Below are positions 1 to 64,000 of a DNA stretch of 64,000 nucleotides, piece after piece (position 1 is the stretch's first letter; every line of letters begins with the position of its first letter). A program made the position numbers and the translations under genes. The stretch comes from Paraspadella gotoi. Its lineage: Eukaryota > Animalia > Chaetognatha. The notes beneath the pieces were generated by a model, which saw nothing but the letters and a program-made list of their open reading frames with translations, was not told the DNA's origin and did no database searches. The DNA lies in the NCBI GenBank assembly GCA_051294375.1, contig CM119267.1, positions 15,726,105 to 15,790,104 on the forward strand, read 5' to 3'.

Positions 1-3000
1 TGGACTGCCCCCGGCCATTGCGAACAATTCCTTCATGTCTAAAGATTGTCCCAATCGTAGACTAGACGGTGAGGTAGCATCGACTAAGGATTCTGAACGT
101 GGAACGGGCTTTGAATCGGGAGAAGAACCATGGACATATAATTTTGAAGGTAAAATATTAACAGTTCGCGGTCCCAATTGAGCGTCTCCAAGAAGGGGGG
201 CGGGGTTTTTTAGAGGACCAATAGCGTTAAGAGAAAAAATTTGGCGAGAGTCGCCAATGTGAGGGGTCACTTGTACAGGAACTTGAGCTTGAGGCGGGGT
301 CACTTTTCTCTGAGTCCGTCCGTCTGGTAAAGAAATTCTGCGTTTGACATCGCCGTCAGTCTCGCTAAGATGGCGATTTTGATCCTTATTGTTCGTGCGG
401 GCGCTTTGATCATTACCGGTCCCTGATTCATTGCCACTCGATTTTCGCCGTCGCATCTCCCTCTCGGCCCTCTTTTCCTTGTTTGCCTTATCAACCGGAC
501 AATCGCGAACATAATGTCCGATCTTTCCGCAAATATGGCATCCCCTGTCCGTCGGTGGCTTTCCTTCCGTTAATCTCTTCGGGTCGAAAAAATAATCAGA
601 AAAACTCGCACATTCCGCCGGCAGCTTGGCTATAGGAGTGCCGAATAGAGAGCGGCCCTTGATAAAAGCCTTCAAGATAAAGCTGTTCATTTTTCTAGAT
701 AGCCCTCCGCCCAGGTTGTGGCTCAGCTCGAATGGATCTTCGATGGCGATGCACACTCCCGTCCACATCTTTTCAAGACGTGAGAGGGGTGCTAATTGGC
801 GAATGGTGACCACACGATCTTTTATCCGAAAGTCTTCCGTGTAAAATCGCAGCAAACCTAACCATAGTTGACCAACTGTTTCCTGATTTTTACCCCATTC
901 AGGCCAAAACTTTTTAACATCTTCGCGCGTTCCCTGAAAATACCAAGCGTTCCAACCGTCGACAATCGTCTCCTTTTTTATACCATTTTCGTCCAGATGA
1001 TCGATTTCTTGGAGACAAGGAATAACGGGGGGAGAACGCTGCTGCAAAAAATACAACACGAGTATGACGTAAGCATAAGAAGACAGGCTTCCTTTAGAAG
1101 CGTCGCCTATATGACACAACTTTGCAAACACTTTCATAACGTAACCAAGAATTTTTACGCGTGGGTCGAAATCTGCATAAAACGCCAGCATGCGAGTGTT
1201 GTGTATGGCCAACGTGTTGTACAATGAAATGTCGCCATCAATACGTGGAGCCCCCTTTTCACGACCTTTAACGTGGGTGAATTTCACGATGGGAACCTTG
1301 GCTGTGACAATGGCAAAGACGTTAACGATACTGGGATGTGGTCGTAGTTTTTTGGCTAAATGTTCAATGAGTTCCCGGAGGTCGTCGTCGGTTAACCCTT
1401 TTACCTCACCATCTCCCAAAGTCATACAGATGTCCATGTCGGATTTTCGAAAACCGAATCCGTTAACCGATGACCCAAAAAGCACCAGTTTTGCGTCTTT
1501 AAAATCTTCTCTGATAAAAGTTTCCAGTTCGCTTAAAATGGTGGTTCGAAGCTGAACCTCACTATCTTTGGGTGCAAATTCTGTGGGTACTCGCTCGCAG
1601 AGGGAGTCTAAGAGATCGCGGTGCTGCGCAGTAAGAAGGGGTAGCGTAACCAAATCCGGCAATTCATCGTCTGGACAACAGTCCTTAAAATGCCCGTCTT
1701 TCAAACAAAGCGAGCAAACTACGGGTGGGCCTTTTCGATCGCCCAGAGTTTCTTTGTCAAAAAAGTATTCCAGAGCCGAGGACTCGAGATCTTCATCACT
1801 AGTATGCGGCTCAAGCAACAATGTCCTCAATTCCCGGCATCGATCGCAGACTGGTTCGTGAAGTTGACGAAGAAAGAATTCGTCAGGATGTTTTGAGACG
1901 GCATTACTTTCTAGTTTCAATTTGTCTTCGAAAAGCGGTTTTAAAGGTTCAAGAGACTGAATTGTGTTTTCTTCCTCTGCGTGCTCACTGCTGTTCTCCT
2001 CGGAAGAATTTTCCGTCGCAGATGAGGAAGCAGAATCATCGTCGTCTTCTTCGTCGTCGTCGCCATTGCCACCAACCAAAGATTCCGCAGAGTCTTTGGA
2101 AGAGGAGTCACGACTAGAATGATTGCCAGTTTCTGTATCGTCGGTCGTTTCAGCTGTAGCCTCAACGCGCTCGTTCCTCAAACTGGTCAGAACTTCTCTG
2201 ATGACGCTGTTAGCCATTTCAGTTCCATAAGCCATGATCTCTTGCACGGCCTTCTTATCGAGTCGGGGAACAAAGGTTGGCTTCCTCTTAAGAACTGCCT
2301 TGACTTCTTCAACGGCATCTTCCATTACTAGATTTGTCAGCAAATCAACGAAATTATCAAACGCCTTGTCGCCCTCAATTGTCTCTCTTTCTTGAGCCTC
2401 AGTTGCCAATGGAATGCTTTTCTCCGCGATGGACGCCTCGCCGACATCATTTTTTCGTTCCACGAATTGTTCGGCGTCAGCGCGATATCTATCCCTCAAA
2501 CGTCGAAGCGTGGCTTCCGAAGCTTCTTTGGAGCATCTGCCCGCAAACTTGTCGAGCAAAGTCCTGCAGCGGCAAATCCATTGAGCTACCCTTGGAGTAA
2601 TGTAGTCGAAGGCAGGACCTCCTACAGTACACAAATAGAATGCTCGTTTTATTTTAAAACATCAAGCCGATTTCTCCGTTTTAAAAATATTAGCGCAGGT
2701 TTTTTTTACCTGAAGATTTGAGCTGCGGAACAGCAAAATACAAGAAAGCGTTTCTGAGTCTCTCGGAAATGTAATCGAAGGTGACAGAAGAAGGTACGGA
2801 GTGGGCCAAGTTACGCTTGTGATTGAAAGGGTCCTCAAGCGCGACGCGCTTCGCGGTCCACTTTTTGTCTTCGCGCTTCAACAGCGCAACTTGTCGAATA
2901 CTGACTACGTAACGATTTGCTTCGAATTCACAACTAAAATGATTTTGGTGTGGAGATAAAACTTGTTCAAGTGAAGTTTAATTTTTATAGTTTATTTTTA

Positions 3001-5570
3001 TTATTACATTTCATTTGATCTCACCTGTAAAATCGCAACAAAGAAAGCCACAGAGCACCCAAATTAAAGGGACTCTTTGAGATCCAAACCTCATCCAAAT
3101 TGGCTAAATCGTCAAAAAAATAGCAGTTTCGACCCTCGACTAGACGCTCTGGTTGAACGTTCGAGTTCACGGGGTAGAGAGACTAAAATAAATCAGACTC
3201 AATTATTTATTTAAGCAGATATCATATCATAAATAAGAGAATGCTAACCTGCAATACTGGAAGCAAAGGTATGGGAGATGTCTGACAAAAATAAATAACC
3301 ATCAAAATAAGAGAATAAGATGGTAGAGTTCCTCGCCATGGTTGGTCAATCTCGAGCAGTTGTCCTAAAAGAAAAGCGGAAAAATTAAAAAATAAAATTT
3401 CAACGTAAAATAACCATATCTAGACTAAAAACGTATTCTTTAATGTGGTACTAGTACTATTAATAAATCACCTACCCAAATAACGAAACAAAATAGCTAA
3501 CTTTGTAGCCCTGCTGTCGATTTTGGAATAGGCTTCGAGCAGCTTAGCAGTTTCACAAGAGAGAAGATTCCCCGTAGAAATAGCGAGACGAATGGGTGAT
3601 TTGGCATCGCTTATATCTGTTGCGTATATGCATGGAATCTTTGACTAAAAAAAAAAAAAGCGCAAGGTCTCCAGTACACTATACATAAATCTGACGTAAA
3701 AAAGAAAATTTATTTTTCGTGAGATGCCATACGGTGATCCTAATCTTTTTGAACCACAAAATTCAAAGTGCTAATCAACTCTCTGATAAATTACCTGAAA
3801 ATCTTTCCTAACATCTTGGTAAAAGTCCATTTCGTCCAGAATCTCCCCAATTTTTAAGACGATCCGGGCAGCGGACCATGAGGAAGATGATATAGTTTCA
3901 GATTTAGAAGAAGCTTTGGCGGGATGAATCCGCACGTCAACGTTGACATCAGATGTTACCAGGCCAAACCCGGTTATAGTAGAACCGTAAATAACCAACG
4001 AGACTAGTTCCGGAGGGATTTTTCCTGTTTGGGTATGAAATCAATTTATATTGATCAAATTTAGTTAAAAAGGAGAGAAAGATTCAAGGGAAAGACAAAT
4101 TAAAAAATTAAAATTTCACAAAAGATCACCGGCTGCTTGTGCTTACCGTCTTCTGTGATTATCGTCTCTAATTTCTTAACGGCGAATTTTCGATGCTTCA
4201 CGTCCTCCTCCTTTAAAGCAACCCGCTCGACAATCCTCTCCAAGGTCTCGTTAATAACTTCTACTTGAGCCGGCGAGGCGCTGGGAAGGTGGCGTAGCAG
4301 GAAATCCTGCTCCTTGGCCTGTTTGATACGGAGATGGCGATCTTCGTGGATGTGCCGAAAACAGAAGCCGACATTGTCCAGATGATAATCACAAGTACGG
4401 CAAAAAAACTTTGCCTGTTAAACGCAAATTATTGGTTGGGCTAAATTCAGAATGGAGGCAGAAAAAAAGACCATTTAGTAGTAGTGTTTACCCTTGGAAA
4501 TCTTGAGTTTTTCTTTCTTAGTAAGAAAATCCCGTCGTTTTCTAAATCTTCGAAGATGGCGTCGGAAGGTATGAGGTCAGGCTTGCCGAAAATATTGAGC
4601 AGTTCGTTGTGGGTCAATGCGATCTGGCTCTTTTTCGGCTTCTCCAGCTGACGGGAAATTCCGGCGCCCGTTTTGAGGGCGTTACGTTGATCCTCTTTGA
4701 CGGCGGCGACGAAGGAAGGTTTAGCCGCGACTTCGCCAGAGTCGAGGGATTCTTCGCCATTCGATTGCGATAAAACGGTCTTTTCGGAAGTCGCGGATAC
4801 CGCGGCGGCCCCCGTCGCTGGCGCAGCGGTCGGTTCCGAGAAGGTTCCCTTTTTTTCCGTCTCTACCCCTCTCGCTTTCTTCGCCGCTTCCCTTTTCTTT
4901 ACCTTCTTCCCTTTCGTCTCCTGGTTCTTCAGTTTGCGTCTCTCTCTACACTGCTGCCGCCACGTCTTCTTCTCCTCCGTCGTCCAGTGTCGAGAGGCCT
5001 CGTGCAGACGTTGACCCGGGAAGCGACAGAGAGGGCAATCTTGCCGACAAGGCGGAGTCAGGCCTGACATATGTATATCGAAATGTTGAGCGCCAAACGA
5101 TGGAGAACAAAAGTGTTAATAAGCTTACCGTACGGAGGGTGTCCGCCACCGACGTTCTCCTCCCCATCGTCGTCCGAAACTTTGATACGCGCGTTGTTTT
5201 TCGATTTGGTCCCCGATCTTTTGTTGATGTTATTTCCTCCGATGTTAGATTCGGTCACCATGGCGACGACCTGCTTGGCTATCGACTTGTGTCCTTCGCC
5301 CATCGCTTTTCCGTGAGTCCTTCGAAGGTCGCCGCCGGTCTTGCCTTCTTTGTCCGACTCGTCGGTGGCCTTTCTCTCCCGACGCTTTCCTCGCCTCTTG
5401 CGAATCTTCTTCCCGCCTTCGCCAACGTCTCGACGGTCGTCCTCCCTTCGCCGCGTCGGCCGACCGTCCGCCGCCTCCTTAGCGACAGGCCTGTCCGCCG
5501 AAGCCCCCGCCGGGACAGACGACATCAAAATTCTCTTCAGTTCGTCCTCTATTTCTCTGTTGGAGCTCAT
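1..5570 (-). CDS. Terminal uridylyltransferase TUT4/TUT7-like (ZCCHC11/ZCCHC6, CID-1-like), multi-exon, 3' end runs off the window
   Basis: N-terminal zinc finger (FFCRTCDYHLDNVGFCFRHIHEDRH, ~4340-4410). First NTase-like domain (VIYGSTITGFGLVTSDVNVD; EDPFNHKRNLA). A large exon <2622 holds the catalytic NTase (LFGSSVNGFGFRKSDMDIC; DISLYN; GSLSSYAY; IEDPFELSHNLG) and a zinc knuckle CRICGKIGHYVRDCP. The ORF track misses that exon because it has no stop in the window. Confidence 0.88.
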
Positions 5571-5721
5571 GCTTCCGACTATGGGGTCAACTCAGGACGC
5601 CCGTTCCCGACCATACCCGATGAACGAAAACCCCCTGGTAAATCTACAGAAAAAAATAACTTCTTAATAAAAAAAATAAAAAAACATAACAAAAAATAAA
5701 AAAATAAAAGACTTCCGCAAA

Positions 5722-7739
5722 TTAGGAACTAATGGGGGAAACAGTATCTTGGCACACCAAGTCTGAGGGTTCTTTTTCTGAATCATCGAGATGGCCGATA
5801 GTCATATCCGGCTTTAACTCTATCCCCACGGATCTCAACGCTTCGACGGCCCAAATCGGGTAATTCCCTCCGTGGTACATAGTTTCCATGAATTTTCTCA
5901 CAAAATCGGGGTATTGGTCATGAAATATAGCGTTCCTGGCATCGCACATAAGTCGATGTTGATAGGTGAGGTTGTGGACAGTGAGATGCTGACAAGATAC
6001 GGGTTGTCGCTGAACGATGGAATGCAAAAAGGCGCGCGTGAAAGTCTTGCAAGTGGGACAGGGGCAATCGGAATCGATCGGAGAAAAATCCTTAGCAAAT
6101 TTTTTTTTGCGCAGCATCAGTTGGCCCGTCGATACCAATGCCCCACCGAACCTGGCCGTTCTGGAAAAGTAAAATAGTATCGCTTGTTTAATACAAACTA
6201 TTTATACTTACCGCTATAAACGTGTCTATATACCTGGTTGGAAAGACGCAGTCGAACATATCGACTCCCAAAGCAATGCATACAACTAAGTCGGTGGCGT
6301 AACCAACGCCCATGCAGTAGCGGGGCTTCATATCGGGAAGTATGTCGGTAGTGATGGACACCTGTAAATCAAATATATATTATAGTTAAATTGACTATTT
6401 ATTAAATGTCTGTTGGATGCAGCAGTTTCATAAGTGAATTCGAAAGTCGACAAAGTTTATAGCATCTCACCATTCTCCAAAAATCGTCCTTGGCTTCGCC
6501 GCCGCTCAAACCCCCGATGGCGTAGCCTGGCGTGTTCCTTTTGACCATCTCCTCCGCACATTTGCGGCGCAATTCCGGATTAAGGCCTCCCTGTATAATG
6601 GCGAAAAGGTTCTGTTCTTCGGGACGTTTGTGGGCCTCCAAGCAGCGATCTAACCATCTGCGAAATTCAATCTGCAACGGTGATTTGTTAAATTTTTTTT
6701 ATACATACTACGTAAAACAATTATAGTGAAGACGATTCCAAAATCACCTTATCGATCTCCACATTGCTTCTTCTACGCGCGGACCAGAAATAGTCGAAGA
6801 GACAACATCGTCAAGCTAAAAGAAAAAAAACGCTTAATGAGTTAATCACAGAGATCGGAATAAAATATTTACGCCTTATTATTTAAAATGATAAATTTAG
6901 GAATATGAACTTTAATTTAAGTTGTTAATTTTACAGAAGCAAAATTTAAGCCATTTGGAAAGAAAAAAAATCGAAACATGCTGCGCACCTGCATTATGAT
7001 ATCAGCACCGATGGTGTTTTGAATGCGGACAGACTCCTCTGGCGTTAACAACTTCCGTTCGAGGTTATAAGGAGAGTCGAAAGTGACGCCCTCTTCTGTG
7101 ATCTCCGCCAGGTCGAGCAACGACACCATTTGAAATCCTCCACTGTCGGTCAATAAGGCACGATCCCATCCCATGAACTTATGAAGACCTGTTTGTAATA
7201 AGGTATAAGCTCACCAGTAACTCTGTAGCGGGCATTAAGCGGGGGTGAACCTGAATCGTATCATCTTATCATTTTTCGTCATTTCAATTTCATTCATTTC
7301 TATTGCGTATTTGTTCACGTTTTGGTTTTTCCAGAATAATTCGTCTCTATCTGCTATTGTTGTCCTTATAGGTTTTAATTTATACTCAGTTTTACTAATC
7401 AAACTCACCACCGCTTTTATCCAATATATCAGTTCCAGGTCTTAACCCCAAATGGTATGTGTTGCTCAGCATTATCTGGCAACCAAGATTTTTCAATTGG
7501 AATGGAGCGAGACCTTTCAACGTTCCTTGAGTTCCAACCGGCATAAATACGGGAGTATCCACAACCTTTGCTCCGACAAAAAAATAATTACAAATTGTTT
7601 GGAAATAAAATATGGGGTTTCTAACTGAAACGATCCAATTTACCTGATGTGGAAGGTACATTTTGGAAACCCTTGCTTTCGTTGTCGAACACTTGGCAAC
7701 AACTTCAAAGCGAAGGGCGGGGCCATGATTCCAATTCAT
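5722..7739 (-). CDS. QTRT1: Queuine tRNA-ribosyltransferase catalytic subunit (multi-exon)
   Basis: [43 protein letters not shown], zinc site CPCPTC...HN. Confidence 0.95.
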
Positions 7740-7896
7740 TGGATCAATCGCTAACAAATTCGAAGATATAAACGATTCAACTCAACAAACGACAAAAAAT
7801 AATTTAATAAATGAATAAACAACGTTTTTCAATCTTCAAGATTCAGAAAAACAAACATAGAAAAACTGTTTATTTTGAATAACTAAGACGAGCGTC

Positions 7897-8700
7897 CTAG
7901 TCAGACTTAGATTTGGCGAAGCATTTTTCTTTCAAAAGTTTCATGACGTCGATCGAAATTTTCGATCCCGCGACTGTCCCGTCGTCTCCAGCTTCGTCCA
8001 CAGAGAAAAGAGAGGAAAACTCGACGAAAATCCTCGGCCAACTTGTCGACATATCCCTCGATTTTTTGACGCGTCCAATGAGAATTTTGTCCGACACGGC
8101 TTCCTTTTTGTGTGCATTAAAACATAATTACACATTTATGTTAAAGAAAAAGAAGACAGTCTTTACCTTGAAAACGCTCACTGCTTCATCGGTCCACCGG
8201 TCCGTGAGACCTGGACTGTCGAGCGGCAACGCGGCTGCAATCGTCTGGAAAGGAAGCCTCGTAAACGAGGAATGCAATCGGCGGAGGTACTTGGATTTGA
8301 TCGAGACGAAAAAACCGTGGTCGGGCAGAAACACGATGGCTTCGCGCTCTCCTTCCAAAAAATCTTTAAATACGACGCGAGCCCAAACGGCTACCTCTTT
8401 GACCCATGCGGCGAATATTTGTCCTGGGCGTGGACGAACGGGAGACGTGAACGAGTCGTTCGAGACCCGATTTAAAGAACCGTAGAGTGACTTCATTTCC
8501 CGCTCCATTTCCTCTAATTCTTTGGCAGCCTTCTCTTCCGCTGGGCACAAGACGAAACGCGTTGGAGCGAGATAAGTCGGTTTGTAGGCTTTTGGGATGC
8601 GCGCTCGCATCCATGTTCCAGTGGGAGGAATATACAAAGCAGGCAGTGACGATTCCAGAAGGTCGACACCAACGACGCCCAATTCTTCTGAGCGAGTCAT
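7897..8700 (-). CDS. Single Tudor-domain protein (2 exons)
   Basis: Extended-Tudor-like segment PRPGQIFAAW...WARVV...AIVFLPDHGFF...LRRLHSSFTRLPFQ...WTDEAVSVFK; second exon ~7897-8100. Confidence 0.7.
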
Positions 8701-8769
8701 TTGTCCGACGACGGATCGCCAAGGGCTTAATTTAAAACCGAGAAAAACGCAAAGAAGAATAAATTAATT

Positions 8770-11043
8770 TTAACTCAAACCAGGAAATACTCGCGACTGC
8801 AACGTCGTCATTTCCATCCAGTGTTTGACTGGAATCGAGTTGAGTTTATCCACGATCATTTGAGAATCCTGCTCAAACATTTTTAAAATCAACACGTGAA
8901 ATCCGGGAGATCGAGGCTTGAGGTGCGCGGTTAATTCTTTCGTCATCTCGTTGCACACGGTTAATGAAGAATCAGAAAAGAGCTCAATCACATATAATGA
9001 CGGGAGAGATTTAACGGAATCGAGAAATAACCGTGAAGTTTGTTTGTGCAGGCTTTCGTATTGGCTGAAGATCACGATTCGCTCCAGTTTTCGACAAGAC
9101 CGCAGCCCCGCGAGAAAACTGCCATTACTGATTGGAAAGCTGGGATGGTCAATGCGGAGATCCACTAAGTTCTCCATTCGCGGCAATGCAGTGGCCAGGC
9201 CAGCAACAAACTCGCAGACTCCCGTCTTGCCGATTTGTGACAAGCTCAAATGCCGCAATCTCAAGCACTCAGAGGAGATCTCCTTAAGGAATGCGAGTTT
9301 TACAGGGCTCGGAACCGAAGCAATAGACAACGAAGTCAACTCTTTTAATTTACACAGATGCCAGAACAGCTGATCGAAACCGCGGTGTCTACTAGTTAAT
9401 TGTCTACTAGTTACAAGGCGACTGATCATCTGCATCGTCGTGCACGTTTTTTGCTCAGATTTTCTCAGAAAAGACTTATTGGGCATTAGATTGACTGACG
9501 GCAAGTAGTGGTGGTCGATCAACTCGACGATTTCCAGATCCGGAGCTAACTCAATCAATTTTTCCAAGTTGCTCTTTTCCTCGTCGTACCGAGCCAAAGC
9601 AGCGCAGATTGAGAGCACCACCGCCCGAAGGCGAGCACAAGATTGTATCGGCAACCGTTTCAACATCCGGGAAAACGGGGTGCCGCTTTGCTGGTCCTCG
9701 ATGACACACGCGTGAGCCACGTCGAGGTGCGTCAAGCGAAAGCAATGACCGAGAATAGAGTTCACGTCGTCCACTCGCGACGCGTTGAACGTTTTGAGGC
9801 TCTGCGTCTCAATGCCGGGCGAACACCGGATCTGCAGCCGCTCTAACGCTTCACCGCGAAAGGCCCCCATCTCCAGATCTCCGCGGCACAGGGCGTCAGC
9901 AAATATTCTAACGCATCTCAATCTGTTCGCTCGGTCAAGATCGACGACGGAATCTTCGCGACCAAAATCGTTGTGGGGAAACCAACGGTCGTTGTTGGCG
10001 AAGTTAAAGACGGTCAACTCTTCGAGTTCGGAAACGTCAAAAGAGCCCTTGCCAAATCGCTTACGAAAGGCGACGTATAGGCGCGAGTTTATTGATGGTA
10101 GCGTTAATTTTCGAAATTTGATCGAAGGTCGGTCCGTTTGCTGTTTATTAAAGTAGCACAAAAGCCGAAGAAAAAGGTTGGAGTAAAAACCAGCCAAGAC
10201 GACTTCGCTGTATCCGAACTTGTCACCAGTCCAAGCAAATTGAAGTTCCTTAAGACTCCCGAGTTCATCTTCGATACGCATGTTCCAATCAAGCCTTGTT
10301 CGGCAGTGATTGAGAACATCGTTGGCAGAGGAATCGTCGACGAGCACGTCCCACGCTGACGTACCATCGATTCGCTCGGCCAACGAGCCCTTGGCCACGA
10401 GAGTCAGCGCTTCAAGGTTTTTTGAGCATAGTCCAACCATGAACTTAAAGTTAACGAGTACGGGCGAGGACGCTGGATCGGCGTTCGAGCGGGCCACGAC
10501 GCCGGCCAGTTTTATTCGCGTCAGCCCTCTCATAGTCCTACGCGCGTTCTCGAAGTCGGCCTTGGTCGTCGCGCGAGCTGGCGTGTCGCGCGCACCGGCG
10601 GCGACACCGTCTCCTCGACACATCTCTTTCTTAGCGTCGACGGTCCACGCCAAGTGGCGAAGTTGGCGGCATTCGACCAAGATTCGAATTAGGGTTGGAC
10701 CATTAACTGAAGTCTCGAGTAGGTCTAAGTCTGTCAGATTGAGGCAACGAGTTATTGCTGGAAAGATGGAAGACGCCGGCATCCAAGTGCAAAAAGCCAA
10801 CGACAAGAAGCGAATGTGGGATTTGGAAATTTTAGTGGCGTCATTGACATCCCTCGCGGAGAAACTAAAGGCGTTTTCAAAGTCCCAATACGCCGCCAAA
10901 TGATTGTGCGAGGCAGCCAGGGTTTTGAAATCGTCTCTAGAACGCCCAAGAGAAAGCTTTTCTGATCCTTTGAAAAACGACATCAAGTAGACACGTAATT
11001 CCAAGGGAAGACGATCGAGATAACTTTCCGTAAATTCCATCAT
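8770..11043 (-). CDS. FBXL18: F-box/LRR protein FBXL18-like, intronless
   Basis: 757-aa ORF. N-terminal F-box (LDRLPLELRVYLMSFF) and LRRs resembling FBXL18 as I recall it (LSLAFCTWMP; LRHLSLSQIG..G; LVDLRIDHPSF). Confidence 0.75.
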   Translation of the reverse strand: MMEFTESYLDRLPLELRVYLMSFFKGSEKLSLGRSRDDFKTLAASHNHLAAYWDFENAFSFSARDVNDATKISKSHIRFLSLAFCTWMPASSIFPAITRCLNLTDLDLLETSVNGPTLIRILVECRQLRHLAWTVDAKKEMCRGDGVAAGARDTPARATTKADFENARRTMRGLTRIKLAGVVARSNADPASSPVLVNFKFMVGLCSKNLEALTLVAKGSLAERIDGTSAWDVLVDDSSANDVLNHCRTRLDWNMRIEDELGSLKELQFAWTGDKFGYSEVVLAGFYSNLFLRLLCYFNKQQTDRPSIKFRKLTLPSINSRLYVAFRKRFGKGSFDVSELEELTVFNFANNDRWFPHNDFGREDSVVDLDRANRLRCVRIFADALCRGDLEMGAFRGEALERLQIRCSPGIETQSLKTFNASRVDDVNSILGHCFRLTHLDVAHACVIEDQQSGTPFSRMLKRLPIQSCARLRAVVLSICAALARYDEEKSNLEKLIELAPDLEIVELIDHHYLPSVNLMPNKSFLRKSEQKTCTTMQMISRLVTSRQLTSRHRGFDQLFWHLCKLKELTSLSIASVPSPVKLAFLKEISSECLRLRHLSLSQIGKTGVCEFVAGLATALPRMENLVDLRIDHPSFPISNGSFLAGLRSCRKLERIVIFSQYESLHKQTSRLFLDSVKSLPSLYVIELFSDSSLTVCNEMTKELTAHLKPRSPGFHVLILKMFEQDSQMIVDKLNSIPVKHWMEMTTLQSRVFPGLS

Positions 11044-11670
11044 TGAAGAGGCGGAAGTTTTTGAAGGAGTGTTATCTTCGATTTACATTAGCAACTGACA
11101 TTTCATTTTCAAAAATACGGGGCCCAGCAAATAACACTTTATGGGTGTAAAACCATAAAATATGTTCAAATTTAAAATAATACCGGAGAGGACATTCATT
11201 CAATCGTACCATGAAATGTGTTTGTGTTTATACCGCCCTCTTTAGGCTATCCTCGTGCCTTTGACTCAACGCAGCTAGGTTCTCAAGGCTTGAAAAACAA
11301 AAGTTTGGAACGTGAGTACCGAGAAGTTCGCTTTTTTTTTTTTCATTAGACCAGCAGAATTTAGAAAAAAATGTTTTATTTTGCCCCCAAGTTATAACCA
11401 GATTTTAGATTTGACAATTAAAACGCTTAGCTTACTGTGCATAAATAACTAATTTAGTAATCCGATTTCTGAGCCAATAACATCTGAATGTGTAAAGTGT
11501 AAAAAATAATGGCTAATTTAAAAAAAAAGTATCCGGTTATATTAGCAACTCTTTCATCGGTTCGGATCTTGCCTTTGCACTCAGTGATTTCCGTTACGCA
11601 CATTGATAATCCTTTCAAAATTATTATTGATGTATAAAGAAGGCTTCATATAAATAGGTGTAGGCGCACT

Positions 11671-14001
11671 CAATGGGGCGAGTTAAAAATTTAGAGCGAG
11701 TACATACTCAAACGAAAATTAATACATTTTTAAGTATACTTTCAATGGACAAAAAAATTTTTATATGGCTATATAGTCTAGTAATTAATTTTTTAATATT
11801 TATTTATAGATAGGAAAGGCCAAAAATTTTATAAATTTTTAATTTTAAAACCACATTGAGATAGCTGATAAAAAGTTATCTACACAAAGTATAATTCTTT
11901 TTTAATTATTTTTTTTGATAAGTAGGTCAAAAATAAGAAAAACTGTAAAAAATCCTCTTTTGATGATTTTATCAGTTTTTTTAGATTTTAAAAGCTGTAA
12001 TTATATTTCTTGTTGAACTTTATATGCTCTATCAGAATCCATCAAAAAATTGTAATATTCCAAAAGTATTTTTTTCTTTATATAGTAATATAATAATTTT
12101 AATTAGGCTAGTACCATAGAAGAAAGCATTTTTAACAAAAAATATTTTAATACTATAATCTATGATCAGTGTTTACTTGTTCAGAAAAATACAATGAGAA
12201 AAAATAATTTACGCTTTATTTCCAGAATCATAAACATAAGAGGTTCACTTCATTTTTCAAGTAGATTAAATTTAAAATTAAATTTAAAATGAAGGAATAA
12301 GTTTAAAGGAAGAAAAATCAATTTAAATTTATGAAAATTAATTATAAAATGATCTTTAAACAAAGTTAAGACAAATGAAAAAAATTATCTTTATAAAAAA
12401 TATTGGTTTATTGGGAATTTGGGATACTGTATGCAAAATCATATATTGGTTGTACGAATTTCATAGAATTTGGTTCAGTAATTTAAGAACCGATACTCGG
12501 TCAAAAAAACGGGGGGAACATTTTCTAATAATCCTATAGCTATTGGAAAGCTGTATATCTATAAACTACTATTACTATAGTTTCCTATGGTAAAAAAAAT
12601 AAAAGGACTTTCCATCTACTTATCTGATTGTACTAACCGTTTAAATAATGTAAAGACCTAAACTTTCTTCGCTGCGATTTAAAAAAAAATTAATTAGGTT
12701 GCCTCGAATTCAAAATCAATCATGTCAAAAGAATTAGATTTAATATCATGTTCTTAAAAAAACAAGATTGACACGAATTTTTCTTTCTTAAATTTGGGTA
12801 AAGTAATAACCTCCGCCGAAGTTTTTGCAAGAAACATGACGTTCAATTAAAGACAATAAATGTTAGCATTCACGTTAATTGCAGTTCGTGAGACAAAGGT
12901 ACCATTAGAATCCATAAATCAACCAAGACACTTACTTACTTAATACAAGTAAAAAATCTGGATAAATATAAATGGTAATAACATTGTCAACGACAATTCA
13001 ATTTATTTTCGATGAATGTGAGAAAGGCATTCTGGTTAATCACATCCTTGTGTTCGTATGCACCGAGTCCGTTGGGCCAAACGACAGAGAAGGAGCCCGA
13101 CTTCAAACAAGTTTTAAAAGAAGCAATCGACTCCGAGGGGCGCTTGTACGTGGATTCACCATTAACTACGTTGAACCTTCGAGAAAAAAATAAAACAGAA
13201 CTTGGATTATGACGTAAGGCGATATAACCAATTAACCATATACATTTTATATATTGATCGTTCAACGAAAGTCTCACACACTCACCAGTAATCAGATTTG
13301 TTGGTTTTCGAAAAAGCAGATATCCAAGGCTCTTGAGATGTTCGAATAAGAAGCAGACTAGTCGGCAATAAAGATCGATATTGACTAAACGGAACTTCCA
13401 CGGGAAACTGATAACACCACCTAGGCGTGCCACCACATCCTTTGACGAAAAATTAATAGTAGACGTTGACTATGATTTTATTATTGTAGTGATAGCGGTA
13501 GCCGACCAAATTTAAATTTTAATGGGAACAGCATTAAAATGTTTTTTTGCAAAAATGTTCCGAACCATGAGTAATTCGTTATTAAAATTATTATATATCT
13601 ATATAATGAAAAAATACTTTTAGGAATTATTAATTTTTTTGATGGATTCTAATAGAGCAATAAAGTTAAACAAGAAATTAATTACACTTTTAAAATTATA
13701 AAAAAATGAAAACTATAAAATCATCAAAGAGAGTGATTTTTTACAGTTTTTCAATTTTTGACCTATTATCAAAAAATAATTAAAAAAGAATTATACTTTG
13801 TGTAGATAACTTTTATAAGCTATCTAATTGTTTTAAAATAAAAATTAAAAAATTTTTGCTTTCCTATCTATAAATAAATATTAAAAAATTAATTACTAGT
13901 CTATATAGCCATAAAAGATTTTGGTCCTTTGAAAGTATACTTAAAATGTATGAAGTTTCATTTGGAAGGTTCCCAAATCAAACTTCTGATCAGCCCCATT
14001 G
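11671..14001. repeat. Dispersed inverted repeat pair (~11671-12100 vs ~13600-14001) bracketing the last two CMTR1 exons
   Basis: AAGTATACTTTCAA...TATGGCTATATAG...TAGATAGGAAAG recurs in reverse complement; outer ends CAATGGGGC / GCCCCATTG. Confidence 0.7.
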
Positions 14002-15536
14002 ACAAAGTTTGGCTCTAGTAGTGAGAATTAAATAAGCGCCGCTCACCCTTTACGACTTTTTCTGAAAAGTTTTCCTTCAGCACCGTTTTCAACTTTGTCA
14101 GATCGTAAACGGTTTTGGTCCTTATGGGTGTCAAGTCCTTGTTGGTATGTTTTGTCAAAGCGCGGGTCATGACGCGAGCTCGAGACATTCGCACGCGGTA
14201 ATCTTCTGCGCGCACATCGACGCCGCTAACGAAGAGCGCATCGATGACGTGAACTGTGGAGAATATTCGCTGACCTTTGCCTTCACCGACGCGTTCCTTA
14301 ACGATTTCTAACATAAATGTAAAATGATAAGAGAAATTTTATTTTCGAGCCAATTTATAAGTATTATACATTGAAATACAAATGAAAAATTTCGCAAGAC
14401 GTCACAACAAAAGAAAATTAATGAAAAAATCTTAAAAGCACAATGATATACATCGTTCAATATTAATTTAAAAAAAAAAGATTGATGCGATAACGAATGA
14501 TTGATGAGATAACAAACTTTTTATTGATACGATAACGAATTTTTGGTTGAAGTGATAATGAAAAAAAATTGATTGATGCGATTTATTGACTGAATGAAAC
14601 GAATTGAATGAAACGAATTGAATGAATCAAAATGAATTAAATGAAATGATATAAATTAAAAGAAATTAACTGTATGAATGAAATGAATTGAGAGAATGAA
14701 ATCAATCGAATGAAGAAAATAATAGAATTTAAATTAATTCAATTTAAATACAGAAGGTATGGCGACGTGAATAATTAGGATAAGGAGACAGGTTTAAACG
14801 GGATACATTTAATACAATGTATGTATGTACAAGGAGTTAAAATTAACAGTAATAAACGGTGAACGAGAAAGTATTTCGAGTTGTGTCTACCATCGTGAGC
14901 TTGTCCGCTTTTAAAGCCAAAAGTTGGCCCAAGTGTCCTCAGCGCAAGGTCAGTGGCTAAACAACCACCGGTTACCACGGTGGCCAGAGACATGACCCAC
15001 GTGACCTAAAGCGTCCTCCATAAAGGCTTCATATTATAAAATGTGGTACTGTGGCGAATCCTAAATTCGCCTCCCGTATAGCTTGGTGAAACTCAGCTCG
15101 TCCCATTGGCTTGGACAGCTAAGTACTCGTTCACCAACCGTGAGTTCCGGGTTCAATCTCCTCTAGGTCACGTTGGTTAAAGTGTGATGGTATCGGCATA
15201 AACACGCCAGTGACATGGGGTGGTCACTGCAGGTCCAAAGCCTTGAGCGCTCGCTGTCGGGAGATCACACATGTCCCTCCGTTGCCTATACATACCCCGT
15301 TTTTGTGACCAGAATCTGTTCCCACCAAACTACTCACGAGAATTTAATGAAATTACATTTAGAGTGTTAATGACTAAATAAATGGAACTACCGCGGCGAA
15401 TTTTGATATTCAACCCCTGACAAGAGATACAGGGCCCTGGGGGTGGACCCCTGGGTTGCCAAAAAATGCTAAATTTTTTTTTTTTTCCAAAATTTTTTAG
15501 TAGCATCAGGTGCATTGACGTTTTAAAAGGCTATTA

Positions 15537-15567
<31 letters not shown>

Positions 15568-18500
15568 TTATATCTAATATATTTATATATTATTTATAAT
15601 TTATTTAATAAAAAATTATTATCCCTTGCAAGCGATTTACATGTATAGGCGCAGCCATTGGTTTGGTATGGTATGATCTGTTATGATCAGTTAAGACAAA
15701 AATTGAAAAAAATTATCGCGATTTATCATCTGATTAGCTAAAACTTGTGATAATAAAAAAACAAAATGCGTGTATCAGTATAAAACATAACAATTTAAAA
15801 GATCTCAATGATGAAAAATCATATCTAAAAATTTTAACTTTTTATTTACTAGCCAGGGGTACACCATTTATCTTTTGTCAAGGGTTGAATATCAAAATTC
15901 GCCTCCATAATTCCATTTATATCGTCATTCGGACTATATGTAAAATTTTATAACATTCGATCGGGGAGTTTGTTGGGAACAGATTCTAAAAAATTATGAA
16001 GAATCAATCATAATTCGTATTAATTTTTATATAAAAATAAATATAATTGTTTTATAAATAAAAACAAATGCGTGTATCAGAATGAAACATGACAATTTAA
16101 AAAACCTTAATGATGATAAGTCATATGTAAGCATTTTATCTTCCTATGATTACACACTTTTTATAAGAATAAATTATAATTTGTAGTAGTTTTTAAATAA
16201 AAAATGTGACGACGACGACGTCACAAAGAAGCAATAGTAAACGATTATCTCGCCCAAGACGGGCTAAAGCCTAAGTCTGGCGAGATAAAAATCGATACTA
16301 GCTTTTAAGATTTATCATTTTTACCAGCTAACAAGAGGGTCTTTTGCGGCAATTCCAACTTAAAGCTCGGTTTGCTCCACTTAGGGTTCATTCCGTTCAT
16401 GGAATGCCCGTTCCAAACCCTGACGTCGTTTCGGCCGAGACCGAGTAAAAATACTCTATCCGCCTCGTTTTCGCGACCGGCTACGATGAAGGAGTAATCG
16501 CGAACGTGGCACAACCGAGTTTCCCACATAGCAGAGTCCAGATTAGGAGCCTAAAACGAAACGGAGGTTCTCGCAATTTAATGATAAAACTAACTATAAG
16601 GCTATTTTTATTTTCAACCTTCATCATTAAATAGTCGAATGATTCCGCGGCTCCATCATGCGACATTAATTTGGTGAAGAGATCGTATGCATCATGTCGC
16701 TCAGGTCGCTGGCGGATTTGGCTGGGAATTCGCCAAATAGCAAGGCACTCTCCACGAATATCTTTCTGTCTCGCATCGATAAGGTTGGGGTTTTGAGCAA
16801 AAGCTCTGAAAAATTATCCATTATTATGGATTAAAGTAGTCGGAAAAAACTAAGTTTTCTCACCAGAAATCAAACGCACCTGATCTTTTTGAGGTGCAAG
16901 ACCTGCAACAGTCCTAATTCGTCGTTGGACTCCCGAATATAATTGAAAAAAGCTTCATCGCCTCGAATTATTTTAGCGGGAACCACCTCAACAACATCTT
17001 TGGTGCTCGAGTCACTCATGAGCGGCCCCAACTCCTTGTTGACGTGAAATAAATATTCGTAAACGTCCTCTGTCTCCGCCCGCTTCCCTTTGCAAACGAT
17101 ATACCGCTCCGAGTTAGCCGGACGCGAGGTGACTGGCTTATGGATAGTAACATTGTCAAAGGAACGCCACATCAAGTAGACGAGGCCAACGCTGAAAAAG
17201 AAAATTTCACGTATATTAGTCACTGAAATTCTAAGTTACAATATGTATTTTGTGGGACAGTATAATTCCTTAATACCAGAATATTTAATAATAGAATTAC
17301 ATGAATTACTGAACACAAACCTAAAAGAAGTGAACAAGTCAAAAAGCTTGCAGACGAAAGCGCCCCCCGTCCGGACAATACCCATAGCAGCAATGAACTG
17401 ACACAGGTAAAGCTGTTTCGAGAGAATCTCCTGAATGTTTTCGTTTCCTTCCACCGAAAATCCACCGTCCGCCATCATGAAATGGACGCCTTTAAAAGAA
17501 GAATAAGAACTGAGCCACAGTCGGGGATCTACGTAATCGATAGAATTCCGAAACAGTCCGACATAAGACGTCGAATCGATACCTTCTCCTCCCGTTCCAT
17601 CCATAACGACTTTTCTGAGCGCCTCGAGATTCTCGGGTCTGGTGAGGTCGCCATCGCCGTCGAGGTCGTTAGTACCGGGTCGCGGGACGCCATAGTAAGT
17701 CTCGAAAAATTCGACCGGCGCCGCGTAAAAGTCGTGAAGCTTGAAATCGCAGGGACCTTTGAGAGTGAAGCCGAAACCTTTAACGGCTCCCGAGTTGCAA
17801 TGGAATCGCCGCCACAGCACGTACTTTGATAGAAAAAAAAAATTCAAAAGTATTTCAAGGTTTCAACCGACTAATTCTACTTTAAGATAAGTACCTCACT
17901 AAATCCTCCTGGACCGGCGGCGACATCCGCAAAATACAACACGTCACCGGAACTCAAAAGCTGAGTCCCGTCCTCCTTTTTGGGATTCGTGAAGAGAAAA
18001 TCGAAGACACTGTCCATGTTGGCCATTTTCATCGCCGCACGATTCTAGCGGGACAATTTTCTCATTGATTTTAGATTGATTCTATTACCAAGCCATCCCA
18101 AAACGCGATGGCTTTAATGCAATTTATTTGCTCTCGAATCCGTTTCTATTCGGCTAAATTTAACTCAGTAACTAACCTGGAAGAATACAGACTGAATAGT
18201 TTCGAAGGGGTTAGATTTAGTCCTGGCCGTCCTCATCTCTTTGTTTTCTAAATTGTCGAAAACGCTTTTGCAGCTGAGAACGTCTGCGAGAACCTTTTCG
18301 TCAACGAAGTCCGTCTCGTCACCGATGGTTCTTTTCTTAGGTCCGATTTTAAGCCACTCATGCATAGTGTCGAGGCTGAGAAAAAGGAAAAAGATATGGT
18401 AAACGTAACTGAGGATAAAACAAATTAAATTAAATTAGTCATAAAAATTGATTAAACATAAGTATTAAGTAATTTTATTTCTTTGTGTAATTTTTTCATG

Positions 18501-21500
18501 AAAATGTGAATATACTGCCAAGTAATATTAAATAGCTTTAGTTACAAGGAATATTTGTTCGAGGCACTTTCTACTGACGTGGGTATGCCCTTTGCGCAAT
18601 AAGAAATCCATTTGACATTTTCGGAAATAACTACATCTTCCTCCGTCCAAGTCTTCTCGAAATTCGTTTCGAATCCTGTCGGTTCAACGCCAAGGCCACG
18701 ACGACCCTAGTCCCAATTGAAGCCAAAAAAGACAAAAGTTTTATTTTTTTTCTGGTATTACTGGGAAAACAACTTAATCGTTGTGCTACTAAAAAAATCT
18801 AGCATCATACCTAATTACCTAGCGATCTTTCTAAAAATTACATATCTGATACTTGACTATTTTAAAAGACAAGAACTGTACTCTAATGTGTTGCGCCGCA
18901 GTGACCGTCTTATCACATAATAAACGTCTTATGGTTATTCAATTATCTGCAAAGTTTCAACATAAATCACCAAATATTATACAAAAGACGAAATTATACT
19001 TTAGCCGACCGGGGTTTTGGCGTCTTTTAAAAAACTACTTCAAAATATTTTTTAAAAAATTTAAAAAAATTATTATTTAATTACCTTAATCCTAAAAATA
19101 TTTTAAAAAATCTTAAAAGCATAAGGATCGTCGCAATCGCATGATAAAAATCTGGATTGACGACAAATTTTAATACTAAAAAAAATAAAATTTAAGAAAA
19201 AAATAATAATTTATAAACAGAAAGAAAAATTTTATTTTGCGATTGTCAATTAAAAAAAATAATAAAGTACTGAAGAAAATTAAAGTGACAGTTTCTGAAA
19301 AAAAATAAAAAAAATGAAAAGTTTTTTTTTGTCGTTGTCAATTGTCATTGTCAAATAAACTGATTATCAGACGCAGCCCCTGAGAAAATAAAACGAAATA
19401 AATACCCGATATTGCGATAGCAAAATGATAAAATGTACAAATGCGAGTTCAATCCTAATTCAATTTTTTTTATAATAAAAACGCAGAGAGAGAGAAAAAA
19501 AAAGAAAGAAATCAAAAGGCAGCAGATGCAGCAGGAGAAAAGAGAGAAAGAGAGAGAGCCCCTTTAGAGCCAGCTGCAGACTCGTTTTTTTTTCCCTATG
19601 AATCAGTGACTAGGGAAAAGAGAAAGGGAGAGAGATATATAATTAAAAGAGAAAAGAGAGAGAAAAAGAAATATAAAAAATAATAACTGTCCTGACTCAA
19701 TTTTAAGCACATCGATGAGAAGCTGTATATAAATTTTCAGGTTCATACACCCAAATTTAACTATAAAAAAGGCGATCTATAATTTGGAACGCCGACGACA
19801 ACAACGGCGACGCCACTTATGTGCAAAACCACAGTAAAATCGTCGCAAACGCAAAGCGATTGCGATGATAAAAATTATTACTTAATTACCTTAACCCTAA
19901 ACCCTCTTAACCCTAACTACCCATAACCATTACCCCTAAACCTTTGGGAGCTCAAATGATTTGAACAAAGACGACGACGACGACGACGGAAACGACGACG
20001 AATACAACGACGTATACAACGACGAAGACGACGATGAAGTCTTTGTACTTTGTGACCCGTAGTACCGTAGTGGTCAATAAGAATGACCTGTTTTACCTGA
20101 ACCTTAATGATCTTGTTATGGCTGACCTTTTTTCTCAGCCAATGTAAATACGAGTTGTTATTGTTATTATTTTTATCTTTTTGGCTTTTTACTCTGTTTT
20201 TGATAATATACGTTTTTTCTTCATCACGAAAAACACGCCTTGTGGCAGCAAGACTTAAAGCTGCCTAACTGCTGTCCGTCCTCAGCCTCGTCTCAATGGC
20301 TGAGCAGGCTAAATCATCTCATTCCATCCGTGCATCCCGGGTTCAATCCCTGGGTATCCCGGTTCTGGCTTAAATGTGACGGTGCCGGTATAAACATGCC
20401 AGTGACAGGAGGCGGTCACTGAGGGTCCGCAGCCCCTATGCCAGTTGGTGAGATACCCCGCGCCCCGGGTATCACAGGCTATCCTCCCGTTGCCATAAGT
20501 GGTGAGCCCGACTCTCGAACACGCAACCGCTGCGCACCGTGCGCCCACGCTTACGTCGCTTAGGGTATGCATATCACGCCTATGCCCTACTTCTCTGGTA
20601 ACGCTCCAGACTCGCTCGCTCGCTCGCCCGCTCGCTCTCACTATGGCAATGAGATCAAAACCTTCTCTCAGACATCTCCTCAGGATTGAGGCCCCTGTGG
20701 AGAAGTCTGGTGGGGGGATCCTGTGGCAGCAAGACTTAAAGCTGCCTCACTGCTGTCTGTCCTCAGCCTCGTCTCAATGGCTGAGCAGGCTAAATCATCT
20801 CATTCCATCCGTGCATCCCGGGTTCAATCCCTGGGTATCCCGGTTCTGGCTTAAATGTGACGGTGCCGGTATAAACATGCCAGTGACAGGAGGCGGTCAC
20901 TGAGGGTCCGCAGCCCCTACGCCAGTTGGTGAGATACCCGCGCCCCGGGTATCACAGGCTATCCTCCCGTTGCCATAGCCTCGAAATTTTCTCCAAATTC
21001 TCGTTTTGAGTCACCGCAAACCCCCCTAACTCCGATCGCTGAAAGTAAAATTAACCCAAAATACATGCACCAAAATCTTTTAATGATACCTTACTAGTCT
21101 GCCAAGTATAAGTTAAAAAAACTCAGAATTTATTGCGACAAAACTTATGAAATTCTAAGTCACGTGATCGCTTTTTAAGATCACCTAACTGCACAAGCAT
21201 GATATATATGCACGTTAAATGTGCCTAACTTTCCTACTAAATTTATGATGTATTACCCGTGTTATGAGCAATTTTAACTATGAGATAAATCGAAAAACAC
21301 ACTGAAACACCGACCGACCCAAGTTTCTCCGCGGTGCAATAGTTATAATATAATTGCATAATGCTTGCTACGTTACCCGACCCAATAGGAACCTTATGAG
21401 TTGATTCTTTGACGATCTCCGTTCGCCCTTGCTGGTACTTCCCGAGCCCTTTCCCTTCTTCATATCCCATTTTGGCCATCATTTTGGCTCCTTTTTCGGA

Positions 21501-21662
21501 AATAACTGGAGCAGCGGCGCCAAGAATGGTCGGCGCCAGTTCCATGACCGAGGCTGCTCCATCTCCGTCGATTGCCTTACGTTTTGAGGGTCCCGCTTCC
21601 AAAAGATCAGCGACATTTTTATCGTCCACGATAGGACGTTTTCGAGACTGATTCGCGTCCAT
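12987..21662 (-). CDS. CMTR1: Cap-specific mRNA 2'-O-methyltransferase 1 (multi-exon, repeat-filled introns)
   Basis: G-patch ([18 protein letters not shown]), [59 protein letters not shown]-terminal exons at ~14047-14314, ~13286-13440 and 12987-13180. Confidence 0.93.
15050..15292 (+). mobile_element. Solo LTR of a related subfamily with a canonical twister core
   Basis: TGTGGC...CCGTTGCC ends; B box GGTTCAATCTCC; GTGT-GA-TGG-TATCGGCA-TAA-ACAC-GC-CAGTGAC..GTCACTG-CAGG-TCCAAAGC-CTTG (15182-15245). Confidence 0.8.
19110..19869 (-). mobile_element. Helentron/DINE-1-like non-autonomous element, family H1
   Basis: Subterminal inverted repeat ATCGTCGCAATCGC / GCGATTGCGATGAT with a nearby partial IR forming a terminal hairpin; GA and ACG microsatellites; A/T-run flanks. 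Confidence 0.55.
20297..20350 (+). promoter_or_regulatory. tRNA-like internal Pol III promoter (A box / B box) in LTR1; also present in LTR2
   Basis: A box TGGCTGAGCAGG and B box GGTTCAATCCC at tRNA-like spacing, just upstream of the twister. Confidence 0.6.
20365..20444 (+). ncRNA. P5-type (circularly permuted) twister ribozyme, LTR1
   Basis: P5 CTGGC/GCCAG; P2 ATGT/ACAT; GA; T1 CGG/CCG; U^AA at 20391-93; T2 GC/GC; P3 CAGTGAC/GTCACTG; P4 AGGG/CCCT with loop TCCGCAGC. Confidence 0.82.
20846..20925 (+). ncRNA. P5-type twister ribozyme, LTR2
   Basis: Core identical to LTR1; predicted cleavage 20872^20873. Confidence 0.82.
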
Positions 21663-22580
21663 CGCGAGATCAGTCAGTTGGCCACCAGAAGTAATTATAC
21701 TGAATTCTCAAAATTACATATGTATAAATTATTTCGTCAGAGAAAGAAGCGCATTTTTGAATTAATACTTCATAAATTATCGCTATTTAAAAAAATATAT
21801 TTTTGACTAACAGCCTTTTTCTTTACATTACTTGTTATTTGTATGAGAGTAATAAAAATTATTTTATTATAATGTAGAATTGTTTGTAGTTCTAGTATAT
21901 CAATACCTTCCTAGCGATTTTATGGCCATTTTGTCCCATTGATTTTTAACATAATTTAATTGTTTGTTTTTACCTCAGGCTTTAATTTTTATTTTGATAC
22001 TTTTTTCTTCTTTTGATGTCGTGAAAAATTTCCTAGATATTTCCTGTACTAAAGCTTTATAATTAAAAATTTAATAAACTCCATTTTTCTTTAATAGTCA
22101 CTATACGGAGAGGAGAAGACAAAAAAAGTGTTCTTTTTGAGCCGAGACTTAGTGAATGAACTGCAACTAAGTTGTATTTGTAAAACGATAATATTAGTTC
22201 AAAATATTTTTAAAACAATTATAATTTTGATTAATAAAATTTCATTTTATTTGCGAAAAGAATTACCTCAATTGTATTTTTCAATTTTTATCTCAAAAAC
22301 GTTTCTAATTAATAAGAATAATAAAATAAGAGTAAGAAGAAAACCAGATGTCTCTCAAAAACATCTTTGAAAAAAAATAGTAGTAGGAAACCACAGGAGG
22401 CTGTTATAATAATATAATTTTAGATATATTTAACATTACATTTATAAAAAAATGAACTTATATTTATTCAAAATTACACTTGCAAGACAATCCATTCAGA
22501 ATGAAATCGCGAAAATAGTGTCCCCAAAAATCACGAGAGCAAACAGTTTTACGCGAACGGTAAAGAGTTAAATTGATCGT

Positions 22581-23243
22581 TCACCCAGATAAGGCGTCTC
22601 TTTTACGTTCGACTGCCAAATCTTTCTTCGATTCTTTCACTTTTTCTCGTTGCAAAAGACGGCGTTCTCGTTCATACTCTTTCATTCTGTGAATAAAAGA
22701 ATTAGAATAATTGGAATAAATATTTTCAGGATTATTAAATTTAATTATGTCTACAGATAGATTTGAATAATGGATATACTAAAAATAGAAAACAGCAAAC
22801 CACTGAAGGACCGATGGGAACACTCTAAAAAAAATTATTGAATATTTAAAAACGTACCGATTAACGAAATCCTCATATTGGCAGTGATGCCAATCATGTT
22901 TTTCATGTTTGCAAACGTCAATATATCTGGATATAATGCCGTTGTTATCCCTTGCGCACTTTTTAAAATTAATGAAATAATGTGCGCAGTAGTCTCTGTG
23001 TTCTAAAGGAACTTTGGCTTTAATCATTTCTTCTTCTGTAGCTATCATCACTCGCTCTTTTCTCGGGGTAGAAAAACCATAGTTGGGAGGATAGGTAGCG
23101 GGCTAAAAAAAAAAAAAAAAAAAAAAAAAAGTCGAAGAGTTTCCACAAGTTGTCATTAAAAAATATAATACCTCATTAATGTTAGGGTTGAATTCAGGGT
23201 CCGTAATCTCGCGGTAATTTCTGCTCCATGATCCAATTCCCAT
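22581..23243 (-). CDS. NDUFB7: NADH:ubiquinone oxidoreductase subunit B7 (3 exons)
   Basis: MIATEEEM..AKVPLEHRDYCAHY, CKHEKHDWHHCQYEDF, RMKEYERERRLL. Confidence 0.93.
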
Positions 23244-23886
23244 TTTTTTTTACATAAACAAAATCTGCGTAAATTACGAAGTTAAAAGCAAATAATATCA
23301 AAATATCGAACAATATAAAATAATATCCTGTTAAAGTCATAAAAGATCATCTTCATTCTTTAATCTTCATCCCAACTGACCTCAGGCTAAGAAAGAAAAT
23401 ATAGAAAAAGATCTTAATTAACGAAAATAGCGATTTCAACGTTCTTCCCCTGATATGGGTTTCATGGCCTGATATAAATTAATAAATGTCAATAGGTAAA
23501 TTAAAATCATATAAAGAGGCTAAAAAAGATTTACATAACTATGCATAGTTTTGAAACGGATATTGGAAGGTTTACTCGTAATATCGTCCAGGAAGATTAG
23601 TTTCCTTTCCAAGTCTGCATATTAGCGCATTTGAATTGTCAGTTATCTGTAATTAGAATAATCAACAATTTATTAATAAAACAACCAAGGCAAGTAAAAT
23701 ACGTATAAAATTCAATCCCTTTGGTTTAGGTACAAACTACTTAATAGGAAATAGTACTGGTAAAAATTAAGAATTAAAAAGGGGTAATCTGGCCCAACTC
23801 ACAAACGGGATCGGCAACCCATTGTCCCAGTTAATCCCGAATTCTATTATTAAATAGCTTATTCGAGTGGAATTCGTTAGATGCAG

Positions 23887-26800
23887 TTAGTTGGCAAAGT
23901 GTTTCTTTCCGTAATCGCTAATCACGCAGACGTGGTTGAGGTCGCGATAATTTTCGTTATAGTCGAATGCGCAGCCCACGATAAAAACGTCAGGAATTTC
24001 GAATCCGACATAATCTATAAAGGGGGTAAAAAATTCCAACTTATTTTTTGACCGATGTTTTATAGCAGTCATAAGCATAATTTCCGAAAAAAGGAATAAG
24101 GTAAAATGCATCATTATTAAAAAAAAATTAAATCTTAAAAGTATAGTGATCTTACCAGACGTTACTATCAAAGAAAATTAATAAAAAAATCAAAAAAAAA
24201 ATAGTAATTGATTTATGTAATAGTAATTGTTAGATGTAATAGTAATAGATTGATGTAATAGTAATAGATTGATGTAATAGTAATTGATTAATGAAATAAA
24301 AATTGATTGATATAATAATAATTGTTTAATTTAATAATAATAATAATTGATTGATGTAATAATAATTGATTAATGTAATACTAATTGATTGATGTAATAA
24401 TAATTTATTGATGTAATAATAATTTATTGATGTAATAATAATTTATTGATGTAATAATAATTTATTGATGTAATAATAATTTATTGATGTAATAATAATT
24501 TATTGATGTAATAATAATTTATTGATATAATAGTAATTTATTGATATAATAATAATTTATTGATATAATAGTAATTTATTGATATAATAGTAATTTATTG
24601 ATGTAATAGTAATTTATTGATGTAATAGTAATTTATTGATGTAATAGTAATTTATTGATGTAATAGTAATTTATTGATGTAATAGTAATTTATTGATGTA
24701 ATAGTAATTTATTGATGTAATAGTAATTTATTGATGTAATAATAATTTATTAATGTAATAGTAATTTATTTATGCGATGATAACCAATTATTGATGCGAT
24801 GATAACCAATTATTGATGAGAAGATAACCAAATATTGATGCGATGATAACCAAAAATTGATGCGATAATAACCAAATATTGATGCGATGATAACCAAATG
24901 ATTGATGCGATGATAGTCATTCATTGACGCTTTGAGTCATTAATCGTAAATAAAACAAACGCGTATATGAGAGAGAGAGAAAAAGAAAGAGAGAGCGAGC
25001 GAAATATAATTAAAAGTCCAGCCGCTGCAGAGCTTTTAACTCGTTTTTAGACGAATCAGAAGAGGTAGCGACGGAGAAAAAGAGAGACCAAGCGAGAGCG
25101 ACATAATTAAAAGAGAGTGACATATAATTTTTAGCTTCCTATGATATCACACTTTTATAATAATTACTCGTAATTCGTCATAATTTTTATATAAAATATA
25201 GATATAATTGTTTTGTAAATAAAACAAACAAATGCGTGTAGCAATATGAAACATGTGAACCTAAAAGATCTTGCTGATTAAAAGCTATATCTAAATTTTT
25301 AGCTTCCTATGGTTACACACTTTTATAATTTTTAATTGTAAAAAAGCGTAATGACGACGACGACAACGGTCAAAAGAAGCAGAAGCGAACTAAAAAGAAC
25401 ATACCTGGAACGTATCCGATGCTTTTAGGCGTTCTCTTTAACGCCAGTGAAACAACTTTTACTGAAGCAGGTTCTACTTGCTTTAATATCTCCAATAATT
25501 TAATCATCGTTCGTCCTGTGAAAAATTAATAATTAATAACTTAGAGCCTGAGATTTATTTTAGTTAATCATTTAGAGAGGAAAAGCGAGAATGGAGATTC
25601 GTAGAAGCTCAATAAGCTGTCCTTATTGACATTAAAGAGTGTGGTCAATTTTGATTCCAAACTTTCACTTCACCCTACTGGTCATTGGTAGATTGTCCAA
25701 TAACTAATTATGGCAACGGGTAGACGTGTGAGATGCCCGGAGTGTGCTCCGGGCTTTTGACCTGCAGTGACCACCCCATGTCACTGGCGTGTTAATGCTA
25801 ACACCATCACAGTTAACCAGCGTGACCGTGGGGGGATTAAACCCGGAACTCACAGTTTGAGAACGAGTACTTAGCAGTCCAAGTTAATGGGACGAGGTGA
25901 GTTTCACCAATCACCAAGCTATACGGGAGGCGATTTTATGATTTGCCACAGAACACCTATGGCGCCGGAGGTAGCACGAGCTTCTCCCAAACCAAAGGAC
26001 TCGGGTTCGCGCCCTGCTTATTCACACAAAGCGCCACGGGGCGTCTAACCCACCAGTAGTGACGGACTACAGCCGGATCCGAAGTTCTGGATCTTGTGTG
26101 CAACGGACCGCGACCTGCTCGCGGCATAGTCTTCCACAATCACTCTCCTTTCGGTTGCACCTGTATCGACGATGTCTTCGACGACCAATATGTGTTTCCC
26201 CCTCAGGCGATGAAGCTTGTCTCCACCAACTACCTTGACTTCGCCGGTCGACTCATCATTCTCGTAGCTTTTAAGCCTGATGAAGTCCATTTTGACTGGC
26301 ACGCTTGCATTGGGAGAGTATGAGTTGATTTTTTCTATCTTTTTCAACAAATCACCGAAAAATCTGAGAATGTCAACAAAATTGTTTTTGCAATGATGGA
26401 GCAAGTTGAAAACATTGTGGGAGCGAACCTGTAAGCACCCTTTAACGTGCATAAAGCGAGAACTGATTCGCCCGGAGTATTGTTGAATACGCTTAAGTAA
26501 TGTCGGTGAATGTCAAAGGCGAGTTTTTCGGTTCTGTCATCAAGCAAACCCGCCGGAATCATCACTACGTAACAAAAAAATTATTTGTAATGAATGGATC
26601 AGCACCGTAATGCCCTGACCCAACGGGAACCAAGCAAGGCGGGTGATGAAGCCTATATTGTTAACCCGGCGGCAGAAGTCTGTCACAGAGCGAGATAAAA
26701 GTTATTCAATCGGTTTGGGTTTGCTCGTGACTATTCTTATAATTATATTCTTATCTGATTCTATGACTTTTAAAAGGCGATAGACCGACGTGAGTCTATT

Positions 26801-27434
26801 ACCCCTCCTTCTCATTCACCTCATCCTCCTCCCAGGGATTCGGGGCCGTGTTCACGAGGTTCACTTCATCTTTCACTCTCTCTCTCTCTTTCTCCTAATC
26901 CTAGTTATTCCCCTTTTTTCGCCCTCATGATATTTAATTATCAATTTTTACAAAAAATCTATTTTTTTTTCTCTGCCCTCCCAACCTCTCCACTTCCATC
27001 AACTAACTTTAATCGTGTATCGTCTCTAAACGAAATTCTATCCAGCGTCATATTTTTTTTCTTTCTTATCTCTCAATCACGTCGCCGTTGCCACCTCTCC
27101 CACCATCCCGTCGTCACGCTTCTCGTCGCCGTCAACTTTGGAAATAAACCCTTAGATTTTCTCACGTCCATTTTCTTACGATTTTTGACTCTCAATGTCG
27201 GAATTTTTAGGCCTAGGCCCGTCTGGCGAGATAAAAAAACAATTCGGCAAACAATCGGCAATAAATTTCAATCAATGAATTACTTGTAGAGAAAACATCG
27301 CCGTCTCCAGGATATATCGTTCGCTTACCATTTTCTAAAGTTTTTTTATAATGAGTCGGAATGTTGAAAAGGTCCATGTCGTATCCTTCGAATCCATCAG
27401 GAATAGATATCCACGGCTTGCCTCCTCTCGACAT
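23887..27434 (-). CDS. HPRT1: Hypoxanthine-guanine phosphoribosyltransferase (multi-exon)
   Basis: [23 protein letters not shown] motif [43 protein letters not shown]. Confidence 0.93.
24210..24920. repeat. Minisatellite (19-bp AATTTATTGATGTAAT(A/AG)T unit grading into a ~21-bp GATGCGATGATAACCAAA unit) inside an H2 element
   Basis: Direct inspection of the tandem units. Confidence 0.9.
25709..25950 (-). mobile_element. Solo LTR (same subfamily as 15050) with a mutated twister core
   Basis: Reverse complement aligns to 15050-15290; TAA>TTA at the cleavage motif and T1 partner CCA>CAA. Confidence 0.8.
25956..26100 (+). mobile_element. Divergent family B copy abutting a solo LTR
   Basis: tRNA-like head (CTCCCAAACCAAAGG..CGGGTTC); closing stem CACACAA/TTGTGTG; CGG-GGCGTC-TAA-CCC-AC...TCCGAAGT. 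Confidence 0.55.
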
Positions 27435-28321
27435 TTTGAGAGTGGTTTTTCTAAAACCCAAAATTAATAAATCTACGCCTAATCAAGTTACACTGAACCT
27501 AGTACTTAATGGTATTAGGTATACAAATAATGCCCATATGTATAATTCGAAACAGATTGATTCATTGAAAATAAAAAAGCCACGAAAATGAAAATTAACT
27601 CAATTTTTATTATTAAACAAATGGAATTTACAATACAATTCAAAAATACATAAATAATTCATAAATAATAATTAATACATAATAATTAATATAAACCATG
27701 CATACAGTAATTAATACATAAATCGGGGACTACCAAAATTGAAATGTTTTCCAAATTCATTTTAAATACAAATAGCCATTTTGAATAGCCAAATCTATTA
27801 AGACAATTTTGTAAAAATATTTTGTATTGTTATAAAAACATTGGGCCTCAGGAAGACAATGCTGTATGCACTGTACTGCGCTGTAGAGTGTACAATACTT
27901 TTCAATAGAAGATAGTTCCGGTTGAAATCTAGTTTGTGAACTATTTTAACAAAATCATTACAATCAACAATGCAGCGATTTGACGACGCGGAGTCAGCAG
28001 TCACGACCGAGGGGCGGAGATGGTGATGGCGATGGTGCCCCGGAGGTCTTAATGGACTAACCAGCGCAGCGCAAAGACCGTATTCATCCGCATCGTTTTT
28101 ACCAATGGTAACGGAGAAAATTAGGAATCAATGTCTTTATTATTAACAAGAAGTTCATTCGGTAAGTCTTAATTTTTCTCATATACTGATTTTGTTGCTT
28201 ATTATTTAAGATGAGGAAAGACTCCGCTACAAAAAGAAAAAAAAACCGGATAAAATTCCAGCACAAAAAAAAAACAATACATGAACGTTTTGAGGAATGT
28301 AAAAACAAATCCTTTACAATG

Positions 28322-30503
<2,182 letters not shown>

Positions 30504-30625
30504 TTAAAATTTTTAGAAGAAACTGAAAATAGCATTCAATAGTAATGCAAATGGAAGGGATTGTATAAATGCAAATTATAATGACAATATAACTGAATTA
30601 AAGAAAAGTAAAAATAGAGAAGAAA

Positions 30626-33600
30626 TTAATCAGAATCGTCATCATCGTCGACAACGCGACCCTTGCTGGAGCTATGATGTCCGCGCTTGGAGTATTGACG
30701 TGCCAGTTTCTTATCAACCCCATTCTTGACCATGGTGCGCCAACGGTCTTTAAGCGAAATGTTGGTTCGACGCTCGTCAAATTTGGTTCCGTAAACTTCC
30801 ATTATTTTGCACCATGAACCTTCGCCGTAAATTTGCACCCCTAAATATTAAAATGATGGAATTTTGACATTTTTGCAGTTCATTTTGTTTCAATTATAGG
30901 AAAGAAACAGAAGAGTTTGAAATGAATTTTCAACAACGATTTTATTTTAATAAAAAAACGGACATGTTTCGGCTTAACTACAAGCCTTCTAATTATTACA
31001 CAACGAAAAGAAATGATTATACCACAAGGAAAGAAACAAAATTTATCATTCAAGTTGATAAAACTATGAAAATAATACAGAAGTCTTCATATGTCCCCGT
31101 TTTTCTGACCGAGAATCCAATCTAACCAAATCACTGAACCAAATTCTAACTAATGGGACTATCGAGGCGATTTTCAATATTTTACCCCTGAGCTAGGATA
31201 CGGGGCCCTTGGGGGGTCACCTCATGGGGGCAAAAAATGACCAAAAATGCTAATTTTTTGTGTGTGATCAATTGCATTATTACTTAACTTTGCAGAAAAC
31301 TATTTTAAATTTAATTTTCATAAATTTAAATTTATTTTTCTTCCTTTAAACTTGCTGAGTCCATCATTTTAGATCTAATTTTTGCTCTCCACTAAAAAAG
31401 TTAACATGAACAGGATTTTGCTTGCCGTCCCATCCTCCCCTTGCTCTTCCTCTTCTTTCTTCCTCCTCCTCCTGCCACTCCGTATATTTTGTCTAGCGAT
31501 ACATTCTCTCGTTTTTACTCTGAGCGAAATAGATGATTTCCTCACGCCTTCAATAGCCCTCAAGTTTATGATCCTGGAAATAGAGTGAAAATGGTTTTTT
31601 GTCATAATAATAAAAAAAATTGTCATAAATATATAACAAATGTACTTTTATGAACAAGTAAACGTTTCTGCAACTGATCAGGAAAAAAAAACTTGCAAAA
31701 TTAAAAAAAAAAAAAAATTGCCTAATGCCTATTTTTTGCCCGCCTAGACTAACCCCTATGAGGCCCATATCTCGAGTCATAAGTCGATAATCCCATTTCT
31801 ATTGCGCTAAAATTAATTCATGCACAATTTCACCGAAAACGAGAGAGAATCTTTTAATATGAAGCCTTCTGTATTTAAAAAGCAAATTCTGTAGAAATAA
31901 GCACATTCAGCATTTCCCATACGAATTACCTTTCCAGAGGTGATATGTCTCAAATTGACTCCATTCCAACTTATACGTTCTCCTTCCGCCGCTCGACCTG
32001 CCGAACCTCTTTTCCTCTTCATCGTCGAGGTCAGTATCTTACGGACAAAAAATATATTTAAAAAATAAAAAGCATATTAAGTGAATGAAGTTAATAAGTC
32101 TTACTTTTCTTTGATCTTTTTTCGGTCCTTTCTTCGTTGAGATCTGTAGGTCTCCTTTTTCTCATCGCGATCGCAGAAGTCTTCGTTTTGAACGGAGTCT
32201 CTTTTTTGGCTAGAGTGGGTGGAATCTTGGCGACGTTCTTACTCGTGGTCACAGAAACGTCCTCATCGAGATCGTCGTCTCGTTGAGCGACGTTGTAATC
32301 GGTCGTTTCGGCTTCGGAGATTTCGGGATCGTCTTGGGGAGCTTCGTTCTCGTCGTTAGCTTCGTCTTCGTCGAAAATTCCCTTGCTGGAGCCGGGGAGC
32401 CTTTTAAACCGGCGCGGTTTGATTCTACGACCCTGGCCGAGAAAAATGTCCGGGCTGGTGTCGTCGTTTTCGTCTACCACCGTACTGGAGGGGCCCGCTG
32501 GGAGTGGCTGTCCCAAATCAGCTCCTTGCTCATCATCTTCGACGTTTCTCCGCCGAGAAAGCGACTCGCTCTCAAAATCCGGCGCTTCATTTTCTCTTAA
32601 GACAACTCGCTCGCCAGCGGAAACGATTTTCTCTTTTCTCTCTTCCTTCTCCGTCTCATCGTCTGTTTTCGACTTTGATTTTCCCATGACCTTACCGATT
32701 ATTTTACCAAGAGGAAGCCCAAAATAGGGCAAGGTGTGAACCATTTGCGTTTGCCAGCCCTCATTGACCTCTCGAGTCGCCTGGAAAGAAATTTAAAACT
32801 TATTGAAAATATTTTAATCTTTTCTAATTCTAAAAGTTTCGGGGCAAAATTATTCCTTCGTGAGACAGTATTACGTCTCCGCATAGTTTCACACACTAAA
32901 ATTTGTCATCGGTTAAATCCGCAACTAACTCCTACTGCTACGTATGCATTTTTTTTTCTAAGACGGCGACAAAACGACGCTGATTCCTCCAATCAAACCT
33001 GGTTTCTGTTTTGTTCCGGTGTCGATTTTCTTTCCTCACTCGAGCCGAATAAGGACGATGATCCGTTGATCTCCGTAAGTGGCGCAATAGGCGCAGACTG
33101 CTGAGCCAATAACGGCTGCGACATTAGATCCTGCGACTCGCGTCCGGATCCACTCGCGACCGACCCCTTTGCATGATCGTCGTCCGAGGCGTCGTAATAG
33201 ATAGGAGAATCGGCCAAGTCTTGACGATGAGGAGGGGAGGTAGACAACGACGGCCGGCGGACTGTCGGCAACACACGAACGGGAAGCAAAACGTCGATTT
33301 CAGAATGAGCTCGCGACGATCCACCGGCACCTTCTTCGGTGGCCACACGAGCGCTTGTATGAAGAAGAGTGGGGCGATCTTTTTGGACATTCGTGACGGC
33401 ATGGGTTGGATATTCGCAACGAGTGGTGTCGAGGTCACAGTTGGATTTGAGGAAGTCCTCAATCGCGGCTGGATCATTTTCGAATGGTTCTGTCTCCGCA
33501 GCAAGGCGTAGTGACGAAGGCGCTGGGTGATGTCGCCCGCATTCGCAAACGATATTCAAAACTGCATCGTGGAAAGGTAAGGCTCTGGACGCGGCAAGGC

Positions 33601-34639
33601 TCAAAAGGGATGATTTCCCCTTGAACATTTTTTGGGGACTGCAACCATCTGGGCGGAAATAAAGAAACATAAAATCGAACTCGTTGTTTTCAATCATGAA
33701 GACGGAAAGAGATGATCTCTCACCGAAAACTATTTCGACGGCTTTGTCTCGGAACACGGTGAACTTGAACTTGTCGACGAAAGAGTGAGATGGGTTGTTG
33801 CTGTTCGCGCAAGCCTTTATCACAGTTTTGAGGCTTTCATCGATCGTCACGTCCTTGCAGTTTAACGTCGAACATAACATTCTAAATGAGAGAAAAAAGT
33901 AGGTAATAACTGAACTGGGTATATACTAATAAATATGAATACGTCTATCGAGGATTAGAACTCTACCTGGCGCCTTCAAAATCACCGCGTTTAACTTTTG
34001 CGACAATGTTGTGGGTGAGAACCAAATTATTCAATCCGTGATGTTCAAAAGTTAAACAAAGCTCCCACAACTTCTTCTCCGTCACTTCACGAACGGAATC
34101 GTCTAATTATAAATAATTTACTTAATAATAAAACGAACTAGTTCTACATGTATATAACTATCGAGACTCGCCTGTATCGTCTTCGGGATCACAGTCCAAC
34201 AAATGCAATACAAACTTAATGACGTTTAGTATTTGGTTAATTAATGTAGTATCCGGGAGTTCCCTCTTGTTTTGTTGAAATAAAAGACCGTCGATCCAAA
34301 ATCTGTCAATAGAAAGAAATATACTAAATACATACTACATAGCAGCAGTTTATTTAAGTCTGCTCCAATCGGTCGATTCACTCGCTTTTATCCTGCCTTA
34401 AAATATATATAGATTTTCAACACTATTTTCTCATCCTTTCCCACGTACTTATATGCTATTAAGATACATATCATGGTCACTTTCAGAAAAAGAAAAAAAA
34501 AATACCTCAGGCCCATGTCAATGAATTCGTTTTCGAAGTAGCAATGCCAAAACATTTCATAAACGTATTCAGCTATCCAGCCGTTTACGTGTGCCAGTTG
34601 CAACTTCGGATAGTGAAATTGAGACTGAGGAGGCTCCAT
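30626..34639 (-). CDS. TRF1/TRF2-like telomere-repeat-binding protein with C-terminal telobox Myb domain
   Basis: Spliced WSQFETYHLWKG|VQIYGEGSW...RRTNISLKDRWRTM telobox; helical N-terminal region (possible TRFH) and a long disordered linker. Confidence 0.72.
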
Positions 34640-34741
34640 GTTTTTGATTGAGGAGTGTAAAATAGTACAATGATACAAAATCTGATAACCCAGCTATTAA
34701 AACAAAAACAAAATAAAGGGAAAAAAAAAATCACTAAATCG

Positions 34742-36103
34742 TTATTCCGAAACTTTTTTTAAAGAGTTATTGCAAAAAATACTAATTTTTTGGTTAATGG
34801 TTTCCTTTGTCGTTTGGTCGGCGAAAATATAATTAACACTGCGCTTCGCTAATTCCGTCATTTCTATTTGGTTTATTCCAAAATGTTTAGAGAGCAACCA
34901 GTATTCCTTTGAAAGATTCGTCTTGAAGACGCCGATATCGTCGGTACAGATTGCAACAGGGTGAGCAAGAGGCTTGCCATCCATGTAGTACCAGTCTTTA
35001 AAATGATGATCTCGGTAGCTCTCCACAGTTTTGTTGATAACGTTTGATGAGAGACACAGCTCGAGTGGAATAAAATTTTTTCGAACCAAACTTTCAATTT
35101 CGTCAGATCCGCCTAAAATTTATTCTTTAATTATTTTCCGCCAAATGTCGATAATACTTAGACCATCAGGGCTCTCACCTCTATTCTTGTTCAAGCAGGT
35201 TCCATGCCCTATTCTATCGGGAACAAAGGCTTTTAAAAAGCCCAAAACCTCGAGTTGATTAGGGAATTCGGCCAAATGAACGGATGATCTGAGCCCGAAT
35301 CGTCGCGCTTCCTCCAAAATGGGGACGTAATCAGCGAGATTTCCTCGGCGAGGATCGCCACTAACATCTAGGCCTGTCTAACGAAAAAACTGTTAAATTA
35401 TTACACAATTTCTACGTAAAATGTCAAATCTCTAGTGTTTCGGAAATAGTATGTAACAGATAATATCAAATTATCAATAAAACTCGATCCTGAAATAATC
35501 CTCACCCAGTACGACGTTTCCGTACAAATCTTTGAACTCCTTGGCAAGATGCAGAGTATCGCGCGCGTCTTCCAGCCCTCTGCTACGATCGAACGACAAC
35601 AGAAGCCTGACGTCGACTCCGCGTTCGTGACGACCGCGGCTAAATCCATCCAACACCGTCGTCAGGTAGGATCTCTTCGTCATTCCCGTCGAGGGCTCCG
35701 CTCGAGGAGTAGTCCGAACTTCTGCGTAAACGACGCCGTCCTCGGCGAAGGTTTCCATCAAATCGTCGACGATCAAGCGGATCTGAGTACGAAGCCCCAA
35801 TAAATTTAGTTATGGACGTCGATCGTTGCCAATTCCTGAGGAACTTGCCGCCATTTCGTCGACGGCGAGGGCGTGGATGAGGTTAAAGACACGAAAAGCG
35901 TCCGCCAACGCGATTGGATCCTCGTTTGCAGGATCGAGTTTTTCTACCAATTCAATGATTTCGCCCGACATCCTGAGACTTTCCTCTGTTTTAGGATCGC
36001 TATCCTTACGATTCGCAACGAGTCTTTTTAGAGTATCGTGTCCGATCGAACCATTCAAGTGAGTGTGCAGTTCGACCTTGGGCAATCGTTGGAAAAAATC
36101 CAT
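34742..36103 (-). CDS. ADAL: Adenosine deaminase-like protein (N6-mAMP deaminase)
   Basis: LPKVELHTHLNGS, DGVVYAEVRTTPR, VHLAE, DRIGHG, PLELCLSSN, ICTDDIGVF. Confidence 0.92.
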
Positions 36104-36623
36104 TTTGTGACTTATAAAAACTGAGAAATAGTTCGTTGCACTTGCACGAATATTGACTATGGGGAAAAAATTATATCACAAGAAAAATATTATTTCACTA
36201 ATCACTATTTCTATCTAACATCACATCATAAAAAACGCCACTTTGAATTTCCAAGTTTTTAATATATTAAAAGAATTTGACGATAAATTTTATCTCTTTG
36301 GCTTTGCTCACCTTTATTTTGATCAATCAGTGAATAATTAATATATATTAAAATTACTCTTAATATTTAAAATATATAAAATAAAACCAACAATACTCAA
36401 AGACTTCGTTGAACTTTCACAAACACAAAAAAGTAAATATTTTAAATAAGTATATAGACTAGTTTGGTAGGCAGAATTTTTCAGCAAAATAATTGCTCTC
36501 TTAATAAAAGTTAGCACATAAATATCGAGAAGTCCAACCGCAGACAAACGAGAGCATTAACTTGGTTCAGTCATTACTGTTTTTTCCCGCATATGGGTAA
36601 ATTGGAACAGGGTCGTAGATTCT

Positions 36624-39600
36624 TCAAGCGTAAACGAGACGGAAGGTGTTCGTAAAACCGGGACCTTTCTTCCATCCATGTATGATGATAACGCTGTCTC
36701 CAGCTTTGACGAAGTTTTCATCCTTGCCGCGCCTGATCGCTGCTTGAATGCGATTATCCAAATCTTTTTCCCAACATTCGTCTCTGAGGAAAATGAGAAT
36801 TACGTTTTTTAAACAAAAATCTTAAAAGAATTGTGATCTCGCCTGACGTTACTATCAAAGAAAATTAATGAAAAAATCTGAAAAAAAAAAAATCTTAAAA
36901 CTAAAAGCATAAGGGATCGTCGCAATTGTTTAAAAAAAATGGACCCATGACAAACTTTGACACTAAAAAAATCAAATTTGATAAAGGAAAACTATGTTTT
37001 ATATATAAATCAATTAAAAAAAGAAAGAGAAAAAGAGAAGCCAAATCGTTTTCGGACGAATCAGCAGCGGCAGCAGCAGAGGCTGCCAGAAAAAAAGAAA
37101 GAAATCAAAAGGCAGCAGCAGAAGCAGCAGGAGAAAAGAGAGAAAAAGAAAAAGCCCCTGCAGAGCCAGCTGCAAACTCGTTTTTTTTTCCCGATGAATC
37201 AGCCTGGGGAAAAGAGAGAGAGCTACATATAATTAAAAGAGAAAAGAGAAAAAGAAGGAGACACAAAAATAAAAAAAATTTGTTTTTGATAAACATAAAC
37301 AAAACATATTTAATAACTGTCCTCACCCAATTTTAAGGACCTCGATGATGAGAAGCTGACGACAACAACGACGACCATGACGCCACTTATGCGCAAAAGT
37401 GTGACAGTATCGTCGCAAACGCTAAGCGATTGCGACGATAAAAAGGATTATGAGAAAGTTTACAGAAATTTTTTGGTATTGAAGAAAAATTAGAGATCAT
37501 GAATTAATATCAATTTATACAGTGAATACAGTTGCTTATATTCGAACTGGCTTAGCTTCCACTTACTTTATCCTTTTTCCATTTTTTTTCCTTTTCTTTC
37601 TTTTAGTTATATCTACAATTTTTTTCTTTGAATCAACGCAATCACCTCGGATTGGGATAATACATGGGATAAAGTCCACGATGCAGATGGGATTGCCTGG
37701 CCACCTGAGCGTGACGGGTGACAATTATGATGGGACAGCGAGGTCTGAAGGTGGCAATAACGTGGGCGGAGCGTCCCGTCGTCGTCATGACGACGATAGC
37801 CGCGGCATTGCACTTGAAGGAAGCAGCAACGGCGGCGATAGCGACTGTCATGGTGGAGTCAGTCGGAGTGGGGGTTTCCTACAAAATTTATTGACAAATT
37901 GGTTTCACAGATGATAATTGATTGAATATTAAACTCACTAACCTTCAATAAATCGTCAAACAACTGCCTGTGAAAAACGCAAGCCTCGGCTTCACGGCAA
38001 GTGTTCGACATGGTCGTGACAGCTTCAATCGGATGTTTCCCCTTGGCAGTCTCGCCGGAGAGCATAACGCAGTCAGAGCCGTCCAAAATTGCACCTGATT
38101 GAATAATTTTTCTCATTTATAACGTGTATTACGAACTTTACAGAATATGCCTCGAACATTCAAATTTAAAACCCAAAAAATATTTATCATTACATAAGAT
38201 TTGTAAAAGAAACAGCAGTAACCTCAAGAGTTTAAAATTTAATTTTACAAACCAGCAACATCGGATATTTCGGCCCTTGTTGGCCGTGGTTTAAACGTCA
38301 TAGATTCGAGCATTTGAGTTGCGCAGATGATAGGTTTTCCCGCGCGGTTGCATTTCCCATGCATCATTTTTTGAGCCACGTAAACCTGTGAAAAAGTACT
38401 TTCATCAAAAGCAGTCAAGAAATGACGATGACAAGCGATTTCATCGCAGGCGGAAGACGCGAGATTTCTAGCTGAGGCCCTCTAGCCTCGAGCCTTATTT
38501 CAATGATGTAACCCTATCGGCTGCTGATTAGTTAGTTTTATAACTACGAACTACTCAATTTATTATTTAAGAGGGGTAAATTGTGGATCTATGGAAGTAT
38601 GAACAATGAAGTCATAAGGCCAAATAGCTTATAAGAGTAATTTTATTTTTCATAAAAGTTTTTGAGTCAAGAAATTTGGCAACATAGGAGGTTCTGTTAG
38701 AATACGTCATAAAAAGCTTTTAGAACTTACCTTTTCCGCGGGGATTTCTATTCCCAAATCTCCCCTAGCAACCATGATGCCATCGGAAGCCTCGAGGATA
38801 TCGTCGAACCTTCGGACGCCTTCGTGATTTTCGATCTTGGAGATGATCTGAATCCCGGCCCCTTCCTCGCCTAGAATCTGGCGGATCTCACGCACAGCAT
38901 CACCGTTCCGGATGAACGATGCGAAAACCATATCCACCCCCTGTTAAAAAGTAAACGAGTGCTGTTTTCATAATGATTATTAAATGTATGTAATAATTTT
39001 GAATCAGACCTGTTCCACACCGAAAACCAAATCTCCGCGGTCTTTGTCGCTGACCGCAGGTAAGTCGACACAGGCACCTGGCAAGTTGACCCCCTTTTTC
39101 GAGCCGAGCACGCCACCATTTTCGACCATGCATTCGACGCCGTCGTCCACAACTTCTTTCACGAGCTGCCGAAAGTGTGAGATGTATAGATTTTTTAAAG
39201 TATTACGAAAGGCAAAATAAGGCTTACCAGAGAAATGAGACCATCATCAACGTATACTCGGCTGCCTGGCTTCACAACCTATGGAAAAAACGGAAAAGGT
39301 CTCACACAAAGCGGTTTCTCATTCCGAATAGGAATTTTAGAAAAATAAGGCTTAAATTACGACAGGAATGTTAAAAAATCACAAGTAAAAAGTAATGCAT
39401 TAAAAATTACCTTGACGATATTCGGATAATCCACAAACAAAACAGAATCATCGCAAACATCAAAATCTTCGGGCTAAAAAAAAAAAAGAATCGATTTACT
39501 TCTTCCTTATTATTACATTCAATTTTGATTCGCAGTACTTTGGTGGAGAGACGGATGCTGTTTCCCGTCTTGAGCGTCACTTCGCCAGAGCCACTCCCAG

Positions 39601-41018
39601 CAATCATTCCGGTCCTGAAATAGTCTAATTTGTTTACTTTAAAGTTTAAAGTAAATATTTTTTACTTGGGTTATAGAATGCCGTAAGTTCGCTCACCGGA
39701 TTTCGGGACCTTTCGTGTCAAGAGCGATAGCAACGGGGCGAGGAGGGTCCAATTGCGACGCCGCCTCACGGGCGTTGGCAATAGTCGTAGCATGATATTC
39801 ATGGGTCCCATGAGAAAAATTTAACCTCACGATGTTCATACCTTTTGGAAGAATTTTTTTTCTCATAAAGTTATCGTTACAACTTACATAAAATGTACTT
39901 GCCCGGTGGCCGCCAAGCAGTTAAGTAGGACGGGACGCTTAACCCAAATATATAGCATAGGGCTAAAGCCAGGTCCTAAGCTCTGGGACTGCTAATTTAT
40001 ACTACATATATTATAATAAATTATTCTCTCTTGAATAACTATTGAATATCAAATAACCCTAATAAAATTCAAAAAATGCTTTAGAAATTCCCGCCAAGAA
40101 AGCCGTTTTGAATTCTTTTTACTGTGCTGCACAAAATTACTTGGTAAAACGATCACATTTCCGTTATAACTTTTACATACAAAATTACCGACAAAATGTT
40201 TACAATAATTTTTATTATAGTATTATGATAATATCGGCATTACTCATTTTTAGAAATGTATATAATAATCATACTGTTGGGGGGGATGTATGATGGACTA
40301 AAATCCACCAACCGTTCATCAGCGGCCATTGGTGCAGGAGGCAAGTCATTCGCCTCCCAACCCAAAAGTCCGGGGTCCTAGCCTGGTGGTCACCTAGCAG
40401 TTAAGAGGGACGGGGTGCTTAACCCGCCTGTAACACGATGTTACAGCCTGATCCGAAGCTCAGGGAGTGCTTATAATGAACGGTTCTATCCCTAACTCAT
40501 AACAATTATTACTGTCTATTCAGTTGTTTATTTATCGAAGTTAAAAACAGGCGATGATATAAAAACATTTCCAAATTTTTTGTAAACAATCCAAATGAAT
40601 AATAAAATGACGCTAATACACAGTGACTTAACACTTAACATCACCAATAAATTAACCATAAAATAATGCTTAAGCCATGTGCTGACTCCGCTTTCCTTGC
40701 AGAACAATGGAGGAGCCGAGTTTTTAGTTTTAAATGATGGTGTAAATATAATATTATACAAATTACAGAATCTATTTTAATTATTTTTTCTAAAATTTTT
40801 ATTTTAATAAACTCACCGGCATCCATAAGCTTCTTCAACATTTCAACAGATTGCGTCGCTGGACCAATGGTACAAATAATACTGGCCTTTCTTGCAATGG
40901 CTGGGGAAGAATCAATGTCCAGCAAACACATATGTTCAAGGGCCGAATTTGCATCAGCAGCGTCAAGCTGCTGCGGATGGATAGCCAAATCGGACTCCAT
41001 GGTCGCAGAGAAGCTCAT
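36624..41018 (-). CDS. PKM: Pyruvate kinase (multi-exon)
   Basis: [68 protein letters not shown]; last exon [17 protein letters not shown]. Confidence 0.95.
36892..37439 (-). mobile_element. Helentron/DINE-1-like element, family H1
   Basis: Same termini and internal blocks as 19110-19869. Confidence 0.55.
39901..40032 (+). mobile_element. Divergent, 5'-truncated family B copy
   Basis: GCCCGGTGGCCGCC then GCAGT...CCAGG-TCCTAAGC-TCTGG-GACTGC. Confidence 0.55.
40287..40522 (+). mobile_element. Family B copy in a pyruvate kinase intron, preceded by a G7 tract
   Basis: Near-identical to 54274-54508; twister-like core 40397-40470. Confidence 0.7.
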
Positions 41019-41265
41019 TTTTATCAACTTAAACAGTCAAAATTCTGAATCAAATTTCAAAAAATATATCAGTCTAGTTTTCCATTAAACTGACATAAAT
41101 CTATAATTAAATAACAATTAATAAATTTTGATCCTTAAATCAATCATAGATTATATATATGAAACACATGTTAATGAAAAAGTATACAATAATACAAATA
41201 AAATTTCAAGCGTCTTGAAAATAAATCTGGACACTGGACAGCGATCATTATCATAAACGTATTTA

Positions 41266-42145
41266 CAGAAGGCTTCATATTATAAAATGAAGTGGTGGTT
41301 TTTTTTTTTTGATCAGAATCCGTTCCCACCAAACTTCTCGATCGAATTTCATGAAATTATACATACGTATAATATAGAGTCCTAGTGACGATTTAAATTG
41401 AACTATCGAGGCGAATTTTGATATGGTGGACAAAAAACAGCTAATTTTTTTTTTCAATTTAAATTTTTTTTAATAGCATCAGGTGCATTGACGTCCTAAT
41501 CATATAAAGAAAACATTTTAGAACTAAATTTTTAATAATTAAGCATTGTTTGAAGATGCATGGTTTTTAAAACTTCCAATTTTCCAAATTATTCCAAATC
41601 ACACTTGAACTGCTGATGTTCATAAAGTTGAAAATTATGGTAAAGTAATATTTTTGTGGTAATAAATACGTTTTGTGGAAGAATAAACGTATGTGCAACT
41701 GTTCAAAAGAAAAACAATTTAAAAATTAAAAAAAAATTTTGACCATTTTTTGCCCCTTTGTGTGACCCCTTGGAGGGCCGCTTTCCAAACGCTTGCCGAA
41801 TCATCGATGACTCGAGAATATACTAAAGACTCTTTTGAAATGTTTAAAGATTCATATCAATAAACGTGTCTATTATTATTATGATTATTATTTCATTAGT
41901 TTCTATTTCAGACCACTTAGAGCACCATTATTATTTGCCATTATTTGTCATCACTGATGCCGCTGCCGCACCGCAGAATCCGCCCACCATCACATATCTT
42001 GGCTGAGGGGTCAAATATTGCAATTCGCCTTGATAGCTCTATTTGTATTCACATGGGGATCGTTCATACTAAATTTAAAAAAAATTTGGTCCAGCAGTAT
42101 TCTGGTAACCAAAAATCACCACATTTTATAATATGAAGCCTTTTG
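41266..42145. mobile_element. Tc1/mariner-type MITE
   Basis: TIR CAGAAGGCTTCATATTATAAAATG at both ends, flanked by TA. Confidence 0.8.
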
Positions 42146-42161
42146 TAGTTTAATATACTTT

Positions 42162-45100
42162 TTAATCCTTTTTTTCAACAAAAAAGGGATTGGACCAGAA
42201 AACTTCAACATTAAAATTCTGTTTTTTTAATCGACACAAAAACTTTTCCTTAAAGTGTTCGTCAACAAAATCGATCGCGATACGACGCGAATTTAGTTTA
42301 GCTCCATGAAGGTATTCCCTAGCCATGAGTGCTTCAGTTTGCGATTCAAAAGTAATCAGCGCTTGACAGTTGTGATGGTCAAAAAACGTCCTGACGGGAC
42401 CGACTTGTTGAAAAAAATGAACCAAGTCCGTATGAGTAGTATGCGGTAATACATAATCCACACAGAGGTGACGCGATAAATACGGGTAAGCGAAGGTAAC
42501 CCTAGAAGCAGCTTTTCTTGATTCCCTTTCAACAGCTTGAAACGCAGAATTAGCGAAGAAGTAGTGGACGATAAGTTCGACTTGATATCGCTCCAATTTC
42601 ACCAAGGGCCCGAATTCTGAGAAAAAACTTATTAATTCAGCATCACTAACATAAGGATCAACTCTCTGAATCCAAACTTTTTTGGAAGCTTTAACATTAA
42701 ATTCTGAGCGTTCTTCACTGGAACTATGCGTTAGCTTATCCATGCAAATTAAATGAAAATTGGGGTAAAGAGTAAGGAAGTTGGCAGTCAAATCAACTGC
42801 TCGAGAAACAGAAACGGTTTCCACAAAAGTGATTATTATATCACGCTTGTCGATACTGCTGTGTATTCTTTCAATTTTGCCACAATTTCCGAAGTCGCGA
42901 TGTATGCATATTTTTAACCTCGCCTCATCTTGAAACGGATAACCTTGGACCAAAACTGTCCGATTCAATGGATGACTTTTGGCTGAATCAGTAGACTTCA
43001 TATTGCCAACGGAATTGTTTGTCAGAATTGGTGGGTTTGTAAATTGAAGAGATGATCTTTGAACTTCTTGGGCGAGTGACAGAAGAGGGATAGAACTATT
43101 TTCTACACTGTTCATTAATTTCGAATCCGCATTACTATGAAAAAGAATATTTTCAGATAGTGTATTTTGGTTAATATTTACGGAGAGCTTATCGGAACCA
43201 AAAACTTTACCTTTAAAATAAGGAATTTCATCTTCGGAAATAAAATCAACTTGAATTTTCGAATTTATGAGAAGGGAACCTCGGCTTTCCACTAGGGCAT
43301 GAATAGCATTGTCTTCATTTTCGAAAAGAGCAACAGCGTAAGGTTTACTGTTATCGCAAATTACTTCATTTGGGCGAGAACCAAATTTAGAGAAAAATAC
43401 ATGTACCAATTTACAACTGTTGTTTGGAACCGGATACAGCCAGAGGGCTTTCGTTGGATTTGGTTTGTCTAATTGTATCCTAATTTTATGTCCATCAAGA
43501 TACATTCCGTCCAATTCCCTCGCAGCGGAAAGTGCACTGGAAATCTTATCAAATATAATTAAAGCAGATTGTGATCCATGTTGCAAATCTATTCTTATTA
43601 TGTTTCCATAAGGTTTAAAAACGCGACGAATTTGACGTCGCAATGTATTGATATTCAAATTATGAATGGTTATTTTACGCGAAGCATCTTGATTATATTC
43701 GTCTATGCAATCATAATTATTTCGTGGTCTTTTATCCTGAAATAATTTCTTAAATTCTTCAGTAACATAATCAATTCTAATACCGAAATAATTAGTTTTT
43801 TTAATACTTTCAAACGCCATGACGGACTCGTTTTGGTCACAAAACGTAAGAACGCCATGATCTTGATTACAATCTAAGTTTTTCACTGGTCCAAATTCAC
43901 TTAATTTAATCCCAATATTATCAGCAGAGTAACTTCCAACGTTCCCAATCCACAAATAAATACTACTTTTGTTAACTGCTGGCTTCAAATTGCCATATGG
44001 GAGACCATTAGTTAAAAGTTTAGACACTGAAATTTCATTTAGAAAATACACTAAAGCATATTCATTAAATTTATCAACATGAAAGACGTTGCCATACCTC
44101 TCGAATATGCACTTGGTTTCGGCAGAAGAACATTCAGGTTTTAAGCCCTGTACAAATAATTTTCGAGTAGGCGTTATTACTTTTAGGACTGTCGAAGGTA
44201 TATTAAAAAGCTGAATATTCTGTTCTTTTTTATCATGAGAAATCATGTCGATATGTAATGTGTGTCCAGGGGCTAACTCCATATCCCTTAACTTGTCCAC
44301 CGCAAAAAAGGCTACAGCGATATTTTTATATTCAACAACACTCACATTTGCTTTCGCATCAAATACAGTTCTCATAACGTCTCCAAAAGAGTGGATAATA
44401 TTTAAAAATATTTCTTCAGAAATGGTAGCAGGAATGTTACTAATCCAAAGTAAATTTCCAAAATCTTCCATGCAAAATTCGACATTTATCTGGGAACCCA
44501 TCAATTCGGAGTCATTTGCGTTCGCCACAGCGGCGAACGCCGATTTTATGTCTGCATAATAGATATATCCTCTATCTAATGCCATATTTATCGGTTTAAT
44601 CTCAACGGCAGTAATAGTGCCATAAAGATCAAATGCATTTTTAAGCTCGGTCTGGGAAACCCCCGGCGGAATAGGATAAATTTTAATAACTCGAGAAATT
44701 TCAGCCAATTTTGTAGATTTCTGGACAATATTTTTTAGCATTTTCATTTGAGTTTCACTCGGTTTTTTACCTTGAGTACCATAAGAGAGCTTTAAAATTT
44801 CTGAACCCAAGCGTTTTCCATTCATGTACTTTATAATTTGAGCTACAACGACAGGATTTTCAAAGAAAATGAAGACCATCTTCGATGAGACTTTATTCAT
44901 TTGATCCAAAAGTTTCATTTTAACATTCCGTATTTCTCCGAAGGAACTAAAGATTTCCCGGATCTCCATATCAGATATACCAATGTCGATTCGAGAAATA
45001 TGCAAACAACTAGTTGCATTGCTAACATCTACAACAGTTTCAATATCCATATTCAACATGGATGGTGTTAACGAGGCTGAGGATGAAGTCATTGAATCCA

Positions 45101-46840
45101 TTAATGGTTTTAATGACAAAGTTCCCCTATCTGAGAGATTACCCTTTTTTTCAATTGATACCGAATTTTTTTTTAGGTTCGATTGACGAGATCCATTGAA
45201 TTTGTCATTTTCCTTATTCAATCTTCCCAATTCCTTAGTTTCATCATATTTTACACCGCTTTCATCAATATTCTTTCCGTTCACATCGGCTCTTTTCGCT
45301 ACAGGATGAGCTCCGAGAGAAAATTCCTCCATGCTGTTGTCAGAGTCTGTCACATATTTCTCCTTGAATAAATCTTCGTCGCTTTTGTCGAACTTTCCAT
45401 AAAAATGAGCCAAGAACCCCTCAGAAGTATAGTCCGCCAGAAAAGTCATTCCGCGCCACTTAGATCCGTGAAGAGTATGGAATGCGTTCATGGAACTTTC
45501 GATCGATAAAAAGGTTATCAATGCCTCCGGCCTGCACGGGGCTATCTTCAGGTCCCCGACGGGTCCAAATTGGGAAACGAACAACCGCTCTAATTCAGAT
45601 TCGTTGGGTCGCGGTTCCGGGGGATTAAACCTAATCCAGATAGTTTTAGAGGTTCGCTGTGGTGGAGCAAATGATAGTTTCAAATTTTCATAATTAAACC
45701 GACGGGAAAGTGGACTTGCGATTGCGACCACAACCGATGAAATACTCTCGTACTCGATCGTAATAGAAGAGTTGCCAGTGTCGCCGAAATCGCAACTTAA
45801 TATTGTGCCAAATCGGACGAAGAACGACCGAAGCGACTCGGGATCTGGAGGTCTCGCGAAATTCTCAATCAGCAATGTCTTGGTTGCCCACGGATGGCTC
45901 TCATTCATTGGCATGTTTTCGGCTTTAGCTCTTTGTGATCGCGTCAAGCAAAAAATAGATTTTTCATTGCAAGTGGAATCCGCTTGGCTAGAAATTCTAG
46001 CCCTTTTTGCCGGAGAAACGTTATCCTTGCTCTGCGAGTCCGGAAAATCCGCTTCATTCGGCCGTGATCCGGGAGAAGACTCACGAAACCTATTGTAGTC
46101 AATTACCGAAGCTGGCTTTTGTCCCTCGTCCTTTGCCAAAGTCTTTGAGGACCGTCCTGAGTGAGTGGCGTCTGACGTGCGTGTTCGAGCAAAGCTTAGG
46201 GAAAGAGTAGTCACTGATGAAGGTGGATGAACGGGTGAAGAAATTGATTTGGATTTGGTGTCCGCGGATAAAATGAAAGGGAAAGGCGCTTGGCGCGATT
46301 GTGAAAGATCCTGAGAATGAGATTGAGAACCTTTGGTGGTCTGGGACAACGAAATATCTGGAACGACGTCGAGCGGTGGTATTCGAAGAGGAGACGGATC
46401 GTCCTCGGTAAAGAAACAAGGGTATTTTAACCGTTCCGATTGCAGATTTTGACTAATAGATCGAGATGCCGAATGAGTTTCGTCGGGGCAAAAAATTGAC
46501 AAATTCTTGGCAAAATGAAAAATAGGAGAATGAAGAGATGTTGGTAATAATGAGGGCAGGGGTAAAGAAGGCGGGGGTAAAGAAGGAGGCGGCAAGGCAG
46601 GCGGTGGCAGGGAAGGGGGACGAAGTGGAGGTGGGCACGGTAGAGCTGGAGCTACCGAAATAGGACTGTCATCTTCGACGGATGGAGATGGATTTGAAAT
46701 TGTACTCGTCTGTGAAATTTCTTCACCTCCGTAATTCTTGAGTTGTTGTGAAGCGAGGTATTTGTCACGAAAAATCCCCCGCGAGAACCAGATGGGTTTT
46801 TCTGTAAGACAAATTTTAGATTGCCAGTTACAAAAGAAAC
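42162..46840 (-). CDS. Uninterrupted ORF with ~12 tandem RRMs resembling SPEN RRM3-RRM4 pairs; Pro/Ser-rich N-terminal part; true start uncertain
   Basis: 1564-codon open frame. Repeats such as SRKITIHNL...ALIIFDKISSA...LDGMYLDGHKIRI...PTKALWL...YAVALF...RGSLL..KIQVDF. No SPOC domain visible. The listed start codon lies inside a repeat. Confidence 0.75.
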
Positions 46841-46842
46841 AA

Positions 46843-47601
46843 GTTTGAGCAAACAATGTCGGATCTGCTCACGATCATTATCGATAATTAATTAATTCAA
46901 GTTAATTAATTAATTAGGCAATTAATTAATTATACATTTAATTAATTAATTTGATCCGAAATATTTGTTTTGATTTATTAATTGACCGATTAATTATTGA
47001 TTAATTAATTGGCTAATTTACTAATTAATTGACTAATTATTTAATTAATTAATAGATATTGCATTTACATTTAATATAAAAATAAAAAGAAGCATAATCA
47101 ATTAGTGAAACAGGTTTTTTGTTTTTTTCCATTTAAACTCATTTCTACTCAAACGATTCCATCGAAACTTTATTTCCAGCTTAATCACACACTTTCCAAC
47201 CTACATACAAAATTTTAGGTCAATCACCCCATCCACTCATGAGTAATTGGTGTTCAAATAATGAAATATATTTTTTTTTGGTTTTTTTTTATTTAAACTC
47301 ATTTCCCTCGGACGATTCCATCGAAACTTCTGATGAGCGGGGTTTTCCGTCTCTTACTCACTCATGTCCAACACTTCATATCCAGCTCAATCACACATTT
47401 CCCTACCCAGACCCAAAATTTCATTTCAATCCATCCATCCAATCACGATTAATTGGTATTTTTTGCTAAGGTGGAACAGACGGACAGACAGACATTTTTT
47501 TGCATAATTTATCATAATTTGATGTTCTGACATGATATTGAGGGGGCGAACCGACGGACCGACAAAGTGAATTATCGAGTCGGGATAAGCAGATCCGACT
47601 A
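46843..47601 (-). mobile_element. Helentron/DINE-like element, family H3 (second copy begins ~63920)
   Basis: GTCGGATCTGC / GCAGATCCGAC subTIR; TAAT-rich interior; near-identical start at 63920-64000. Confidence 0.5.
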
Positions 47602-47669
47602 AAAATAATGATTATAATATACTTGGATTTTTTCGCTAAACAACTTTTAAAAATAAAACAGATTTTTTA

Positions 47670-47985
47670 ACCTTGGAGAAGTGGAGAGAAAACAATAAAG
47701 ACGTGTCCTCCCGCCATTACGGCAAATTGTCGCATTTCGTCAACGGTATCTTTAAGGGGCGCTGAATCGTGCATTTCCTCGCCGACAAAACGCACTCGTC
47801 CTTCATCGACGAAATCATTCCTCAGCTGGCCTGTGCCGCCGAAAAGACAATGCCCACTTTTCGATCGATAGACGACGAGGAAAGAACTAACCACATCGTC
47901 AGCAATCATGAAAAAATTGGAGATGTAACTCTCTACGAACAAACGTTCGGGAGAACGCATTATAAGTTCTCCCTCAAGAACGTCT
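47670..47985 (+). pseudogene. Orphan coding-like fragment with one in-frame TGA
   Basis: GC-richer, codon-like frame LEKWRENNKDVSSRHYGKLSHFVNGIFKGR*IVHFLADK...; TGA at 47763-47765; no family recognised. Confidence 0.3.
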
Positions 47986-48160
47986 CTCTTTTTTTATCTT
48001 TTCTTGTTCAATTACTGTTTCATAAATTTAATACAATTAAATCGATAAATGTGCATATTACTGTCAAAAAATGTAGCTAATAAAAATATTCGGAAATAAA
48101 GATCAATAAAAATGTATTAAAAGATAAATAGATGTATTTTTAAAATCAATTGAAAGTATT

Positions 48161-49036
48161 TTACTCGCTCCATGGTTTGAAAGTTTTCGATTCGGGATGT
48201 CTTTTTTTATGCACTGCTAAGTATTCTTTCCAAGAAGTCGAGAAGTCACAAATGTCGCACTTATACGGTTTTTTTGTCAGATGTTTATGCATGTGCACGA
48301 CCAGATGTTGTTTTCGTAAAGCTGAATAATCGCACAGGTGGCACTTGAAAGGCTTCCATGAATAATGTTTGCGCGTGTGAGCGACTAGAGATTGTTTTTG
48401 GGATGCGGAGTAGTCACACAGACGGCATCGGTAGGGCTTGTCCTTAAAATGAGTGGCTTCGTGCTGTTTGACGTGTTGACGTCGCGCTGCCGTGTAACTG
48501 CAGTGGCAACACCTAAATGGCTCCTTAGCGCTCCGCAGGTGCTTCCTTACATGTAAATTAAGACCGTGTTTTGATACGTCCTTGTAATCACAAACGCGGC
48601 AAGCGAAGTAGTCAATGTCGGAGCTGAGCGAATACATGTGATCGCGGAGGTGTGGGGCCGGCCGCTGTCTTGTTCGCGTTTCAACGCTCGGTTGATCCGA
48701 CCCTGCGGTCGCACTACCGTTGATTGCCTCGTAAGCTACTCGATCGAACACGCTCTCGTTTAATTCGTCGGGATCGAGTTCGAAAGTGTTCGGAGCAGAA
48801 AACTGGGAGAAAGAGAAAGGATCGTCGACCTCGGAACCGATTAAATCTCGATCCTCCAACAAAAATTGAACATTCTCGGTTGGCAAAATTTCGGCGCATG
48901 GCTTCCGGTCATCGGCGTTAACAGTTTGTGGTAACACTTCGTCAGCCAAAACGTAATACACTACGTTTTGTCCGGTATCATCCTCGGCCATCGAGTCAGT
49001 GGGTTTGAAACAAACCAATGAATTTTTTTGGGTCAT
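48161..49036 (-). CDS. C2H2 zinc-finger protein (5 fingers), intronless
   Basis: Repeated CxxCDYS...H...H with KPY/KPF linkers. Confidence 0.9.
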   Translation of the reverse strand: MTQKNSLVCFKPTDSMAEDDTGQNVVYYVLADEVLPQTVNADDRKPCAEILPTENVQFLLEDRDLIGSEVDDPFSFSQFSAPNTFELDPDELNESVFDRVAYEAINGSATAGSDQPSVETRTRQRPAPHLRDHMYSLSSDIDYFACRVCDYKDVSKHGLNLHVRKHLRSAKEPFRCCHCSYTAARRQHVKQHEATHFKDKPYRCRLCDYSASQKQSLVAHTRKHYSWKPFKCHLCDYSALRKQHLVVHMHKHLTKKPYKCDICDFSTSWKEYLAVHKKRHPESKTFKPWSE

Positions 49037-49180
49037 TCTCGCGGCTAAAAATTTAAAAAAAGCTTTAATTTTTTAAAAATTCGTAAATTTTATTAACAAT
49101 CTTTGCGTTTGCCTCATTTAAACTAAAGTAACCAATAGAAAGAAAAACAAGTTCGTTCGAGGTCGCGAAAATCATCGAGA

Positions 49181-51961
49181 TTAATTTTGCTTCATAGCAA
49201 TCCTTTTGTCGCGTTCTTCGGCCACTGACATTCTCACGCCTTTGCCTTCCGGAAGTGAAATCCATTGTTTGGACCCTTTCCCAATGGTGAAAATGTAGTT
49301 GAGCCTGAGAGTAAAAATTATTGAAAATTCGCGAAATTCACACTAAATGATACATGAAAGTTAACGCTAAGTTTAGAAACCTGGTGGCGAACGAATGACC
49401 GGCGGCGTCTTTAACGTGAACGATGTCGAAAGATCCAGGATGTTTCTCTCGATGCATTATGGTGCCGACCCTGCCCAAGTTACGTCCCCCTGTCACCTAT
49501 CGCACAATTAAAGTAAATACATAAACTTCAAATTGAAGGTTATAAAAAATGCGAAAAAAATGATGGCTCATCGTCGCACCATGCAAATGTTTCCAGATTC
49601 GAACTTAATGAAGTCGGTTATTTTTCCTGATGCAATGTCCACTTTGAGACAGTCGTTCGCTTTTATCAACGGATCAGGATACCTAAAGAACGAGAAAAAA
49701 TCTTAAAAGCAATCGCATTAAAAAAATATTGACCAATGACAAACTTTGATACTCAAAAAATCAAATTTGATATCGTAAAACGAAGTTTTATAAATAACAA
49801 ATCTGGCTTAATATATCAAAAAAATACAAGGGTTGTATGAGAGAGCTCGTTTTTGGACGAATCAAAGAGGCAACCGACTGAGAGAAAGAGAGAGAGCGAC
49901 ATATACAGAAGGCTTCATATTATAAAATTAGGTACTATGCCTATGGCAACAGCCGAGTTGCCTGTGATGCCAATTGGAATGGGGCATTTCACTGTTGGCT
50001 TTAGGGGCTACCGACCCTCAGACGTCTTCTGTCACTGGCGCGGTTACCCTAGCACGGTTTCGCTTTTTTTTCGCAGGAACAGGTTGAAAACTAGAAGTTC
50101 TCTCAAATAAATAATGGTTAAGTAACAGTTAGAGAATTTGAAAATAAAAATAATTTTTAAAATTTATCTTATTGATTAGCGCACGGAAGCGTTAAAGATT
50201 ATTTTATTACTATATAAATTTTAAAATTTTTTTTTAAATTTTTCAAGTTTTTTTAATAGGTTCTAGTAGAGCTTTAAAAGTTAGATAAAGGTTATTAATA
50301 CAACTTTTAAATTTTTTTTGTTTTATTGATAAAAAATTTAAAAAACCATAAAATTTAGCTGATGATGATGATGATGATAATGATGATTTTTTAAAGTTTT
50401 CTATTTTTAACCAATTTATTGTCAAAATTTTAAAATATTGTAGTACTAACTTTGATTTAACTTTTCAAGCTCTATAGGAATCCATTATTAAAAAATAATT
50501 TTTTTTAAAAAAAATTGTCATCTTATATATTAATAAATATTTAAAAGCTTCAGTGCAACAACCCAATGAACTAATTAAAAAAGTTACATTGAAAATCGAT
50601 TTAGTAATAGAAAATTTTTTTGAGAGAACTCGAAGTTATAAAAAGTGTTCAATTTTGGCTCGCCTTACTGTGGAGTGTGGATGGAACGCAACACTTAGGA
50701 TGGTGCGTTCCCCCAATGGGATTGGATGAACGATGGTTTAAGTGAGGCAGTGTGAATATACTTCCACAGTACCCGTTTTTTGGGACCAGAACACTTTCCG
50801 ATAAAACTACTGGACCAAATTAATTGAAATTTGGTATCATGGAGAATTTCAATATTTGACCTCTGAGCCGAGATATATTGTTTTGTTTTGAACGGTTTCA
50901 TAGACGTTTACTCTTCCACAAAAACTTAATTATTACCACAAAAATATTAGTTTACTTTAATTTTCAGCTTCCTGAACATCAGCGGTTGAAGTTAGATTTA
51001 AATTGGAAGTAAAACGATGAACCATGCATCTTCAAACCATGCTTAAGTATTAAAAATTCATCAATTTTAGTTCTAAAATGTTTTTTATATTTTAAAACGT
51101 CAATGAATATGATGCTAGCAAAAAATTATAAAAATTGGAAAAAACATTTTTTTAGCTTTTTTTGGTTGAATTTCAAAATTCGCCCTAATAACGTCATTAG
51201 GTCGAAATTCAATGGGGTAGTTTGGTGGGAACAGATTCTGGTCACAAAAAACGGATACCTCATTTTATAATATGAAGCCTGTAATTAAAAAAAAAGATGT
51301 ATAAATAGAAGAAATTTGTTTTCTTTATATAAAATGTAAACGAATCACATTTAATTTATCACCTCATCAGTTTTCAAGGACCTTGATGATAATATACATC
51401 TAAATTAAAAAATACAAATAATATAAAAAAGCGATCTATAAATTGGAACGCCAACGAAGACGCCATTTATTGGGGCCATCATTCCATAATCGTCGCAAGC
51501 ACAAGCGAATAACTTTACCTAATGGTCCGTCCATCCGTGGTGATCAAATAAGGTATTCCTTTTGGGCCAATCGACACTTTTTTAACGATGCACAACTTGT
51601 AAGATGCTTCCTCTTTAGAAATGCGATGCACCTTGTATCTTCCCTTGACATCGTAGACGAGGCGAAAATTCTCGCCAGTCTTCTCCATTTGGACCACATC
51701 CATGAATCCGGTGGGGTAAGTATGATCGGTGCGGACACGTCCGTCCACCTTCACTAATCGCTGGGCCAGGATGTTTTTGACCTCTTGGTATGTGAGGGCG
51801 TACTTCAGACGATTTCTCAGAAAGAGTGCAAGCGGAAGACACTCTCTAAGCTTGTGCGGACCCGAGGATGGACGCGGAGCGTAGCAGCCACCCAATTTGT
51901 CAAGCATCCAATGCTTGGGCGCCGCCACGCGCTTCATATGCTTTCGAGGACCTCGAACCAT
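49181..51961 (-). CDS. RPS4: 40S ribosomal protein S4 (4 exons)
   Basis: [22 protein letters not shown]...DGRTIR|YPDP...[11 protein letters not shown]...[15 protein letters not shown]. Confidence 0.97.
49906..51281. mobile_element. Same MITE family, with nested insertions
   Basis: TIRs at 49906 and 51261-51281; further TIR copies near 11638, 15022 and 31856. Confidence 0.7.
49942..50063 (-). mobile_element. 3' part of a third twister-LTR subfamily, degenerate
   Basis: Minus strand: GCGA-AA-CCG-TGCTAGGG-TAA-CCGC-GC-CAGTGAC...AGGG-TCGGTAGC-CCCT...ATCACAGGC...GTTGCCATA. Confidence 0.7.
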
Positions 51962-52036
51962 TTTCTAAGGTTATGATTTAATAAACTGACATAAAATCTG
52001 GAAAGGGGAAGGAAGAGGGATAACAAGTGCAATAAC

Positions 52037-53054
52037 TTATGCGTTTTTATCGAATGAGATTTCCCAAATTTCGAGGTACTCGTTCCTCGAGTAACTATCA
52101 ATAAAGCATTGGGGAAAATTTAAGTCGATCTCTTTGGCAGAAAATCGACCTCGTTCCATCTTCATCTCCGTCAAGCCCTCAAGACAAGCGCGAAAATGAT
52201 CGTAGAGGGGGGCTGAAGGTTCGTCGATGTCGTAGGCGCTAAACAAGATCCTCTTCTCGACGGACAAATAGAGATTTTTCTTGGGAAATTCATCGTCAAC
52301 GGTGGTCAAAGCGTTAAGAACTACCTCGAAGAACGCCTCAGTTACATCTGGGTCGAAAATTACGTCCGAGGCGAAGAACGTTTCTGTGTCTGTAAACATC
52401 TCCCGCAAGGACTTGGGAAAATCGGCGGCATTTTCGTCCTCTTGAATGTCGTCATTGAGACCCAACGTGGCATCGAGATCGTATTGGAGAAAATCAAGCG
52501 GAATCACACGGAAATCGGTGTCGACGCCTCTCTGACGAAGCATCGGCGAATTAAGGCGAATGTTCTCGGAGCAAAGATCGACGATGCCTGGGAGATCGGT
52601 GAGATAGATCCTACTTAGCGGACGACGTCGAAGAGCCAGAGCGGCCGCGACGCCGCAGAGCCCGGTGCCGGACCCCAGTTCTGTCCAGACGCGAGTACAA
52701 CGAACGGGAGGAGGCGGGCGGGAAAGGAAAAATTCCGCCAGGAGCAAGGCGCCCGTCCAAACTTGAAGACCGACCTGATTTGAAAAAAAAAAAAAAATCA
52801 AATCAATATCAGAGAGAGGATCAATCGAGAAGACATGCCTGTGACAAATTCGTCAACAAGGAATGACGAATGACGATGACGTCCGAATCCCCACAACGCC
52901 GTTTGACGCTAACGTCGTCATCCTCGGGGTCAACGATATCATCTTCTTCCTCGACGTCGAATCGAAACGGGAATCGCGTACGATAAGCGTCGCCTTCAAT
53001 TCGCGCCTTCAATCCCAGATGAACCTCGGACAGGACGACTTCGTGGGCATCCAT
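52037..53054 (-). CDS. METTL22: Protein-lysine methyltransferase METTL22-like (2 exons)
   Basis: VLSEVH, HSLLTNLSQ|VGLQVWTGALLLAEF, ELGSGTG, LSVEKR, PQCF..Y.RNEYLEIW. Confidence 0.82.
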
Positions 53055-53089
53055 TTTTCACACTCGTATTCATTCTTGAAGAGAGGACT

Positions 53090-53239
53090 TCAATTCTGCA
53101 ACGCGAAATACAGAACTAGATAGACCAGGATGAGAAGTAAGATCGTTGACAGGATGATAGAGGGAAATCCGCCGAAACAGTAAAACAACTGTTCGATCAG
53201 TGAGAGCCGTTCGTAATCGTCGCGTCTCTCGCGTTTCAT
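53090..53239 (-). CDS. 49-aa small ORF encoding a putative single-pass membrane microprotein
   Basis: MKRERRDDYERLSLIEQLFYCFGGFPSIILSTILLLILVYLVLYFALQN*; below the ORF-track cutoff; GC-richer than the flanks; splice acceptor upstream at ~53303. Confidence 0.5.
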   Translation of the reverse strand: MKRERRDDYERLSLIEQLFYCFGGFPSIILSTILLLILVYLVLYFALQN

Positions 53240-53396
53240 ATCTTTTCATTAAGTTTCGGTTCGGGACTTCATAGGAAAACTGGATCACTTAATGTTTGGT
53301 TTCTAAAAAAACACAACCAAGTCAAAAGAATGTTAATAGTTATGAGGTATAAGGAAAAAAAATGGGGGAGGGAAACTGAAATTTGTTTTTACGTAA

Positions 53397-53750
53397 CTAG
53401 GCATCTGCCGATTTCCCGTTAACTCGTAGCAGTTCTTCCTCCGCCAAATCTCCGTATCCAAGTTTGTCCCAACTCTCTCGCTTCATAAGTCCCTTGTCCA
53501 TGCGGCAGCCGAGATAGCCCATGGCTTCTCGTCGGCACTTGGTATTATCAGAGTCGTTGTTTCCAAGGCAACGCATGAATTGCATCATTTCCAATCTACA
53601 TTCACCTACGTAATCATTAAAAAAAGAAATGGTAATAAGGTTTTTATAAATTTAAAGAGTTGGTTACTAACCTTGATGATCCAACGGGAAGCTTCCTTTG
53701 TCAGGAGGTTTGGCATTGAAGCTCTTTTGAGAAAAGGTCATGGACGACAT
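53397..53750 (-). CDS. COX19: Cytochrome c oxidase assembly factor COX19 (2 exons)
   Basis: MSSMTFSQKSFNAKPPDKGSFPLDHQG|EC...twin CX9C...YLGCRMDKGLM..E.W.KLGY. Confidence 0.93.
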
Positions 53751-53755
53751 TTTGG

Positions 53756-54785
53756 TCAGGAGTCCACCTTGACGGGAGCTTCGGGGCGGAATAATTTTAT
53801 GTGGACGGCCGAGTTAAGACGTGTCTGGACTCTTGGCAAGCGATCCAAATCCTAAAGAAAATCCCCCGACGAAATCAATAATGACTCCTTCTCGTAACAG
53901 CGTCCGCGTAACAATAAAAAGTAACCTTATAGACAATGTCGTCAACTAGGGAGACCGTAGCCGTCCTGACGTGGAATTCGACGGAGCCACGGTTATTTGA
54001 TTTGAGAGCAAGAGCAATATTAAGGGCGCGCTTGATAGCTACGCCAAGCCCGTGAACGTAGACAATTTCGCCGAGGTCCAGCAGTTTTTGGCAACGATTC
54101 AACTGTACCTACAGAGTACGATCAGAAGGGGGTTTTTAATTCAATTTATCGAAATTAAATTTTGAATAGTAAAGTTTATTTAAGGGAAAGTGGAGATTTT
54201 GTTTAAAAAGTACTACTTGCATGGATTATTATGGAAAATTACAAGCGATGTTCTGAAAACACGCATAGATTTTATGGTGGACTAAAATCCACCAACCATT
54301 CATCAGCGGCCATTGGTGCCGGAGGCAAGACATTAGCCTCCCAACCCAAAGGTCCGGGGTTCTAGCCCGGTGGTCGTCTGGCAGTTAAGAGGGACGGGGC
54401 GCTTAACCCGCCTGTAACACGGTGTTACAGCCTGATCCGAAGCTCAGGGACTGCTTATATTGAACGGTTCTGTCATTAACACTTATCAATAATTACTGTC
54501 TCTTCAATTTATTGTAAATAATTATCAGACTTGACACAAAACCATAACTACTTGGGGTGATGATTATATAAAAATTGTCTTCTATTGCTACTTCAGAAGC
54601 AACCCTTATTACATCTCATAATTGTTAACGCAACGCAACGCAGATACCTTGAAGTGGGTTTTTCGAGTGACGTAAACGTCGTTGTGTTCTCGAGGAAAGG
54701 AACGCGGAAGCCGTTTTCGAAGGAGAAATTCTTCTCTTGAAATTACATTATTCACCGACTTTACAGACCGTTTCGTTTCTGCCAT
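53756..54785 (-). CDS. POP7: RNase P/MRP subunit Rpp20 (3 exons)
   Basis: LRKRLP...NDVYVTRKTHFK|VQLNRCQKLLD..EIVYVHGLGVAIKRALNIAL...TATVSLVDD|..RLNSAVHIKLFR. Confidence 0.9.
54274..54508 (+). mobile_element. Family B element: tRNA-like head plus twister-like RNA (most complete copy)
   Basis: tRNA-like 54306-54377 (GCGGCCA/TGGTCGT acceptor stem, CCGGG-GTTCTAG-CCCGG T arm), then GCAGT-TAA-GAGG-GA-CGG-GGCGCT-TAA-CCC-GC-hairpin-CCTGA-TCCGAAGC-TCAGG-GACTGC (54381-54454). Confidence 0.7.
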
Positions 54786-56164
54786 ATCTCGTCAATCATA
54801 CTAATTATCCTTTTTGTTAAAACCGCTTTCCTTACATGCAGAACTTCACTGAAAATGAGCAAGAAAATAAATTACGTACATACTACATTAATCAAAAAGT
54901 CTTTTTAAAAAATATTAAAAAACGAGACAAAATTTTTAAATATTTTACATGACTGGACTACAGGCCGTGCAGAGCCAGAAGGATAAGTCTCATTACCTAT
55001 TTACAGAGTGTGATTAATAGTACAAAATTGGACTATAACAAAATTGGCCTCCAGTCTACCAAAGCACAGGGGAAGGCTATAAATTTTTTGACATTGTCAG
55101 GCCATAACTTTTCACTTTTAAAAAAACTCCATCTATTGAATAGATTTTTCTGATACAATCGATGCACTTTTGTTTTTTTTGGTATTTAGAATCTTGCAAG
55201 TAAAAGAGATTATGATATTAAAGCCTTTTGAAAAAACTAAAGTTTGTACTGATGAGAATTTGAACGGCTTAAGCAATAGGGCGTTTAAAAATAACAAAAT
55301 ATAACAAATCGAATAAGGTACATAGCTATTTTAATGTAAACATGTCTGTAGAATTTGATGGTGATGACCATTTTTTTGTATTATTTTATCTTTCTTATCG
55401 AAAATGACGATTTTTAATGTATATAAAATTGTCATAAAAAAAAACAAACTAAAATAGTTATGTACCTTATTCGATTTGTTATAATTTGTTATTTTTAAAC
55501 GCCCTATTAAGCAACGAATATATAATATAAATACAAATTTGAATTTTTTCTTCCTTCCCTTTTATAAATTATAAAAAAAACGTAGTCTATATCTATATAT
55601 ACTATAGACGTCACTTTCTGAACAAAAGTCGACTTTTAAAGCTGGGATATCATATGGGTCTCAAAAATGGAGGCACCTAAGGCTAACTTTGGAACTGATT
55701 GGGATACAGGAGCCTCTCACCCGTCATTACTGGACCTCACACAGATGCCTGTAAGCGGATTCCTGATTACCATGCTAATTGTCATGGCAACGTGAGTCCG
55801 ATCCCCGGACGTGGATTATCGCCAAGGTATCCAATTTATCGAAACAAAGATGGAGTAATACAGGTAGAGTGAGCTGGTTGTGCTTTTAATGCCATCAAGA
55901 CATCACTGACTGACTTTCAGTAATTAATACTATAAAATAATTGATAATTAAACCATCGTCATCTCGCACGATTCCAAAGAGTTGTGCAATTAAAAATCAA
56001 CAGTTATCATGTGATAACATAATAGACATATTAGACATAAGTAATATCAAAATCAAAAGACTAGTAGTGAATCGCTGGAAATTACTGGAAACCCCAATAC
56101 AATTGAACCTTTTGTTGACACCATAAAAAAGAAATTTTATCGTATGATGATACATTAATTCCTG

Positions 56165-57775
56165 AGTTCAGTGTTTTAATTCCATCATGAACAAAGCCTG
56201 TTCTTGAGCCGTCGCAGCAAGCTCTTTCAAAAATTCCTCCAATACCACCGCGCTGAATACCTTAAAAAGAAATAATATTCTTTATTGTGGAATCATGTAT
56301 ATACAGCTTCTTAGTGATTTAAAAAGTTTATAAATTATTCCTAATCCTTTAATGATAAAATTCATGACTTTTTTACGTCATATAATAATCAATGGAGTGA
56401 TTTTTTTTATAAACATCTTACCGCGTTTTTCAATTTAATCGCTTCCGACCGCGTCATTTCATTAAAAATAGGATCATCATCAAGCGACTGAGTCGCAGAT
56501 ACTGGGATCGATTTTGCGAAGTATCTGGAATAATTGTATCTCTTAATAGATTTTTATTTTTTGACAATTTCCTTAAACATTATTATATATAACAATAACA
56601 TTTTGAACTACCTGTATCCCCGGCCATCTTGAGTGACCTCAGCACGTTCTTGTAGCCGGCGTTGTTGAATACGAAGCTAAAAAGGTAAACAGAAAACGAA
56701 AACTGAAATATCATGAGCGTTTAAAAGTTAATGATAAAAGCAGCTTGAAGTGGTCAAAAGGTTGGGAATTATAACAGAAATACAGACCTGTGCAAAAAAA
56801 GACACCCAAAAACATTATGAATATAAATCAAATTAGATTCCGTTAAAATGAAAGATATAATAATATTCAAGAAAAAAGGAACGATTGGTGTATAATTGGT
56901 TAATACGTGCCTATCCGTTACGAAGCAGTGAATTTTTAAAAGTAACTACGAAGTACTCAAACAGAATGTCAGAGAAGAAGAAAATTAAGGTATTTTTAAC
57001 CTATTGTGTTTTAAGATGCTAAAGCTCTAGAATGAATGGACCGATTTTCTTTTAAGTTACTCATATGGATTCCTCTTTCAAAAATCATTATTTCACAATC
57101 ATAATTTTTTAAAAAACAAATACACTGCCAACAATTAAGGTTGAAAAGTATCTTCGGTTTTTGGAAGATCTTCAAAAATGTTTTTTTTTAGTGACTCAAA
57201 TGACGAAAGTTTTTGACCATCTTTTAAATGCTTGGACCGATTTTGTTTTAACTTTTAACCATGTGTAATACACATGGATTTCCCATTTCAAAATCTACAT
57301 TTATCATTAATAATTTTTTATAACATGCACGTAAAACGAGTACAACTTAAGTTTGTTTGAAGAGTGTCCTCTTTTTTTGCACAGGTCTGTAAAACGCCAA
57401 AAACTTACTTGGATTTGACTCCTTTTTTTTTCTTTATCAACTTTTTTTGAAGAGGCACTTCTAAATAAATCTGCCAAGATTCGAAATCGGCTACTTTCCT
57501 AGATTATAGTTGAAAAGATTGAAGCTTTCTTTCAACTACTTTATTTAAGGTAGTTAAACTTTGAAAGATTACGTACCTTTTCAGGCGGTCGCTTTTGAGA
57601 ATGCGGTGTTGCAGAAACAGAATCGGGTATAATCGAGTACTGATTTAGAGATGAATCACAACCTGATTCTAGCTCCCTTATTCGTAGGTATCTTTTAGAT
57701 TTAACTAAAAGATCTTCGAAATTGTCAACACTATATGAAAAATGATCCAGCCTTTGCTTCAGTGTATGCAAAACC
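56165..57775 (-). CDS. Uncharacterised multi-exon gene (5' end uncertain)
   Basis: GT-AG-bounded exon-like blocks at ~57576-57775, 57410-57510, 56612-56677, 56421-56526 and 56165-56261 (ends VVLEEFLKELAATAQEQALFMMELKH*). Confidence 0.45.
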
Positions 57776-58482
57776 TATTGCAAAAAGAAAATTACAAAAT
57801 TATTTGTGAAAGATAATTAGAATCAAGTTGCAAAAACTAATCTTTTCTGATTAAGCAAAAAGGGGACCCTCAACGCCTACGGTTATTTAACATTCATTTC
57901 ATTAAAAATAAGGGAAAGGACTTAAATTAAAATATTAAAATATTAGAACTGCTAAACAAAGACGTAATTTTAAAATTGTAATAACATTATAAAACTGGCA
58001 TAAAATCGCTTCTTGTAGTGAAATAAAAAAGACGCGACGGCACACAAAGAATTAGTTTAAAATGGGCCTTTTTCTGTTCTTTGATTGGCTACAGCTCAAA
58101 AGGTAAGGGAAACTGATGCATCTCTGAGGTCCATTCAAGACGAGAATTCTGAAGCGTACGCAGCGGCTGATCCTGCGCCTGCGGCTTTTCCAACTCTCAT
58201 TTGTCGTCGATGAATATAACGAGGCAGGGTTACTCTTGGTTTCCTGATTTATCTCAAAAGGAAATTAATTCGAATTCTCCTAAATGTATCATTATTTTCT
58301 AAAAATCAGGTTTTCGCCGAGTACATACTCTGATAATACACCACGGAACTATTGTATTATTCTTAAATTGACATTTTTTTCAGAAACATCGCCGGAAATC
58401 TCTAAACGTAGCTTTTTATGAAAATGGAAAAAAAAAAACCTAATTTTGTAAAACGCAACTAACGCCCAAAACTTATCACGAA

Positions 58483-61400
58483 ATGGATCTCAAAAAAATT
58501 CTCTTTTTGATCTCAACAAAATTCATTCTCGCCGACAGCCTAACAAAACATGCCTTCCAAGTGGGCCAAGTGGGTGAGAAATTTGGAGAGGACTGTTCAA
58601 AAGAAACGGAGCAATGGGAAAGAGAAGGAGACGGAGCTATTTGGGGTTGTAGTTTTCAATGGTAAGTTGGAACTTTAGAAAATATAAACAAACATAATAA
58701 TTGATAAATAAAAACTCATGTTTTTTTCATTAAGGGGTTGTGCTGTAAGTCAAGAATATCGGGCACGATTCATGGTTGACGATTTTAAAATTATGCATAT
58801 AATTCCAAATGTGACAAGAGAACATTTTGGTAAGAAAAAAAATTGTTTCATAAAAATAATATCCTTGACTAAAAACATAAGAATATAATTTATTATCTAC
58901 AGGAAATTACAACTGTCAAACAAATCCGTTCAACATCGGACCAAATGAAAATCAGCAGTTTGAACACCAAGTCACAGTTTATGAAGGATTGCAATGTAAA
59001 GATAATGTAACGGAATATAAAGCCGGTAAGAATAGAATAAATTTGGCAAATCGAAAAATTATATAAAATAATAAAAAATATCCCTTTTATAAGATTTTTT
59101 GACGAAAAATACAAGACATCAATTATTAAAAAATTCCCATTTAATAGAAAATGCACTTAATTCATCATGTAAGGTTTTTTACATGTACAGTTTTTTACGC
59201 TTTAATGATTAAAACTGGTTTCGATTGAGTATACTTAATGCTCTTCGAGATATTGAAGAAATGCCCTAATTTTTCAGTTTTTTCAGCATTTTTTGAAAAG
59301 TTGGCAGCATTTCCCATAATTTTTTTAAAAAAGGAATATTGTAAAACATCCGCGCATGTATGAAGCTCGTTTTGAGCCCTACTACTAAGCTGGATCACAA
59401 ACTACAAATTTTCTGGCAAGGTCTATTATACACTCCATTTTAAAAATAGGTGAACTTATTGAAATACAATGTACTGTCCTTCAATGGGGTGATGGAATTC
59501 CGGATCTTCGTTTTTTTACACAAAATTCTGATGGCACAAGATCGACTCAATCAGTAAAAATGATGAGAGACAAATCGTCCTTTACAACTATAAAATTGAG
59601 TAAAAAACACCATGGGAAAAGAATCGGTAATTGTTCCAAGTCTACGATAGATAAATCATTGGGTTTTACCTACTATTTCGCTAGGATTTTTATTTGGTAT
59701 TAGTAAAATAAAATCTAAAAATAAAAAGTTCATTTTAATTTTTTATTAATTTTCGTAACTTTTTAAGGCTGTTCTTTTTTGGGATTTGATACCACAAAAG
59801 CCGTTAACAATATTCCTGATTGTTGGATAACGGAAGCAGTAATGAATATATTATATGCTCCCACGATTAATCTGCTGCCTCAAACGATACGAACAGCTGG
59901 AGAAGGTAACTTTTGACAAATGAAAAGAAACCCTAATTAGATTTAAAACATTTTTTAAACGTTATCAAGCATGAATTATAAATTAAGCCTTTGTTTACCA
60001 AGATATTCAAGTTTTATACAGAAATTTGTCTCCTTGACAAAAACCTTTCCAGCAGTCAAGTTTGGGTATAATGTGGTGCTAAAAAAGGGGGAAGGTTTAC
60101 AGTGCAGTATAAACTCCAACATATGCAGCAATTCTTTAGGGAAAAACCTTCTGAATGTATCAAGACCTATACTATTGCCTTAAATTTGTCTTACAGAAGA
60201 AAAGAAGAATACTACTAAAAGGATCTTCTTACCTTTACATGACCAATTTTAAAACTGAAAATCTAATAAAAAGTATAGTGATCTCGCCAGACGTTACTAT
60301 CGAAGAAAATTAATAAAAAAATCTGAAAAATTGATTGATTGATATAATAGTAACTGATTGATTGATGTAATAGCAATTGATTGATTGATGTAATAGTAAT
60401 TGATTGGTTGATGCAATGATAACCAAATATTGATGCGATGATAACCAAATGATTGATGCGATGATTACCAAATGATTGATGCGATGATTACCAAATGATT
60501 GATGCGAAGATAATCATTCATTGATGCATGAATCATTCATTGTAAATAAAACAAACAAATGCATGTATAAGTGAGAAAGAGATAGAAAAAAAATAGAAGC
60601 TGGACAACCGCTGCAGAGCGAACTCGCTTTTAGATGAATCAGAAGTTGTGACGAAAAAAAAACAATATAATTAAAAGAGAAAAATAAAAACTGGACAACC
60701 GCTGCAGAGCTGAACTCGTCTATATATATATAAAAATTGTTTTGTAAATGAAACAAACAAATGAGTGTAAGAATATGAAACAACAATTTTAAAGACCTCA
60801 ATGATGAGAAGCCATATCTAAATTTTCAGCTTCCTATGGTTACACACGAGCTATTTTCAATGGTAAAACAGCATGATGACGATAACAAAAACAACAACTA
60901 TGATCAAAAGAAGCAGAAACGAATTAACATCTCGCCCAAGTCGGGCTTTCGCCCATCTGGAGAGATAAAGAACGTTAATTCAAGGAAAACCTAATAACAC
61001 TTATTAAAAGCAGGTCAAGATCTGGCAAAACGCTCGATAATTGATTCTGAGTTTATATGAATCAAAAAGTTATCCTCCACCAGACCACACTTTTATAAAC
61101 TGAAAACTGTCAAAAAGTAAAAATTTCACCGCGATTCTCAACCTTAAAAAAGGGACCAATCTGTGTCTGGCCGCCAAAGGAGTTTTTGTTAAATGGATAT
61201 CAAAACACAAAAAGTCGTGATTTTTATATAATTTAACCCCAAAATAATTTTTTTATGTTTAACGGTTTATAAAATATGAATTTTTTAAAAATTCTGGTTT
61301 TGTTGGATATCTGGGTAAATCAATGGACACAATCTATATTCTATAAAAAGTATTTCAAACAAACTTTTCTTCTAATCTTAAAAAACTCATTAAAAGCTCA

Positions 61401-62927
61401 TTCACAACATTATATAAAATGAAAAAACGTTTAAATTTATAAATTCAAACAGGTAATTTATTAGATTTTGCCTGTGACGCTGACGGCAATCCAACGCCTG
61501 CTCTTTCGCTTTTTATTAACGGGAACCAAAAATTAGAAGGGAACAAGGTTGAAGCAACAAGAACATTACATAATGTAACTTGTATAGCATCGAATTCCAT
61601 TGGGTCCGATTCCAAAACACAAGTAAGCGTCAAAATATATTAACCGTTTTCAGAAGAAATTGAATCTTCTAAATTGATGAAATGATTTTTTAATAGATGG
61701 TCAACGTTCTTAGCTTTACTTTAATTTATCCGGAAGTGCGCGTCACAGATGGTGATTTGGTAAAACTTGGATGCCAATTGGAACAATCAAATGGCCAAAA
61801 AGGTAATTTTTTTCATTCATTTATACTACTTTTTATGAAAAATTAAAATATTTCAAATATTCTTATAGAACCCATTTTCGTTGAAAGAGCCATCGATCAA
61901 TTAAAACTTCAAAATAAAGAATCTTTCGTGACAATGGATAGTTACTTTGATGAAAAAAAATTAAAATGCTTAGCATTGGATGAGCGTGGTAGTTTGATTT
62001 ACGAAAAAACGGCCACAAATCCAATGACAGTATTGTATGGACCGTATATCAACTGCAGCAAACAAAGTTCAAAAAGAGAATCAGACGGTTTTGAGATAAC
62101 TTGTTTTGTCAAAAAAAACCCTCATCCAATTGAAGCAGACATAAAGCTGTGGATAAAGCTTGACCAAGAATTAAAACGACCTACATCTGAAATATTGTGG
62201 AAAACTTACGACGTTAGGGTAAGATTGTTGCTGAATGAAAATTAGTATTCCTATAAAAAATAAAATTCTTTCAGGATAAAAAAAGTGCCGTAGTTATTAC
62301 CGTAGCTCGAAGTTACCTTCGCAATCGTAAAACGCTGAAGGTAATTATATCAGTTGGATCATCTGTTCGAAATGACGGCGATGACATAAGTCATGAAGTA
62401 ATATTCAAGTACGAAGAGACTGAAAGCGAAATGGACATCGGCTTGATCGCCGGCGCGAGCGTTGGTAGGTTTGCAGAATAAACTAATTATTTTTAAGGAA
62501 TACGTTATTACTGCTTTGCTTTTGATCAGGAGCGGCGTTGTTTCTAATGCTCGTGATACTTTGGATATTGTTGGTGGTAAAAGGATCCGTTTGCAAAAAG
62601 AAAATATCAAGGAAAGAGACCAAAATCAACGCAGGCGAATTGACGCGGAGAGCGAGGGATGACGCGCGCGACGGAACGCCGCCCGGTAATAAAAATCTGT
62701 AATCACTACCCTGAAACTTTAAAGATGTAATAATTCCTATTCCGAAACTTAAAGTGACTTTGAACGGATCAATGAACGGATACGTCAATCAAGTCGCTCC
62801 CAACGACCATGGTCTTGTGTTCGCCAATTTGAACTTCACTCAACATCAACCACGAAGCCGTGCACCAATCGTGGACTTTAACCGTTATGAATTCGAATTA
62901 GATCCAAACAGACTAGCAGCTGTCTAG
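58483..62927 (+). CDS. Type I membrane Ig-superfamily protein (many short exons)
   Basis: Signal-like start MDLKKILFLIST; Ig motifs (YAPTI; FACDADGNPTP...VTCIASNSIGSD; LYGPYINC); TM IGLIAGASVG|AALFLMLVILWILLVVK; tail ending RLAAV*. Confidence 0.7.
60272..60968 (-). mobile_element. Helentron/DINE-1-like element, family H2
   Basis: SubTIR ATCTCGCCAGAC / TCTGG(C/A)GAGAT with a terminal hairpin. Related ends at 16247-16288, 24140, 27214-27233 and 36834; internal GATTGATG minisatellite. Confidence 0.55.
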
Positions 62928-63534
62928 ATAACTCTTTTTAGCAATCCGTATATTTGCACTTTAAAATGCTTTTCCCAAAACATGAAATATTTGATGTAGT
63001 AAAATGTTAATTTAAATTGTTGGACCCTTGAGTTATACCAATGAAAATATGACGTTCGTTTTCAATATTAAACTTGATGTGAACAGGAGCCGACCGAAAG
63101 GCTGTAATTCTAACCTTTTCTTCAATCAGTAAGGAGTTCCGTAATCCAAAATTTATTTATCCATCATACTTATTACTTAATCAATATTTACTATCACTAA
63201 CTAGTGAAGCATAGTATAACATTTAAACATTTATAAATGCATTGCATAGGCAATAAATTATTTTTTTTAAAACGCAATCAGATATCCCATAAAAAGTTAT
63301 CTCCACATTTGGATTCATTTCAACATTTCAACATTTGGATGATAATTGGGTTAAATAAGGAGAAAACCATAAAAATCATCATTATACCATAATTTTTAGT
63401 TTTGCTAATTTTAATCGATAAAACAAAAATTTAGAATTCTTGCAATAATACTTTTTATTTTTTCAAGCTTTACCAAAATCCGTTTTAAAAATTATGAATT
63501 AAAAAACATTTTTCTTATGATTTATAATAATACT

Positions 63535-63750
63535 ATGGACTAAATTCCACCAACCGTTCATCAGCGGTCATTGGTGCAGGAGGCAAGTCATTCGTCTCCC
63601 AAACCAAAGGTCCATGGTCGCCTAGCAGTTAAGAGGGACGGGGCGCTTAACCCGCCTGTAACACGGTGTTACAGCCGGATCCGAATCTCAGGGACTGCTT
63701 ATATTGAACGGTTCTGTCACTAATTCATAACAATAATTACTGTCTCTTCA
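63535..63750 (+). mobile_element. Family B copy with deleted B box and L4 change AAGC>AATC
   Basis: Aligns to 54274-54508; core 63625-63698. Confidence 0.7.
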
Positions 63751-64000
63751 ATACGATAAATTTTAAATACTTCCATGTTATTAACTAAACGAAATTCAAA
63801 AGCATTTTAAGATTTTATGTAATCTCTCAGGGATACTAACGTTATTTATATTACAGAACTCTTAGTTTTTACCTTGTTCCGCCTTAGTTTAGAAATTTAC
63901 ACGGCGTCGAATTAGTTTGAAACAAGTTTGAGCAAACAATGTCGGATCTGCCCACGATCATTATCGGTAATTAATTAATTAATAATTAATTCAAGTTAAT

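Follow-up and report, generated by a model that had tools for sequence, protein, structure and literature searches.

A non-coding LTR retroelement of Paraspadella gotoi with tRNA-type Pol III boxes and a predicted twister ribozyme in each LTR

Can an animal LTR retroelement carry, and transpose by means of, a ribozyme other than the hammerhead? In the literature, retrozymes of plants have LTRs and type III hammerheads, whereas those of animals are non-LTR elements with type I hammerheads. We have analyzed a 64,000-nt stretch of the Paraspadella gotoi genome (the window), in which a first-pass annotation had read a short element as an LTR retrozyme built on twister ribozymes. That annotation knew of no described twister-LTR element, and our literature search likewise found no LTR element bearing a twister. 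The observation itself is confirmed and its interpretation is partly supported: this is a Pol III-boxed animal LTR retroelement with a predicted twister in each LTR, which probably transposes as a retrozyme via a circle and a Gypsy-type helper.

The features are collected in Table 1. The layout first proposed (a non-coding element of 737 bp with LTRs about 98% identical, a GCCT duplication, a PBS and a PPT) was borne out. The LTRs are 98.4% identical, with three substitutions and one indel, and there was no Pfam match in the three stop-free frames scanned, out of four frames of at least 60 aa in the element. The TGG of the candidate PBS starts 2 nt past the 5' LTR, and 12 of its 13 nt match the end of honey-bee tRNA-Trp (Fig. 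S2, PMC10886601), which is not a host tRNA; in the commonest form, with T at 20510 in most of the contig depth of run X1, 11 of 13 match. An ARAGORN run over the window returned no tRNAs.

The element is a dispersed family, with many insertion sites and fixed LTR ends. At the LTR start at least 50 contigs of run X1 run on into unlike flanks, as do at least 60 at the LTR end, and agreement among the exiting flanks is 0.43-0.48 among the matches listed. Target-site duplications are present as 4-bp repeats at four of the seven insertions in the window (the full element and all three copies of family B, described below); no clear duplication is seen at the three old copies of family A. The junction from 20721 to 20241 was rejected as a circle junction, as it also occurs in DNA and is the joint between internal region and 3' LTR; its depth is 20,334 versus 105-245 for the eight X1 pieces listed, contig depth not being copy number. 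Run X9, guessed to be RNA, was rejected as evidence of transcription: the flank is covered, and loose ends run into unrelated flanks as in the DNA run. Pieces from X10 and X11, which carry other organism labels, reach a depth of only 2-13 and were not accepted as spread to other species.

Table 1. Features of the element and of related copies in the window. Ribozyme parts, cut sites and transcription signals are predictions.
Feature	Position	Strand	Basis or remark
LTR retroelement, non-coding, 737 bp	20241-20977	+	
Target-site duplication GCCT, 5' side	20237..20240	.	sequence
5' LTR, 257 nt, TG...TA ends	20241..20497	+	LTR alignment; contigs depart at both ends
Box A, tRNA type, begins TGGCT	20297..20308	+	motif scan; fits Helenus box A description
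Box B, tRNA type, in T-arm-like hairpin	20340..20350	+	motif scan; 43 nt after box A
Twister fold, P5 order, 5' LTR	20365..20445	+	descriptor, covariation, sub-threshold Rfam P1 match
Stem P5	20365-69/20441-45	+	
Stem P2', P2	20374-77, 20394-97	+	
Stem P3	20400-21	+	
Stem P4	20422-25/20434-37	+	
Pseudoknot T1', T1	20380-82, 20427-29	+	
Pseudoknot T2	20398-99/20432-33	+	
Catalytic G-A	G20378-A20379	+	predicted cut 20391^20392
Self-complementary P1 linker, 8 nt	20383..20390	+	folding, copy comparison
Predicted 481-nt monomer	20392..20872	+	inferred; between the two predicted cuts
Internal region, 224 nt, non-coding	20498..20721	+	LTR alignment, ORF and Pfam scans
Candidate primer binding site (PBS)	20500..20512	+	tRNA 3'-end comparison
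Polypurine tract (PPT), short, one T inside	20709..20718	+	sequence; 3 nt ahead of 3' LTR
3' LTR, 256 nt	20722..20977	+	with own box A, box B, twister
Box A and box B, 3' LTR	20778-89, 20821-31	+	motif scan
Twister, 3' LTR	20846-20926	+	linker 20864-71, predicted cut 20872^20873
Target-site duplication GCCT, 3' side	20978..20981	.	sequence
First T4 run past element	20987..20990	+	possible Pol III stop, this copy
Family A, solo-LTR-like	15050..15290	+	62% identical to 5' LTR; twister core intact, cut U 15199; no clear duplication
Family A, solo-LTR-like	25709..25950	-	81% identical to 15-kb copy; core decayed at cut triplet, T1, P2; no clear duplication
Family A, third subtype, 5'-truncated	49942..50063	-	T1 paired, in different letters; catalytic G lost
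Family B, solo LTR (40289-40522) with 9-nt purine-tract remnant ahead	40280..40522	+	GTTG duplication encloses both; twister order at 40405-40465
Family B, solo LTR	54273..54506	+	duplication ATTT; tRNA-Gly(CCC)-like part, then twister order 54389-54449
Family B, solo LTR	63534..63750	+	duplication ATAC; tRNA-like part with deletion; T2, P4 damaged

The annotation had described a complete P5-permuted twister in each LTR. All parts are in P5 order where it placed them, and G20378 and the predicted cuts, 481 nt apart, are located as it gave them, but P1 is only 8 nt long and makes no hairpin. Stems P2 and P4, pseudoknots T1 and T2, and the conserved UAA, GA and L4 nucleotides are all present. 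A descriptor built from Table 1 of PMC8501958, after the element had been seen, finds three sites in the window in P5 order (the two LTRs and the 15-kb copy), versus none in 300 block-shuffled windows, and one in 20,000 LTR shuffles. At these three sites the catalytic positions of the published table are complete. A P1-order reading was rejected: there is no T1 partner, and the P1-order descriptor gives no site. The element shares with published twisters of types P1, P3 and P5 (PMC5408937) and with the Perere-3 T-variants (PMC8501958) the UAA cut, P2 to P4, both pseudoknots, the G-A, the P5 order of parts and a link to retroelements; it differs in its P1 linker of 6-8 nt and in T1 letters that are not CCC/GGG. 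Its twisters are paired and lie in LTRs, whereas the Perere-3 T-variants stand at a LINE 5' end.

Covariation supports reading the predicted fold as a twister. In four distinct window copies, which are related and from which the structure was also read, 92% of 89 cells (23 named pairs by four copies) are paired, and slid controls of the pair alignment reach 27-50%. Six pairs show two-sided changes, two each in P2, T1 and P4. None of 500 shuffles was as high for paired cells or for covariation score, and nine were for the number of two-sided pairs. T1 occurs in three letter forms, with pairing intact in each.

In the Rfam check that the annotation had proposed, no twister model matched the element at gathering score, an E-value search over 1 kb gave no twister match, and on 111 nt the best of 4227 families was twister-P1, at 18.8 bits (E 0.057) versus a gathering score of 67.2. 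Hammerhead families had no Rfam match on the element; matches to c-di-GMP-II, CrcZ, RsmY, P26 and TeloSII were set aside as chance, as were motif matches in metagenome contigs (4 loci) and viral contigs (6 loci), none of which resembles the element (best E 0.18). A sub-threshold score is what one might see if the ribozyme did not work and were a twister-like relic, or a structure related to packaging or priming without cleavage. The rudimentary P1 and the short P2 of family B (3 nt on one side) point the same way, as do competing predicted folds: the minimum-energy fold of a single copy differs from the twister, and P5 gets a probability of 0.0 in every full-length model, pseudoknots lying outside such models. 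Such a non-working structure is nevertheless very improbable: the catalytic positions are complete, and the variants listed for four runs at 3% depth or more, a listing dominated by one young family, leave the catalytic G, the cut site, P2, T2 and the loop side of T1 untouched. We have little doubt that active copies would be cleaved at U^A.

The window also contains six more LTR copies with a ribozyme, belonging to two families; the annotation had recorded neither these nor the Pol III boxes nor the self-complementarity of the P1 linker. A model made from four copies found the three family B copies, which it had not seen, at E 2e-4 to 8e-3 (window); its weakest match, at 28659-28704 (E 0.76), was dropped. 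The two families are about 50% alike and have an identical order of parts. Rfam gave no twister match at all in family B.

On motif evidence, the tRNA-like Pol III boxes would place the element with the Helenus TRIMs, class TRIMp3 (Kojima 2024, PMC10886601). Boxes A and B sit upstream of the ribozyme in the LTR. The Helenus motifs TRGCY and GGTTC are both found, 43 nt apart, and the YGG position reads AGG. A strict box B occurs three times in the window, twice inside the LTRs (0.002 of unit shuffles), and its hairpin has a probability of 0.6-0.7. A T3 is lacking from the element, as it is from 0.007 of base shuffles but also from 0.26 of dinucleotide shuffles; T4 is hence absent too (0.35 in shuffles). 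The lack of T runs is therefore weak evidence. ARAGORN at relaxed thresholds finds a tRNA-Gly-like cloverleaf in family B (in one of three copies relaxed to 90%, in two of three at 80%); it made no tRNA call over the tRNA-like part of the family A 5' LTR, and its calls over the twister itself at 70-80% were rejected as chance. Helenus elements are animal TRIMs of less than about 1 kb, a limit within which the element falls, and they share its 4-bp duplication, LTR boxes A and B, candidate PBS for a tRNA 3' end, PPT, several families per genome and solo LTRs. Pol III transcription of the published Helenus elements is likewise not demonstrated in that paper.

Many published Helenus LTRs, judged by eye, end soon after the tRNA part, often in a T run, whereas here some 150 nt with the twister follow it and there is no T run. 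In the sections of the Helenus paper drawn on here (PMC10886601), "twister" occurs 0 times and "ribozyme" once, in a reference, and no Helenus ribozyme is named; five short motifs, four from the family and one from a twister loop, are absent from the supplementary material compared. Two of its elements, Helenus-2_SyJa and Helenus-2_SyUm of Synergus wasps (Data S1), start their LTR with TGTGG, have the boxes followed by a ribozyme core, a tRNA-Trp-type PBS one letter from that of this copy, and no T4 in the LTR. They differ in an internal region of about 500 nt and in the core, which by eye is a type III hammerhead, unreported in those sections. A different ribozyme in the equivalent slot sits badly with the ribozyme being a passenger, with no role in transposition, that came with a tRNA-derived SINE already carrying a twister, from whose insertion the LTR would have arisen. 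Two-sided changes also keep the pairs across subtypes that are 50-62% alike, and if the passenger were active, the terminal repeat would be destroyed and selection would act against it. We hold such a passenger to be quite unlikely, even though a SINE2 insertion has been proposed as the origin of Helenus (Kojima, PMC10886601), twisters are known at the 5' end of RTE elements, and the core is damaged in three of the six copies that are solo or partial.

The P1 linker is 6-8 nt long across copies, too short for a full hairpin. The 8-nt form makes no hairpin alone and a self-duplex of -10.9 kcal/mol; within one copy P1 can form no more than two pairs, closing a 4-nt loop, and between two copies eight. 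The innermost two positions self-pair in all eight copies (background 0.143), these copies being related and of four subtypes; in the 15-kb and 50-kb copies only six of the eight linker positions self-pair. CpG decay can also produce a CG to TA change. With so short and self-complementary a P1, the 5' and 3' ribozymes may pair through the linker and swap strands to form a double twister, for and against which the chances seem about equal.

Folding support for such a double twister is mixed. Five models of the full-length transcript at 37 C give cross-copy pairing a probability of 0.46-0.89 for P1 and 0.39-0.74 for P2, and within-copy pairing 0.00; when forced, the swapped fold lies 10-17 kcal/mol below two single folds, and control hairpins pair within a copy only. 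Cofolding two copies of 20360-20450 leads to the swapped form with P1-P5 (-66.3 versus -54.4). Cross-copy P1 drops on cooling (25 C, 0.10; 20 C, 0.02), and three of four cofolds tested (the 15-kb copy and two family B copies) do not use the linker. Twisters remain active without P1 (PMC5408937), and a two-pair P1 is typical of them (PMC8501958). Dimeric hammerheads combine a weak stem and a palindromic loop, an arrangement that does better in dimers (bioRxiv 10.64898/2026.07.22.740005; PMC7229834); those of axolotl, whose tetraloop is palindromic, show better cleavage as dimers and are a precedent for a double fold. If two copies must pair, a cleavage assay of 20360-20450 alone could read falsely negative.

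In the life cycle that we propose, RNA polymerase III most likely reads from a predicted start near 20290, inside the 5' LTR, into the flank, and the two twisters would cut out the 481-nt monomer. This monomer is predicted to fold better than any of 100 shuffled versions (z -2.8) and as a circle to be 62% paired. Cutting at both LTRs is likely; as it would remove the terminal repeat on which strand transfer depends, a circle would have to be the template. Loss of R and circular templates also make up the plant retrozyme model (PMC4918200). RtcB, which circularises animal retrozyme monomers in vitro (PMC7229834), would ligate the 5'-OH and cyclic-phosphate ends. A tRNA would then prime at the PBS, the second strand would start from the PPT, a Gypsy-type helper would carry out reverse transcription, and Gypsy integrase would insert the product with a 4-bp duplication. 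The annotation expected a helper sharing the LTR ends, which is probably wrong: Kojima (PMC10886601) reports no homology between the LTRs of TRIMp3 elements or retrozymes and their helpers, so the helper need not share them. A double twister, at the same even chance as above, would confine efficient cutting to wholly transcribed elements and hold the monomer ends together for ligation.

The twister might instead trim mainly at the 5' LTR or cut slowly, the terminal repeat being kept and the RNA reverse-transcribed as in a TRIM without a circle; the ribozyme would then define or protect the 5' end like the twister variants in Perere-3 LINEs. Ordinary Helenus and Cassandra need no ribozyme to transpose (PMC10886601), 5' processing is a known twister role in Schistosoma (PMC8501958), and in four of five full-length models the 3' P3 forms less often than the 5' P3 (0.07-0.25 versus 0.71-0.80). 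We consider this unlikely, as the ribozyme sequence is identical in both LTRs, tandem ribozymes lead to circles in plant LTR and animal non-LTR retrozymes alike, and linkers pairing across copies would form both sites at once.

The circular route that we favour has its closest parallel in plant LTR retrozymes (Cervera, Urbina and de la Pena 2016, PMC4918200), which are likewise non-coding, with a ribozyme per LTR, PBS, PPT, 4-bp duplication, solo LTRs, a double cut that removes R (predicted here) and a presumed Gypsy helper. They differ in their type III hammerhead and a monomer of about 700 nt versus 481; their circles are demonstrated, whereas that of the present element is predicted from its sequence. 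A Nicotiana retrozyme appears to be Pol II-driven (PMC12029980), in contrast to the Pol III boxes here. The element thus has the two LTRs, PBS, PPT, 4-bp duplication, lack of coding and ribozyme motif per LTR of an LTR retrozyme; in the strict original sense of type III hammerheads it is not one, its fold being apparently a twister, but it would work like one. With animal non-LTR retrozymes and dimeric hammerheads (PMC7229834; bioRxiv 10.64898/2026.07.22.740005) it shares an animal host, tandem ribozymes and a small predicted circle. It does not belong among these non-LTR retrozymes, which are Penelope-linked tandem repeats with type I hammerheads and without LTR, PBS or PPT.

If the proposed reading is true, an animal LTR form with twisters breaks both rules of the retrozyme literature, and the combination of LTR, ribozyme and circle would be a general solution reached with different ribozymes. 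Genomic twisters, known for trimming LINE 5' ends, would gain a second role, and the element would be a natural example of the tandem-twister circle engineered in mammalian cells (PMC7229834). A double twister occurring in nature would add a new architecture to the known ribozymes and be the first natural dimeric twister. The element joins research on Helenus/TRIMp3 with that on retrozymes, two subjects that the Helenus paper, in the sections drawn on here, only mentions side by side (PMC10886601). We tentatively suggest, at somewhat less than an even chance, that the Helenus TRIMs hide animal Pol III-driven LTR retrozymes with an exchangeable ribozyme slot, whose twister form is a double twister with a palindromic P1 that serves as a full-length-transcript checkpoint for the unit circle. 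Since the motifs fall below Rfam thresholds, further such families may have gone unnoticed.

The element is made up of two LTRs, 98.4% identical (3 substitutions and 1 indel apart), around an internal part of 224 nt that opens with 2 spacer bases followed by TGG and closes with a short purine tract. GCCT stands on either side as a target-site duplication (TSD), and the three stop-free frames scanned (of four of at least 60 aa) have no Pfam match. The non-coding layout with LTRs and GCCT duplication described in the first-pass annotation is thus borne out, and the observation itself is confirmed; the interpretation placed on it is supported in its anatomy, while the chemistry (cleavage and what follows) remains a prediction. 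Judged from sequence, the best explanation is probably a Pol III-driven animal LTR retrozyme that would transpose via a twister-cut circle with a Gypsy-type helper. Features of the region are collected in the table.

Features of the element and its surroundings (positions in the window)
Feature	Position	Strand	Remark
Element	20241-20977
5' LTR (LTR5)	20241-20497
3' LTR (LTR3)	20722-20977
Box A, box B	20297, 20340		tRNA-type, upstream of the ribozyme
P1 linker of LTR5	20383-20390
Twister descriptor matches	20391, 20872, 15199
Predicted monomer	20392-20872
Hairpin at LTR start	20241-20265, 15050-15070, 54273-54295		small, around a C-T-(T)-A-A-A loop, in all subtypes; stem letters vary between subtypes
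Hairpin near LTR 3' end	20447-20484, 49965-49992		main and 50-kb copy; kept with altered paired letters; possible packaging or integration signal
Solo LTRs of the second family	40280-40522, 54273-54506, 63534-63750
Third strict box B	18681		suggests a further SINE-like element
GC-rich, tRNA-box-like stretch	25960-26060	-	upstream of the 25-kb copy; suggests a further SINE-like element
Tandem repeat	24194-24818		from self-search; probably MITE-like or satellite DNA
Near-perfect palindrome, 178 bp	30013-30190		as above
Looser palindrome	55275-55508		as above
Open frame, 1568 codons	42162-46868	-	several RRM domains; residues 850-1568 without a relative at E 0.001

The Rfam search proposed in the first-pass annotation gave a divided answer. 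Among 4227 families, twister-P1 was the best match to 20350-20460 (18.8 bits, E 0.057), aligned over the half of the ribozyme that runs from the cut site to P4, with the other half upstream, as in a P5 permutation, but nothing in the window reached the gathering score, and a 1-kb search returned no twister. A descriptor derived from the domain table of PMC8501958 matched three sites; 300 block-shuffled windows gave no match, and 20,000 LTR shuffles gave one. Self-search brought out three divergent relatives, at 15, 25 and at 50 kb. Together with LTR5 they give 89 cells for 23 named pairs, 92% of them paired, and six pairs show two-sided changes (2 in P2, 2 in P4 and 2 in the pseudoknot T1); T1 occurs in three different forms among the four copies, all of them paired. 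These counts come from four related sequences from which the structure was also read. None of 500 shuffles was as high in paired cells, none in covariation score, and 9 of 500 in the number of two-sided pairs.

A covariance model of the four copies returned 9 matches up to E 1. Five are sites of this family (family A), and three at E 2e-4 to 8e-3 define a second family (B); the ninth was dropped as weak. Family B consists of three solo LTRs, 85-90% alike mutually and 49-55% alike to family A; all have a 4-bp TSD and the same order of parts. P2 is one base short in this family, and its ribozymes have no Rfam match. Eight ribozyme-bearing LTR copies thus lie within 64 kb, three with a damaged core. 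The solo LTR at 40280-40522 is preceded by a 9-nt purine-tract remnant within its GTTG duplication; since plain LTR-LTR recombination of a normal element would leave none, this points to a cDNA end that retained the PPT. Termini are TG...TA in family A and TA...CA in family B, each one letter from the usual TG...CA.

Contigs of four sequencing runs were compared with 20120-20721, 2074 of them from DNA run X1. At least 27 X1 contigs depart into unlike flanks before 20240, at least 23 before 20241, at least 20 behind 20497 and at least 40 behind 20498, with an agreement among departing flanks of 0.43-0.48 among the contigs listed. Because the departures occur at both ends into unlike sequence, the LTR ends are fixed and the insertion sites many. 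The element has private changes, since its letters differ from most of the contig depth at 20334, 20439 and 20510 and from about half at 20514; two of these lie in or directly behind the PBS. At 20528, contigs of X1 and of a second run, X10, depart into one shared different sequence; the X10 contig begins with sequence resembling the 50-kb subtype, and full-length elements of that subtype, with a different internal part, probably exist. Among the runs that contain the element none is recorded as RNA, a result with no weight for or against expression. The host is an animal, to judge from the encoded proteins of the window (FBXL18-like, Tudor, RRM and C2H2) and a tRNA-guanine transglycosylase exon closer to rodent (54-57%) than to fungal proteins (36-49%; 36 hits). 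An FBXL18 cluster of chordates is among the Atlas look-alikes, at low recognition.

Each LTR carries tRNA-type boxes; two of the three strict box B motifs in the window fall in the LTRs of the element, and 0.2% of unit shuffles contain the strict motif. In family B, ARAGORN at relaxed thresholds gives a tRNA-Gly-like cloverleaf. Nowhere in the 737 nt do three T stand in a row, and T4 first appears 10 nt into the flank; Pol III read-through would agree with this, though the statistical support is weak. Boxes of this kind characterise Helenus, a group of TRIMs that combine tRNA-like LTRs with a presumed Gypsy helper and, in animals, 4-bp TSDs (PMC10886601), and the element shows the sequence features that define that group. 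The accessible parts of PMC10886601 name no ribozyme for Helenus; by eye, no twister is visible in any animal LTR of the available part of its supplement, and the supplement file as a whole lacks the five short motifs searched for. Directly behind box B, however, Helenus-2_SyJa-LTR and Helenus-2_SyUm-LTR (Data S1) have, by eye, an apparent type III hammerhead with complementary loops 1 and 2, of which the accessible text makes no mention. The file has five occurrences of the hammerhead core word, two in these Synergus LTRs and three in fungal entries without visible helices. The Synergus PBS, of tRNA-Trp type, is one letter from that of the element. Synergus Helenus-2 are probable insect LTR retrozymes, as read by eye from these sequences.

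In the proposed route Pol III would initiate near 20290 and transcribe to the flank, and cleavage in both LTRs would free a monomer ending in a 5'-OH and a cyclic phosphate. This monomer has a better predicted fold than any of 100 shuffles. As it would have no terminal repeat, strand transfer would need a circular template, an argument made for plant retrozymes (PMC4918200); RtcB circularises animal retrozyme monomers in vitro (PMC7229834). A tRNA would prime at the PBS, reverse transcription would go more than once round the circle, and a Gypsy-type integrase would insert the product, giving the 4-bp TSD.

The linker between T1', the partner of T1, and the cut is 8 nt long in family A copies and 6 nt in those of family B. 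By itself no linker folds into a hairpin; each is self-complementary, 6 of the 8 over their full length. The innermost two positions, unable to pair within a hairpin, are self-pairing in all eight of these related copies (background 0.143). Modelled at full length at 37 C, the linkers pair across copies at 0.46-0.89 and P2 swaps along, whereas P1 and P2 within a copy stand at 0.00; the forced swapped fold lies 10-17 kcal/mol below two single folds. Control hairpins gave no swap, and two free family A ribozyme copies cofold into the swapped form. Such a pair would mirror amphibian hammerheads with a palindromic tetraloop, which cleave better as dimers. Against it, cross-copy linker pairing falls at lower temperature, to 0.10 at 25 C and to 0.02 at 20 C, the linker is unused in three of four cofolds, P5 is missing from the full-length ensembles (models without pseudoknots), and twisters can function with little or no P1 (PMC5408937, PMC8501958). 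The chances that the two LTR ribozymes form one strand-swapped double twister are about evenly balanced. In an X1 sub-family the outer linker bases 20383 and 20390 are both changed (13% and 6% of depth), a change that would open the outer pair but leave the inner six-base palindrome intact.

Searches of mainly non-subscription full texts, to which Roth et al. 2014 did not belong, listed no LTR element with twisters, no animal LTR retrozyme and no natural dimeric twister, in line with the first-pass remark that a twister-LTR retrozyme is not known from animals. Reviews and a 2026 preprint, in their accessible parts, still place LTR retrozymes with plants and type III hammerheads, insect elements with such hammerheads are mentioned as work in preparation (PMC7761336), and twister circles in metatranscriptomes are of P1 types in the accessible passages. 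Also consulted, as far as accessible, were PMC5680766, PMC6765202, PMC13725137, PMC6154101, PMC12029980, 10.1101/2022.07.19.500677 and 10.64898/2026.07.22.740005. With its activity predicted from sequence, the element would work like an LTR retrozyme, although it lacks the hammerhead of retrozymes in the strict sense. More tentatively, with the chances leaning somewhat against it, it may represent a Helenus lineage with an exchangeable ribozyme and a double-twister checkpoint.

Follow-up and report, generated by a model that had tools for sequence, protein, structure and literature searches.

Stem P1 of a type-P5 twister ribozyme is an intramolecular hairpin. In the window analysed here, a stretch of 64,000 nucleotides from the chaetognath Paraspadella gotoi (contig CM119267.1, positions 15,726,105 to 15,790,104), twister-like motifs occur in which only 6 or 8 nucleotides separate T1 from the UAA cleavage motif, and one short element carries such a motif in each of its two LTRs. 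How, if at all, can P1 be formed in these motifs? A sequence-only reading of this DNA had pointed out that most of the linkers are self-complementary, and had proposed that the two LTR twisters exchange P1 strands or, alternatively, that P1 is simply dispensable. The features considered below are collected in Table 1.

Table 1. Features of the A1 element and P1 linkers of the other twister-like copies (window coordinates)
Feature	Position	Strand	Basis or remark
5′ target-site duplication GCCT	20237-20240	+	sequence
5′ LTR, 257 nt, TGTGGCAG...TTGCCATA	20241-20497	+	98% identity with 3′ LTR
A-box-like motif	20297-20308	+	pattern match; putative function
B-box-like motif GGTTCAATCCC	20340-20350	+	pattern match; putative function
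Twister left arm: P5 5′ strand 20365-20369, P2 3′ strand 20374-20377, GA 20378-20379, T1 3′ strand CGG 20380-20382	20365-20382	+	
P1 linker TGCCGGTA	20383-20390	+	self-complementary, including two G-U pairs
Twister right arm: UAA, P2 20394-20397, T2 GC 20398-20399, P3 20400-20421, P4 with loop UCCGCAGC 20422-20437, P5 3′ strand 20440-20444	20391-20444	+	
PBS-like segment starting TGG, 2 nt downstream of 5′ LTR	20500-20512	+	sequence
Polypurine-tract-like G run upstream of 3′ LTR	20709-20718	+	sequence
3′ LTR, 256 nt	20722-20977	+	second twister copy at 481 nt offset
Second P1 linker	20864-20871	+	identical to 20383-20390 and its predicted partner
3′ target-site duplication GCCT	20978-20981	+	
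First T4 run past A and B boxes	20987-20990	+	possible pol III stop
Linker TATCGGCA	15191-15198	+	family A2, single LTR-like copy (15046-15286)
Linker TGTTAGCA	25796-25803	-	family A2; UAA replaced by UUA
Linker TGCTAGGG	50047-50054	-	decayed family A3 copy; T1 pair swapped (CGG/CCG)
Linker GGCGCT	54398-54403	+	family B1
Linker GGTGCT	40414-40419	+	family B1
Linker GGCGCT	63642-63647	+	family B1
Linker GACGCT	39934-39939	+	decayed family B1 copy
Linker GGCGTC	26040-26045	+	family B2
Linker AGGCCT	28690-28695	-	family B3; perfect palindrome, no P3; carries the sole Rfam match

Layout of the twister-like motifs and their host elements

In family A1, the upstream segments ATGT-GA-CGG and the downstream segments TAA-ACAT-GC-P3-AGGG-TCCGCAGC-CCCT follow the order of the Rfam Twister-P5 model (RF02684), namely P2′, GA, T1′, P1, UAA, P2, T2 and P4/L4, and the termini likewise lie in P5. 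The UAA cut motif, the GA before T1 and the L4 pattern U-NNN-N-A-GC, by which a twister is recognized, are intact at 20383/20864, 15191, 54398 and 40414, while the copy at 28695 carries the T2 variant GU/AC and the conserved motifs have decayed in five other copies. Pairing was counted over 10 copies, omitting the second A1 LTR and drawing the P2 of family B with one bulge; pairs were kept at 28 of 30 positions in T1, 17 of 20 in T2, 30 of 34 in P2 and 28 of 30 in P4, with double changes (CG/GC and GC/AU swaps) in each helix. This covariation of T1, T2, P2 and P4 makes the twister assignment sound as a structure. The motif is best described as twister-like with a type-P5 layout, whose self-cleavage is a prediction from its sequence; by the U/A site given in PMC8501958, the cut would fall between 20391 and 20392.

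Several properties set these motifs apart from known type-P5 twisters. The intramolecular hairpin is missing: P1 consists of 6-8 nt without a loop, for which a hairpin is unfavourable, in contrast to the long P1 hairpins (6-11 bp) in all seven Twister-P5 matches among 20 viral loci scanned (L012 being counted as like L010). P3 is present in 10 of the 11 window copies, and no copy reaches the Rfam gathering score. At that threshold, the Rfam twister model gave no match in the window, the sole Rfam match being a weak one to Twister-P5 at 28661-28703 (E 0.32). No hammerhead was found among the Rfam matches of the window, and the LTRs lack in this respect the hammerhead by which LTR retrozymes are defined.

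The A1 element combines two LTRs, a 4-bp target-site duplication, PBS- and PPT-like segments and a short internal region, as expected of an LTR retrozyme or TRIM. Within the window this paired-LTR architecture is seen for family A1 only; the A2 and A3 copies have the LTR 3′ end in common and resemble solo LTRs, and the family B copies are single. The element sits between the G-patch and FtsJ exons of a minus-strand gene, which we take to be CMTR1-like, and is probably antisense within an intron of it. A1 is a large dispersed family with 2644 matching contigs in public run X1, and family B1 has 4883 matching public contigs, in both cases a depth and not a copy number; the A1 contigs diverge into unrelated flanks at 20240, 20498 and 20722, which are LTR ends. 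In the copy studied here, the PBS-like segment deviates from the family majority at 20510 and 20514, so this copy may prime poorly.

Each A1 LTR carries A- and B-box-like motifs upstream of its twister, and tRNA-type motifs of this kind precede the twister in families A and B (20297-20350, 15107-15160, 40330-40375 and 54310-54370). The A-box consensus used is that of a pol III type 2 promoter, and the motifs suggest that the repeats hold an internal pol III promoter. ARAGORN called no tRNA gene in the window. There is no T4 run inside the A1 element (20241-20977), the first one starting at 20987, just beyond it.

Other arrangements in the window were also recorded. The B1 twisters at 39934 and 40414 lie 480 nt apart, near the 481 nt of A1, and were considered as an LTR pair; this was rejected, as they are 62-72% alike, with an AT-rich middle and no PBS. 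A G run lies upstream of the 40289 copy. At 25712-26150, a minus-strand family A2 copy stands back to back with a plus-strand family B2 copy, just upstream of the B2 A-box-like motif, and one of them was possibly inserted into the other. Moreover, the window holds an uninterrupted open reading frame of 1568 aa with many RRM domains (42162-46868, minus strand) in a genome that is otherwise intron-split, as well as a 19-nt AT-rich minisatellite and several MITE-like elements with long inverted ends (24100-24900; 15311-15987; 11755-13922).

Self-complementarity of the P1 linkers

Descriptor scans, together with an HMM in which the linkers were masked, identified 11 twister-like motifs with nine distinct linkers of 6 or 8 nt in the window, TGCCGGTA and GGCGCT each occurring twice; 17 other rows of a relaxed scan, which did not have the full motif set, were removed by eye. 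All six linkers named in the sequence-only reading lie in the register that it gave, between T1 and UAA, with 8 nt in family A and 6 nt in family B. Its statement that UAA follows each linker holds except for the TGTTAGCA copy (25803, minus strand), which has UUA. The scans added three linkers to that set: GGTGCT (40414, plus strand), AGGCCT (28695, minus strand) and TGCTAGGG (50054, minus strand).

Over the nine distinct linkers, 28 of 31 self-pairs are complementary, the expectation being 0.44 per pair, which bears out the view that most linkers are self-complementary when G-U pairs are allowed. Complementarity extends to the inner two pairs (17 of 18), which are impossible within one strand, and includes the central pair in every linker (9 of 9: CG five times, TA twice, TG and GC once each), with three Watson-Crick types represented. 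Column shuffles matched the observed pairing in 13 of 20,000 trials, a p-value that is optimistic because the copies are related and relatedness was left out of the tests; by a hand estimate, three independent double changes alone would give about 0.04. Taken singly, a linker does not reach significance: among the 1680 permutations of TGCCGGTA, 11% have pairing just as complete (11-46% across linkers). Of the 4-mers in the surrounding sequence, 9-15% satisfy both inner pairs. A mismatch is present in three of the nine linkers, which counts against the palindrome being needed for P1. The homoduplex energy of TGCCGGTA lies within the best 2.2% of permutations. Judged on these counts, the set of linkers is palindromic beyond chance and one linker alone is not. 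A short palindromic stem conserved by covariation, which characterizes the dimer-cleaving type of hammerhead, is found here too.

The palindrome might nonetheless have no current role, each LTR twister cutting as a monomer and the linker being what is left of a P1 hairpin minus its loop. A hairpin that loses its loop would leave a centred palindrome automatically, and cleavage near the wild-type rate without P1 (PMC5408937) together with tolerated P1 flaws (PMC11662667) would fit such an origin. Perfect central tetramers, however, differ among four lineages (CCGG, CTAG, GCGC and GGCC; chosen after looking), and the six subfamilies are only 44-67% alike. Different but palindromic centres (CG, TA, GC) in lineages this divergent would require that the loop was deleted exactly on several separate occasions, or that compensatory changes followed. 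In addition, 31 of 34 P1 self-pairs have survived over 10 copies, with decay no faster than in T1, P2 and P4. Dispensability as stated in the sequence-only reading thus accounts for activity, but not for a centred palindrome kept across such lineages, and we regard a functionless relic as unlikely. The two linker lengths, 6 and 8 nt, are exactly one pair apart, and the symmetry axis lies midway between T1 and the cut site.

In public A1 contigs, 20383 T>A is found in 41/25/10 and 20390 A>C in 30/21/8 contigs, and one contig reads AGCCGGTC, in which the outer pair is broken and the inner six letters are kept; T>G at linker position 1 and G>A at position 2 also occur (scored site by site). Positions 3-7 show no variant at 3% or more among the matches listed, and most of the young LTR is equally conserved. 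The spread of an A1 subfamily whose outer pair is broken is a point in favour of the relic. In B1 contigs, 54402 C>T, by which a G-U pair is retained, is the one linker variant that reaches 1%, and four P3-loop positions vary at 1-44%; since one early change can yield such a share, the pattern lends slight support to conservation.

CUUG-type loops have a pyrimidine first and a G last. The loops that could be drawn in family A linkers start and end in the same way, and the outer pairs are mostly complementary, so the linker could be read as a minimal monomeric P1 in which one or two base pairs closed by a structured tetraloop are stacked on T1. Where such a hairpin can be drawn, it is predicted at +2.9 to +5.6 kcal/mol, with an ensemble probability of 0.00, which upholds the earlier claim that the linker is too short for an ordinary hairpin. 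The loops are neither GNRA nor UUCG, the complementarity of the central adjacent bases (9 of 9) would go unexplained, and the outer pair is the very one that is broken in the A1 subfamily. A minimal hairpin is accordingly a very improbable account of the linkers.

Predicted pairing between the two LTRs

In folding models that omit the pseudoknots T1 and T2 and co-transcriptional order, the latter of which would favour the local 5′ fold, the unconstrained MFE of 20285-20990 pairs 20383-20390 with 20864-20871 in the P1 register (p 0.49-0.51; local hairpin p 0.00). The same MFE forms P2 (20394-20397 with 20855-20858) and P5 (20440-20444 with 20846-20850) across the LTRs and keeps P3 and P4 local; the 5′-LTR cleavage site thereby attains its secondary structure, the 3′-LTR site being misfolded there. 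When both sites are enforced, the swapped fold lies at -7.7 kcal/mol relative to the local one, a value reached by one of 40 permuted linkers (mean -0.2, sd 3.5), although a palindrome by its nature brings part of this gain with it. The ensemble gap to a twister-ready fold is 3.9 and 4.7 kcal/mol for the swapped arrangement, 9.2 and 9.7 for the local one, 8.3 for a solo LTR and 6.6 for the circle. In the solo-LTR and circle MFEs, GGUA-U of the linker pairs with AUGCC and the cut site is trapped in a hairpin. Modelled as two separate strands, A1, B1a and B3 gain 8.6-11.4 kcal/mol from the P1 duplex, and A2a gains nothing; relative to two freely folded monomers, the dimer has a clear advantage for A1 only (-6.9), the values for B3 and B1a being -0.5 and +3.9.

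The palindrome likely serves pairing between two copies of some kind. Pairing of two RNAs could, in principle, have ends other than cleavage. GC-rich 6-nt loop palindromes initiate RNA dimers in retroviruses, and the linker might by this parallel bring two copies together, as a kissing or dimer-initiation site, for packaging in the particle of a helper retrotransposon, or might hold cut ends for ligation, with cleavage remaining monomeric. Linker homoduplexes of -6 to -11 kcal/mol for A1, A2b, B1a, B2 and B3 would suit such a role, which would also cover family B, seen as single copies. Yet a dimerization site gives no reason for a palindrome exactly in the P1 register at both lengths, and the circle MFE does not expose the linker but engages it in local pairs. 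We consider this possibility improbable.

What we favour, if with restrained confidence, is that P1 forms by pairing between the linkers of the two LTRs. Strand exchange between two LTR copies, as the sequence-only reading had suggested, is supported by covariation at pairs impossible in one strand and by the folding of the real two-LTR stretch. The premise of two LTR twisters stands for family A1 with its paired LTRs and falls short for family B, whose copies are only single. In such a swap, 20383-20390 would pair with the same eight letters of the other LTR to form P1, and in each active site the left arm would come from one LTR and the right arm from its counterpart. Cleavage of the 5′ LTR would then take place in an ordinary type-P1 twister, with the entire internal region as its P5 "loop". 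Both P1 strands being one duplicated sequence, P1 is possible only if that sequence is palindromic. We infer pol III-type transcription that starts in the 5′ LTR and ends at the T run beyond the element; two cuts would release a 481-nt unit (58% GC), to be ligated into a circle as in plant retrozymes, and a helper element would reverse-transcribe the circle, as modelled for those retrozymes in PMC4918200. Without a P1 partner, the twister in the circle would cut more slowly and the template would stay intact, and the local hairpin (GGUA-U with AUGCC) is predicted to be inhibitory both in the solo LTR and in the circle.

Whether cleavage depends strongly on P1 pairing, and whether solo LTRs would be attenuated as the sequence-only reading proposed, is a separate matter, about which we are less sure than about two-copy pairing, since P1-less twisters cut near the wild-type rate, the A1 subfamily breaks the outer pair and family B is found only as single copies. 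A P1-less env22 twister is described in PMC5408937 as cleaving near the wild-type rate, PMC6154101 likewise reports near wild-type cleavage of a P1-less twister, and PMC11662667 describes a large screen of natural twisters in which P1 flaws were without effect. Furthermore, a tether of 6-8 nt is probably long enough for strain-free closure of the monomer, which counts against dependence. Other descriptions point to a role for P1: cleavage without it is termed inefficient in PMC8501958, and according to PMC5052635, the cellular output of a twister can be switched about 6- to 10-fold by an aptamer sequence at a closed P1. The P1-less construct, as published, had a truncated free end and not a short closed tether. 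Moreover, a twister crystal with intermolecular dimer artifacts (PMC5408937) indicates that twisters can dimerise. Obligate dimer cleavage is a prediction.

Relation to known ribozyme elements

The A1 element has much in common with plant LTR retrozymes as described by Cervera et al. 2016 (PMC4918200): a non-coding LTR-internal-LTR layout, a 4-bp target-site duplication, PBS- and PPT-like segments, one ribozyme per LTR, a GC-rich unit and solo LTR-like copies. It differs in carrying a twister where the plant elements have type III hammerheads, in a unit of 481 nt versus about 700 nt and in the A/B-box-like motifs of its LTR, and its circles are predicted. Retrozymes with LTR, PBS and PPT are those described for plants in that paper, while metazoan retrozymes are characterized in PMC7761336 as having none of the three; the element studied here, from an animal with compact genes, has unlike them LTRs with PBS- and PPT-like segments. 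Retrozymes seem promoterless according to PMC7761336, and a promoter in a plant retrozyme LTR is reported in PMC9695139.

With respect to mechanism, a close parallel is provided by the dimeric type I hammerheads of amphibian retrozymes and Penelope-like elements, for which PMC6765202 and PMC7229834 describe a palindromic stem III and dimer cleavage. In both systems, a stem is cut down to a short palindrome able to form between tandem copies; the ribozyme class is different, and dimer activity was measured there and is predicted here. The A1 element, in our best reading, would be LTR retrozyme-like, with a twister working like these hammerheads, and as such would resemble a dimeric hammerhead retrozyme while falling outside that family as defined. 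Stem III of the hammerhead belongs to its core; twister P1 is reported to be dispensable, so dependence may be weaker in the twister. Meanwhile, the Perere-3 T-variants of Schistosoma (PMC8501958) are also retroelement-borne twisters with altered P1. They have the type-P1 form and belong to an autonomous non-LTR element whose target site supplies the 5′ strand of P1, and the available text of that paper never mentions a palindrome or dimer.

Exact-pattern scans for short-P1 type-P5 twisters covered viral contigs (17, 47, 45 and at least 120 loci), metagenomes (at least 115 loci) and prokaryote genomes (73 loci). After pairing filters, no convincing short palindromic P1 form was found (7 rows, 8 rows and 0 of 165 loci among the matches listed), the patterns being narrow and eukaryote genomes few in these collections. 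An HMM of the window copies gave nothing below E 0.1 against 252 loci. Two viral loci, L011 and L015, were examined as short-P1 type-P5 twisters and rejected, as each consists of two type-P1 twisters in tandem (L015 110-209 and L011 130-229). Another viral type-P5 twister (L007 148-200, minus strand) has as its P1 a 7+1+7 GC inverted repeat that is almost loopless. In a literature search, we found neither a twister that is dimeric or has a palindromic P1 nor an LTR retrozyme built on a twister, though the sequence lists of the primary twister papers may contain such forms; the available text of PMC10085705 and of bioRxiv 2022.07.19.500677 holds no such twister.

Taken as a whole, the proposal is tentative: A1 may represent a family of animal LTR retrozymes that is present in many copies and has a pol III promoter of its own and a natural two-copy twister, in which the palindromic P1 makes cleavage conditional on the presence of both LTRs in one transcript, so that full elements would be cut to unit length and solo-LTR transcripts and circles would be spared. 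The twister would then have converged on the dimer switch of the hammerhead and kept it through several compensatory changes. If true, it would be a natural twister gated by the pairing of two copies, and such a twister, able to sense copy number, would be useful as an RNA part. It would also be a non-plant retrozyme of the LTR type whose ribozyme is not a hammerhead, and would explain simply how a circle that carries a ribozyme escapes self-cutting. Finally, it would explain why selection should act on P1, which natural twisters conserve although they can do without it in vitro.
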